64,000 nucleotides of DNA from Histomonas meleagridis 2922-C6/04-290x (GCA_020184695.1 JAANOX010000159.1:1-64000); one strand, 5' to 3'. Positions 1 through 64,000 are shown, numbered from the stretch's first letter. The notes: generated from the letters alone by a model not told the origin. Numbers and translations are program-made.

Positions 1-199
1 ATTGGTATTACTTCCGTATATATTGTCATTTGTTTGCGGCGGACGAATCATTTTTTATGTATGTTAACGTATATTAAATATTGCGGCCGATAGATTGTGG
101 CGGCGGTTTTGTCTTTATTATATCAGATAAAAATTTTGTGGCGCAAACATAGAATGTAAAATTTTTATTACTTTATTCAAAATACCACCGACTGCCTCA

Positions 200-1394
200 A
201 CTTTAAAATACAATTTTAAGTATTTCATTACCATAAATTTTATTTAAAACAAATAAATATCTTTGCAATTATTATCAATACTTTTTTGTTCAAGTATTAA
301 TTTAATAGTTTCAATATTCTGTGAATGTATTACATCAACCAAAATATCATGTAGAATTTAATCAATAAAAAGATTTAACTTAAAAATGTCCCAAATTTTT
401 GATGATTTTTTGATAATATCTGAATTTATTTTCATTCATTCTTCTTCTAAAATTGAAAATATTTCATAGTTACTATAACTAACACATTTAACTCCTAATC
501 CACTTAGATAATTAATTTTAAATAATCTATTTTCATAAACATATTTAAAGATATCATTTCGATGAATTTTAATTGTTGTTTCATATGGATCTTCAAATGT
601 TGAGTGATTTTGTTCATATAAATGAATTATTTCTTCATTTCCACTTGTAAATACAATATTTACCTGTGTTTTCATTGTTTGCATTATTCATAAGTAAATA
701 TTTATAACATTGAATAAAAGAAAAAAAATGCTGCATAATCAATTAGTGAAACATATTCAGTATTAACAAAAGAAAATCTTTCATAAAGTGATGGTTCAAT
801 TGTTTGATTAAAGTCAAAATCATTTTATGATGATATTTCTTGAAGTTTTTCTATTTCATCATTTCGAATTATTTTCACAATTTCATTTGTGTTAACACCT
901 TCTTTGATTAACTTCTCATGAAGTTTCCAATCATTCTTTGATAATTCTTCATAATTTTCATAGAAAGATTAAAAAAACTCATCTTATAGGTTATATATTT
1001 CTTCTTTTGTTTTAATTAAATCTTGTTCTAACATTTTTTCAAGTATATAATATGATTCATCAGAAGTTAAACAGGGAATATATTTACTCAAAATATCATT
1101 AATGTTTGGAATGTTTTGATAATTTTCTTTTTCAAATTCTGTTGTTTTCTTAAAAAAATCAAAATACATTTTAAAATCATTTATTTTTGAGAAAATACAA
1201 GAATATATAAAACGACAAACAATTAAATTAGAAGAATAAGGAAAACTTGGACCAATTTCAGCCAATATTTCATGTATAGATTTTTCAAGATTTTTTGGAA
1301 TTAAATTGAATAATATTTGCTCTATTCTTTGTAAAAATAGATTTTTGATTATGCTTTTATTATTGGTTTTCTCTCTTTCTGGTTTGTTTTTCAT
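200..1394 (-). pseudogene. DUF3447-ankyrin family pseudogene (locus 0)
   Basis: ORF 984-1394 gives the family N-terminus (RIEQILFNL...FPYSSNLIVC). The downstream NDWKLHEKLIKEGVN/IRNDEIEKLQEI block has a CAA>TAA stop and frameshifts. ORF 436-684 is the DUF3447 C-part. A remnant LEQKSIDNNCKD ends at 259 and is followed by a truncated spacer. Confidence 0.8.
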
Positions 1395-2408
1395 TAACGG
1401 TCACTTATTATGTTTTTTTCAGAAATTCCTAATTTCGTTCATGAAGGCTTCAAAAAGTGGATCTTTCATAATTAAGTAAATAAACCTTTCAATTGAAGAT
1501 AATAAACTATTTAAATTTTTCATGAAAAGTGCCATCAAGCTGTGTGATTTTTCCAAAATTGGTTATCCTGTGTCTGAACTGTTTTTATGAACTAGCAGGT
1601 GAATAATCTAACAAAATTGACCCCTCTAGTGGCATTTATAAATTTACATATAGAATCATGATTTTTTTTTTATTTTCATCATAGAATTTTCAAGAAACTT
1701 TTTGTATTTCCATTAAGTTTCGCCAGAGCGGTTCCGACCAATTATTCTCACAAAAAAATAGCCAAGTAAAGTTAAGAATTTTCCTTAACGTTCATTCTTG
1801 TTATTTTCTTTTTTATTGACTCTGGAGAGCGATAATGAGAATGCTTCATTAATTTATTGAGATCACCGCCAAAGCCGCTGCTTAAATATTTAAGTTTTTT
1901 TCTTCTTTATTTGTCCAAGCTCAATATTTTTTACCTAATTGATCCATTTCTTGTCTTCCTCATATATGAGATTGAGAAGATGGGTTCAACGTAATGTACT
2001 CCGTGTTACATACAAAACCATTATTTTTATTATGTTCTTTTCCAGAAATTCCTAATTTCGTTCGTGAATTGACGTAATGCAAACTGAAAGAATTTGATAA
2101 TGTACAAAGGATTTTAATTAAATATGGATATTAATAAATAGAATAACAAAATATATTAATTAAATTAATAGTGAAAAACCTGTAGACTCACATCTTAGAA
2201 TAATTACTGTAACATCATTCATAGAGAACTTATTTAATTATATATATATATATATATAATACATATGTTAATTATATGAATTTAATACATTTGATTTAAC
2301 TTTAATTATGTAATTATCGCAATAATCCTATTTTCACTCACATGTATGTTTTTCACCGAGGTGTAATTAAAACCATTATCATTAATAAATTCGAAATTTT
2401 TTTTACAC

Positions 2409-5045
2409 ATGAAAATGCTTATACAAAAAGTACCAATGGAAGGTATTGAATTATCGGAATGGTTTATAATGCAAGATTGCACAAAAACAACAAAAACTTT
2501 CAAAATAGAAAATAAAAATTCGAAAAACCAAAGTATTTCTATGGAAACACTTGTTTCACTTGAAAGAAAAATATTTAACTTAAGTAAAGAAAATCTTGCT
2601 ACAGTAGTTGAACTAACAATGGAATTATTTGACATGAATTTTCCATATTCATATAATTTATTGATTTGTAATTTGGTTTACTTTGCATTTTATTCACAAA
2701 GAAATATAAGTGATCTTTATTTGAGTTACTTAGAAACAATTCAAACAAAAGAAAAAGAAATTAATCAAAACATCACTCCAATTATTAATGTTTTTTGTGA
2801 TAATATAAAAAAAATTAATTCACAAGAATCAAATTATTTAATTGAGAAAATGATTGAACATAATTTAGTAAGTGCAAACATTACCAACGATATTAAATCC
2901 AAATATTTTGCACACTTTAAAACAGAAAAAGAAAATATTCAAAAATATTATTATGATCCATTTAGCGATGCTTTTTTAATAAATTACAAAAAACTTTTAA
3001 TGAATGATTGGGAACTTCATAAGAAATTAATTAAAGAAGGAGTTAATCCAAATGAAATTGTAAAAATAATCCGAAACGATGAAATCGAAAAACTTCAAGA
3101 AATATCATCACAAAATAATTTTAATTTTGATCAAGCAATTCAGCCATCACTTTATGAAAGATGTTCATTCATTAATCAAAAAAATGTTTCACTTGTTGAT
3201 TATGCAGCATTTTTTTCTGCTGTTAGATGTTTTAAGCATTTGTTGCTAAATGGTGCAAACGTAAATAACACAGGCAAATATGCAATTGCTGGTGGGAATT
3301 TAGAAATCATTCATTTATGTGAACAGAATCATTCATCATTTGAAGATGCATATCAAACAGCAATCCAATTTCATAAAAACGATATATTTCATTATATTTA
3401 TGAAAATAAATTAGAACAATTAAATGATAAATTGGGATATTATTGTGTTCAAAGCGGAAATTATGAAATTCTTTTATTTTTAGAGCAAGAATGCATAAAA
3501 ATTAATGATGACATATTATATAAAATAGCAAAACTTGATAACTTATATATTTTCCAATATTTTCTGCTAAAAAATCAAATTCCAAAAGATATAATGATCT
3601 ATTGTTCAGTATCAAATAATATTGAACTTGTGAAATTTATTCTTGAACAAAAAGGAATTGATATAAATGCTAAATATGTTAATTTGTTTAATATAATATT
3701 CGTTTTAATATATTATGACTTTAAAATATTTGGAATTTATTTAGAATATTTAAAACAGCTCTTTCTTTTGCATCTGAAACGGGTAATGTTGAGATAGTTA
3801 AATTACTTCTTAAACAAAATGAAATTGATATTAATACTAAAGGATTTTTTTAGTTTTATATAATATTTATTTAAACGTTTCATCGAAATATAAAATTAAA
3901 ATTTGAAAATTATTTAACATATCCAAAACACCACTTATGCTTGCATCAAAACAAGGTCATACAGATGTAGTTAAATTACTTCTTGAAAAAGAAGAAATTG
4001 AAATAAATACTCAAAATATTCATTGTTTATATATAAAATTTTCTTTAATCATTTTATGTTTCAAAATAAAATATAAAAATTATTAAATATATTTGAAACA
4101 GCACTTATGAATGCATTTAGATGTGGTAACACTGAAATTATTAAATTACTTCTTGAAAAAGAAGGAATTGAAATAAATACAAAAAATATTTATTTGTTTT
4201 GTTTGATGTTAATGCCATTAATATAGAATTTTAAGCATAAAATTGGAAATCATTTTAAATATTTGAAACAGCACTTATGCTAGCAGCTCAAAATAATTAC
4301 TTAAAAATCGTTAAATTATTACTAGAACAAAAAGGAATTGATATTAATGCTAAAGATATTTTTTTATTTTACTTGATATTTATTTTAATAATTTCATATT
4401 TCAAAATAATATTTGGAAATTATTCAAAAAATTTTGTACAGCACTTATGAAAGCATTGAGTTATTATCACATAGAAATAGTTAAAATACTTCTTGAACAA
4501 AAAGGAATTGATGTCAATGAAAAGAATGTTTATTTATTTTGTTTAATGTCTATTATAATAAATTGATATTAAAAAATAATATTTGGGGATGATTTAAATA
4601 ATTTCAAACACCGCTTATGAAAGTATCTTTAAATGGATCAATAGAAATTGCTAAATTACTTCTTAAACAAGAAGGAATTGATGTTAATGCTCAAGATATT
4701 TATATGTTTCTTTTAATTTTTATTTTAATACATTAAAATTTTTAAACAATATTCGGGAATTATTTCTATTGTTTAATACAGCACTTATTAATGCATCTTG
4801 TTTCGGCAATGCAGAAATAGTTAAATTACTTCTTGATCATGAAGGAATTGATATTAATGCTAAAAATATTTATTTTATTTGATATTTATTTTAATAATTT
4901 TATATTTCAAAATAATATTTGAAACTTATTTAAATTATTTCAAACAGCACTTTATGTAGCATCTATACAAGGAAATGCCAAAATAATTAAACTTTATAAT
5001 GAAAAAGTAAAACAAAACTATTGTCATGTCTTGGGAAATAATTGA
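2409..5045 (+). CDS. DUF3447-ankyrin protein, locus 1: continuous ORF to the first GIDINAK repeat, then 8 spacer-interrupted ankyrin cassettes ending TALYVASIQGNAKIIKLYNEKVKQNYCHVLGNN*
   Basis: ORF 2409-3797 has DUF3447 motifs (DWELHK, IRNDEIEKLQEI, SLVDYAAFF, YAIAGGNLEIIHLCEQ). Manual translation gives 7 stop-free 90-nt cassettes (e.g. 4268-4357 TALMLAAQNNYLKIVKLLLEQKGIDINAKD) and a terminal cassette 4944-5045. The full model assumes spacer removal. Confidence 0.8.
3678..4943 (+). repeat. Ankyrin-cassette/AT-spacer array, 170-bp period (locus 1)
   Basis: Spacers 3678-3754 (77), 3845-3927 (83), 4018-4097, 4188-4267, 4358-4437, 4528-4607, 4698-4777 (80 each), 4868-4943 (76). Confidence 0.92.
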
Positions 5046-5155
5046 GAATTAGACATTTGGTAGTTGGCTTACCTCATTAATACACCAAGTAAGCGCAAAT
5101 GTTTAAGATCTTTAATTTGAATCACAAAGTGTCACATTAATCCATTAAAAATTAA

Positions 5156-8100
5156 ATGAAGAAGTTTCAAATAAACAGTTCATATTTTTTATTAATGGAA
5201 CATGATTCAAACTCTAAAAAAACAATAAACCCGATTAACGCAGATATAAGGTGTTTTGAGGACCTATGTAAGTTTTTTATTTCTCTCAAAAAAATTATTT
5301 TACATGTAAATGAAGAAAACCTTGATTTTTCAGTTAAACAAACAATTGAATTATTTGATTCAAGTTGTCCTTATTCATTTAATTTGATCATATGTAATTT
5401 TGTTTACAAGGTATTTTGCATAAAAACAAATAATACATGTGATATATATGTAAAATATTTGAAATCAATTCAAACAGAAGAAGAAAAATTAAATAAAAGT
5501 TATCCCAAAATCATATCCATTTTTACTGAATATATAACTGGGAGGATATTTTCACAGGAAACTGATTATTTAATTGAGAAAATGATTGAACAAAATTTAA
5601 TCAATGTTAAAGATGTTTATATTGGTTCCATGCTTTTTGCGCACTATAAAACACACAAAAAGAACAAAAAAAGAAAAGATCACTATGATCAGCTTGAATC
5701 AACATTTTTGGATAATTATGAAGAACTTTCAAATAATAAATGGGCTCTCCATAAGCAATTAATTAATGAAGGACATAATCCGAATGAAATTGCGAAAATA
5801 ATTCGAAATGATGAAATAGAAAAACTTCAAGAAATATCATCACAAACAAATTTTGATTTTAATCAAACAATTCCAAAATCACTTTATGAAAAATGTTCAT
5901 TTATTAATCAAAATAATATTACATTAATTGATTATGCAGCATTTTTTTCTGCTGTTAAATGTTTTAAATATTTACTTATGAATGATGCAAAAATAGATAA
6001 TTCAGGTAAATATGCAGTTGCAGGTGGAAATGAAGAAATCATTCATTTATGTGAACAAAATCATTCATCATTTCAAGGATCAATTAAAATAGCAATTAAA
6101 TATCATAAAAATAATATCTTTAAATATATTTATGAAAACAAATTAGAGAACTTGGATGATAATAAATCAAAAAAATTGGGTGAAATGTGTGTCTCATATT
6201 TTAATTATAAAACACTTTTATATTTACAAAAAAACGGATTAGATATTGATAGCAAGAAAATTATTGTTAAATTAATAAAAAACGGTAATATATATCATGT
6301 TAGATTCCTATTAAAACAAAAAGTAATTGATATTAAGCAAAAATATGTTTATTTAAATGAATCAAGATTTGTTTTCATAATTTTGGATTGATTTTAATGG
6401 TTTAATATTTATTTTAATTACTTGATGTTAATTTTAATAATTTGATGTTTGTTTTATTAATATATAATTTATTTTAATAATTTGAGATTTATTTTAATAA
6501 TTTTGTATTGTTTTTAATAGTTTAATATTTATTTTAATGACTTGATGTTAATTTTAATAATTTGATATTTATTTTATTATTTTAATGTTTGTTTTAATAA
6601 TTTCATATTTGTTTTAATAATATGTAATTTCTTTAAATAATTATATATTACTTTAAAAAAATTTATATTTCTTTTTATAATTTGGTACTGCATTTCACTT
6701 GGCTATTTCCTACCGTAATATAGAAATGTTAAAAATACTATTGAAACAAAAAGGAATCAACATCAATGAAAGATATATTTGTTTTAGTAATCTCATATTT
6801 ATTTTAATAACTTTGGATCTATTTTAATATTTTAGTATTTCTTTTATTGATTTGATATTAGTTTATACAATTTTGGATATGCTTTATTCGTTTGAAATTT
6901 ATTATAATAATTTAATACTTACTTTAATAATTTTATATTTATTTTAATGGTTTTATATTTGTTTCAAAAATTTCATATTTATTTTAATAACTTTATAATT
7001 GCTTTAATTGTTTGAAATTTATTTTAATAATTTGATATATTTTTTTATTATTTGGAACAGCACTTCATTTAGCAATCAAGTATATAGATATTGACTCAGT
7101 TATAAATAATAATATAGAAATAGTAAAATTACTCTTGAAACAAGAAGGAATTGATGTTAATGCAAAATATATTTAATGAAAAAATTTTCTGTGCGTTTTA
7201 ACTATTTGAAATGTGTTTCAACAATTTGAAATTCATTTTAATAAAATGATATTTGTTTTAATAGTTTGAAATTTATGTTGAAAATTTATAGTTTCTTTAG
7301 TTAATTTCGTATTTGTTTTAATAATGTGATGTTTGTTTTGACATATTGAAGTTTATCCTAATATTTTTATATTTCTTTAAGAAATTTTATATTTCTTTCA
7401 ATAGTTTGAAGTATTTTTTAATCATTTGGAAAAGTTCTTCATTTAGCAATCAGGAATAATGATATTGACTCAGTCAAATTACTTCTTGAACAAGAAGGAA
7501 TTAATATAAATGCTAAAGATATTCATTTCGAATATTTTTTATTTATTTTAACAATTTTATATTTTATAAAAATGTTTGGATATTGTTTTAAATCATTAAC
7601 ACACCACTTATGTTAGCAATTAAAGAAAATGTTATATCAATTGTGGAATTACTTCTTGAACAAGAAGGAATCGATATTAATGCCAAAGATAAAATTTATT
7701 TTAATAATTTAATATTTCAAAATAATGCATGAAAATTATTTGAATTATTGGAAACAGCATTTATGAAAGCATCTGAAAATGGTTACACAGAAATAGTTAA
7801 ATTACTTCTTGAACAAGAAGATATTGATATTAATGCAAAAAATATATATTTGTTTTATTTAGAATTTATTTTAATAATTTTATATTTCAAAATAATATTT
7901 AGAATTTATTTAAAATATTTGAAACAGCATTTATGAAAGCATCTGAAAATGGTTACACAGAAATAGTTAAATTACTTCTTGAACAAGAAGATATTGATAT
8001 TAATGCAAAAAATATATATTTATTTTATTTAAATTTTATTTTAATAAAATTTTATTTCAAAATAATATAGGGTGTCCGGTAGAAGTGTTAGCATCTCAAC

Positions 8101-9244
8101 ATAGAAAGAGAATAAATAAAAACAAAAAATATTATTTTTTTCTTTAGTGAATGTATTCACCTTTGGTATCAATAACTCTTTGTAATCTCTTTTCCCAGTT
8201 TAGAAAAGCACGGTTCAATTCATCATTCGAAATGTCATTGAATATTCGATGAACCTGATGTCTTAACTCTTCAGGGGTTTCAAATGAATAACCCTTGAGC
8301 TTTTCTTTGACATTATTCAAAAGACAAAAATCTAATGGTGCTACGTCAGGTGAATATGGGGGATGTGTAGCTCTTTTCATCTGGTTCGAGTCAATAAAAT
8401 TTGTGGTGATGCGAGCAGTATGCGGTTTTACATTGTCAACGTGCAAAATTAAATTTTTATCAGAACCATCATTGAATCTTTGAACAAGTTTAGATAAAAT
8501 ATTATTCACGTAGTAGTGTGCATTAAACTTTTGACCTTTAGGAACACAGTTAACGAGAGCAAAACCATTTGGATTGAAATATATTGACAACATAGATTTT
8601 TGAGAAGTAATTTTCTTTGATACAATTTCTCCTGGGTTATCCCCTATTTGTACCCATCCTCTCTGATAATCATAGTTTAAATAAAACCATGATTCATCTC
8701 CTGTAACAAAATGCCTCTAGCAATCTTTTTTTGCAGTTATAATGACTTTTAATAGTTTAGTACATAATCGAACCCGCACTTTTTTTTGCTCTGGTGTAAG
8801 AGAATGGGGTACCCAATGAAGGTGTCTGCAAACGAATTCAATTTTGATTAGGTGATCGTAAACAGTTGACCTTGGGATATTTGTTTTATGGGCTATTTGC
8901 CTGACTGAAAAAAAAGGGAATTCATCAAGCATATCCAAAATTTTTTCATCGGTGTTCGATGGTTCAGTGAAATTGATTAATTCTTTAGACTCATTGCTAT
9001 TTGTTCCAATTGTTCCTAATCTAATTGCTCTAGTAATACTTTGATATGGTTTACAGGAAGCACCTGAAGTCTCCTTCATATCATTATATATTTTAACAGC
9101 TGTCCATCCTTTTAGGCTGAGATATCTTGCGACACTATCTTGGTCAATCATTTTTTGTGTGTTCAAAATGTGACAGAAAATAAATTCCTCAATTTTTTTT
9201 GACGAAAAATCCAAAATATCCCAAATTGTCTGAAATATTAAATA

Positions 9245-9286
<42 letters not shown>

Positions 9287-9459
9287 TGTATGCAAAGTGC
9301 TCTATTATAATATAATAATATTAATTAAATTAATTGTCTATATATTAAGATGCTAACATTTCTACCGGACATCCTATATTTAGAATTTATTTAAAATATT
9401 TGAAACAGAACTCTAAATATTATCATACAGAAATTGTTAAATCACTTGAAATGCTCTAA
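5156..9459 (+). CDS. DUF3447-ankyrin protein, locus 2, with 7 spacers; last spacer carries a mariner and the terminal cassette is frameshifted
   Basis: ORF 5156-6391 has DUF3447. Cassettes at 6687-6776, 7057-7170, 7431-7520, 7601-7690, 7754-7843, 7924-8013; degenerate terminal cassette from 9405. Confidence 0.75.
6347..7430 (+). repeat. Three long arrays of a degenerate 20-nt unit (consensus ~TTTGATATTTATTTTAATAA) between ankyrin cassettes
   Basis: 6347-6686 = 340 nt, 6777-7056 = 280 nt, 7171-7430 = 260 nt. Units such as tttaatatttattttaatta and tttgatatttattttattat are visible. Confidence 0.9.
8068..9376 (-). mobile_element. Mariner (DD34D) DNA transposon, 1309 bp, TA target duplication
   Basis: TIRs tagggtgtccggtagaagtgttagcatct (8068-8096) and agatgctaacatttctaccggacatccta (9348-9376), 2 mismatches. 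TA at 8066-67 and 9377-78. Removing the element and one TA restores an exact 80-nt spacer. Confidence 0.95.
8144..9151 (-). pseudogene. Mariner transposase with one premature TAG (8717-8719)
   Basis: MIDQDSVARY... HTH region, WVPHSLT, *RHFVTGDESWF, LHVDN-(34 aa)-D in YSPDVAPLDF. ORFs 8717-9214 and 8144-8593 are in the same frame. Confidence 0.92.
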
Positions 9460-11019
9460 TACTTATGTAAAAACTTTTATAAGAGTGAAGTATTTTATAT
9501 TGTAAATATTTTTAATATTTGAATTCGCCTGAGTTTCTTGAAACAAGACCATAAAATGGCGATAAAAGATTTTTCGGAGAAAACAGTTTTTTGGTCATTT
9601 AATTTATGAATACAAAGACATACAAGGAATCGTAAAAACTTATGAACTACGCGTTGGCCATATGGTTTACCTTAAATTACGAGAACACCACGTGGTTCTT
9701 CAACTGCATACGTGCGGCAAGTTTAATCTTTTCGTATGTCATTCCAAGATCAATAATGTGTGTGCCTATTTTTGTACGTGCAAAAGCATATTGTTTCATA
9801 CTAAATGAAATATTTGATGAACCAATGCACTAAGATTTTCTTGCATATATTCTGATTAGATTTATAATACATATGTTTTTTTTTATAAAACTTGAGACTT
9901 AAGTCCAAATTAAGCGCAAAGGATTATATTTTTAAGACACTATTTTGTTTCATTAATACATATTATGAGTGTTTTTCAAAATATAGGATCAATTAAGTAA
10001 TTCTGGATAAAGATAAATTTACTTCTTTAGTTTGCATACAACTAATTAGTTGTATGAAATAATACACTTCACTTTATCAATGTAATTTAAGAAAATATTT
10101 TGTATTCGCTATTTCATTCAGATTTGGTACTCTAAATGATAAATGAATATTGCTCATATATACCGATAAGTTATGCTAATCAATTTATTGCTTTTTCTTT
10201 TTATACATTTTTTATGAGGAATTGTATATTCAGGGCATAACGGTCGTCATAAACGGTCGCATCCGTGGGAAAACCCCGCCGAAAATTGGAAAACCCGCCA
10301 ATAATATTATCCCCGCCAAAATTGATATCATAAAACAATTATTTTAATATCTTATATCATATACAGATAATCTTAAATTACAATGGATTCGTAATCGCGC
10401 TATTACTTATCAGAATTTAGAGATAGGATATGTTTCGCTTATGGGTGCATTTTTATAATTAACTCTGATTAACAATAAGGATAAAACACTTTACAACATT
10501 AATTATATCAATACAACAATGTTTTATGTATGTTTAATCATAAATATAGAACAAAATTCAACAAATTAATTATGATATCTTACCAATAATATACATTGAC
10601 ATTTTTCTTATATAGATTCGAATCGCTTCATGAAAATGGGCAAATATTTTAAATTGATTCATTTTTTATCGTTGTCTTTAAATCATTAAATTCAGTGATG
10701 TTTCTTCCTTTCGAGTTATTTAAAAAGTTAATGAAATTGGTTGGTGTCTCATAGCAATCGTCATTTTTGGGCGATGGATTTGTAAGTCCTAAACCATCTA
10801 ATTCGTGATTTATTTCGTCTGAAATGCTCAATAAAGCATAAGAAGAATCAAAATGGTTATCATTTGAAGTTTCTTATGAAGGGATGCTCACTATTCTGTT
10901 GTTCATTTCTAAGTATTCGACAAATGCTTCCATGAGATACATTATTAATGTTTGGGTGGATGGTTACTTCTTCATTTAAATTAATAAACATCTTTTAATA
11001 TTATTACATAATAACGTTG

Positions 11020-11024
<5 letters not shown>

Positions 11025-11076
<52 letters not shown>
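11025..11076. repeat. (AT)n microsatellite (shorter ones at ~2238-2258 and ~9250-9280)
   Basis: Pure TA dinucleotide run. Confidence 0.9.
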
Positions 11077-11081
<5 letters not shown>

Positions 11082-11280
11082 TTTTTCACCACTCAAAACG
11101 TGAATAGCATATAAGGTTAATATAATGTGCTAAGAATAAATATACAAATTAAATAAGGAATATAGAAATAAGATTTATCATCTATCATGTAGATATTGAA
11201 ATTTGATTTTTTATATAATAGAACATTATACGAATTTCTAATGTATTGTACGTACACTCCTACGTAGTATTTATAATATA

Positions 11281-11370
11281 TATAATAGTAATAATATATA
11301 TAATAGTAATAATATGTAGAATAGTAATAATATATATAATAGTAATAATATATATAATAGTAATAATATA
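11281..11370. repeat. 5 x 18-nt minisatellite TATAATAGTAATAATATA
   Basis: Direct tandem units with 2 substitutions in total. Confidence 0.9.
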
Positions 11371-11580
11371 TTATTAATAATCTTGATATTCACATAAATC
11401 ATACCAGAAACTTATAAAAAAATTCATTTAATTTATTAAATCACTGATGAAAAATATAATTTACACCATAATTTATTTATTATTTGATATTCTTCACACA
11501 ATATAATAGTAGTTTGTTATTGTTCACACTACTATTTCGTAAAATAAAATGAAATAAAATCAGAAATGTAGATTTTGATA

Positions 11581-12385
11581 AACTGATGTTCAAAAATGGA
11601 GACTATGGGTAAAAAAGGGTAAATCTAACATATTCATAGATTTATTCAATTGACATTAAAAAAATGGGAAATCCTCAAATCCTTGATGCAGGTGCAAATG
11701 TTTTAGTTAATAGCGAAAATCAGATAAAGGAAATCATAAATCCTTAAGAAAATTTAATTCCAATTCTGCAGGATATATGGAAAAACATAGGTAAGGAAAT
11801 CATTAACAGACTTGTAAATGATTTTATTCGTCGATGTAAATTGGTAATTGACGTTGGTGGTGAAAGTATCAGTCAATATATTTCAAGCCATCGAAATGCT
11901 GTCAGAGATAAAGATAAAGTTGACACAGCTAACATGAGATTTTGGAAGAAGGATCAAGACGAAACTATATAAAAAAGGCACCGAGAATTTGACAATCAAT
12001 GGAAAAAAATTGGATCAGAGATCAATAGAAGTGGAACAGAAACTAAAAACAGGTATCATTTTTCTGCACAGGTCGAAGCGAATGATCATCTTGATTCCCA
12101 TATATAGTTTCCTCCAATCGATGAAAATTTAATCATGGATCCGATCTTCAAAAATTGGCAACCAACATGGACATTGTAACAGAGGCCTATGATTTAGATA
12201 TTTGTATGATTGATGTTGTATTTTAGCCCGATTTGCTGAAAAAGAATGACCATTGTTCAAAAACGGAGACTATTTTTGAATGGTTTACAAAATCATTCCA
12301 ATATATGAGCCCGTTACTTCCTTTTGAATTTACATAGAAAAAGTGACTTTATTACAAAAGTAGTCTCCATTTTTGAACATCAGTT
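11581..12385 (+). mobile_element. Internally deleted Tc1/IS630-like element (~805 bp) retaining the transposase C-terminus and a Myb-like repeat
   Basis: Perfect 28-bp inverted repeat 11578-11605 / 12361-12388 including flanking TA. Frame 11763-12107 reads ILQDIWKNIGKEIINRLVNDFIRRCKLVIDVGGESI... then FWKKDQDETI*KRHREFDNQWKKIGSEINRSGTETKNRYHF. Confidence 0.8.
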
Positions 12386-13011
12386 TATTTGCTTATGTGA
12401 TAATTATATGATTTTTTTATTTTGCTATTTAAGTTCACTAAAACCAATATGATGATATTATATCTTATACCTAATTACATATAATTAATCTTTCAATTTA
12501 TTAATATATACATTAATATATATACATTTATTGATGAATAACTATAATAAAATTTTTGAATATACAAAATGATTTATGTAATTGAATTTTTGTATTCAAT
12601 TTTGATCAATGCAAAACGACAATTATCGTATTCAATTTTTTGATTTAATTTTATATGTCACAAAACGGCACTTATTTTATTCAATTTTATTAATTTAATT
12701 TCACTTGGCGTAAAGAGTCACTAATCGAAAAAAAAATTAAAAATTTGAAAGCATAAACTATACAATAATTCAATGGAAATTACCGTTATGCCTTGGAAAT
12801 AGGATTATACCATTTTTTATATTCTGGATAACGGTCGTTATAAATTTTTTTTTAAGTGTATATATGAAAAAGTGATCACAAATTTTCTGAAGGGATATAT
12901 CTATCGTACACTAATCATAAAAGTGACGCTGATGTAAACCAAATTCAGGTGATTTGAATTAATTTGTCACTTTTTATCTGCTGCCAAAAAGAATTTGAAA
13001 TTATTTTATTG

Positions 13012-14866
13012 ATGGAACTCTCGAAATCATTAGAATCAATTGTCTTTAATCTCAACGAAAAAAATTTCGAAACATCAGTTCAAGCAACAATTAATTTATT
13101 TGTAGATAGGCTGCCATATACATTTAACTATCTTGTTTCCAGACTTATCTATTCAGCTTTTGTTTCACAATCAAATAATGAAAATATATATATTAAATAT
13201 TTATTAACGTTGAAAGAAAAAGAAGATGAAAAAGATAAAAACAAAAGTAAAACTGAAGCTAATCTTGTCCAAATCTTTTGTAAATATTTTAATGGGAATA
13301 GAAAAACAAGAATCATATTTCCTTCTTGAAAAGATGATCGAAGAAGAAATAATTGAACCATCTTCAGTAAAGAACATGAACACATTATATTTTTCTCAAT
13401 ATAATACAAAGGAAGAAATAAATGATTTGAAGAACAAATTTCCAAAACCACAATTCCTTGAAGAATTTATTTCAGCACTTGATGAATTATCAAAAGATGA
13501 CTGGAAACTTCATATGCAATATGTAAAAGAAGGAGTTAATCCATTAGAAATTGCGAAAGTACTACGAAATGATGATTTAGAAAAGCTTCAAGAAATATCA
13601 TCACATAATGAATTTGACTTTAATCAAATAATTAAGCCATCACTTTATGAAAGATGTTCGTTTGTTAATACTGAAAATGTTTCATTAATTGATTATTGTG
13701 CATTTTTTGGCTCCATTAAATGTTTTAAATATATATTATTAAATAATTCTAATATTAAAAACACATTAAAATATGCAATTGCAGGTGGAAACTTAGAAAT
13801 TATTCATTTATGTGAACAAAACAATTCATCATTTACAGAAGCATATGAAACAGCGATAGGATTTCATCGAAATAAAATTTTTCGTTACCTTTATGAAAAT
13901 AAAATTGGAAAAATTTCTAATGACAGAAAAAATTTATTTTCAATGTTTTCTTTTCCAAAATCGAATTCCAATATCGAAAGTCAAGATAATTGTAATTTAA
14001 GTGAAGAAAATTTAATATATCTTGGAAAAAAATGTATAGAATTTAATAATTATGAAATCTTCATGTTTTTAGAAAAAGAAGGAATGAAAATGAATAATGA
14101 AATTATAGAAGAAATAGCATCAAAAGGAAATACATTCATAATAGAAAGTGATATACGAAGTCAACAAATTCCAAATACAATTTTACCATATTCAGTTAAA
14201 TCAGGAAATATAGAAATAGTAAAATTACTTTTAGATAAAGAAGGAATTGATGTTAATGCAAAAACTATTTATTTGAATAATTTGGAATATGTTTTAATAA
14301 TTTTGGATATGTTTTAATAATTTGAAACAGCTCTTCATATAGCAGTTAGAAATAATAATATAGAAATAGTAAAATTACTTTTAGAGAAAGGAATTGATGT
14401 TAATGCAAAATATATTCATTTGAATAATTTAGAATATGTTTTAATAATTTGAAATATGTTTTAATCATTGGAAACAGCACTTCATATAGCAGTTAGAAAT
14501 AATAATATAGAAATAGTAAAATTACTTTTAGATAAAGAAGGAATTGATGTTAATGCAAAATATATTCATTTGAATAATTTAGAATATGTTTTAATAATTC
14601 GGAATATGTTTTAATAATTTGGAATATGTTTTAATCATTTGAAACAGCTCTTCATATAGCAGTTAGAAAATAATATAGAAATAGTAAAATTACTTTTAGA
14701 TAAAGAAGGAATTGATGTTAATGCAAAATATATTCATTTGAATAATTTAGAATATGTTTTAATAATTCGGAATATGTTTTAATAATTTGAAACAGCTATT
14801 GAAATTGCTAAACGGTTGGGTTTCGGAGAAATAAAACAAATACTTCGTGAAAGAGGTGCCATTTAA
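13012..14866 (+). CDS. DUF3447-ankyrin protein, locus 3, with 4 spacers (60, 60, 80, 60); two frameshifts (~13295 and in cassette 14644-14731) mean pseudogene or assembly error
   Basis: MELSKSLESIVFNL... joins ORF 13226-14317 across a 1-nt shift. Cassettes read TALHIAVRNNNIEIVKLLL(D/E)K(E)GIDVNAKY; terminal cassette TAIEIAKRLGFGEIKQILRERGAI*. Confidence 0.7.
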
Positions 14867-16689
14867 TTTAGACTATGGTAAGTGTTCTACTAATTTTTTG
14901 ATAAATCCCACGATTAAACATAATATTTAAAAAATGAACACTTTCATAAAGTAACGGTTTAATTGCTTGACTTAAGGGTCGCTTCGCGCTGGCCATTTTT
15001 TTCCTATATCATGTCAAACGGCGAACTCCCTCAAATGCTAAAATGATTCTTTTTTTTATTTTTATTTTTATTTTATTAATTTTTTTTTCTTTTTTCTTTT
15101 TTTCTTCTTTCTTATCTTGCTTTTTTTCTTTCCTAATTTTTTATATTCCCCTATTTCTTTTACATAAATATTTTTTTTGTTAAATTTTATAATTATAATT
15201 TAATAATAGTTCATAAATTAGATATTTTGAATATTTTATGATTTCCTTAAAAATCATTCCTCTTTTCTAATAATACAAATCAGAAGTATTCTAATTATTA
15301 CAGTTTAATAATTATCTCTTTCTATATATTATCTCTCACAGAACTTAACAAAATTAAAAGCATAGTACCAATTTTAATAAATAATACATTTTATGTAGCA
15401 CAACTATTATGTTCCCAGCTCTTCCTCTCTGTTCAACCATAAGGAAAGTGCTTTCAAAAAATCAATTCTTTCATGACCAATAAAACAAAATCTGCAGCTA
15501 TTTAATATAAACAACTCGAAAAACTAATTTTAGATTTATTGATTACTTTCATGAAATTTTTATTCAAATTACCATTTGAAATAACAGCTGAGTTTTTCCT
15601 TGACTGGAAATCAGTTGCAATGTTCTTGCTTCCAATAACTTTTTTCACCATTTGATATAATTCTAATTTTTGTATATCCGCATCGAAATGTTATTTGCTC
15701 AGTTTCCGATATCTTAAAGTATGTTTTAATCTCTTCAGTATTTGGAGAGTAAATAACAACGAAATGATCAAAGATACCAACAGGACTTAAATTAGGACCT
15801 ATAAGTAAAAGTAAAAGTTCATCCTAAAGCGGAATTTCGCGGTGATATGTTTGGAATTAAATATTGCGCTTGTGATTCAAATTCACAAAATGACAATATT
15901 CAACCCATATGAAAGAATTTAGCATGTCATGAAACATTAATGGACTTCTCTCTAATTATTTCTTTGCGTGTTTGTTCAAGTGAATAGGCTGAACTTTCAA
16001 TCAGATTTACAACTTGTTTTTTGTTTTTGCCCTTGATACCTTTGTTGTTAGGTAGGGCTGTTTCTTCGGGCGCTGGAGTCTTTTTAAGTTGTGAATTGAA
16101 AGATGGCAAGTTTACTATTGTAGATATTGTTCAAACGAAACTTTAACCATCTTTAACAATTTGCCCTCATGCGTTAGTTAAAGCACTTCTTATGTCACGA
16201 CGTAAATGTCGTTTTTCATCTTCAGATCGATGAATTATTCACTTAACACTTTCATAAACGGCCTCCAAGTAGCTGCTATAAAAGTGACAACGATAGAAAC
16301 GGGGTGCACCGTTAACTTTGTGAATGAAAAGAAAGAAATCAATTGAGAAAAGTCATCATCAATGTTATTACCAGAATGAATGAATTTGATACCTATATAA
16401 TTTTTCTTAATGAAATTGAAATATTAGAAAACAATAAAAAAAAAAATATTCAGATATTTTTGATAAATTTTCCAATTTTCTTATGAACAAAAGCACACAA
16501 GAATCATAAGGTTTATTAAAACATTTCCAAATTCCAATTATTTAATATTCAAATTAAAATATGAACTCAACAAAGTGATGGATATAACAAGAAACTCAAA
16601 AAATTATTTTTATTATTAATATTATAATATAAGACGAATATTATTCTGTGATTGTTGTTGTGTTTGCCCAATCAGGGAATTCATTAGCA

Positions 16690-17222
16690 TTAAAAATAGG
16701 AGGGATTAAAAATAATTGAAGCTCCAATAACGACGAACAAACTAATGATATTAATAATTGAACCATATATTAAGAAGTCTTTCATTTTTAATTTGCCGGA
16801 ACCGTAACAAATTAAATTTGGAGGAGTTGCGACAGGCATTATGAAACAACACGAAGTTGCGAAAGCTGTTGGAATCATTAAAAGATAAGGATGAAATTTT
16901 TTACCATTTTTAGCTAAATTAGCTACAATTGGTAAAAATATATTTGCACATGCAGTATTTGATGCGATATTCGATAAAATTGAAGCCACGAAACAAATAC
17001 AAATTAATAAAAACAAATAAAGATAAATCCGTTAAAGAACGTAATTGATTTCCAAGCCATTCACCAAGTAAAGAATCAGTAAAACCTTGATTTAAAGCAA
17101 AACCTCCAGAAAACATAAAAATGATTGTCCAAGGAATTTTTTGTTGAACATATTCCCATTCAAGAATTGGAATCCATTCTTTATTATCATTATTAATAAT
17201 TTCATCTTCATTTTGATTTTCT

Positions 17223-17253
<31 letters not shown>

Positions 17254-18431
17254 CATCATCAAATTCTGATATTTCTTCAATTAATTCTTGATCTTCTGAA
17301 TTATATTCATTTTCTTCTAATATTTCTTGTTTAATCTTTTTATTTTCTTGTGTTATTTGTTCTAATGATAAATTAACTTCAGATTCTTTAAGTTTTTCTT
17401 CTTGTTTTTGAGAAATTTGTGGAACTTTAATAATAAATAATAATATCGATATACAAATAGCTATAGTTCCATCATTAATAATTTTCGAACCATTTGAACC
17501 TAATATTAAAGTCGTCCAACCTTTAATAGTAAAAGAACCGAAATTTAAATCACATCGAAATAACCATAAAATTGCTAATAATATAAATAATAAACCAATA
17601 ATAATTTCAGCAGGTTTCATTTTCCCTAATTTTTGATAATTATCTTTAAAACAACTTTCATCTACATTTTCATTAATTTTTAATTTCCTCATAAATATAA
17701 AAGCAAATATTAAATAAATTATAATTAATATGATGATTGATGTTGGTAAAGCTAAAAATAAAAATTGAGCAAATCCAATTCCAGGTGATTCAGGAAATAT
17801 ATTCGTAACTGTTTGTGAACAAATTAAATTTGGTGGCGTCCCAATTAAAGTCGCCATCCCTCCAATAGAAGAAGAAAATGCAATCGTTAAAAATAATGTT
17901 TTCGAAAATGGTTCAATTAATTTTGAATCTCCTGTAATTTCTTCTAATTTAGTAACAATAGCTAACGCATTTGGAACCATAGTTAAAGCTGTCGCCGTAT
18001 TTGATATCCACATAGATAAAAAAGATGTAACTATCATAATACCTAATAATAAAATTCTTGGTTTTAAACCAAAAATTAAAACTGTTTTTAATGATATCCT
18101 TGAATGTAAATTCCATTTAACCATCGCAATAGAAAAGATAAAACCTCCTAAAAATACTAAAGAAGTATCAGAAAACATTGAAGATGCAATATTTGAAGCT
18201 GAAGAAATTCCAAACATTGGGATTAAAAATATTGGGAAGAATGCTGTAATTACAATAGGAATAGGTTCTAATATCCAATATAAAGCAGTAATAATCGTAA
18301 TTCCTAAACATCTTGAAGTATTTGAGTTTGCTTTATCTAACACAATGAAATTAAATATGAAAGGGAAAGCAATGATAATAGGCAAAAGAAATTTCACCCA
18401 CCAGATAATACTTTTTGGTTTCTGGTTTCAT
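16690..18431 (-). CDS. SLC13/DASS sodium:sulfate/dicarboxylate symporter with two 1-nt frameshifts in T/A runs
   Basis: Motifs WILEPIPIVITA, FLGGFIFSIAMVKWNL, SMWISNTATA, SSIGGMATLIGTPPNL, SNTACANIFLPI, FIMPVATPPN. Shifts near 18412 and ~17020. Confidence 0.85.
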
Positions 18432-18671
18432 CTTTTTATTTGTTGATAAATTTTTTTTTGAAATACCAAAAATGTCCGACCTAACCTACTCAAAATAATT
18501 CTCTCAAATTTGAACGTAAACAATTTTCACAATTCATTTTAACCGTTCACTTTGCTTAAAAACTTCAATATTTTTAAAGACATTCCGGTGGTTTTCATCG
18601 TTTTTCGCTGCTTCATCAAAATGACAGAAGAGAAAAACAACAACAACAACAAAAAAAAAAATCAAAATCAT

Positions 18672-19197
18672 ATGAATCAAAAAAATTATAAATTTTCTTA
18701 TTTTTATTGATGAAAAAGAAGATAAAATTTTAAAAGATTTGATTCAAATTCATGGGAAACAATGGAATTTAATTTCTCAACATCTTAAAACTCGAACACC
18801 TTCACAAATCGCAGCACGTTGGGAAAAATGTTTAAATCCGATGATTATTAAAGGACCTTTTACGAAAGAAGAAGATGAAATTATAAAAAATTATGTAAAC
18901 AAAAATGGGCCACGAAGTTGGCCTCAAATTACATCACTGTTACCAAATCGAAGTTCGAAACAATGTCGTGAACGTTGGTTAAATCATTTAGATCCAAATG
19001 TTATTAAAAGTCCTTGGACACAAGAAGAAGATAATTTCATCTTTGAACAATATAAAAAGTTTGGAAGTAAATGGTCAAATATTGCCAAATTATTACCTGG
19101 ACGAACTGATAATGCAATTAAAAACAGATGGAATTCTTCAATATCAAAAAGAATTTCGATTAATATTAATGGAAATGAAATTATTTTTACCAGATAA
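18672..19197 (+). CDS. Myb-like DNA-binding protein with three repeats (ends uncertain, probable frameshifts)
   Basis: EKEDKIL...QWNLIS...RTPSQIAARW; GPFTKEED...SWPQI...RSSKQCRERW; SPWTQEED...KWSNIA...GRTDNAIKNRW. Confidence 0.85.
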
Positions 19198-19881
19198 AAC
19201 AAAAACGTAATTACAAAAAAATAAAAATAATAATAATAATAAAACAAATGAAAATTTAAATTTAAATATGATTTCATTTAAACCTTTTGCACTTCAAAAT
19301 AATTTAAAATCAAATCCCGCAATGGAAAAACCAACAATTATATTAAATATAAATTCTCCAAATAATATTTCATCACAACAAACAGAAACAAAATAACTTT
19401 TACTTGATAATCAAATTCATTATTTTAAATTGTTTAATTCTTTATTTGTTCTTTTTATTAGTTAAATACCAAAAAATGTTTTTGATAAAAATATTAAGTT
19501 GGACTTAAATAATTTAAAATTTCAAATGCAGAAACAAATTGCATTAGATTGATTAATTAATTAAAAAAAGTAGGATTGTACATATTAAATTAAACCATTT
19601 TCCATATTTTAGAACATTTTGTTTTAATTGTGGATGTTGAAATTGAGATTAAATAACCTTTAATAATTAATTAATAAATATCAAATCCATTAATATATCA
19701 TCGAAAGATACTTATAGCTTATGAGTGATCATTTTTCTAAATTGGACAGAAAATGCTTCTTGCGCTATAAAAATTAACTTATTAAAAATTGAATGCTTTT
19801 CCATCCTCCAAAAGTCCATTTCACATGACATTTACATCAAATTTATAAGAAAAAGTGGGCAAACCGTCTGCTTCACTTGCA

Positions 19882-20964
19882 ATGGCTTATTCCCTTGATT
19901 TCTGCGATGCACCAATCTCATGCCATGCCTGGAACAAGGATGGAACAATGGTTGCTCTTTGCCCAAACACTTCTGACCTTTTAATTTATAAGGTTAATGG
20001 AAAGACAACAGAACTCGTTTATACTCTCAAAGAACATACTCAACTAATCAGCAGCTGCGACTGGAATCCAGTTGACGACTCAATTGTTACATGCTCTCAT
20101 GATCGTAATGCTTATGTTTGGAAGCTTTCCGATGATAAGAAAGAATGGAAGAAACAATTGGTTCTTTTGAAGTTAGATAGAGCTGCAACATTCGTTAGAT
20201 GGTCACCAGATGGTACAAAGTTTGTCTGTGCCACAGGATCCAAGAAATTACGTGTTTGCCAATACGATGCAGCACAAAATTGGTGGCAATCAAGAACATA
20301 TGATCACAAGCACCCAACATCACTCACAGTTGACTTCATGCCAGATGGTGAACATGTTATTTGCTCTTGCACTGATCGTCATATGACATATTTCACAACT
20401 GATGACAAAGAAGCTAAGAAGGCAAGCGGCGGCGGAAAGAAATTAGAGTATGCACTTCAAACTTACTCATGCCAAGGATGGTGCAACGCAACAGCAAGAT
20501 CTCCAGATGGTGAATGGATTGCTTTTACTTCACAAGATTCATACATTAGATTCGTCAAAGCCAGCGAAATCGACCAAAAAGATGCTCCTGTTAGACAACA
20601 CAATATCAATGGTCTTCCATTACTTTCACTTTGCTTCATCAGCAACACAGCTTTAGTTGGCGGTGGCTTCGATTGCGCTCCACGTCTTTTCGTTTTGGAA
20701 GGAGATGATTGGACCGATCTTGGATTAATTGATATCCCAGAAATCCGTGAAAAGGCATCTGGTGCTGCATCAAGTGGATTTGCATCAAAGGCTGCTGCTT
20801 TCGGTGGAAAGGCTGTAACTAAAAGCGAAGGAATTCATAACAACATAATTCTTGGAATCCGCGTTGTTAAAGATCAGTTCACAACATGTTCAAATGACGG
20901 TAAGCTTGGTATCTGGCCATTTGCAGCACTCAAGAACCACTTCAAAGGCAAGAATCTCTTCTGA
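19882..20964 (+). CDS. ARPC1: Arp2/3 complex 41-kDa WD40 subunit
   Basis: APISCHAWNKDG, IVTCSHDRNAYVW, LVLLKLDRAATFVRWSPDG, GLPLLSL, GGFDCAP. TCACT Inr-like motif just upstream of the ATG. Confidence 0.93.
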   Translation: MAYSLDFCDAPISCHAWNKDGTMVALCPNTSDLLIYKVNGKTTELVYTLKEHTQLISSCDWNPVDDSIVTCSHDRNAYVWKLSDDKKEWKKQLVLLKLDRAATFVRWSPDGTKFVCATGSKKLRVCQYDAAQNWWQSRTYDHKHPTSLTVDFMPDGEHVICSCTDRHMTYFTTDDKEAKKASGGGKKLEYALQTYSCQGWCNATARSPDGEWIAFTSQDSYIRFVKASEIDQKDAPVRQHNINGLPLLSLCFISNTALVGGGFDCAPRLFVLEGDDWTDLGLIDIPEIREKASGAASSGFASKAAAFGGKAVTKSEGIHNNIILGIRVVKDQFTTCSNDGKLGIWPFAALKNHFKGKNLF

Positions 20965-21239
20965 GTAAATGATATCATCAGAACAAACCTTGTGAAATAT
21001 TTTGTTAGTATTTTTGAATGGAAATTCATCGTCAAATTTAACCACACTTGTTTTTGTAAACATAAAAATGTTATTCAGTTATATGGTATTGATTTGGTAA
21101 TATTCTTATTCCAAACATACGATGGTAGGTAAGTTGTTGTTTGAACATAATGAAAAAAAGATTCTTTGAATTCAATAATCGATTTTTTATTGAGATGCAA
21201 CTCTTTTTTTTAATGAAATCTCCTCGCAAATAACGTTTG

Positions 21240-22770
21240 TTAATTTTTATCAAGTTTCTTTTTAATTAAATCAATTATTTCTGTGTGGCCTTTCTCTGAT
21301 GCATAGGTAAGTGCTGTTTTAAATAACATAAATAATTTGCGAGTATTGTTTTGAATTTCTAAAATATTAAAATAAAATTTAAATAAAACAAATAAATATT
21401 TTTAGCATTAATATCAATTCCTTCTTGTTCAAGAAGCAATTTAACTATTTCTGTATAACCTTTTTCAGCTGCTATCATAAGTGCTGTTTGAAATAATTTA
21501 AATAATTTCCAAATATTATTTTGAAATAAAAATTTAATTTTTAAATAAACTTGAAGTAAAATAAATAAATATCATTAGCATTAATATCAATTCCTTTTTG
21601 ATCTAAAATATATTTAACAAGTTCAATATTTTGAACCTTTAGTGAAAATAATAAAATATTTTTCGGAATTGGATTTTCTTTAAGAAAATATTTAACAAGA
21701 TAAAGATTTCCAAGTTCTGCTGCTTTATTAATAATATATTCATTAATTTTTAATCCGTTATCTAATAAAAACGCAAAAATTTCAAAATTCCAAACACAAA
21801 TGCATATCAATGCCAAATCCTCTAATCGATCCATTTCCACGATATTATTATCATGAAGATAATGAAAGATCTCATTTCGATGGAGTAACACTGCTGTTTC
21901 ATATGCATAATCAAATGATGCATGATTTTGTACACATAAATGAATTATTTCTAAGTTTCCACCTGCAACCGAATATTTACCTATGTTTTCTAATTTTGCA
22001 TTATTCATAAGTAAATATTTAAAACATTTAACTGCAGAAAAAAATGCTGCATAATCAATTAATGAAACATCTTCTAGATTAACAAAAAAACATCTTTCAT
22101 AAATTGATGGTTCAATCTTTTGATTAAAATCAAAATTTGCTTGTGATGATATTTCTTGAAGTTTTTCGATTTCATCATTACGAATTATTTTAGCAATTTC
22201 ACTTGGGTTATGCCCTTCTTTAATATATTGTTTATGAAGTTCCCAATCATTCTTCGAAAGTGCTTCATAGTTATTAAATATTTGTTGAAAATCACATTTG
22301 TTCTTTTGCTTTTCAATTTCTTCTTTGGTCATATAATGTACAAAAAAAGGATTTGAACTGTTTTCCAATATTTTTGGATCAAGAATATTTCTTTCAATCA
22401 TTTTTAGAAAAAGATAATTTGAATCTTGGGTTTCATTACGAAAAAATTCATAAAAAACTTCAGAAATTTTTGGTTTGATCTTTTTAGTTTCTTGAAATGT
22501 ATCAATTTCTTTCATAAAATCAAACCATATATCAAAATCATTAATTGAAACACTGCTGTAAAAATAGATAAATTGAGTTATTACTTGGTTAAAAGAATAT
22601 GGATAATTGTAATCAAACATGGCAATAATTGATTGTAATGATTGCGAAAAGTTATCTTTATTTAACCCAAATATAATGCGTTGAATTGATTCAATAAGTT
22701 CGAATTCATTTAGTTTTGGCTTTGTGTTTTCATTAGAATTGCTTGGGTTTGTTGTTACAGTAATTTCCAT
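21240..22770 (-). CDS. DUF3447-ankyrin protein, locus 4, with 2 spacers (21488-21570, 83 nt; 21318-21397, 80 nt)
   Basis: ORF 21541-22821 has DUF3447. Cassette TALMIAAEKGYTEIVKLLLEQEGIDINAKN at 21398-21487; terminal TALTYASEKGHTEIIDLIKKKLDKN*. Confidence 0.8.
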
Positions 22771-22873
22771 GAAAATGTGAAAGAACGTTAATTTCATACA
22801 AATTTTGTTGTGAAAACGCATTCACTTTTTAAATGCATATATGGACATTTGAAAATTTTTGCTGTTTTTTCCC

Positions 22874-25392
22874 ATGGGAAGCAATCAAAGTTATGCAGCA
22901 ACAAAATATAAAGGAAATTTTCAGGCACTTCAAGAGATTGAACAAATAATTTCTAATGTAAATGATGAAAATATTAATCAATCTGTAGAATCTTCTTTAT
23001 TTTATTATTCTAAAGAGTTTCCATTTTCATATAATTTTATTATATGTAGTATTTTATATTTATGTTTTGAATTAAAACATTGTAATAGATTATTCTTTGA
23101 GTATTTGAAAAAGCTTAAAACAAAGGAAATCGAAATATATAACAATCCAAATATCATAAAAATTTTACCACAATTTTTAATTAATATAAAAACCCAAGAA
23201 GCATATTATCTTCTCAATGTAATGATTGAAAATAATATGACTGATCCACAGATTGTTCAAACCCAGAAGAATCCATATTTTGCGCCATATATTATGTTAA
23301 ATGAAAGATATATACGTTTTTTGTTTAATATGAATGGAATTAATGATAATTATGAAGAACTTTCAAAAAATGATTGGGAACTTCATAAAAAACTGATTGA
23401 GGAAGGAGTAAATCCATTAAAAATTGCAAAAATAATTCGAAAGGATGAAATAGAAAAACTTCAAGAAATATCATCAGAAACAAACTTCGATTTTAATCAA
23501 ACAATTCCAAAATCGCTTTATGAAAGCTGTTCATTTATTAATCATAAAAATGTTACATTAATTGATTATGCAGCTTTTTTTGGATCAATTAAATGTTTTA
23601 AATATTTATTAATGAATGGTGCTAATATTAAATATACAGGCGAATATGCTGTTGCAAGTGGAAACGAAGAAATCATTCATTTATGTGAACAAAATCATTC
23701 ATCTTTTTATTATTCATATGATGCAGCGATTAGATTTCATAGAAATGATATATTTAAGTATCTTTATGAAAATAACATGGAAAAAATTCATAGTTTAGAA
23801 GAATTAGGAAAGAAATGTGTTTTATATCATAACTATGAAATTCTTTCATATTTAGAAAAAGAAGGAATGAAAATTAATGAATCACTTATCATTAAATCTA
23901 TTGAGACAGGAAATATATTTATCTTACAATATTTCCTTGCAAAAAATCCACACACCATAAAGTTAACAGAAATTAAAACATTTTCTGGGAATAAAGAAAT
24001 TTTTTACTTCCTTATTAATAATAAATGTATTGATTATACTCATGTTTTTTAGTCATATTCAAAATTTGTTAAAACAATTTAATGATTTAAAAAAATATTC
24101 GAAATATATTAATAATTTTTCAAAATGCATTTTTAAATGCGTCTCGTTTAGGATACACTGAAATTGTGGAATTAATTCTTGAGCAAAATCGAATTGATGT
24201 CAATGTTAAAGATATTATTTTGTATTATTTAAATTCTTTTAAAATAATTTTATAATAAATAATAATATATGGAAATTATTTTATATATTTTTTTCAGCAC
24301 TTATTTTAGCATCATCAAGTAACTACACTGATATTGTTAAATTACTTCTTAACCAAGAAAGAATTGATTTCAATGAAAAAGATATTTAATATTATTTTAA
24401 AAAAGTTTCTATTATTGATAAAATATTTTAAAATAATATTGGGAAATTATTTACAATTTTTAATACAGCACTTATATTTGAATCTTTACATGGTAATACT
24501 GAAATTGTTCAAATGCTTCTTAAAAAAGAAGGAATTGATTTTAATGCCAAAAGAATTTTTTTGTTTCTTTTTGTATATAATTATTTCAATTAATATTACT
24601 CAATATTTTTTGGAAACTCTTCAAAGTATAATGGACACCACTTATCATTGCATCTTTAAATGGGTACACTGATATTGTTAAGTTACTTCTTGAAAAAAAA
24701 GGGATTGATATCAATGCTAAAGATAATTGTTTAATACATTTGAAATATATTTTGATAAAATAATATCTCATAATAATATTTGGTAATTATTCAAGATATT
24801 TAATACGGCGCTCATCGAAGCATCTTTAAATGGACATTTTGAAATTGTTAAAGCCCTTCTTGAACATAAAGAAGTTGATATCAATGCCAAAAAGATTTGT
24901 GTATTTTGTTTAACATTTATTTCAAAAATTTAATATTTTAAATTAATATTTGGAAATTATTCAAATTATTTAATACAGCACTCATAAGTGCTTCTTTAAA
25001 TGGACATATAAAAATAGTTAAAATGCTCCTTAAACATAAAGGAATTGATATCAATGTAAAAAATTTTTGAACATTTTATTTAACATTTTTTTGAACAATT
25101 TAATAATTGAAAATATGATTTGGAAATTATTAAAAACTTTTAATACTGCACTTATAACAGTTGCTCGAACAGGCCATCTTGAATTAGCAAAGTTACTTCT
25201 TGAGCAAAAAGGAATTGATATTAATGCAAAAGATGGTCATATATTTGATTTAACATTAATTTATATAATTTTGGATTTCAAAATAATGTTTGGAAATCAA
25301 TTAAATTATTCAAAACAGCAATTTCAAATGCAGAACAAAAGGGTCACAGTAAAATTGTTAAATTAATTCTTGAACATGAAGAAAATAAATAA
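22874..25392 (+). CDS. DUF3447-ankyrin protein, locus 5 (MGSNQS start), with 8 spacers
   Basis: ORF to 24052 has DUF3447. Spacers 24044-24123, 24214-24293, 24384-24464 (81), 24555-24634, 24725-24804, 24895-24974, 25065-25144, 25235-25314. Seven open 90-nt cassettes; terminal TAISNAEQKGHSKIVKLILEHEENK*. Confidence 0.8.
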
Positions 25393-25464
25393 CAAACTTT
25401 ATTTGATATTGTTCTAACTTAATTAATGAATGCACTTTTTAAAAAATGGACGTTAAAAACAAAA

Positions 25465-25806
25465 ATGGACAGAACAGAGAGCGAGCTTATAAAAATTAAT
25501 CAATACAGAAAGAAAAAACATTTAGTACTTGATCGAGAAAAGTGGGTGATTCAGCCTGAGTGTCAACAACCAGACACAACAAACTTTCACTTTATTAATT
25601 ATGATCCAGATTTAGGACCAATTGATTTGTCGAACTTAAGCTTTAAAGTTGATCCGAAGAAAGATACTGCCATCGTTTCGATTCCTCTTTCGTTTACAGA
25701 GAAATCAAGAACAAAGTTAGTAGCACACGATGACCTAACAAAAGGCTTTGATGTTCAAGCTTATATGAGACCTCACAGTACGTCCTCATTTCCACAAAAG
25801 AAATAG
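25465..25806 (+). CDS. Hypothetical protein (~113 aa)
   Basis: Open frame with coding-like composition and higher GC than its flanks; no family recognised. Confidence 0.55.
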   Translation: MDRTESELIKINQYRKKKHLVLDREKWVIQPECQQPDTTNFHFINYDPDLGPIDLSNLSFKVDPKKDTAIVSIPLSFTEKSRTKLVAHDDLTKGFDVQAYMRPHSTSSFPQKK

Positions 25807-25881
25807 ACTATTTTTTGTAAATTTAATTAAAACCCTCGTTTTTTCATGTGACATTTCATAGCAAAAACAAAAATCTTTAAA

Positions 25882-26190
25882 ATGTTCATCGAAGATACTC
25901 AAAATAGCGATCAACAGGATAACCCGCATAAAACTATTCGTGTTTTCATTAGAGATCGCTCTTTTGATGTAAATATTGCTGATGGGTCACAAACCATCGA
26001 TTGGCTTGCAGACGTTGTTTTATTTATGTATAAAAGAAATCAATTCGAAAAATTAAATTGCCGTGGCGTTAAGCACAATGGCGTGATGTTAAATATGAAG
26101 GAAACAATTTCTTCACAAATTTCTAATGATGACGGTGTCTATATTTTACTAGAAGGTGATGAAGATGTTGATTATATGTTTGGTGATTAA
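25882..26190 (+). CDS. Small ubiquitin-like-fold protein (Par3/HAL N-terminal-like)
   Basis: KTIRVFIRDRSFDVNIADGSQTIDWLAD...ISSQISNDDGVYILLEGD is a beta-grasp-like pattern; family assigned from memory only. Confidence 0.45.
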   Translation: MFIEDTQNSDQQDNPHKTIRVFIRDRSFDVNIADGSQTIDWLADVVLFMYKRNQFEKLNCRGVKHNGVMLNMKETISSQISNDDGVYILLEGDEDVDYMFGD

Positions 26191-26424
26191 TTATCTCTAA
26201 GTTAACTCAAAAAAATTTATTCAAAAAATACAAATACATTTCCAACCAACAATAATCATATATTAAATATACGATTTTTGTAACTTATACCTTAAGGTAA
26301 AAAGTGATATACCAGTGTCCAATTCAGAAAAATGAATTTACAAAAATCATCAATTGATAACAAATCCATATTTGCATCTTAATTTCCCACAAAATCAAAT
26401 AAACGAGATTTAAAATTTATTTAA

Positions 26425-27411
26425 TTATTTTTGAGGTATGTTTTGATCAAAAAATTCTTGCCATGACATATATTCATTTCCTTCATCATCTATTAAATAA
26501 GGTTTGCTTGTGTCTTCATTTACATTATTGTATACATTTTTTTCGTTTTGATATGATCCGAATGAAAAACAATTAATTTCAAGTGATTTAATAACTGAAT
26601 CTTGAAGTTCTGCAACATCTGAGAAGAAAAGTTTATTTTTTGCTTCTTCTGGGCAATTTAAGAAATGACCAACTTTACGAAGTGCTGTTTTTGCAGGTCC
26701 AAACAATGCTAAAAATGCACAGAATTGTATGTAATCGATTTGTTTGTTTTTTTGTGGATCGAAAAAGAAAGTTAAAGTTTCATTTGCATTCGAAGTTGTT
26801 TGATTTGGTAACTTAAAAATTTCAACTGCTTTGTGGATAAACTTATTCGCGTCAACTGTTGATTCATATGGAAAATGTTTTTTCCATATTAAATATGATT
26901 TCTTCCAAAATTTTTGAGTTTCTTCATTTGATATTCCTCCAATTTGAAATAACGGTTGTTCTTTCATTAACTCTAAATATTTAGTGAACTCGTATATTGC
27001 TATTTCTTTCTTTTCATCCATCATATTTGCAAAATCATTTACTTCATGTATTCCATTTAACCACGCATTCTTAACAACTTTATCTATTTCAATAATTGGA
27101 TGCTTTTTCTTTTTTGGTCTTTTTGATTTTCTAATTTGTGATCTTTGACTTTTAGTATATTTAGATAATTCTTTTCTTTCTTCTAATTGTTTCTCATAAA
27201 TTTTAGTGTTTCTTTCATTTATTTCAAGAAAGCTTTTTGTATTATTATATTTTTTATCTCCTTCATCGTTATCTTCGAAATGAATATAATATGTTGTGTC
27301 TCTAATTTTTCTGATTTGAGCTTTCCAAAGATCTGTTTCATTCTCGTCTATAACATATATTTCTTCACCCTTTCTAAATTGATGTTTTTCGGGTTTAATA
27401 CTTATAGACAT
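26425..27411 (-). CDS. Tudor-knot/chromo-barrel protein with a C-terminal IBP39 C-domain-like region
   Basis: N-term FRKGEEIYVID...LWKAQI...YYIHFED; C-term IWKKHF...KFIHKAVEIF...IDYIQFCAFLALFGPAKTALRKV. Confidence 0.65.
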   Translation of the reverse strand: MSISIKPEKHQFRKGEEIYVIDENETDLWKAQIRKIRDTTYYIHFEDNDEGDKKYNNTKSFLEINERNTKIYEKQLEERKELSKYTKSQRSQIRKSKRPKKKKHPIIEIDKVVKNAWLNGIHEVNDFANMMDEKKEIAIYEFTKYLELMKEQPLFQIGGISNEETQKFWKKSYLIWKKHFPYESTVDANKFIHKAVEIFKLPNQTTSNANETLTFFFDPQKNKQIDYIQFCAFLALFGPAKTALRKVGHFLNCPEEAKNKLFFSDVAELQDSVIKSLEINCFSFGSYQNEKNVYNNVNEDTSKPYLIDDEGNEYMSWQEFFDQNIPQK

Positions 27412-27523
27412 TAATTTTTAAAGAGCGGTATAATTTTTAATGTTAAAATATGTCATTTCGCTCCTATAAAAAATTAAAAATAATATGACGTTTTTAATTT
27501 CTTTCAATTGATGAAAAATTGAT

Positions 27524-30040
27524 ATGAAATATTATGGTCGGATAAACAAAAGTATGAATGAACCTTTTTTCACCAATCTTTCTCTTTCAGGAATAGTTGC
27601 TGATGCATTGCATCTAAGCGATTTATTTGTTCATTTTCATACCGAGAGTAGTGAAACGATAAATTTTAAGGAAGAGGAATTAAAGATAATTTTACCATTT
27701 TTATTTTTCCATCCACAATTACTTCGCTTATATAGGTCACAAATCAACTCTTTTCAGTACACTTCTTTTCGCTTAACTCAAATGAGAGAACTTTTTGAGT
27801 CACCTATTCTTGATAATTCTTATTTACCAAATACATTCGAAGAATGTCGTGACTCAAGTACAAGGCTTCTTTTTCTACTGAATAGTCTTGAAAACGGTCA
27901 TGATTTATCTGTTTTTCGACTTCATCAATATGACCAATATTTTTCAGATGCAATTCCAATTTTATATGCACGCTTTAGTGATCAATTCCCAATGGCAACT
28001 TTTATTTCAGCATCTGTTCAAGTAGGTGACATGTCAATTTTATCTTTATCATTTTGTTTTCCGAATTTCATATGTCCAATTTTCCGAGCGGGATTACGAT
28101 TTAACACCTCTCCGACCTTAATTTCTTCCTTAGTTTCGCTTTCACCTAATCATCGAACAACCCTTCTTCATTATATCCAATCATTTCATCAAATTTATAC
28201 ATTTTTATCCATTAAACTATTTCCTGATACGTGTCCTCTTTTAATTATTCCTCATTTAGGGAAAATTCATTCTAATTCGGGAATCGAAGAAATCAAACAA
28301 GAGCTTTACTTAATTCGAGAACGAAGTAATTTATCGCCCAAATATTATTTAGCATATTCTATGTGTTGTGGTATCTTAAGTAGTATCACAGAAGAAGATT
28401 TAAGTGTTTTAACCAAATGTAAAGACGACATTTTATTAATTTGCTTATCATTTTTAGTTGACAATGTCTATTCTAATGTTTTTAATGATTTTATTCGACG
28501 CTTTCAGAAGACATCTGAGTCCACATCATTTATGTTATGTTCCATTTGTGACAAGAAATTAAATCGCAACGAAATCTTATTAGAAAAGATCCAAAAACAT
28601 TTCGGCAATAATATAAATTGGGAAATTAAATCGACATTTTCGAATTATTTTTTCAAGCAATTCGATATAAGTCAATTTGATATTTCATCATTTGGCGATG
28701 GTAATTCATCATTATATATAATTGGTACAATGATTGATGATATTGGTGCTTTTAAATCCATTGAATATATTCCACAAATATTTAACTCATTAACATATTT
28801 AGATCCTCCAACAATAGAATCGATTAATTCGATCATAGGAAAACTTGGCAAAACTATAATTCCTGATAAACAAACAACTTATAATGAGTTCTATCGAGCT
28901 ATAGATATTTGTTTTTATAATGTTAATTTCGATGATATAATTTCCATATTAAATAATCCTTCGCCTGCAATAGCTTATACAATATTACTATTAAAAGTCG
29001 AAGAAATTACTAACGCTAATCGAATGGCATCAACAAAACATATTCATGACGTACCAATACGTTTTATATATTATTCCTCTTTGAATTTCGAAGGAGCGAA
29101 ATCGATTTTTTTGTATTTTTCAAATTTGTGTTTTAAATTTGCTTCGAATCATTTGGTTAAATCTCAGTTTATGACAATGGATAAAACATTTTTCTTAAAT
29201 ATTGGATCACATGAATTATATTTACAAAAGTTAAAAGAAAGCCCTTTGGCTATTAATGAATTAAGATATAATGAATGGAAAGTGTTTCATTTCGTGAGAC
29301 CATTTCAATTCGTAATGGATACTTTCGAAGCTTTAAAAGGTCCAATTGAAGTTAATCAACTTCATGAAGCTTTTGATTTCCCAAATGAATATTTAGAAAA
29401 TAGATTTTTGTTGAGTATAATTTTTCATTGTATAATTGATATTTCTTGTTTTTATGAGAAAAAGAATTTACATGATATTGAACCAAATTCTTCTGCGACA
29501 ATTTTGTTGTATAAAGTTTTCGATATTTTAAAAAATGATAAAATTGATCATAACGTAGTTTGCCAATTTTTATATGATTTCCTTTCGATATCGCCTGTTC
29601 TGGTGGAAACTATTTTGTTTCAAGGGTTTGATAGAAGTTTAATGAATTTCTTCGCTAAGAATATTCGGTTCTTCGACTTCTTTTGGCCAAATATTAAACA
29701 ATTTATGGGAAGCGAAAGCATATCAAAAGAGAAGAAGACGTTTATTTTCGAGTTTATGTCGTATTTAGCGATGTATTGTAACAACAGAAAAAGTAGACAG
29801 GTCTGCATTGAAATATTGAGTAGGATCACAAAATTTGTGAACGTGGATGAAAACAACATTTCAATGATTTTGGAGGCTATTACACGAATTTTTAACGTCT
29901 TCCCGGAAATTGTTCAACAAATAAATAATGCTTTGTTCCAAATTAGAGATGAAATGGTAACGTTAAATCCAAGCCAAGAAATTATAGCACTAATTAATTT
30001 AACATTGGATAATATAATTGCATGTACTATCTCAAATTAA
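27524..30040 (+). CDS. Large helical-repeat (HEAT/ARM-like) hypothetical protein
   Basis: 838-aa open frame, L/I/F-rich amphipathic helices; no confident family. Confidence 0.7.
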   Translation: MKYYGRINKSMNEPFFTNLSLSGIVADALHLSDLFVHFHTESSETINFKEEELKIILPFLFFHPQLLRLYRSQINSFQYTSFRLTQMRELFESPILDNSYLPNTFEECRDSSTRLLFLLNSLENGHDLSVFRLHQYDQYFSDAIPILYARFSDQFPMATFISASVQVGDMSILSLSFCFPNFICPIFRAGLRFNTSPTLISSLVSLSPNHRTTLLHYIQSFHQIYTFLSIKLFPDTCPLLIIPHLGKIHSNSGIEEIKQELYLIRERSNLSPKYYLAYSMCCGILSSITEEDLSVLTKCKDDILLICLSFLVDNVYSNVFNDFIRRFQKTSESTSFMLCSICDKKLNRNEILLEKIQKHFGNNINWEIKSTFSNYFFKQFDISQFDISSFGDGNSSLYIIGTMIDDIGAFKSIEYIPQIFNSLTYLDPPTIESINSIIGKLGKTIIPDKQTTYNEFYRAIDICFYNVNFDDIISILNNPSPAIAYTILLLKVEEITNANRMASTKHIHDVPIRFIYYSSLNFEGAKSIFLYFSNLCFKFASNHLVKSQFMTMDKTFFLNIGSHELYLQKLKESPLAINELRYNEWKVFHFVRPFQFVMDTFEALKGPIEVNQLHEAFDFPNEYLENRFLLSIIFHCIIDISCFYEKKNLHDIEPNSSATILLYKVFDILKNDKIDHNVVCQFLYDFLSISPVLVETILFQGFDRSLMNFFAKNIRFFDFFWPNIKQFMGSESISKEKKTFIFEFMSYLAMYCNNRKSRQVCIEILSRITKFVNVDENNISMILEAITRIFNVFPEIVQQINNALFQIRDEMVTLNPSQEIIALINLTLDNIIACTISN

Positions 30041-30395
30041 TTTTATTAAATAAAAATTATTGTTAGAGAACTTGTGCTTATCATTTGGTGTTAACTCATT
30101 TTCATTCATTTTACCATCGGGTTTCTGGTCTTGAATTGAGATTTGGAATTTATTTTCTTTGGCTAAGGTTCATTTTGGGGTTTATAAAAAGAGATCAAAA
30201 CAGACATTTTGGTGCTTGTTACAAAGGTAACCTACAAATTGTCCAACTTTGTAAAAAAGGTGTTCCAATTGAAAATGATAGAACCGCTTTTCAGTGGACA
30301 TGCGAAATTTAGTTATTGCTTCAAGAGTTTATCACCCTATTTATAAATATTAAAAAAAATTATAATTTATTTGAAACTATTTAAAACAAAAACAA

Positions 30396-30863
30396 TTAAC
30401 CAACTCGAAGGATTATATTCCACCCTTCAGGCGATTCAAATGGCATTGAAAGTTCCCCAATGCATATGTTCCATGATATATCTTCGATTTCTTGAGAAAT
30501 TGATCCCAATGAAATCCATTGCGTTTCATTAGGTTTCCCACCAAGATCTTCTGAGTTTGCAATAGCAAGTTCATCAAAACTTTGATTCTCTCTTGTAATT
30601 TTTTCGAATATTGTTTCTATTTTTTGTTTCGCTTCTTCACTTGAAATTGTTGTTTTTTGCCCATTTGGTAATGTTGGGTCAATAGAATACTTGTGTTTAA
30701 TTAAAATTTTTTTTATCGCAACTAATGGAGGCCATTTTGAAGTCATACCAGGGTAAGGCATTGGGCGAATCCACGTTGACTCACTTGTGACCTTATTAAA
30801 ATAGTAAATATGTCCAGAATATTCTTTGCATTCCCTGAGTTCCCACTCGTAAGGAAGGTCCAT
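30396..30863 (-). CDS. WW + parvulin (Pin1/Ess1-like) protein, probably catalytically degenerate
   Basis: LPYEWE...YYFNKVTSESTWIRP (WW); ILIKH...EEAKQKI...FDELA...GELSMPFESPEGWNIILR (rotamase fold). Confidence 0.85.
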   Translation of the reverse strand: MDLPYEWELRECKEYSGHIYYFNKVTSESTWIRPMPYPGMTSKWPPLVAIKKILIKHKYSIDPTLPNGQKTTISSEEAKQKIETIFEKITRENQSFDELAIANSEDLGGKPNETQWISLGSISQEIEDISWNICIGELSMPFESPEGWNIILRVG

Positions 30864-31439
30864 ACGAGCCTAAATTAACGTTCATTTAATTCGGTACCCC
30901 CAAATTAAAAAGTGTATGAATTATAAACGGTCATATTGAAAACTTCGAATCCGGTTTTCTTTATTATTTAAAGAAATATTGATTTCAATAAAAATTTAAA
31001 CTTACCAATTGGCAGATACCAATATAATGTGATAACTCATAAAAATTTACAAAAATTCTACAGAGAATAATATATCACAGGCCTTAACGTTCAATTGCAT
31101 GAAATTGACAATTATGCATAGAAAAATTTGTGAATTTATTCAAAAAGATTCTATCGTAAAAAAATGAAAATTTCTCCAAAAAGATGCATCTTTGAAAAAT
31201 TCTATGACCTTAAGGTTAAGTCGTAAAAATATTCTAATAGATTATCATATGCTTCTTTGACAAAAATAATTCAGTGAGTAATTGAAACGTATAGTTAGGT
31301 ATATATATAAGCTTGAAACATACGGGAGTGCTTAATAATTCTATGAAGAGCTTTTTTAGATTGAAAAAAATAAAATTAGATATAGGCATAAGAGAATAAT
31401 CAAAAAACAGTAAAAATTTTACATAAAATATCTTCAAGC

Positions 31440-31746
31440 TGTTTGCTTATTTGAGTAAGTAACAATGATGGAGGATTTTCTCGTGTTGGTATAACGATTT
31501 CAAATCTAAATTTGAAATTTCCAATGATCCTTCTAATGATACATTAAATTCCGATTTGGAGAGCTCATATGGATTTGTTTCATTTCCCATATGCATTCTA
31601 TAACGCACGTATACAAAAGGGATTCTTTAAATCTTGATACATCCACTAGCTAGAACATCAATATCACCGTTTTTAAATACAGTACTCCTAATAAATGTTG
31701 TGCCAAAATCAATGCAGAGTACAAATTTCCTATTTTTTTTATTCAT
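31440..31746 (-). pseudogene. Hsp70-like nucleotide-binding-domain N-terminal fragment
   Basis: MNKKNRKFVLCIDFGTTFIRSTVFKNGDIDVLASGCIKI*RIPFVYV resembles the Hsp70 phosphate-1 motif GIDFGTT; early stop and no continuation. Confidence 0.6.
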
Positions 31747-32104
31747 TAAATAATGAAGTCATAAATGAACGTTACCTCTGGTGTCAAATTGGCATTAATT
31801 ATTGAATCGATTTTTGTTAGAGTTACAATGAAAGTGTCAATATCAAGTTTATAAAACTTCACAAAAATAATTTTTTTTTTTTTGCCATTATATAATAAAC
31901 CTTATTCTTTTAGTAAATTATATGATGCAAATCGAAAAGAATTAGTGTGTACAATATCTTTTTGATTTTTATATGCATTGGCATACCCAAAAATTGATTT
32001 TAAGCCTGTTTTGAAAAAATTAGATTTACATTCCCTTATTAACAAATAATCTAAATATATTATTTATTTGAAATCTATTCATTTTAGTAATCCCTAATAT
32101 TCCA

Positions 32105-34069
32105 TTATTCAGCATCGTCAAATCCAAAGAGATTATCTTCTGGCTTACATTCAAAACAAATGACTGCGATTATGTCTTTAATTGCATTCTTGAAGTCTTT
32201 CTTTTGTTGACTTTGAAGTGTTTCATACAACCTTTTAATGAACTTGGGAAAATATGTATTAAATCTATTGATTTGTTGTTCATTTTGTGGATTAAATATT
32301 TGAAGCCACATGGAAATCGATTCTATCATTTTGTTATGTTGAAATATGTGGATAAGTAATTTCCAATAATATTTCATAATAACTTTCGGAATGTTGTTTC
32401 TCATTTTAATAAAATCAATTAATATACACAGAAGATCTAAGTCATATTTCTTCAAAATTTTGCACTTCGTTTGTATTATGAATCTTTCGATAGCTTTGAT
32501 GATATTAATGTTTTCAATTGTTTCATAATTATTAAGAAATGAAATACATTTACTCATTAAATAATCAATACGCCCCAATGCATTATTAAAATGTGAAGAA
32601 AGTAAAATTGCTTCACTAATTAATAATGGAATATCCATTTGTATTGCAGGAACAATTAAATCATTAAATATTTGATCCCAATATTGTTCACATTGTGGGA
32701 AATTATCACGTAATCGACTTAAGAAAGTGAAATAACATGGTAATATTTGTTTCCTATCAATGAATAACTTGAATATTCTATCAAAATTTTTGTTCGAAAT
32801 ATCAGGCATGTTTAAATCCAAAAATAGTTTAACAAGATCTTCTGGAACATTTTGATCTGGAATTATTTCACTTGCTTTTCTCACAAACACTTCATAATTA
32901 ATTAAAACTAATGGTTGACGAATATTCTCTATACATATATCCAAATTAAATTTTTCATTTAATTCTAAGATTTCATAAAGCTTTTTCCATTCTAATAAAA
33001 TCATTCGAACTTCTTCAATAGGAAATTCATTAGCATTCATCAAATTCACTTTTTCGATGAAAGAATAATATATTCTTTCACCAAAACAATTCATGAAATC
33101 CTTAAATTGATAAGTTTTAATATGTTTTATTAAAAAATTTGCAATTTTCTTCCAAAATTTCCAAAATTCGGAACATAATGGGAAAAATTTTATGAAATAA
33201 TTTATCAAATAATTTATTATACTTTTATTTGGAGTTGCACTCCATCTTTCGAAAATCATCATAAAATGTTTACTTGTAATTTTACCGAGGAAAAATTGTA
33301 TATCAGATGAAGAAATAAATGGAACATCAAGGACAAAGCATAATTTCTTTTGGAAAAATTTATTGAAGAATTTTAATGAATCTAATCGTTTGTAAAATAC
33401 TATATAAACGAAACGAAGAAAATGAGGCGAATTAATGAATTGTTTCCATAACTTAGAGAAAATATAAAAAATGATGTTCTCATTACACCATTTATAGAAG
33501 GAAATACTATTGAATAGAGTTGAAATGGTTAATTCAGGAAAATGCTGAATTTGTTTTAGGATAACATTTCCATTGCGAATATGATTTCTAAGCTCCAATC
33601 GACGTGTATGTGTGATGCGTGGCGAATTATCAATTACATTAATAAAGCATGATAATATTGAAAATGATACATCTATGGGAATGTTTGGATGTTTCAAATG
33701 TGGTGGACGAATAATCTGATCAAATTCAACCCAATCTGGCATTTCATAGAGAGCAATATAATATAATGAGTTAAAATAGTATATATTCAATATTGTCTTT
33801 GAATTATTCGTAGTTATACTCTTTATTAGGTAATCTTTAATTTCAATTTTTCCTTCTGAATCAATTTTTCCCCATATATTTGGGAGGAATTTATCTAATA
33901 TACATGCAGCCTTCTCAGGTGGTTGCGTTGTGATTCTATGTATTAAGTGATAATTACCTAATTGATCAGTTACAAAATTATCTTCAATTCTATTAGACTC
34001 ATCATCAGAGACATTAAAAGGAACAGGAGTGTCAATTGTTTCAAAGATAGACGCTTGGATTGATGGCAT
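32105..34069 (-). CDS. Divergent exportin/importin-beta family HEAT protein (CRM1-like N-terminus)
   Basis: KIEIKDYLIKSI...LNIYYFNSLYYIALYEMPDWVEFDQII resembles the IBN_N/Xpo1 region. Confidence 0.55.
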   Translation of the reverse strand: MPSIQASIFETIDTPVPFNVSDDESNRIEDNFVTDQLGNYHLIHRITTQPPEKAACILDKFLPNIWGKIDSEGKIEIKDYLIKSITTNNSKTILNIYYFNSLYYIALYEMPDWVEFDQIIRPPHLKHPNIPIDVSFSILSCFINVIDNSPRITHTRRLELRNHIRNGNVILKQIQHFPELTISTLFNSISFYKWCNENIIFYIFSKLWKQFINSPHFLRFVYIVFYKRLDSLKFFNKFFQKKLCFVLDVPFISSSDIQFFLGKITSKHFMMIFERWSATPNKSIINYLINYFIKFFPLCSEFWKFWKKIANFLIKHIKTYQFKDFMNCFGERIYYSFIEKVNLMNANEFPIEEVRMILLEWKKLYEILELNEKFNLDICIENIRQPLVLINYEVFVRKASEIIPDQNVPEDLVKLFLDLNMPDISNKNFDRIFKLFIDRKQILPCYFTFLSRLRDNFPQCEQYWDQIFNDLIVPAIQMDIPLLISEAILLSSHFNNALGRIDYLMSKCISFLNNYETIENINIIKAIERFIIQTKCKILKKYDLDLLCILIDFIKMRNNIPKVIMKYYWKLLIHIFQHNKMIESISMWLQIFNPQNEQQINRFNTYFPKFIKRLYETLQSQQKKDFKNAIKDIIAVICFECKPEDNLFGFDDAE

Positions 34070-34178
34070 AAGAAACCTGAAAACACTGAAAGCTATTAAA
34101 AAACGTCATCCATTGAAAATTTCAATAAAAATGCGGTTGTTTCAGCTGAAACGTTGTGCCATACACAGTTTTCATTTT

Positions 34179-34188
34179 GGGGCGCCCC
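34179..34188. promoter_or_regulatory. GGGGCGCCCC palindrome, candidate promoter element (also 49655-49663, 63381-63389)
   Basis: Three copies of GGGCGCCC, each 30-120 nt upstream of an ATG in AT-rich DNA. Confidence 0.45.
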
Positions 34189-34286
34189 TGTAATGATGTG
34201 GGAAAAATAAGTCAAGAAACATAGGCTTTTGTTTATACTCAAAAATGAGATTAAGGCAACACCCAAACAGGGCTTACATTCCTTTT

Positions 34287-34589
34287 TCACAATTCTTTTG
34301 ATGTTTTCTTTATAATTTTCATCTGATGAAAGTGAAGTGTTATTTTTCTTTTAAATTTTTCTATAAGCACTCTCAAATTTTTTGTTTTTTTTGTTGTGTT
34401 TAAACCAAAACGAATGACTGAAATTCTGTCTTTGATCGTATTCTTGAATTCTTTCTTTTGTTGAAGCTGAAGTATTTCATACATCCGTCTAATAAATTTG
34501 GGAAAGTATGGATTAAACTCATCGATTTGTAGTGCATTTTGTTTATTAAATATTTTAAGCCATTCGGAAATCGAAATTGATTTGATCAT
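34287..34589 (-). pseudogene. Partial duplicate of the 3' end of gene 32105-34069
   Basis: SISEWLKIFN...FNPYFPKFIRRMYEILQLQQKKEFKNTIKD vs SISMWLQIFN...FNTYFPKFIKRLYETLQSQQKKDFKNAIKD. Confidence 0.8.
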
Positions 34590-34826
34590 TTCGTTGTATT
34601 GAACTAAATATATAAGTCATTGTTTTTCTTGAATCCATGTTTTGAGGAAATTGAATATTGCATTGAAAAATTGGTTTACAAAATATAAAAATCCGATACG
34701 ATCAATTTCTTTTGGAGCACACAAACATTTGTGCAAGACAAGTTTTGCAACATTTAACTTAGTTTTGTGTCTTGTTTTTTCATACACATGTAACAATCAT
34801 TATTATTTTATATTCAACGAATTAGT

Positions 34827-36163
34827 ATGATTTTTTTGATATTTTCTCTTTTTACATTTGAAATATTTGATGATGAAACAAAAACACTTACATTACAAAA
34901 ACCAGAAGAATTTGGTAATTTAAAAGAATATGAAAATGTAACAATATTTTTGATTATAGAGGGTGAAATTACGACAATACCAGAGTATACATTTTCAATT
35001 TGGATTAATTTAGCGTCTGTTAAAATTGGAAACTTAGTAACTTTAATTGGTAAGTCCGCATTTGCTAATTGCGAAAATTTACTAAATGTTACTTTTGGTG
35101 AAAATGTTAGGATAATTGAATAAGATGTTTTTTCTAATTGTACTAAATTATCAAATGTTATTTTTAATGAAAACCTGATTACAATCAGTAATCGCTCATT
35201 TTATCAATGTTCGTCACTAAATAGTATTAGTTTATCAAATTCGACAACTACTATTGGAGGATATGCATTTTATGCATGTGATAAACTTTCACACGTTATT
35301 TTGGGGAAAAATATAACTACAATTTGCACTCAAGCATTTTATAAATGCAAAAGTTTAACAGAGATTATTTTTAATGAAAATTTAATTGAAATTGACCGAT
35401 TTTCATTTGCTTCATGTAAATCACTTGAAAAAATCAAATTACCAAATTCACTTTCTTTAATGAAATTTGCCATTTTTCTTTTTGCACGAAATTAACAGAA
35501 GTAATTTTTGGAAATAAATTAACGAAAATTGATTGTCAAACCTTTAGCTATTGTTATTAACTTAAAAAGATCGAAATTCCAAATTCAGTAAAATATATCG
35601 ATGAAGAAGCTTTTATTTATTGCTATATATTATCTGTAGTTATTTTAAGTGAAAGTGTGGTTTCAATTGCTAAGAAAGCATTTAGTGAATGCACAAATCT
35701 AAATTGCCTTTATTATTATGGTCACTCAGAACATAATGTTAGTGATGATGCTTTTATGGATTCTCCTATCAAATATGTAATGACATTAGGTTCTTATAAT
35801 TCAACAAAATTTGGTAAATTTAATGTAACAAAAGGAACAACAATCGAAAATTGTAACCCATGGTCAACACATACATTTACACAATCGAACTCTTTTACAC
35901 AATCTAATACATTTACACAATTGAATACATTTACACAATCGAATACATTTACACAATCGAATACATAAACACAATCATATATACCCACAAAAGCACCCTC
36001 ATTTACTCAATCGAATACATCTTCTGTATCTTATACAAATTCTAATTCAATCACGAATTCAAATATTTCATCAAATTCATTTCCATCAATATCGAGTTCA
36101 AAAACTATAGCACTTGCTTTTGTTTTAAGTATTTCTTCTTTGCTAATATTGTTTTTGTTTTAA
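34827..36163 (+). pseudogene. BspA-like (TpLRR/LRR_5) surface protein gene with stops and frameshifts, TFTQSN stalk and C-terminal TM segment
   Basis: Repeats xIGxxAFxxCxxLxxVxF; stops at 35121 and 35966; ends KTIALAFVLSISSLLILFLF*. Confidence 0.85.
35873..35980 (+). repeat. 6 x 18-nt coding repeat (TFTQSN)
   Basis: acatttacacaatcgaat tandem units. Confidence 0.9.
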
Positions 36164-36250
36164 ATATCATTTATATTTTTGAATTCATATAAACATAATA
36201 ATATTCACTAATATCATTTCTAAAACATAAGTATAAGGTAGTAGAACACC

Positions 36251-37882
36251 AAAGATTTTTGAAAAAACCTACACCTACCTATTTACAAAAAGTGAATTAA
36301 ATTATTTTCTTATTTTCTATTTTTATATGAAATAATTATGTATTTTCTTTATAAATTATGAAAATTGTCAATAATATCTGATTATTCGAGTTAAAAAAGT
36401 TAAAATAAAGAATTAATTAAATTTGTCTATATTGACAAATCCAAATTCCCCTGAACTTTCATATTCAGGATTATCAATGAACCCATACTCATTTTTTATC
36501 TCATAAATTCTTCGTTGATTATTGCTCGTTCTGGGTCTGTGGAGAAATCAATATTAAAACCAGCAATTTCAAATGCTGAACGATTGTTTTCTGAAATCGT
36601 TGCTTTTTCAATTGACTTCAATGCCCTTGCAATTCGATCTATAATTGTTCCTTTATTATATTTTGATGTTACTCTCAGCATCTCTTTTTTGAAGACTCCG
36701 AACGTAACAAAATCTAACGGTTGAAAGATGTGTGATGAATGTGGAGGCATAGTAATCAGTCTAATAATTTTTAATATTATTTTCTGCGAGCTTTTGAAGC
36801 AACTTGTCATCAAGTTGTGATGTGCAATTGTCATAAAGTATAACTGCAGGTTCATTTTCATGTAATTCATTTTTTCTGATTTCTTTAACGTACTTCAGTA
36901 TAGCTTGATCAATGTATTTAGAAAATAAACTTCCATTGACATAAGATTTTGGTTGATATTCAAGAATAAGATCATCACCATCTCTTATACCGATACCCTG
37001 AATTTCTTTGTAAATTGTCTTTCTGTGGGTGATAAACATTTGTGTCAATGTGTCACCTGCCATAGAAATTGCACATATAATACTAATTCGTTTTTCTGAC
37101 CTTTCAACAGGATATTCGATCAGAGAATTCTTAGGAGTAATAGGGGCAATTACTTTTTTATTTTTTTTATCTGACAAATTTTTGGAATCCCACCTCATAG
37201 ATATAAAAAATCAATTCAGTTGGGACCCCTTCAACATACTTTTTTAAATTATCGATGTGAGTTTCTCCATCTTGTTTGATTAGATACATTCGTCCTTACT
37301 CCTGTGGGTATGTAGTTGTCATACAAATCATATCACTGTTTCGTTTTATGGAATGATTGTGCCATGATGGACTAACATCGGTGTATAAATTATTTGAAAT
37401 ATAATCATCTATATCTTTAGATGTCATGGGTTTGTGGACTTCTCATCTGAGAGAGAGAGAATTGTAAATATAAAACTAGTTCTTCTTTCTGGTCTTGTGT
37501 TAAATAAGATGGGTGAACTGGTTTATATTTTGTACTTTTTTATTTATCTTTCGATTTAAATTATCCCTGTCAATATTTAATAATTTAGCTAATGAACTGA
37601 TTGTAATGTCCATTGTGTCGGAATAACCAGTTTCGATAGATTTTCACTGCCTGGTTAACCAATGAATTATCGAAATCTTATTCGGAAAATTCTCGTAAAA
37701 TTGCTCGAGAATCTGTTTCTGATAAATACTCTGATAGGGTCTATTGTAGTTCCATTTTGGTCATTCCTGGTAATGGTCTTCCGTTTGTACGCTTCATTTT
37801 TTTGGAAAAAAATGGATCTAAACGGTCTTTAACGTACTTTAAACAGTCAAAAAAAGTGATGTAGCTTTATTCAAAAATCTTT
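36251..37882 (-). mobile_element. Decayed pogo/Tigger-type (DDE_1) transposon
   Basis: Fragments RISIICAISMAGD, SYVNGSLF, LYDNCTSQ, PPHSSHIFQPLDFVTFGVFK. Imperfect inverted ends 36251-36275 / 37858-37882 (22/25); many stops. Confidence 0.75.
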
Positions 37883-38618
37883 ATAAATCTTTTTGATAAT
37901 TTTTAAAATTATTAAGATAATTTAATTACTAATAATAAAACATAAAATTTAGTATATCATCAAGTAGGAAATGAGAATTACAATCATAAGAAAAACAATA
38001 ATCTTCCTTTGATTAGGATAGAATTTTAAAAAATAAAAAATTACTTTACTGGTATTCATCCATAACTATCTCTGCTATGATTATCTCCACAGTTATTATA
38101 CCTATTATATCCATAATCATTATCATTGTCGAGGAGCTGGATATTCGTCAGCCGCTATTCACCAATTAATATATTATGTTATTTCTGTATACAGAAGGCA
38201 GCAGTCTTAAATCTCCTTCATCTTGAAAAACAATAACGAACATACTGGAAATGTTTCAACTGGTTTAAGGTTAAGATCACCAAGTATAAACTTTACATCA
38301 CTTTCTTTGATTTGTGTATTTCCTTTAGTTGCAAGAATACCTAAAATTGATTTGATTTATCTTTTGTTTGCTTTAAATTTTAATTCGCACTTCATCACTT
38401 TTCAGACATCGCTTATGTTTAGATTTCAAATCGAAAAATATTAAGAACCAAAGCATCAGAGGTTACAACTATTTCAGGAAAAGATGTTGGCATTTAAAAT
38501 TTTTTGATATCAAATCAGAAGGAAAATTCGAAAAAAATTTCAATACAAAAAAACGTTTTTTTTGACTGGATCCAGTCAATTTCCCTGATAAACTATTGAA
38601 TTTTCTGTTTTGAAGAAA

Positions 38619-41120
38619 TTACAATGGTTTATTCTTATTGATATTTTTATCGTTGCTTTTTTGAATTGATAACCGAAGAATTTCTGAATATTCGTTTGAA
38701 TTATCTTTTGAGTAGTTTATTGCTTCTTGGAGCGTGTTTTCTCCAATCGATAAAACTGAAGAAACTTTGTTTTCATCTTTAATGACGAGAAATATTGCTA
38801 AAGAAAGAGTATCAAAAGATGTCATTTGAAAAGCACTAGCAAAGAAATTTAATATTGTTCGTATATTATCGACATTTTCCCATTCTTTGTATTCCGTATC
38901 AAATAATTTTATTGCTTCGCTTAAATCATATTTAGCTATTGGTGAACTTCCTGGAAAATATGAAAAGAAATTAATTGATTTATTGTAAGATAAAACAAAT
39001 CCTTTTATCAGTTGTTTTTCTTGGATTGATGCCTTTATAAACTCTTCTCCATCAACAGATTCAGGCGAATTTTCTATTAAATTGGTAAATGCATTACAAT
39101 TCATTTTTAATAAAATATTTGTTTTCATTTTTTGTGGAATTAATGGAAATATTTTATTCCAATCAATTAACAAATCATTAAAGAATATTTTTAAATGTTC
39201 GTTTATAAGATTTGGTAAAACTTTTTCGAAGATTAAAACTATTAGATTTAATTGAACATTTTCTTCAAGAAAGTTCATAAAAACTTGTGGATCAGAATAT
39301 ATAAATGATAATTGAAATGTTTCACATAAAAGATAAAGAAAATATTCTTTTTTCTGATATGATTTCATTAATAAATTTAAAGTTTGTTTTTGATCTAATG
39401 ATTTTAATAAAAAATATCCACCAAAGTGATTTTGATTTAAAGCAAATTTGCCGAATTCTGATTCATTTTGATGACTAAAAATGATATTTCCGTCTGAAAG
39501 TAGACCGTTACATTGAATTTTAAGTATCGTTTTATGTAAACTAATGAAAATAAATCCATCAGATTTCATGAAGATAAATGGAGGCGAATCAATTTGGAAT
39601 GCATATTTAACATCGTTACAAATGTTTTGGTTTAATGCAGGTGTTATTAAATCCCCATTATCACAATATAAAGCAGGCAAATCTTTATCAAACAAAAAAG
39701 CGTTTTGTATTTTTTCATGTGTTTTTTCATGGTTAAATACAATATAATATTTCCCACATTTTAATAAATCAGGAAGAATTTCTTTTGGTATTAATTTAGT
39801 TATTGAATAATGATAAGAATCAGATGTAATCATTTGATTATCATAAACTGAAATAGTATTTGGGAAATAAGGGAAATGTGTTGTTAACATTAAATCTAAA
39901 TTATTGATATCAAATATTGTAAGTTTCGCTTTATGATTATTATCTTTAGAAAAAACAACAACAAATTCATTTAATATACAAATATTTTGTACTTTAATTT
40001 CTTTAATAGCGGATGTTTTTCCATCCTTATATATAACTATAAAGTTATTTGGCGTTGATATTACTGTAATTTTCAAATTAGAGTTATGCGCAATGTTTGT
40101 AATTGGATAAAACTTTCCTTTAGAATTAAATATTGTTTTGGAATAAAATGCATCTATAACTTGATGTGATGTATATATAAAATGTGATTTGATTTGCGAT
40201 ATTCCTATAAATCGTATTGAACTTTGATCTCGATATATAATTCGATTTGTAAATGGTTCATAACAAAATGAAAATCCTTTTTGAGCATTCGAATTTGTTA
40301 CTTTATAGATTGAGTTATTATCGTAATATGTAATTATTTCTCCTGATTCATTTATAACTATTAAGAATTCTTGATCAGAAATCCATACCATAAACATTAT
40401 TGATTTGTTTTGTGTTGGTTTGCATAATTCATAAGGTGCAATTTTCTTTGGACTACAATTTATTAAAATTGCTGAACTATCTTCTTTTCCAACACAAAGA
40501 AGATGTCTCCTTGAACTATATGATAATTTACATGCATTACTAAGAGGAATACATTTAATTAAAGGCTTGAAATTCCGTTGAAATGAATCAAAGTCCAAAG
40601 AAAGAAAATATGGCTTATCATTAATTATGCATGATATAGTAGAAGGTGCAGAAAATGTTGCGCAACGAATAACTGATGGTTCATCAAAAATTTTGGTATG
40701 GTATTTGACACTTCCATCTGGAGAAATAAAAAATATCTCTGAATTTGTGGTACACAAACCAATATGATTAAAGGCGACAAATGTGGAGGAAACAATACGT
40801 GAAATGTTGGTTTCATGGATTTTATCTATTTCAAATTTATCATTGATTTTTGTAGTAAATATGATTCCAGATGCTGTTCCAAATGCAATATTTTCTTGAT
40901 CAAACCATTGGACCCATGCATTTGGACCAAATTCATGTAATGATTCTTGTGTTTTTTTAATTTCTGTAATTTGTTTTAATGAATATGATAAAGAATCACG
41001 AAATAATACAGAATCGCAAGTTAAACATGCTAAAATTGGAATGCAAGGATTTGGGGCAAATGAAATAACTTGGGTGTTTTTTTCAATTTCGAAATCTTCG
41101 AATGGGAAAATTCCGCTCAT
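38619..41120 (-). CDS. RIC1: Divergent RIC1-like (RAB6/Ypt6 GEF subunit) beta-propeller protein
   Basis: SLHEFGPNAWVQWFDQENIAFGTASGIIF resembles the RIC1 N-terminal [27 protein letters not shown] (recalled). Architecture is propeller plus helical tail; first ATG at 41120. Confidence 0.55.
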   Translation of the reverse strand: MSGIFPFEDFEIEKNTQVISFAPNPCIPILACLTCDSVLFRDSLSYSLKQITEIKKTQESLHEFGPNAWVQWFDQENIAFGTASGIIFTTKINDKFEIDKIHETNISRIVSSTFVAFNHIGLCTTNSEIFFISPDGSVKYHTKIFDEPSVIRCATFSAPSTISCIINDKPYFLSLDFDSFQRNFKPLIKCIPLSNACKLSYSSRRHLLCVGKEDSSAILINCSPKKIAPYELCKPTQNKSIMFMVWISDQEFLIVINESGEIITYYDNNSIYKVTNSNAQKGFSFCYEPFTNRIIYRDQSSIRFIGISQIKSHFIYTSHQVIDAFYSKTIFNSKGKFYPITNIAHNSNLKITVISTPNNFIVIYKDGKTSAIKEIKVQNICILNEFVVVFSKDNNHKAKLTIFDINNLDLMLTTHFPYFPNTISVYDNQMITSDSYHYSITKLIPKEILPDLLKCGKYYIVFNHEKTHEKIQNAFLFDKDLPALYCDNGDLITPALNQNICNDVKYAFQIDSPPFIFMKSDGFIFISLHKTILKIQCNGLLSDGNIIFSHQNESEFGKFALNQNHFGGYFLLKSLDQKQTLNLLMKSYQKKEYFLYLLCETFQLSFIYSDPQVFMNFLEENVQLNLIVLIFEKVLPNLINEHLKIFFNDLLIDWNKIFPLIPQKMKTNILLKMNCNAFTNLIENSPESVDGEEFIKASIQEKQLIKGFVLSYNKSINFFSYFPGSSPIAKYDLSEAIKLFDTEYKEWENVDNIRTILNFFASAFQMTSFDTLSLAIFLVIKDENKVSSVLSIGENTLQEAINYSKDNSNEYSEILRLSIQKSNDKNINKNKPL

Positions 41121-41151
41121 TCGGATTTCGATTGTATCGTCTGCGACCACT

Positions 41152-41159
41152 GTCACTTT
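41152..41159 (-). promoter_or_regulatory. AAAGTGAC (T. vaginalis M2-like motif) ~35 nt upstream of the RIC1-like ATG; another copy at ~12920 upstream of locus 3
   Basis: Exact match to the recalled motif consensus and a promoter-proximal position. Confidence 0.4.
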
Positions 41160-41191
41160 TTAAATAAAACATTTTTAACAAAAAATCGCTT

Positions 41192-42067
41192 TTATTCTTC
41201 GACTTGATTTTCTTCTTCATCTTTTGGTTCTTCTTGATCCTTTCCCAAAAGATGTTCAATTATTCTTTGCCTTTGATTATTTATAATGTTCATTAAATAA
41301 TCAACATTTTCTCTAAATTTCCTATCTTCTTTTTCCAATTTTTTGTTCAAATCATGAATTTCGTCTTGTAATTTCTCTTCACTTTCTTTAGCTTGTTCAA
41401 TAGTATCTTTTGGATCAACTTTGTTTTTTCTATTTTGAATTATTTGTTTTTCAATTTCCAATTTTCTAACTTTTTGTTGATATGCATTCCACTTATCTCG
41501 AAGCGAATTGTTTGTATCTTTGTTTCGCTTGATAATAGTGGAAAGTTGTGAAGCATAATTTTTAGATGCTCGATTATCAATTTCTTTAAATCTTTCTCTG
41601 CAGTCTTTTGTATTTCCTTTCTCATACTGAATTTCATTTTGGATCCTGTCATATTCGCAGTAGCTTATTTTGATCTCTTCTTCCATTTCTTGGTAAAAAG
41701 CAGTTCTATCATCTATTTCTGCTTCTCCAATTTCTTCTTGAAGATTTGACAATGTATTTCTTGCACTTTCGACACTTCTATGTAATTGTGCAACTCTTGA
41801 TTTACTTGTTGAATTAGTTTTAATTTTGTTAGGTTTAGAAGTAGAATCAATAGCTTCATTTTTTAAAGAAATTTTGTCTTTTAATCTACTTCGTTGTGTT
41901 TTTAAAAGTTTTATTTGGTTTTGATTTTGTAATGTTTTCATTCTTAATTCATGAATGTCAGCTGGATGAACTTCTTTTTGAGGACTTCGCCCTTTTGTTG
42001 TAGTTATAGGTCTTGTTGTTGTGGTATTAATTCTTCCCTTTTTAGGGCTCGAAGGTTTGTTGTTCAT
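41192..42067 (-). CDS. Coiled-coil hypothetical protein
   Basis: 291-aa ORF, K/E/Q-rich heptads. Confidence 0.75.
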   Translation of the reverse strand: MNNKPSSPKKGRINTTTTRPITTTKGRSPQKEVHPADIHELRMKTLQNQNQIKLLKTQRSRLKDKISLKNEAIDSTSKPNKIKTNSTSKSRVAQLHRSVESARNTLSNLQEEIGEAEIDDRTAFYQEMEEEIKISYCEYDRIQNEIQYEKGNTKDCRERFKEIDNRASKNYASQLSTIIKRNKDTNNSLRDKWNAYQQKVRKLEIEKQIIQNRKNKVDPKDTIEQAKESEEKLQDEIHDLNKKLEKEDRKFRENVDYLMNIINNQRQRIIEHLLGKDQEEPKDEEENQVEE

Positions 42068-42144
42068 CTGGGTATTTCTTTTAAATAACGTTTTTTTTTA
42101 GTTGTGTCAATTAATTTGAATGTAAATTAATATGCCAATTTTGG

Positions 42145-43707
42145 ATGAGCTGGGTTCCAATAGAAATCACCAGAAAAATATGTGTTTGCCCAGAAGATGG
42201 AATCAAAAAATTCTTCCAAAAGCCACAAATTTTAGAGGCTAATTATGTTATTCAGTCAGATGGTATTCAAATTACAATTAACAAAAAAACTACTTTTTAT
42301 TCATTTTCTCAACATTTAAAAATTAGACCAACTGAATTTGATGTATCCAGCTCAGGAGGGTATTTATTTATTTTAATAGAAGGTGAAGTTTGTTTAATTT
42401 ATATATCAGCACAAAATACAGATTTTTCATATCCATTTCCAAATCATCACATTAATCACTCTTGTTTTTTTGAAATGGGACAAATTACATTTCTAGCATC
42501 ATCCACTAATGATGGTCATATAATATTTTTAAATACAGACACTCGTAAAACAGAAATCATGAAATTTAGTTATCAGATTACTTTCTTTCGTATTGATTCC
42601 TCAGAAGACAAACAAATTTTATTAATTGAAAATGGGTTTGATGTTCCACAAAGTTATGAATTACAATTTTGTAGTAACGAAATCCATGCCATTCAAATCC
42701 AAACTGAAATACCTAATAACTGGGAAGTCTATATTACCAAAGGGAGTTCAAATTTCATCATCAAATCTGACGGTTTTTGGCATGATGAAACCTTTCGTCA
42801 ATTTAATCAGAAACTTAAAGAAGAGCCCACAGCAGCACATTTTTCTGTGTCAGGGAGTTTCTTATGTCTCATTTTTTCGCAAAATAAAGAAATGCATTTA
42901 TTCACGATTACACAAAACCAAATATTTGATGACGTAATCACGTACTCTGATCGCTATTTTCTTGATTCCTATTTCATGAATGATGAAACGCAAATTATTT
43001 GTATGACCAATATGAACGAATTAATATTTTATTCCGTTTTACCACTAAAACTTTTACAAATTTTTGTGTTTAACATTGAATATCCATCGAAACGATTTTT
43101 TATTGATGAAAACGAGAGTAATATTTTGATTGTTGATGATAAATCGAATTCGCATTATTATTATTTACCGGAAGTAAATGGATATGAAGCGAATGTTCCA
43201 ATTGTTTTAGAAGAATTTCAAGAAGAAGAAAAAGAAAATGAAATTGATGGAAATGAAGAAGACGAAAACATTAAAACGAAATCCGAAATAAAATCAGTTG
43301 AAACAATCGAAAACGCAATTGATTATTATGAAGAAAACTTAGAAATGTTAAAACAACGAAAGGAATCTTTGGACGAACGTAAGGAAATATTTATGAAAAG
43401 ATATAAATCATTAAAAATGAAAAACAAAAAATTAAATGAGAAATCGTTGGAACTACAAAAAATGTATCATTTGCTTTTCGTGAGAATAAATAAATTGATG
43501 GAATTGGTCGATCGTGCAGACGACGCGAAAATTATGCGAATGAATTTATGCGCGTGCATGAAAAATGTGGAAAATTTGAAGTTCCCAAAAATGGAATTTA
43601 ATGCGTGCGTGGACGTAAGTAAATTTAGAGAAAAGAATTTCGTGGAAAGAATTGAAAAGGTTAAAACAAATATTGAAAAGTTGGAAATGATGAACGAATC
43701 AAAATAA
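42145..43707 (+). CDS. Beta-propeller + C-terminal coiled-coil protein (Nup88-like architecture, unconfirmed)
   Basis: Beta-strand-rich N-terminal ~350 aa, acidic linker, coiled-coil tail. Confidence 0.65.
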   Translation: MSWVPIEITRKICVCPEDGIKKFFQKPQILEANYVIQSDGIQITINKKTTFYSFSQHLKIRPTEFDVSSSGGYLFILIEGEVCLIYISAQNTDFSYPFPNHHINHSCFFEMGQITFLASSTNDGHIIFLNTDTRKTEIMKFSYQITFFRIDSSEDKQILLIENGFDVPQSYELQFCSNEIHAIQIQTEIPNNWEVYITKGSSNFIIKSDGFWHDETFRQFNQKLKEEPTAAHFSVSGSFLCLIFSQNKEMHLFTITQNQIFDDVITYSDRYFLDSYFMNDETQIICMTNMNELIFYSVLPLKLLQIFVFNIEYPSKRFFIDENESNILIVDDKSNSHYYYLPEVNGYEANVPIVLEEFQEEEKENEIDGNEEDENIKTKSEIKSVETIENAIDYYEENLEMLKQRKESLDERKEIFMKRYKSLKMKNKKLNEKSLELQKMYHLLFVRINKLMELVDRADDAKIMRMNLCACMKNVENLKFPKMEFNACVDVSKFREKNFVERIEKVKTNIEKLEMMNESK

Positions 43708-43885
43708 TGTTTGTAAATACATTTTATAAAGAATATATAAAATTTGATATGTTGTGTGAAAAGAAAAAAAAAATAGTTTTAAAATGATTTTAAAAGATAA
43801 AAACTTGAAAAATTTATCGAAATAACAATGAAACGATCGTTTGGAATTCAAAAATAGCGGTTTTAAGAAGGTTTTATTTTGCTCT

Positions 43886-44455
43886 TTATAACTGTTCATA
43901 AAGAAGTGGTATAATCGCATCAGGATCGCATGGCCTGCCGTAGTTTTTTTTATGACCGACAAAGTATTCATACATAATGTTACGAAGTTTCATTGGATAT
44001 TTAAGTTCTGGTCTCATTAATCTTTTTATCATTGGTTGAGATTCATATATTTTTTTCAATTCATTACAATCATTCATAAAGTGCTCATGGTTGTATTCGT
44101 CAATTGCTTTGGAAAAGAAGCAAAGTGCAAGTGTAAGATATGAAACTTTAAAATCAGATCCATATGGACACCTCTGTGGATGCTGTGAAATAAATGTTAC
44201 GGCTTTATCTATTTCATCAATTGGAATTAGTTCATTTTTGAAAACAGTAAAAAGAAGCTTGAAATGCCAGAAGTTAAGGTTACTTCCAGAGAGAACTTGA
44301 CTGCAAAGTATCGAGGCAAGATTTTTCCCATTAGGGCCTGAGAATTCTGGGATTGCTGATTCAATTATTGGATCAAAATTATTTTTAGAGAGAGGAAGCT
44401 TTTGGAGAAGGCTTTGAATGAACTCATCTGGTGTTTGATTATTTGAAGTGTTCAT
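43886..44455 (-). CDS. Helical hypothetical protein
   Basis: Open frame from ATG 44455; no family recognised. Confidence 0.65.
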   Translation of the reverse strand: MNTSNNQTPDEFIQSLLQKLPLSKNNFDPIIESAIPEFSGPNGKNLASILCSQVLSGSNLNFWHFKLLFTVFKNELIPIDEIDKAVTFISQHPQRCPYGSDFKVSYLTLALCFFSKAIDEYNHEHFMNDCNELKKIYESQPMIKRLMRPELKYPMKLRNIMYEYFVGHKKNYGRPCDPDAIIPLLYEQL

Positions 44456-44608
44456 GTTGAAAAGCAATAATATATTAAAAATGTGATTAAAATTTTCTGA
44501 CAAGTTTTCAATTAACCGTAGTAATGACGGTTTATCTCAAAGTTTCTATCGTTTCTTGATTTCTTTTAAAGATATTTTTCACAGCATCAAGAAATAAAAA
44601 TAATGAAA

Positions 44609-45055
44609 TTAAGTAGCTTTTTTATTGTTGTTGTTCTCCTCTTCGGGATCTTTAAATTCCCATAAATATATGCTTTTGGCAAGATTCGAATAATTATCAC
44701 CAGCTCTTCTAAACACACCTTTCTTTACGAGAGCAAAATGTCCTGTTGCATCACTAAATCCGCAGTCTTCAAAATAAACTATTCCTCTTGTAGTTTTTGT
44801 AATAGCAAGAATTTTCTTTGGTGCAGAAATTTTCTGTGTTAAATAAGCTTTCATTGTAGCACAACGAATGATATATCGCTTTCCATTTTTATCTTTAAAA
44901 TCACTTGTTTGAGTAATCGTGTGTCCTCCAGACATAAGTGCATGTGAAAGTCGTACACAACAAAAGTTTGTTAATGATGTAAGGTTTCCTCCAAGTGTTG
45001 TACCTGGATTATCATCATCGTAAATAGTATCAGCCCACATCTTGTCAAAATCCAT
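44609..45055 (-). CDS. Tae4-like (type VI secretion amidase effector 4 family) peptidoglycan amidase
   Basis: NFCCVRLSHAL (NxCAxRxS motif), GKRYIIR, GIVYFEDCGFSDATGHFAL; catalytic Cys and His present. Confidence 0.85.
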   Translation of the reverse strand: MDFDKMWADTIYDDDNPGTTLGGNLTSLTNFCCVRLSHALMSGGHTITQTSDFKDKNGKRYIIRCATMKAYLTQKISAPKKILAITKTTRGIVYFEDCGFSDATGHFALVKKGVFRRAGDNYSNLAKSIYLWEFKDPEEENNNNKKAT

Positions 45056-45383
45056 CTTGTTCGAAAATGAAATGATGTGATTTTTTGCCATGTTAAGAAA
45101 AAGTTTTGTTTTAATTTTTGCCTACACTTTTTTGAAGGGAGAAATTCCATAAGTAATTTATCATATGACAATTAGGTATTATTCATTTATTCGCCATTTG
45201 TCAGAGACAAGAGTATTAATATAAAATAATACCAAAATCTATTTCGAGAAAGTTTATCATAACATTATTTTTTTATCAAAATAATTTTTTATGTAAAAGA
45301 AAATAAAGACTTCAGTAGAAAAAACTCATTCCCTCAACCTGTTGTTTTTTGAGGAAAAAATGCAGGTGTAAAACACTTTTCAT

Positions 45384-45837
45384 AGAGTCAGTCCGACAAA
45401 GCTATCGTTATAGATAACCGTTCTTGAAAAACATAAATATCCTCACAAGAACATATTATTTAATAATTATTACATACTCCAAATTATTTAGAACGAATTG
45501 AATAAAGAAATTATTAATATATTAAAAATATATTTAGAACAATTAAAAAAATAGCTAAAAATGAGACATTTTCAAAAATGGGTGCCGAAGTGGCGCCGGT
45601 TGTGATGGTATTGAATATCTGAACGATATCGACCCAAGCATAAAAATTAAAAATCGATCATTTCGAATTCAAAATCGATATAAACCATTGAATCAAAAAT
45701 CAAAAAAATATCAATATCTGTATCTATAAATGATTTTAAAATGAGAAAATTATATTTTTACCTATAAAATATATAATATTTAATTATTATAAAATATAAA
45801 AGCTTTTTATAGAGGAAACCTTTGTCGGACTGACTCT
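45384..45837. mobile_element. 454-bp hAT-like MITE
   Basis: Perfect 18-bp TIR agagtcagtccgacaaag / ctttgtcggactgactct; 8-bp TSD cttttcat at 45376-45383 and 45838-45845. Confidence 0.9.
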
Positions 45838-45921
45838 CTTTTCATTCCATTGTTTTTTTTGAATATCAACTTTTTGAATGTTATAACGTCTGAACAAACA
45901 TGATAAATTCACAAGAAAAAT

Positions 45922-48135
45922 ATGCTTTCACTGATCTTTTTTCCCTACCTTATGATGTCTTTTAACCCAAGTTATCAGAAAACACTTACTTTAGCAAATG
46001 AAGATTTTTTGGAAATTTCGAGTATGAAATATGCAATGTTATCTGAAAGAAAACCTCGAGAACTTTTCATCACAGATGATGTTATTTCTATTCCGTTTAG
46101 TTTTTTTAAATATTGGGATTCATTAGAAACAGTACATATTAGTAAATCTGTCAAACGCATCGAAAGTATGTCATTTAGTTCTTGCAGTAAAATAGAATCC
46201 ATTACTTTTGACAACGATTCTCAATTAGAATCAATTGAAAATTCAGCTTTTGAGAGTTGCCAATGTTTAACTCAAATCATATTGCCTCAATCTCTTATTT
46301 CGATTGGCTCTTATTCATTTCGTTTTTGTATTACATTGCAAAACGTCACAATTCCTGATTCTGTTCTATCTATTGGGAAAGAAGCATTTTCTAATTGTTA
46401 TCAACTAAAATTTGTTAATTTTGGTTCAAACGTACAAACTATTGCTGATTCACCATTTGAATCATGTAACGCATTATTAAATATTTCTGTTCCACAAGAA
46501 AATCAAAAATTTACAAATTGTAATAATGATGGAATTCTATATGATAAAAACATAACAGAAATCATATGTTATCCAATTGGAAAAGAAAACGAAATAATCA
46601 CAATACCAAATAGTGTAATATCAATTGGAATTTCATCATTTCATGGAAGTAAAAGAATTAAATCAGTTCAACTTAACGAAAATGTTTTAACAATTAAAGA
46701 CTCAGCTTTTGCTTATTGTATCCAATTGGAAAATATTACAATTCCGAATTCTCTTGTTTCAATTGGAAGTGATTCATTTTATTTTTGCAACAAGTTAATT
46801 ATAACAAATTTAGGAGAAAACTTAGAAAGAATTGGAGAAAATGCATTTTATAATTGCCAAAATCTAAAAAATATTACAATTCCTAATTCATGTTATTTCT
46901 TGGGTAAAAATTGTTTTGAGAAATGTTTAAATCTGAAATTCATTAATCTGAATAAAAATATTGAAAAAATTTTCTGTGATAAAAATGGTATAATTGAGAA
47001 AAATGCATTTTTTTCTTGTGGTATAATAAATATTGAAATTCCAAATTCAATAACAACAATTGATGAAAATGCTTTTAATTATTGTGGTTTAAAAGAGATT
47101 ATATTTCCCGATTCTGTTATATCAATAGGTAAATATGCTTTTTATGATTGTGTTGATTTAGAAAATGTATTTTTTGGTAAAAGTTTTAAAAATTTTGAGA
47201 TTTCTTCATTCTTTGCTTGCTCGAAATTAACACATATTTCTGTATCAAATGAAAATCCTTATTTTAAAGATATAAATGGAATTCTCTTTGATAAAAATTG
47301 CGTAAATTTAATATATTTCCCACAAAACTTAAATAAAACAATGTACCGAATACCAAATCCAACTATTTCGATTGGAAACTTTTCATTTCATTCACAAACA
47401 CGTTTAAATTATATTGAAATCCCGAATTTTGTTATGTATATTGGAAATAATGCATTTTCTAAATGTATAAACTTAGAATCGATAAAACTTAGTGAAAACA
47501 TTAAAGCAATTGAGGAATCGACATTTGATTACTGTATAAAATTACGAAATATTTCAATTCCTAATTCAGTGATTGAAATAAAAAAATATGCTTTTTCAGG
47601 ATGTAAAAATTTGGAAAAAATTGTTCTGAGTGAAAATCTTCAAATAATTTATGAAAATGCATTTAACCCCGTTAATGATATCATCGATTTCATTATGATA
47701 TCGAATACGAAACTTACGAAAATAATATTTCCGAATTCATTAGTTTCACTTGGAAAATATTCGTTTTGTCATTACGATAATTTGGAAACAATAATTTTCG
47801 GTAATAATCTCCAAGTGATTAATGATTTTGCATTTTATTTTTGTTTGAAAGTTGAAAATATTTCTTTTCCAATTTCATTGAGTTCGATCGGTGATAGTTC
47901 CTTTTACATGTGTAATAACTTAAAATATGTTAAATTTGAGAAGAATTTAATAAAAATCGGTCGCGATGCGTTTTACAACTGTAATAATTTGATGCATATT
48001 CATTTTAATGGGTATCAAGAACCAACAATTGGCGCTAATGCATTTGGTAATGTTCCTGCAAAATATGTGATAACAAATGAAAATTATAAAAATGAAACAT
48101 TTGCTGGATTTAATGTAACAAAAAATAAAATATGA
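45922..48135 (+). CDS. BspA-like LRR_5 protein, intact, no C-terminal TM segment
   Basis: More than 20 TpLRR repeats (IPNSVxSIGxxAFxxCxxL), two FxDxNGILF motifs, hydrophobic N-terminus. Confidence 0.92.
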   Translation: MLSLIFFPYLMMSFNPSYQKTLTLANEDFLEISSMKYAMLSERKPRELFITDDVISIPFSFFKYWDSLETVHISKSVKRIESMSFSSCSKIESITFDNDSQLESIENSAFESCQCLTQIILPQSLISIGSYSFRFCITLQNVTIPDSVLSIGKEAFSNCYQLKFVNFGSNVQTIADSPFESCNALLNISVPQENQKFTNCNNDGILYDKNITEIICYPIGKENEIITIPNSVISIGISSFHGSKRIKSVQLNENVLTIKDSAFAYCIQLENITIPNSLVSIGSDSFYFCNKLIITNLGENLERIGENAFYNCQNLKNITIPNSCYFLGKNCFEKCLNLKFINLNKNIEKIFCDKNGIIEKNAFFSCGIINIEIPNSITTIDENAFNYCGLKEIIFPDSVISIGKYAFYDCVDLENVFFGKSFKNFEISSFFACSKLTHISVSNENPYFKDINGILFDKNCVNLIYFPQNLNKTMYRIPNPTISIGNFSFHSQTRLNYIEIPNFVMYIGNNAFSKCINLESIKLSENIKAIEESTFDYCIKLRNISIPNSVIEIKKYAFSGCKNLEKIVLSENLQIIYENAFNPVNDIIDFIMISNTKLTKIIFPNSLVSLGKYSFCHYDNLETIIFGNNLQVINDFAFYFCLKVENISFPISLSSIGDSSFYMCNNLKYVKFEKNLIKIGRDAFYNCNNLMHIHFNGYQEPTIGANAFGNVPAKYVITNENYKNETFAGFNVTKNKI

Positions 48136-48525
48136 ATTTCTTTATAATTAGCAATAGAAACATAAAAGGAATAAATTCTTTAATTATGAATAAAACATTT
48201 TTTGTAATGTCGAATTTCAATAATGAATTCAAATCTTTTTAATATGTTTTTAACATCTAAGGGACATCGTCAACGATCCTTCTTATAGATAAAAATTTAT
48301 ATCCATGAGAAATAAAATCTAATTCCAACACCAAAATGTTTATGTCCAATTACTTTGTGTGAATATTGAACCAACCGATCAAAATACTATGAAATAAACG
48401 GTCTCGATTCAATCGGCATAATGAAACTTCATTACTTCGAAATTAATTTCGCCAAGATCGTATTCATTTAACGAACGCTCCTTACGAAAACAAACAAAAT
48501 AATTCACTCATTTAATAATTATTAT

Positions 48526-49626
48526 TCACTTCAGTGATCGCGGGGTGCCCTTAAAGTAATCCTTTTTCTCTACTTTCTTTTCCTCCTTCTTTTCCTGCTG
48601 AGGGTTCTTCTTTTCCTCCACCACAGGTCTCATTGTTGGCTTTGGTATTACCTTTGGCAGCACAGGAGCTCCTGATAATGTTCTAGCGCTTCCAGAGAAT
48701 GGATTCTTCTTTTCTTCCTTTGGCTCTGGTTGTGGCTTAACAGGCTGTGGTGCTGGTGTTGGCGTTGGTTGTGACTGTGACTGTGGTTGTTTTTTACCTT
48801 TCTTGACTTTGATTATATGGCCAGGTCCGTATGCGTTAAATTTCTCTTCAGGGTTCTTAGGCTTTGTCTTTTTTTCCTTAGGCTTTGGCGGGAGGATCTC
48901 GCGGCCGTCCTCAATGCGCGTTACAGTGAATTTGTTTCCTCTTCTTCTCTCTGCTTCGCGCTTCTCAAAAGTGGAGTGTATCGGCGTCGGTTTTGTTGTG
49001 AATGTTTCGCCGCGAAGTGTTCGGCCGACTTGGACCTTCTGGTTGAGCTCTTCGTCGGATGAGTCAGTGTCTGGCTCGTTCCACTTGTGGTCAAATTGAT
49101 TCACTGGTGTAGCAAAGTCACAAATGACATCTGCATGAAGAATTTGAACTGCACTTTTAGGCTCTGTTTTAAGAACTTTAAGTCGATAGATTTTGTTGTT
49201 AAACTCAATGTTAAGAATTGTCCCTTGTGTTAAACATGGATGTTGACGTAATGAATATTCTAAAATGACGCGGGGATTGGGTAAATTAAGAAAGGCATCA
49301 TCTTGTGGTTGGAAAAGTGCACGCGTGGCTGGTACTAATGATGTTAAAGAGACACGAACAGTGTTATCTTCATTGACTTGAAGATATTCCATCATCCAAA
49401 ATGGTATAAAAACTGTGCCTTGTTGTGCAGTAAACGAATCAACACCAGCATATACTGAAATTCCTAGAGCTGTATTTCTGATTGCAAAAAACATAACTGA
49501 AATATGTTGATTTCTTTGCATAATAGTATCTAAAACAGACTCAGGTAGAAGAATACGAGCAGATTGTTCGAGTTCTGGCCTAATAGATAAAACGCATTTA
49601 CATCTGAAGTTATCGTTGAATGTCAT
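48526..49626 (-). CDS. UFD1: Ubiquitin fusion degradation protein 1
   Basis: RILLPESVL, YAGVDSFTA, FIPFWMM, LFQPQ, VILEYSLR...CLTQG, DVICDFATP; SHP-like FSGSARTL. Confidence 0.92.
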   Translation of the reverse strand: MTFNDNFRCKCVLSIRPELEQSARILLPESVLDTIMQRNQHISVMFFAIRNTALGISVYAGVDSFTAQQGTVFIPFWMMEYLQVNEDNTVRVSLTSLVPATRALFQPQDDAFLNLPNPRVILEYSLRQHPCLTQGTILNIEFNNKIYRLKVLKTEPKSAVQILHADVICDFATPVNQFDHKWNEPDTDSSDEELNQKVQVGRTLRGETFTTKPTPIHSTFEKREAERRRGNKFTVTRIEDGREILPPKPKEKKTKPKNPEEKFNAYGPGHIIKVKKGKKQPQSQSQPTPTPAPQPVKPQPEPKEEKKNPFSGSARTLSGAPVLPKVIPKPTMRPVVEEKKNPQQEKKEEKKVEKKDYFKGTPRSLK

Positions 49627-49758
49627 TTCGAGTGATTGGTCGCGGTTTGGATTTGGGGCGCCCTGATTTAAACGTATTTATTTAACGGTCAACTAATAAT
49701 ATTTTGGCTCAAAAGAGAATTGACATACTTTGTTCGATTTATCCAAACCAAAGGAAAT

Positions 49759-51195
49759 ATGTTTTGCTTAAGAAATGGAATTAAACTTGGTTGGAAAGAT
49801 TCGAAAATCAGCGGTAATACAATAGAATGGGAAAACTTAAATAATCATAAAATTGCTGAAAATCAAAGACTTGAAGATTGTATATCAATTTTCCAAAGTC
49901 TTAATAATTTAGCAGCTTCAAATCCAAAAAGCCTAACAAAAACAGCAATTTCTCATCATTGTCGACAATATTTATATATTTATCAACAAAAAGATACAAA
50001 ATCATTGCAAACACAATTATTATATCTATATTTAAATGCAATACTATTAACAAACGATCCCACAACAAACCTTAGGGAAATGGTTAAAATTTATCTTCAA
50101 ATGATGATTACTGATTTAAAAAACGTCGATATGAATACATTGGCAATTCTAATCATTTTCAACGAAGAAGAAAAGTTTAAGGAAGCTTATCGACGTAAAC
50201 TTGGCACCTCATTTGTTGCCAACAAAATCTTCAAGATCAATTCCTTAAATTTTGATTCACCAAAAACGAATCTAGAACTTTGGCAAATCGATCTTTATCG
50301 AACCCTTGAGCTCCGTAGTATTACAAGCTTTGACAAATCCTTCATTAAGTTTCTATTAGAAGGTCAATACAAAAACGATGACTGGTTAATCCAACATTTA
50401 GTGCGCCAATATTTTCTCACAGAGATCACACTTCAAACGTTCACATCTTTTGTCAAGCCCAATGATCCACGTTCTTTAATCTTTAAATCACAATCAACCG
50501 GACTCATTCAAACCATTAACCAAACGACTAAATTCGACTACTTATTCAGTATGTGTTTTGCTAACTTACTATATCTCACACCGGGCATCAGTGCCGACTT
50601 CGATGACATCAAACAATATCTGCATCTGACAAATTCTTTATGCGACGAACTTCCCGAAAGTAACAAAAGCGTATCATATTTCTATTGGTCCGTTGTTACT
50701 GTTGCTCAACATAAGTTTACAGACAACGACAAAATCGGATATATTCAGGAACTTGTTACGCGTATATTACATTATCATATTCCTGCGCAGAAATTCTTTT
50801 TGGAACCGGAACAATTTGCAAACGAAAACTTCATTAACTTTTGGAACGATGTTAAGGATAAATATAAACCATATCTATGTACAAAAGTGACAAATGTAAA
50901 TGAAATATCCGGAAATGAGCCAATTGAAGTTATTCCGTATTTGTTGAACCAAATGTTTTTGAAATTCGATTTCGAACAAAGAAAAAATATATTGTCAAAG
51001 TTGAAAAATAAGTTGAAAGATTTGGACTTTAACAATAAGGAACTAAATGGAAACGTCATCGTGGCAATGATAGAAACTGCAATGAGCTGTAACGAGTTCA
51101 GTGATCTTGAAGAAATGCTCGAGGAATGGTCGTTTGTGTGTATTGAAGAAAATGGAACTGTTCCCGAATATGTCGATTACATATGGAATGAATAA
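49759..51195 (+). CDS. Hypothetical helical protein
   Basis: Long open frame; no family recognised. Confidence 0.7.
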   Translation: MFCLRNGIKLGWKDSKISGNTIEWENLNNHKIAENQRLEDCISIFQSLNNLAASNPKSLTKTAISHHCRQYLYIYQQKDTKSLQTQLLYLYLNAILLTNDPTTNLREMVKIYLQMMITDLKNVDMNTLAILIIFNEEEKFKEAYRRKLGTSFVANKIFKINSLNFDSPKTNLELWQIDLYRTLELRSITSFDKSFIKFLLEGQYKNDDWLIQHLVRQYFLTEITLQTFTSFVKPNDPRSLIFKSQSTGLIQTINQTTKFDYLFSMCFANLLYLTPGISADFDDIKQYLHLTNSLCDELPESNKSVSYFYWSVVTVAQHKFTDNDKIGYIQELVTRILHYHIPAQKFFLEPEQFANENFINFWNDVKDKYKPYLCTKVTNVNEISGNEPIEVIPYLLNQMFLKFDFEQRKNILSKLKNKLKDLDFNNKELNGNVIVAMIETAMSCNEFSDLEEMLEEWSFVCIEENGTVPEYVDYIWNE

Positions 51196-51647
51196 AAGTA
51201 AATATTATCTAAATGTCACTTGAATTTAATGCAAAAGTTTTGATATATTTCAAGTGGTTCCCAACGATAGAATTGAATGAATGAAAAATCATCGGATTTA
51301 TATTCAAAAACTGAAGTTTCCCAAACTTTCTGCAACTACTTTGTGTTGTTACGTATTTCTTAATATAGTGAAATTAAACATAAATATTTATTATCCATTA
51401 TTTTTGAAAATGATGGAATTACATTTACAAGTAATTTATCAGAATTGTTGTGTAACATTATAAATGTTTATTGTAATTCCATCAAATTTAAACATTTCAC
51501 TTTTTGTTAAGTTTATGTTTATCGTTGTTAATATTAAACGTTTTTGTTCGGGGAGGTCTGTGGTATTGTCGTTCAAAACGATGAAAGAACGTAAATCATA
51601 GAATTTACCAACCGAAAACGCCAACATTTCAGAGCAAAAGGCCATAA

Positions 51648-53544
51648 ATGCTGCTGTCTTTTCTACTCCAACTTTCTTATTCTGAACCTCTATACAATGT
51701 TACAAATGCCACTTGCCTTAAGATTAATGGAGCATTTACCTTAAAGAAAGGTGTTGACAAGAATGCAACAGGCGCAGTAGCATATGCGGTATACAACAAT
51801 TCTATTCATGCTGTTGGTTGGTACAAGATGCACATAACAGGAATTGAAGGCAACGATGATGCAGACATTATATATTGCACTGGATCTCCTTGAAGGTTAT
51901 CTTGCACACGCAGGAATTGACAAACATTACAACCTCATCAAAGCTATCAAAGGTTATCCACGTGGACAAATTTATCCACCAAAAATCCATGATTTTATCG
52001 AGGCAAATTATAATTACACAAAACTCTCAGTTGAGGCCTACTTAGAAAGCCCATACTGGCAAAAAGTTGGTTTAATCTTACAACAATTCCATGGTATTGT
52101 AGCTGGTTATGATTTTGCAATTTCTGAATCAGGTCATCCAGAACAAAAGATGTCCCTTTTCGATCATTGGTTCTTCCAATCAGCCGGCGATATGTTTGAC
52201 ATTGCAGCCATTTTCAAGGATGATAAACCAGCCAAAGAATTCCGTGAACATTGTACTGGTTTAGTCAAACTTACACCAGGATATGATGATATCTATTTCG
52301 CTCATGATGCATGGAGTGACTACAGAGAACTTCATGGAGAACTTAAGGAATATAATCTTCATCTTAGTGAGAATGCAGGATTCAAAGCACATCGTGTTAT
52401 AATGTCAACACGTATTGGAAAGATCTCTTCATATGATGACTTTTATATCAATGATGCCGGACTTTTTGTCATCGAGACAACATTGAATAATTACAATGAT
52501 GAACTTTATAAAGTCTGTGTACCACAAAGCTTATTCACATGGGTTCGTGCATACCTTTCCGTGTGGTCATGTGATAATGGTAAAGAATGGGCAGAAACAT
52601 TCATCAAACACAATTCCGGCACATATAACAACCAATATGTTATTGTTGATTCTAAGCAACTTACATTTGGCGTTAAGCCAACCAAAGACCTCTTATGGAT
52701 CATTGAGCAATTCCCAGGCACCTATCGTATGAGTGATGTCACCGAGCAATTAGTGAACGATAGCTACTTCCCCTCCATTAACGTTCCCTGGCATGAAGAC
52801 TTGTACAACCTTGCAGGGTACCCCGAATACGTTAAGTCACTTGGCATTTACGGTCCCTATCGTTCCTATTATGAGTCACCCCGTTATCTCTTAATGAAAC
52901 GTGAAGTTCCTCGTATCAACGACTTTGACACATTCAAAGCCTTTATGCGTTATAACAATTACAAACGTGATAACTTTTCACAAGGTGACCCAGCACAACA
53001 AATAGCATCACGTTATGACCTTAGACCATTACCATCAACACCATATGGTAATCGTAACAACTTTGGAGGATTAGATTCCAAATGCTTACGTCTTAAAGAA
53101 GCTATTTCTAAGATGAGAATGCATGCACTCGCATCACCTCCAAATGATGAAAAGAATGGCATTCCAGCTTGGAACTTTACACAATGGAACTTAGAAAACA
53201 CACCAATTAACTTCGATGGACTTCCAGCATTTTGGAACTTCACTTGGGAACAATTCGAATCAGACGAATTTGATATCTGCGCTCGTAAAGATGGAAAAGA
53301 AGATAATAAGAAGGACTGTTTCGCTAGGAATAAGTTATGCGGATTCTGTTATGAAACAAAGAAATGTTACGCAGGTTCTAAAGATAGTCCATTCATGGAG
53401 AAATGCGGTGGTGGTTGGTTGACCGAAACTAAAACGCCATCATGGGCATGGCCAGTGATTATTATAGTAACAGTTATTGCGGTATTAGTTTGTGCTGCTA
53501 TTGGTGTGGGACACTACATGTACATCCGCAAACAAAAATTATAA
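51648..53544 (+). CDS. Phospholipase B-like (PLBD, Ntn hydrolase) with signal peptide, Cys-rich domain and C-terminal TM; 1-nt frameshift ~51885
   Basis: LEGYL, HCTGLVKL (nucleophile Cys), HNSGTYNNQY, YFPSINVP, MRYNNY, RYDL, GGLDSK; TM WAWPVIIIVTVIAVLVCAAIGVG. Confidence 0.88.
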
Positions 53545-54370
53545 AACCCATATTCACAACTTTATTTTGCTTGATGTGTTTTGAAGACGTTTACGATATC
53601 GTAAAGTTACTTAACATCACTTTAACTGTTGTTTGAATATATTTTTTGATTGTTCATCTTCATGTTGATGCGGCTTAAAGAGCTCTTCCCAATATTGTGT
53701 ACCTATCATATGTATATGTAATTTGATAAGATCACCACTGTTGAATGCGTATGGGTTCTTATTCAGGATAATTTCATTATCTCCTGTGTATGAAGACGGT
53801 ATATTTTATATCTGACTTCTTAATTGAGGTATCACCGTTGGTTCATTTGTTATATCCCCTTATTAAATCCATTTTACGTATTTTTATTGCTTCATCAATC
53901 TTTTACAACAAGCATTAGTATCTTTGTAATCGCAAGTCGTTGGTGACGAAAGAACAATTTCAATTACTTCTGTAGATATTCATCAAGTAACTACGTAATT
54001 AGCACCAAAACTGGGCATGCTCCTTCTAGATTTTATTTCAAGAGTATTCATGAACAAAAGTACACCAAACTGAATCCAAATTTATATATTATTTTTGAAA
54101 TATGTTTTAATCTACTAAAGGAAATTTAATCTCATTAATTTATTTATTAAAAATACTATTTTATTAAAATATATTTTAATAATATTAAAACATTACTTTA
54201 TTTTTAAAGAAAATGATTGATTGCACAGAAAAAACAAGAAAATTCAGCAATATAACAAAATCAAAACATCTTATTCACCCTAATGATATGTAACAGAACT
54301 AAAGCAAACGAACCCATAGCTACAGCATGTAAAAATTTAGATTTAAACCAAGTATCAAATACACAGTTAT

Positions 54371-55987
54371 TTACTCAGAACCAATTTCCTCGTACACAAA
54401 CGAGTGCATGTTGTGTATTGTTGTTCCGCCCACGATAACGTTCATATCGTTACTTGCGTATGCGATTCTTCCTTCTTCATAAGTTGCGCCGCCCACATAA
54501 AACACAATAACTCTCTGTAACTCAGAGTTAGGCGGAAGTTCTTTTATACTTTGGAACATTTGTGCGTCCATTTGTCCTTTCGAAAGCTTTTGCAACATTG
54601 TATACAACTGAGGCGTATATTGCATGAACTTGTTCTGTGATTCATCGAGTCCTATTAAGTTCTTAGCCTTCGACAAAATTGATTTCGTAGAAAACATTTG
54701 TTCTGTTTTTGGAAATTGTTCAATGAATTTATCAATTAATGAAACAAGAATTTCTCCATTTGGTCGATTATATAATGCTGATTTAATGCTATCAATATCA
54801 GCGCCTTTAGAATTAGAATATCGGAGGCAATAAAGAATGGATATCCTTAATGCGTTATCATTAGTAACGTTCATATCGTTGATGTAGGAAATAACCGCCG
54901 AGTGATGTGATGTGATGTTGTTTTCAACCGCTATGGACTGTTCCAGCGGCGCAAACTGGAACAAGTTCTCGTTCTTAATGCGATTGGAAATCTCGCCGAG
55001 GATTTCGGCATGCTTGGAAGCTAGTGCTTGCTTCTGTTGATACAGTGGATAGTTATGAATAAACTTTTTGAGTGCATCAACATCTTTGATGTCTTGAACA
55101 TCCGTATGTTGAGCTTGGACACTTTGTACAAGATTCTTTTGGGCTTCCCCAAGTTCGCCATAGTTGGAATAGAGATTTTCAGCAAAAAAGCTGTCGCTTG
55201 ATTCATCAACAACGACCGACTTGTTACCTGAAATGGTGATGATGTTGTTGTTTATGCCAAGAAACTCGTGAATGAGAGATTGATAGGTCCAAGCATGGAG
55301 AAGAGGTGTAAGAGGATCTGTACGACGATCAATTAAAAGTAAGAGAGAGTTTCCAGTCATGGTTTGGAAGAGATCTTTATTATCATCGATCTTCCTTGAA
55401 AGAAATTCACCAACTAATTTACACGCATTGGAGTTTGTATCAAATTTGATTGCTGCCCTTGTTTTGAAAGCGCATAAAACTGAAAAAAGTCCATCAACAA
55501 TACGTGTTATAACTGGATTGTCGGTATTACTATTAAGCTTGTTAAGGCAAGATTTGACGCCAAGAGAAAAGAGCTTTTTGTTGAGAGCAAATACATCTAA
55601 AAATATTTCATGAACAACATTGACTTTTGTGGAATGATCAGCAAAGGAAATTTGTCTAATATATTCTTTGGACACTGTATTTGTAAAAAATATGTAATAT
55701 GAACTAAAGTGTGGGCAGTTTAGCTCACTACAAAGATCGTGTATGTTTTGCTGAGTTGGTCTAACAAGAACAACGCATTGAAGAATTGACAAAGCTTTGT
55801 CGACTGGTTTTGATACCCGTTTTTGAAGTGACTCAATTAGAACAACATCGTGTTGTAATAATTCTGATTGTGTATAAACAAGACTTACCATATGTGAAGT
55901 CTCTTCATCCAAAAGAAGGACTTTCATATCATTGATATTCGTGAGAACGACTTCAACGTAATTCCTGAGATTTGCAACAATATCCAT
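54371..55987 (-). CDS. VPS45: Sec1/Munc18 family protein Vps45
   Basis: MKVLLLDEETSHMVSLVYTQSELLQHDVVL, YYIFFTN, RRTDPLTPLLHAWTYQSLIHE, IVFYVGGATYEE, VGGTTIHN. Confidence 0.92.
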   Translation of the reverse strand: MDIVANLRNYVEVVLTNINDMKVLLLDEETSHMVSLVYTQSELLQHDVVLIESLQKRVSKPVDKALSILQCVVLVRPTQQNIHDLCSELNCPHFSSYYIFFTNTVSKEYIRQISFADHSTKVNVVHEIFLDVFALNKKLFSLGVKSCLNKLNSNTDNPVITRIVDGLFSVLCAFKTRAAIKFDTNSNACKLVGEFLSRKIDDNKDLFQTMTGNSLLLLIDRRTDPLTPLLHAWTYQSLIHEFLGINNNIITISGNKSVVVDESSDSFFAENLYSNYGELGEAQKNLVQSVQAQHTDVQDIKDVDALKKFIHNYPLYQQKQALASKHAEILGEISNRIKNENLFQFAPLEQSIAVENNITSHHSAVISYINDMNVTNDNALRISILYCLRYSNSKGADIDSIKSALYNRPNGEILVSLIDKFIEQFPKTEQMFSTKSILSKAKNLIGLDESQNKFMQYTPQLYTMLQKLSKGQMDAQMFQSIKELPPNSELQRVIVFYVGGATYEEGRIAYASNDMNVIVGGTTIHNMHSFVYEEIGSE

Positions 55988-56251
55988 CTCTGCCTTTTAG
56001 TCAAAAATTTCACACACCATGTGAAAATAAAAATAAAGTATTCAATTACAAAAGGAAAAAATCTTTTAATGTTTTCCATTGTTTTTGCTATATTTCGATA
56101 AAATTAATCAAATTCATATGTTCCATATTGAACAAGGAATAGTAAAAATAATAAAAATTAATAAACTTCTAAAATAAGGAAACAATGATATACAGATTCA
56201 AATTACTTTTTATAAAAAGAAAATTGATTTGTTACATTATGTTATTTAATT

Positions 56252-57184
56252 TTATTTGAAATCAAAAGACATATTTAAACCAAATCCATTCAAATAAGAC
56301 TTTCCGCTTGTGAAAACGTGCGAAGCAGAAAATTTCATCTTCAAGAAATTCGAATAATTCACATCGAAGCTCGCCGAAACCAATTTGTTTGTGCCCAACA
56401 CTATATGCAGCTTTGATGAATCATCGATTTCAAAGCTTGCGGCAACTTTCGCAACTAACTCATTTACATTTTTCACCCTTTCGTTTCCAAGTAAAATTCC
56501 AAATTCGTTTTTGTTTTTTGTCAAATAAGAAAGTGAAATATATGCAGATTTGCTCGGATATGTAAATAATGCTGTTGTACTTAAGCCCTTCCATTGGTAC
56601 TCCATGAGGATGTTTGATTTGTTAATCGCATGTTGATGTTTATTGTAGAAAATGTTGGCGGAGATTAATGGACGTGTCTTTAAAATTCCTTCAAGGATGA
56701 AATAACTTAAATGTTTGAATGTATCTAATCGAAGTGTTAATAAACGATTCATAAAACTCGTGGATGTTTGGTAATCAAAAAATGATTTGTCAAATACATC
56801 ACCTGAAAATGGCAGAGCTTTAAATATGACACTACCTTTGAGATGAATAGCTGATTTAGGTGGATACCAACGAGTAATGGATGAAATGCGGATTGGACAA
56901 AGATCATCATTTGATATTGCAACTATGAACTCATTATTAGAAAATAGTTTCTGCGAACAAAAAACTAAACTACATGGTCCATCACTTGATGCAACTGCTT
57001 CCATTATGCTTTTGCCAAAGTCAATGCATGTAGAAAGATTAAATCGTGATTCTTTTTTTCCTAATCTCTGAAACACAGAAAAAACTTTACATCTTTCAAT
57101 GTTAAAATTAACATGGACTTCTTGTTCTATTTCATCATGGAAAAATGAGAATAAACCATCAACCTTCTTTTGAACTTCGAGCAT
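56252..57184 (-). CDS. Eukaryotic porin-family beta-barrel (Tom40-like, possibly hydrogenosomal)
   Basis: Alternating amphipathic beta-strands and a C-terminal beta-signal-like NGFGLNMSF; highly divergent. Confidence 0.5.
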   Translation of the reverse strand: MLEVQKKVDGLFSFFHDEIEQEVHVNFNIERCKVFSVFQRLGKKESRFNLSTCIDFGKSIMEAVASSDGPCSLVFCSQKLFSNNEFIVAISNDDLCPIRISSITRWYPPKSAIHLKGSVIFKALPFSGDVFDKSFFDYQTSTSFMNRLLTLRLDTFKHLSYFILEGILKTRPLISANIFYNKHQHAINKSNILMEYQWKGLSTTALFTYPSKSAYISLSYLTKNKNEFGILLGNERVKNVNELVAKVAASFEIDDSSKLHIVLGTNKLVSASFDVNYSNFLKMKFSASHVFTSGKSYLNGFGLNMSFDFK

Positions 57185-57485
57185 GTTGTTTAGGGTGGGA
57201 CAAAAGCAGATCGTTTTCAACAGAATTATTGTATCGTTAATTTCTCAAAAATGATAATATTATTGTTTATAGTTGATATAACATGATATTTCCATATGAC
57301 GTCATGAAGAAAATAAATTTTTATTTTCTATAATCAAAATATCATGAAATTTCTGAAGAGAAAAAAAAGTTTCTAAAACCCAACAAAAAATGAATACTTA
57401 AAAATGCCCATCATTCAAACATTGAATTGAATTCAGCTATGGAAATTACTAAGTAAAGTTCTTTTCCTTAGAATTAATCATAATA

Positions 57486-59052
57486 ATGGGTAGTAATCAA
57501 AGTCAATTAATAATAAATTACAGTGAAAACATCCAAATATTACAGAACATAGAAAAAATTATTTTTGATTTAAACTAAAATAATATCATTGAATCAGTCA
57601 GATCTTCAATAAGTTACTATTCACCAGAATTTTCATATTTTTTATATTTATTATTTGTAGAATTGTGTATTCATATTTTGTTTCAAAAGGTAGTGAAAAA
57701 TTATGTTTTGATTATTTATTAGAAATTAAGAGGAAAGAAATGGAAATTCATAATGATTATTTTAACAATATCATATGCATATTATTTAATATCTCTATAT
57801 GGTAAAGAATCAGATTATCTTCTTGATCAAATGATTAAAAATGAATTGATTGATCCAACATTTTACGAAAATCAAACATCAAATAATTTTAAGTTTTATT
57901 TTCCTTCTAAAAGAATTTATGAAATCTTGAAGAATTTTAAACTACATAAAGAATTAATTCCAGAAGGAGCTTGTTCAAATGAAATTGCCAAAATAATTCA
58001 AAATGATGAAATAGAAAAACTTCAAGAAATATCATCACAAACAAATTTTAATTTTAATCAAAACATAACACCATCACTTTATGAAAGATTCAATTTTTTA
58101 AATATTCACAATGTTTCATTAATTGATTATTCAGCATTTTTTGGATCTATTAAAATATTTAAATATCTACTTATGAATGGTGCAAATTTAATGAAACAGC
58201 AATTAAATTCCATCGAAATAATATCTTTAAATATATTTATGAAAATAAAATTATTAAAATTGATGATTTAGAAAAATTAAAAATTTAAAAATTTAGGAAA
58301 GTTCGGAATTGAAAATAAAACTATTAATTTGAAAAATTTAGGTATGAAATGTATTGATTATGATAATTATTAAATACTTTTATTTTGAATAAACGAAGGG
58401 TTGATTGTTAGTGAATTTTTAATTATTAACGCTATCCAAAATGGAAATCTTTTTCTTGTTCAATATCTTCTTGGAATTATATCTATCTCAATCAATATTG
58501 ATTTTATCCATACAGTTTATGGGAATGAAGAACTTTTTAATTTTCTTGTTAATAATCGATATATTGATATCAGCAAAAAAAATATTTTTTTATTTTAATT
58601 AAACTTTATTTAAGCAATTTCTGATTTCAAAATTATATATGAACAGTCACTTTTAAGTGTTACTAAAAATGGCAACACTGAAGTAGTTGATTTTCTTCTT
58701 AAACAAAAAGGAAGCAACGTTAATACGAAAGATATTTGTGTGATATATTTAAAATCTATTATAATGCATTTGGGTTTTATAATAATTTTTGAAAATTATT
58801 TAAATAAAATCAAACTCCACTTATGTGGGCTTCTTCAAGAGGTTATACAGAAATAGTTAAATTACTTCTTAAACAAAAAGGAATTGAAATCAATGCTAAA
58901 AATATCAATTCGTTTTTATCGAAATTTATTATTTTTATTGAATATTTCAAAATAATATTTGGAAATTATCCAAATTATTAGAAACAGCGCTTATGTTTGC
59001 ATCTAAACATGGACATTGTGAAATAGTTACATTACTTAATGAACATAAATAA
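57486..59052 (+). pseudogene. DUF3447-ankyrin locus 6 (MGSNQS start; N-terminal part broken) with 3 spacers (58584-58643, 60 nt; 58734-58813, 80; 58904-58983, 80)
   Basis: Stops and frameshifts in the N-terminal half. Cassettes TPLMWASSRGYTEIVKLLLKQKGIEINAKN and terminal TALMFASKHGHCEIVTLLNEHK* are still open. Confidence 0.8.
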
Positions 59053-59209
59053 ATAAAAACATTAATTTCTTTTTAGAATTAATTATTAATATTCTTTGAA
59101 ATTAGAGCACATGATTCAACTATAATTATTTTTTTCAAGATTTTTTTTTATCAAAGTTTATTTTAAAATGAAATTACATATCAAATTTAATATTTACTAC
59201 AAAATTTAT

Positions 59210-60334
59210 TTATATTAAATGATTCGAAATTGCTTTAATTTCAAGTCCATTTTGTATTGTCGATAAATCCAATGCATTTCTAAAGTCTTCTGGATGCAAA
59301 TATTCATTTTCATTATTATCTTGTTCACATATAACAAGCGAACCTTTTTCCCTTTTAATGTTCCGATGTTTCTTCACTATTTCGTTCAAAACTGTTTTAT
59401 ATGAATCAGTCGGCGAAAATGTTTCAGCAAAATTTGTGTCGCGATACTTAAACACAAGTGTTACGTTTTCATTCGTTCGACGTTTCCCATAAACAATTGA
59501 TCCGACTGGATAATTGCGATTTAAATCAAAAGGACAGTTTCGAATTATAAATTTCGTATATTCGTTCGATAAATATGCGCGAAGAACATCAGTGTTAACA
59601 ACACCAAAATAAAGAGGTGGATCATTTTCAACAAGGAAAAGTGAGTTCCCTTTACCTTGGCTAAGTCGTGGAAGTACAAAAAAAATAATTTCGAAATTAT
59701 CACGATAAAATTCAGTGATGTATGAATTGGGATTTATTGGACCAAACAGTTGTTGAATGTGTGGGAAGGCGATATAGATCTCTTTGTCTGTCGAGAAATT
59801 TTGTAATAATGAAGATATTGACGAGTTTTGAATTTTTGGCGTAATTTCAATTTCTTTACCTGAGGTATAAATAGAGTCGCCTTTAATGTCCTCTTGGGAA
59901 ACAATTTTTAATATAGACTTTTGGCCAGGGATGGAATTTGGAGTAAAAGTGAAAGATTGATTTGAATTGATGAGAATAGTAATGGCTGGAACATTACCAA
60001 AAAAGTTCACAGGCAGGTTATTAAATCGAGCATATGGTTTTTCATTTGAAAAAGAAACATTTGTGTTTAAATTTATACTTAAGAATTGAAATGTAATTGC
60101 CAAGAAAACTTGCTCTACCAATGACTCATAGTTTAAAAGGTAAAGAAAAATTGTTTTATCATTAGTAGAATAAATCATTATGAAACACAATCCATTATAT
60201 TGAAAAGTATCTGATAAAATGATTGTTGATGAAAAAAGACGTTGAAGGTTTTTAGGTAAAGTAAATTTATATTGCCTTGGAGTTTGAAAAAAAGCACTTA
60301 AAAAATTTTTTACGTAATTACGTATATAGTTCAT
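59210..60334 (-). CDS. Hypothetical protein
   Basis: 374-aa open frame; no family recognised. Confidence 0.7.
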   Translation of the reverse strand: MNYIRNYVKNFLSAFFQTPRQYKFTLPKNLQRLFSSTIILSDTFQYNGLCFIMIYSTNDKTIFLYLLNYESLVEQVFLAITFQFLSINLNTNVSFSNEKPYARFNNLPVNFFGNVPAITILINSNQSFTFTPNSIPGQKSILKIVSQEDIKGDSIYTSGKEIEITPKIQNSSISSLLQNFSTDKEIYIAFPHIQQLFGPINPNSYITEFYRDNFEIIFFVLPRLSQGKGNSLFLVENDPPLYFGVVNTDVLRAYLSNEYTKFIIRNCPFDLNRNYPVGSIVYGKRRTNENVTLVFKYRDTNFAETFSPTDSYKTVLNEIVKKHRNIKREKGSLVICEQDNNENEYLHPEDFRNALDLSTIQNGLEIKAISNHLI

Positions 60335-60463
60335 CTGTATTAGGCACCCCGTTTATTAACCCTCCCCACAAATGGCGCTTTTAATTGTGTAAACTGGGCA
60401 ATTTCATAGAATTTTCTATGGTCGTTGAGAGCTTTTTGTGAATTTTACTCCGCCTCATTAGGA

Positions 60464-60925
60464 ATGTGCAACTGCTTAAAGAGCGGAACACAACTTCAAG
60501 ATATTGATTTAACTTCAATGACTCAAAATTCTCAACAAATTTTTGAATTATTTAAGAACGATGTTTTTATAGTGATATTCAATCCAGAATGGGAATCAAT
60601 TTATGAATCTGCAACAACACCTGAAATTCTCAACGAATACAAATCACAAATGAGCACAGTATCTAGACATATTGAAAGTAGTGAAGAATCAATCCGTCAA
60701 CTTAATTCAGGATGGAGAATTGATGGATTAACTTCATATAACCTTACATGTCATTCAAGTCGCATTTACGTTCATGTATTAGATGACAAATATCGACTTG
60801 TTGTTATAAATCGTTATGCAGACAGCTCAACACTGGAAGATGATCCTAATTTTGAAAGAACATTAAAGTTGATTGTTGAGAATGTGCACCAATCGATATT
60901 TGCCCTTTCTGGCGTAGAGATATGA
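60464..60925 (+). CDS. Hypothetical protein (~153 aa)
   Basis: Open frame from ATG 60464; divergent from 59210-60334. Confidence 0.6.
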   Translation: MCNCLKSGTQLQDIDLTSMTQNSQQIFELFKNDVFIVIFNPEWESIYESATTPEILNEYKSQMSTVSRHIESSEESIRQLNSGWRIDGLTSYNLTCHSSRIYVHVLDDKYRLVVINRYADSSTLEDDPNFERTLKLIVENVHQSIFALSGVEI

Positions 60926-61511
60926 TTTTTTTATATGTTTATAAATGCTTTCTTTCCACTAATTTTTGTGTTCAAGCTGAGAAATAAAACCGTTACAATA
61001 ACGTTCTCTATTTTCAATACTTTATATGGCAGAAATGACAAAATTTCCATCAAACAATGAATGAATGCAATAGTTTTTATCTTTTTAAAATCCTAATAGT
61101 ATTGGGAAATTAGTGAATTTGTTTTTAACATTAACACTAAGTCAAATCTTTTTCTTTCATTTAACACACAAATTGCACAATAATTAACTATCTTAATGAC
61201 AAATTATTTTGTATATTTCTCAAATAAATTATTTTTACAAGATGAAAATGATAAATTCAAACAAATTTTTATGTCGTTTGTTAATTTTACTAAAGAATAT
61301 GATAAGCAGATCCCACTTATTTTTAATATTTTCATAAGACATAAAATTTCGATTAAAATTAAATCATTTCAAACATTTCATTCTTTAAACGAGATAAAAT
61401 CATTTTGTTATTCGAATAAAATAACACAATTTAAAAAATTCAATTCTTTCATCTGAAAGTTAAAACAGAAAGGATATTTAATTTAATTTTTAATTTTTTA
61501 TTTATCAAATT

Positions 61512-63347
61512 TTAATGTAAAATCTCTGAAATCGCGCCAAAGCCCAATGTTACGCCACTTGCTCTAATAATAAATCTTCCGAATGTTTTACTATTTGTGT
61601 GTACTTCCATTGGGATTGGCTCGTCCAATCTAAACACGACGTCCGCCAAACTGTTTTGTGGCACGAAGCTTGGGGACTTCCTTAAGATTTCTTTTGTTTT
61701 TTTATTGATCAGACTTTTAATCTCTATAATATGTAATGGGATATCCACAGCATGTCTATGGAATATCAATGAAGCGCCTTTGAGTAATGGCACCTCCATA
61801 TTAAATGTATTAATTCTAGCAACAAAATTAGTTGCAACAGGAATAATTTTCTCTGGTGCAGTTAATGCAGATCCAATCGTGATTACATCAGATGTTAATT
61901 GTGTCTGCAAAACAATTTCTACAATTGTGCCAGCAGTAGCAAATTGGACTAATTTGCCATTAACATAAAGTTTTTCAACTTTAATAAAGTTGTCAATTGG
62001 AAACGCGCGAACGATATCGCCGATACACACAAATCCAGATTCAATACGTCCGACGACCGTTAACTTATTCCCATCGGTTACTTCAGAAACACATAACAAA
62101 AATGGCAAAGTTAAGTCAAATTGTGGCGGTTGTAACGAATCAATGGCTTCGTAGACAGTTGGGCCTTTATACCATGGAACAAATTTCGTGGATAATGTCT
62201 TCAAATTGATTCCTTTCAAGGCAGATGTTGGAATGAATTGTAACGCTTTCCATCCCAATGTCCTTAAGAATGTGGTCATTTTCGATTTGATGGCTTCGAA
62301 TTTGGACTCGTCAAAATCAATATAATCCATTTTGTTAACAATGATGATTAATGATGTTAACCCTAAAGCTCGACATAACAACAAATGTTCTTTCGCTTGG
62401 CCTGTTTCGATGTTAGGATTTGATGCATCGATTACTAATAGTGCTGCATCGGCTTGCGAGGCACCAGCAATCATATTAGGTACAAAATCTTTGTGGCCAG
62501 GAGCATCTAAGATTGTGACAATTAATTGATTGGTTTGAAATTCGGTCATTGCAACATCTATTGTAACACCACGCTTTCGTTCTTCTTCATCTTCTGCCAT
62601 TATCCATGCAAAACGATCTTCCGCTTTACCCATTTCTTCACTTGCATTTGTTATCTTAGTAAGTTGTCCATGAGTCACATTACCGCATAAGTATAACAAG
62701 TGGCCCATAAGTGTCGATTTACCGGCATCAACATGGCCTACAATTACCAAATTAATTCGTTTCTTCATTGATGAGATGGCAGCTAAAACAGATTCAGGGG
62801 TTCGTTTGCAAGTGGAGTGTTGCTTAGGTGGCTTAGCTAGGTTAAACTGGGAAACGGAGCGTGGTGGAAATGAAGGTTGCAATAATGACTTCTTTGGCTG
62901 CTTTGTATTAACAGGTTGTTTACGTTGTTTGTTTTTGCGTTTGAGTACAAAAGTACCAAAATCACCTTCTAAAGCATATGTAATAAATTGTTTCATATCA
63001 TAATTAAGTTCACGTAAAGAATCAATCATTTGTTCCCTATCGCATTTGGAATAGTCATATTTCTTATCAAGCTCAGCAAAACACTTATTTAACATTTCTT
63101 CATCTTCAGGATAATATTCTTCTTCTTCCTCAAAATTTGAATCATCATAATTACCGCCTTGTTCATTATCATGATCACCGTCATCATCTTGACTTAAAAG
63201 ACCGGGTGCAAAAAAGTCATTTAAGGTAACAGAACGTCGTGGTCGATAAGGTTCATAATCATCATCGTCATCGAAAGGATCGTCATTATCATAATCGTAA
63301 TCATCCAAGTCATCTTCATCATAAAGTTGTTTTCTTTGTGCTTTCAT
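61512..63347 (-). CDS. HBS1: Hbs1 translational GTPase (eRF3/EF1A family)
   Basis: GHVDAGKSTLMGHLL, RGVTID, DAPGHKDF, NKMD; acidic N-terminal extension; GRFIIRASGVTLGFG. Confidence 0.9.
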   Translation of the reverse strand: MKAQRKQLYDEDDLDDYDYDNDDPFDDDDDYEPYRPRRSVTLNDFFAPGLLSQDDDGDHDNEQGGNYDDSNFEEEEEYYPEDEEMLNKCFAELDKKYDYSKCDREQMIDSLRELNYDMKQFITYALEGDFGTFVLKRKNKQRKQPVNTKQPKKSLLQPSFPPRSVSQFNLAKPPKQHSTCKRTPESVLAAISSMKKRINLVIVGHVDAGKSTLMGHLLYLCGNVTHGQLTKITNASEEMGKAEDRFAWIMAEDEEERKRGVTIDVAMTEFQTNQLIVTILDAPGHKDFVPNMIAGASQADAALLVIDASNPNIETGQAKEHLLLCRALGLTSLIIIVNKMDYIDFDESKFEAIKSKMTTFLRTLGWKALQFIPTSALKGINLKTLSTKFVPWYKGPTVYEAIDSLQPPQFDLTLPFLLCVSEVTDGNKLTVVGRIESGFVCIGDIVRAFPIDNFIKVEKLYVNGKLVQFATAGTIVEIVLQTQLTSDVITIGSALTAPEKIIPVATNFVARINTFNMEVPLLKGASLIFHRHAVDIPLHIIEIKSLINKKTKEILRKSPSFVPQNSLADVVFRLDEPIPMEVHTNSKTFGRFIIRASGVTLGFGAISEILH

Positions 63348-63599
63348 TTATTTTCGCTAAGGGACTCGTATGGATCACCAGGGCGCCCCAACAGTCGTTA
63401 AATTTGTGCACTTTACAAAATTTCCATCACAAAAGGTTTACTCACCAAAAACCGACAGCCATTTTTTGGTCGATAGAGTTTCTGTATGACGATAACACTT
63501 TTCTGGCCGAAACGATCGTTTAATCATTGAATTACTTATCGGTTTTAAAACACATCAAAAAATTCAATTCGTATTTCGGTTATTTTAGAGCGCAAACAT

Positions 63600-64000
63600 T
63601 CAGTTTGTGGAGGACATTATCTTCTCTATTTCTTCTATTGTCTTAGGACAATTGCAGCTGAGAACCTCAGATCCATCCTCAGTCACTAAAAGGTCATCTT
63701 CTATTCTTATACCGCCCACAGTATCAGCATAATGCAATGCCTTATCAAAGTTAACGCAAGCGTAATTTGGATTATTTCTTTCTCTTTCCAACCTTACCTT
63801 ATGGAAATAAATTCCAGGCTCAGCAGTTATCACCATTCCTGGTCTTAATAATGTTGAAGCCTTCCATTTATCTTTTTCGGTTGTATTATAAACCAAATCA
63901 TGTACATTACATCCAACATTATGAGTTAAACTATGCGGGCAAAACAGGCGTGCTACAGTAAGCATTTTCTCTTTGTCAAGTCCTTCACTTGAAGCAATCC
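63600..64000 (-). CDS. Xaa-Pro dipeptidase/aminopeptidase P (M24B), C-terminal part; gene continues beyond the window
   Basis: PHSLTHNVGCNVHD, TAEPGIYF, GGIRIEDD. Confidence 0.9.
   Translation of the reverse strand, partial: IASSEGLDKEKMLTVARLFCPHSLTHNVGCNVHDLVYNTTEKDKWKASTLLRPGMVITAEPGIYFHKVRLERERNNPNYACVNFDKALHYADTVGGIRIEDDLLVTEDGSEVLSCNCPKTIEEIEKIMSSTN

Follow-up and report, generated by a model that had tools for sequence, protein, structure and literature searches.

A window of 64,000 nucleotides from the Histomonas meleagridis 2922-C6/04-290x genome (GCA_020184695.1 JAANOX010000159.1:1-64000; positions are counted from its first letter) carries an intronless ORF of about 148 codons on its minus strand, which a sequence-only reading had placed at 44609-45055 with the motifs NFCCVRLS and GIVYFEDCGFSDATGH. 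We found both the ORF and the motifs, with GHFAL coming after them, and this segment is likely the true coding region of a gene of the Tae4 amidase family (Table 1). An in-frame ATG further upstream would lengthen the product to 160 residues, and residues are numbered here on that longer form. We prefer the second ATG, at 45055, because the 12 codons between the two are conserved in none of the aligned homologues, are poorly modelled (residues 1-10 have a pLDDT of 53 in the AlphaFold2 model, and the rest at least 90) and contain two overlapping, putative initiator-like motifs, read from the sequence, 9-20 nt upstream of ATG 45055. The Trichomonas promoter initiator consensus is TCA+1Y(T/A). 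In an alignment of 40 sequences, homologues begin at the position equivalent to FDKMW of the Histomonas protein, and the contigs of probable RNA runs end at 45014-45035, short of the extension. The extension is probably 5′ UTR or promoter rather than coding sequence.

Table 1. Features of the Tae4-family locus in the window, and NlpC/P60 loci in other parts of the Histomonas genome (contig:positions)
Feature	Position	Strand	Remarks
Tae4-family (Dae4-like) amidase CDS, likely	44609..45055	-	148 aa + stop, from second in-frame ATG
ORF from first ATG	44609-45091	-	160 aa; 148-aa form begins at its Met13
Possible 12-codon N-terminal extension	45056..45091	-	ATG 45091-45089
Two overlapping trichomonad initiator-like motifs	45064..45075	-	TCATT 45075-45071; TCATTTT 45070-45064
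Codon, catalytic Cys44 (N-F-C-C-V-R)	44960..44962	-	Nearly invariant column; aligns with Salmonella Tae4 Cys44
Codon, catalytic His118 (A-T-G-H)	44738..44740	-	Nearly invariant column; aligns with Salmonella Tae4 His126
Codon, Ala120 (His+2)	44732..44734	-	Asp here in 29/40 aligned family members
Codon, Asp132 (G-D-N-Y), candidate third triad member	44696..44698	-	Aligns with Salmonella Tae4 Asp137
Transcribed body of gene	44604..45035	-	Contigs of three probable RNA-seq runs
NlpC/P60 (PF00877) locus	C126:393605-393868
NlpC/P60 (PF00877) locus	C153:202488-202748
NlpC/P60 (PF00877) locus	C70:276296-276562
NlpC/P60 (PF00877) locus	C111:17987-18259
NlpC/P60 (PF00877) locus	C35:118495-118737
NlpC/P60 (PF00877) locus	C35:44545-44778

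The protein belongs to the Tae4 family

The sequence-only reading took the product for a Tae4-like amidase and proposed the Pfam Tae4 profile as a check. The protein matches that profile (PF14113) over positions 2-125 of 125, scoring 60.2 bits where the cut-off is 27 (E 2.7e-16), and a whole-genome scan with PF14113 gave the same score for this locus and no second Tae4-family locus in the Histomonas genome. An NCBIfam search of the protein returned no match and is uninformative for family assignment. Searched directly against solved structures, the protein found Salmonella and Enterobacter Tae4 at E-values of 1e-4 to 5e-3; when a profile of 40 homologues was used instead, the same structures were found at an E-value of about 1e-36.

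The predicted fold agrees with this assignment. The alignment-based AlphaFold2 model has a mean pLDDT of 92.6 and a pTM of 0.86, and is poor only in its first ten residues. In a Foldseek search of the PDB, its best matches were the Tae4 entries 4hff, 4j30 and 4jur (TM 0.69-0.72, E about 6e-8, lowest 5.9e-8), followed by Agrobacterium Tae4 and Serratia Ssp1, and the top 11 matches were all Tae4/Ssp1 chains. Among the 40 homologues, 13 positions are at least 90% conserved; the Histomonas protein keeps all 13, including Cys44 and His118. Collectively, these data show that it is a Tae4-family protein of papain-like (NlpC/P60) fold, a predicted cysteine amidase encoded in a protist chromosome.

The catalytic residues and the aspartate at His+2

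Cys44 and His118 stand in nearly invariant family columns, as expected from the sequence-only reading, which had taken the catalytic Cys and His to be retained. It had also remarked on an Ala two residues after the His, where Asp was remembered. That observation is accurate, as position 120 is Ala and Asp is the majority residue in the alignment, but it does not mark a lost catalytic residue. Salmonella Tae4 reads GHVTLW...SDQC, with Thr at His+2; its triad is Cys44-His126-Asp137, in which the Asp lies 11 residues past the His, and the D137A substitution abolishes toxicity (PMC3695027). Because an active Salmonella enzyme has Thr at His+2 and uses Asp137 further on, Ala at this position is not a defect.

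The wider family follows the same pattern. Eleven aligned sequences lack Asp at His+2. Ten of these have one within the four positions that precede a conserved Tyr, and the eleventh, which has neither Asp, also lacks the Cys and the His. Where Asp is present at His+2, a second, pre-Tyr Asp occurs in just 5 of 29 sequences. Across the 40 homologues the counts are thus 24 with the first alone, 5 with both, 10 with the second alone and 1 with neither (Fisher p 3e-5, uncorrected for phylogeny). The two aspartates are nearly mutually exclusive, and the swap is seen in several separate branches.

Asp132 of the Histomonas protein falls within this loop in the alignment, two positions ahead of the conserved Tyr, and the triad is plausibly intact as Cys44-His118-Asp132. 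Judged from the alignment, the Tae4 family appears to put its His-orienting residue at either of two positions, which would explain the apparently missing Asp. The family Trp at His+4 is replaced by Val in Histomonas, and there is a short insertion in the strand after the catalytic His; with this strand remodelled, the substrate or activity could differ.

A single, integrated and probably transcribed gene

The gene sits within a 341.8-kb contig, and its neighbours within 11 kb are a BspA-type leucine-rich repeat (LRR) gene, UFD1, a phospholipase B gene and a Sec1-family gene, in keeping with the eukaryotic surroundings described in the sequence-only reading. Its GC3 of 0.208 falls within the range of the neighbouring ORFs (0.16-0.35), at an overall GC of 34%. 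One DNA-run contig covers 42100-45323 with zero differences, spanning the gene and two upstream genes at a depth of about 498, equal to that of the flanking contigs, and the stretch is present in DNA runs from two samples. Contig, neighbours, GC3, depth and the two samples agree that a tae4 homologue is stably integrated in a eukaryotic nuclear genome.

The sequence-only reading had seen no obvious immunity gene, and a Pfam scan of the neighbouring ORFs likewise gave no Tai4-family match, these ORFs either having no Pfam match at all or being eukaryotic genes. Neither the adjacent immunity gene nor the type VI secretion context of a T6SS effector-immunity pair was found, and the host is a eukaryote. 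Since there is no Tai4 neighbour and the host is eukaryotic, we do not file the gene as a T6SS effector. The ORF directly downstream (43886-44503, minus strand) has no Pfam match, and nothing about it suggests an immunity protein; contigs from each of the three probable RNA runs cover it, with X4 giving a much higher contig depth, 170. The BspA-type gene (45922-48135, plus strand) has six LRR_5 blocks, and several joints that skip about 280-1020 bases occur in its repeats, in DNA and probable RNA contigs alike; these most likely reflect assembly across repeats, not splicing.

Three runs that are probably RNA gave contigs over the gene (X3, 44604-45014; X4, 44604-45024; X5, 44617-45035). This evidence consists of assembled contigs at a depth of 5-10, without strand or ends, and the RNA label of the three runs was guessed by a tool. 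None of them has any depth over the intergenic segment 45055-45448, which the DNA run covers fully, and neighbouring ORFs show equally gene-limited coverage in them. This pattern favours reading the three runs as RNA and the Tae4-family gene as transcribed. The gene is probably transcribed; expression in the recipient is seen in three probable RNA runs, unstranded and with a guessed label.

Relatives and history of the gene

A single-sequence word-index search retrieved nothing beyond the query and a single metagenomic relative; the family became visible in HMMER and profile searches. An exhaustive HMMER search gave 85 matches, and a profile search gave 238, of which the best 120 were listed. 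The named clusters among the best matches were Tritrichomonas foetus TRFO_21668, Monosiga brevicollis, the ciliate Furgasonia, Branchiostoma and Nematostella, and the profile search added sea anemones and hemichordates among the matches listed. Eukaryotic or eukaryote-like matches are 45-58% identical to the Histomonas protein. Named bacteria are 26-35% identical (Nannocystales and Paraliomyxa 33-35%, Prevotella histicola about 26-28%, and an RHS fusion). Close metagenomic matches lie on contigs of eukaryotic appearance. The nearest match is 56% identical, a divergence at which synonymous sites are saturated, and lies on a 2.7-kb AT-rich contig with no other credible gene; others have a fragment of VPS9, a trefoil-GH31 gene or split diacylglycerol-kinase domains beside them.

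The phylogeny with bacterial homologues that the sequence-only reading had called for separates the named eukaryotes, Histomonas included, from the sampled bacteria. In a 55-row maximum-likelihood tree, 21 bacterial-type rows are split from 34 rows that hold all named eukaryotes with support of 95/87, in a tree that is unrooted, with limited bacterial sampling and many metagenomic rows of uncertain origin. The Histomonas protein thus groups with eukaryotic Dae4, apart from bacterial Tae4. Within the eukaryotic side, a 22-row protist clade holds Histomonas, T. foetus, Monosiga, the ciliate and others (98/89), and the animals form one clade (97/91). In a 71-row tree, one match in the same half as the Histomonas protein has a bacterial type II secretion neighbourhood.

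Closer to the tips, the 71-row tree places Histomonas, T. foetus and three metagenomic rows in one clade (76/96). In the 55-row tree this parabasalid grouping is neither recovered nor rejected: forcing it gives an AU p of 0.23, and forcing Histomonas and T. foetus alone gives 0.20. The trees are compatible with parabasalid monophyly and support it weakly. A rare feature common to these genes supports their descent from one ancestor: past the catalytic His, VKKGVFRRAGDNY in Histomonas and IKNGVFRVASDNY in T. foetus replace the family LWNG, and seven parabasalid-type sequences have lost the family Trp at His+4. In a comparison of the Histomonas and T. foetus loci, the Tae4 gene was the sole match as far as the T. 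foetus contig reaches, which is about 1 kb past the gene. The 147-residue ORF that immediately precedes the T. foetus gene is not a paralogue.

The best reading is of an old Dae4-type acquisition, ultimately bacterial, rather than a recent transfer into Histomonas, and the gene is most likely the orthologue of T. foetus TRFO_21668, inherited vertically in tritrichomonad/dientamoebid parabasalids. The lateral transfer proposed in the sequence-only reading holds for the ultimate bacterial origin; the data do not favour a direct, lineage-specific transfer, as the closest relatives are eukaryotic and named bacteria reach about 33-35%. Overall, we hold with good confidence that this is a single-copy, intact and apparently transcribed Dae4-type gene of host-like composition and old bacterial ancestry, likely orthologous to TRFO_21668. 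All eukaryotic Dae4 genes may also go back to one ancient transfer, then spread or inherited across very distant eukaryotes.

Several relatives have features of their own. The five parabasalid-type metagenomic sequences (L002, JGI 3300042596; L004, JGI 3300042615; P0148; L003, SRR27710286; P0150) lie on AT-rich or gene-poor contigs, one of them beside a VPS9 fragment; they probably come from parabasalids that are uncultured, and could be of use in dating the acquisition. P0020 and P0141 are two gene calls for one Tae4 homologue on the same 8613-base ENA contig: P0141 has about 18 extra residues between the A-T-G and G-H of the His motif, and P0020 loses the Cys and His columns. A short intron left unspliced may account for the difference; if so, the contig would be eukaryotic. 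A Branchiostoma floridae homologue (P0151, UniRef C3ZPF...) is annotated as C-type lectin domain-containing and has many amphioxus paralogues, which suggests an expanded, lectin-fused Dae4 family in amphioxus.

Signal peptide, site of action and likely role

As the sequence-only reading had noted, no signal peptide is apparent. Neither the 148- nor the 160-residue form has a signal peptide, a transmembrane segment or a hydrophobic N-terminus, and the highest Kyte-Doolittle mean over nine residues in the first 58 is 1.21, at residue 40. Chou and colleagues reportedly described dae genes as having acquired a eukaryotic secretion signal; the Histomonas protein has gained none. T. foetus, Monosiga and most close metagenomic relatives also lack a signal peptide, the exception being P0138, with a hydrophobic start, and the Branchiostoma homologue begins with a hydrophobic leader. 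Bacterial Tae4 has no signal peptide either, being exported by another route, and for this reason its absence is a poor guide to the substrate. Classical signals are also said to be missing from many secreted proteins of trichomonads.

Mechanistically, Cys44 would serve as the nucleophile and His118 as the general base, with Asp132 orienting the His. By homology, the enzyme would cut the gamma-D-glutamyl-mDAP bond of peptidoglycan stem peptides, which is the specificity of Salmonella Tae4 as summarised in PMC7641422. It might break down or kill ingested or nearby bacteria, alongside the products of six NlpC/P60 loci, and could be delivered by a non-classical route to phagosomes or to the outside, or act in the cytosol on wall fragments. 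Histomonas eats bacteria. Its culture also depends on E. coli (PMC8529796), and with bacterivory and this dependence taken together, digesting or antagonising bacteria would be the likeliest role. On this analysis, we lean towards an antibacterial or digestive wall-hydrolase function. Delivery is the weak side of this reading, since nvDae4 is secreted and the Histomonas enzyme has no signal peptide.

The six NlpC/P60 (PF00877) loci in other parts of the genome all score above the Pfam cut-off and are free of internal stops; the NlpC/P60 wall hydrolases that T. vaginalis acquired laterally may be their counterparts. A GH25 scan of the Histomonas genome gave no match. A GH19 scan gave none either, but it also found none in the control and is uninformative; GH19 has been reported in H. 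meleagridis by a published paper.

Alternative explanations

Histomonas cultures contain E. coli, and the authors of the genome had to filter out bacterial contigs (PMC8529796), so bacterial contamination or a chimeric assembly join, which the sequence-only reading had itself raised, might have produced the locus. Both are countered by the length of the contig, with eukaryotic genes on both sides, by a neighbour-like composition (GC 34%, GC3 21%), by probable RNA contigs that agree with the gene boundaries, by control genomes of the E. coli K-12 type, which have no PF14113 match, and by the single DNA-run contig that links the gene to both upstream genes at the depth of its flanks. Contig continuity, equal depth, host-like GC3 and the neighbours effectively exclude an artefact, whose probability we take to be negligible. 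A second alternative is a genuine but recent transfer from a gut bacterium, leaving a lineage-specific gene still near its bacterial donor. In its favour, the family arose in bacteria and is widely found among those of the gut, Prevotella histicola for one; a recent gain of Tae4 is reported for Giardia muris (PMC7641422); and the Histomonas gene is intronless and has no eukaryotic signal peptide. We nonetheless think it very improbable, given that named bacterial matches stay within 33-35% or below where eukaryotic or eukaryote-like matches reach 45-58%, that the tree splits named bacteria from eukaryotes, that T. foetus has a homologue with a common derived motif, and that GC3 is fully host-like.

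An old Dae4-type gene could still have changed its function. The product might no longer be an antibacterial wall hydrolase, acting instead in the cytosol on muropeptides or other gamma-glutamyl or isopeptide bonds, or it might be catalytically weakened. The lack of a signal peptide, which Histomonas has in common with T. foetus, Monosiga and the closest metagenomic relatives, would fit such a change, as would the loss of the Trp at His+4 and the altered strand after the His in parabasalid-type sequences; the UniProt name of the T. foetus protein, "Cytoplasmic protein", points the same way but is a transferred label, not evidence. However, the Cys, the His, a candidate Asp and all nearly invariant positions are kept over deep divergence, which fits amidase chemistry, bacterial Tae4 likewise has no signal peptide, and many secreted trichomonad proteins are said to lack classical signals. 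We therefore consider a repurposed protein unlikely. A further, tentative reading of low probability is that the proteins of parabasalid type, from Histomonas, T. foetus and five metagenomic relatives, form a distinct signal-less Dae4 subtype with a remodelled catalytic strand, perhaps working inside the cell or by a non-classical route, or that all eukaryotic Dae4 stems from a single ancient transfer. The traits at issue are the lost Trp at His+4 and the short insertion, with the loop Asp in place of the His+2 Asp in several members. If such a subtype exists, it would be another solution than the secreted immune effector of animals, and it might act on muropeptides from digested bacteria or reach phagosomes non-classically.

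Significance and comparison with known systems

H. meleagridis is the agent of blackhead disease of turkeys and chickens and lives among caecal bacteria. A conserved, apparently transcribed predicted amidase and six NlpC/P60 loci are thus candidates for the parasite's digestion of, or competition with, bacteria. The gene adds no category of its own: the passage of tae genes into eukaryotes, the activity of animal Dae4, the Tae4 of Giardia muris and the wall hydrolases of Trichomonas are already known. What is new is that tritrichomonad/dientamoebid parabasalids join the known spread of Dae4-type genes, the twist being a possible signal-less protist subtype with a remodelled strand past the catalytic His. 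Among the papers searched, none links Tae4 with Histomonas. Of those listed that name this amidase family together with Tritrichomonas, Monosiga or Dientamoeba, the Nematostella Dae4 paper alone was relevant, and the report of the Histomonas genome is silent on amidases, peptidoglycan and lateral transfer (PMC8529796).

The background on which the sequence-only reading drew is published, both for domesticated tae genes in eukaryotes (Chou et al., 2015, as cited in PMC8713801; nvDae4, PMC8713801) and for the laterally acquired NlpC/P60 peptidoglycan hydrolases of T. vaginalis (bioRxiv 10.1101/320382; PMC12612818). The T. vaginalis enzymes embody the same broad idea, in that a parabasalid uses a papain-fold DL-endopeptidase of bacterial origin against bacteria, but they belong to PF00877, whereas the Histomonas protein belongs to the Tae4 family, PF14113. 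They also reportedly carry signal peptides and SH3b domains. Tae4 goes unmentioned in both reports (bioRxiv 10.1101/320382; PMC12612818), and T. vaginalis is marked as lacking Tae4 in a comparative table of the G. muris study (PMC7641422). Giardia muris itself resembles Histomonas as an intestinal protist with a Tae4-family gene. That gene is described as a recent, G. muris-specific acquisition with a proposed action on the gut microbiota (PMC7641422); it is absent from the named entries in the best 120 of 238 profile-search matches, and is probably a separate transfer.

Bacterial Tae4, as known from Salmonella Typhimurium (STM0277) and Enterobacter cloacae (PDB 4j30, 4hff, 4hfk), belongs to the same Pfam family, matches the predicted Histomonas fold at a TM of about 0.7 and has its catalytic Cys and His in the same motifs, N-x-C-x-x-R and A-x-G-H. 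Salmonella Tae4 is also like the Histomonas protein in having no Asp at His+2 and an Asp further along the chain. The Histomonas gene differs in being nuclear, without a T6SS or an adjacent Tai4, and its product is about 22% identical to the bacterial enzymes. Compared with Salmonella Tae4, it lacks the Cys135/Cys139 pair flanking the Asp, has three residues inserted before that Asp, and has Val for Trp at His+4.

The eukaryotic proteins are closer. Domesticated amidase effector 4 (Dae4) was named by Chou et al. (2015, Nature 518:98, as cited in PMC8713801). The Nematostella vectensis protein, nvDae4, cleaves Gram-negative and Gram-positive peptidoglycan, kills B. subtilis and is inactive as the Cys mutant C63A; it has a secretion signal, is secreted, and is induced by immune stimuli (PMC8713801). 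Like eukaryotic Dae4, the Histomonas protein is a Tae4 homologue encoded and, on the evidence above, probably expressed in a eukaryote, with the catalytic Cys retained, and it lies on the eukaryotic side of the tree with cnidarian, hemichordate, amphioxus, choanoflagellate and ciliate proteins. Unlike nvDae4, to which it is about 30% identical, it has no signal peptide and falls in the protist, not the animal, subclade.

The nearest named homologue is T. foetus TRFO_21668 (OHT09433.1, 148 aa, annotated as hypothetical), at about 45-48% identity (45% over 141 residues). The two proteins differ at His+2, where T. foetus has Cys, not Ala, and in the D-C-G before A-T-G-H, which T. foetus lacks. 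Tree support for their orthology is modest. They are of the same length, have no signal peptide, carry the motif K-x-G-V-F-R-x-A-x-D-N-Y past the catalytic His, and are both encoded among eukaryotic genes.
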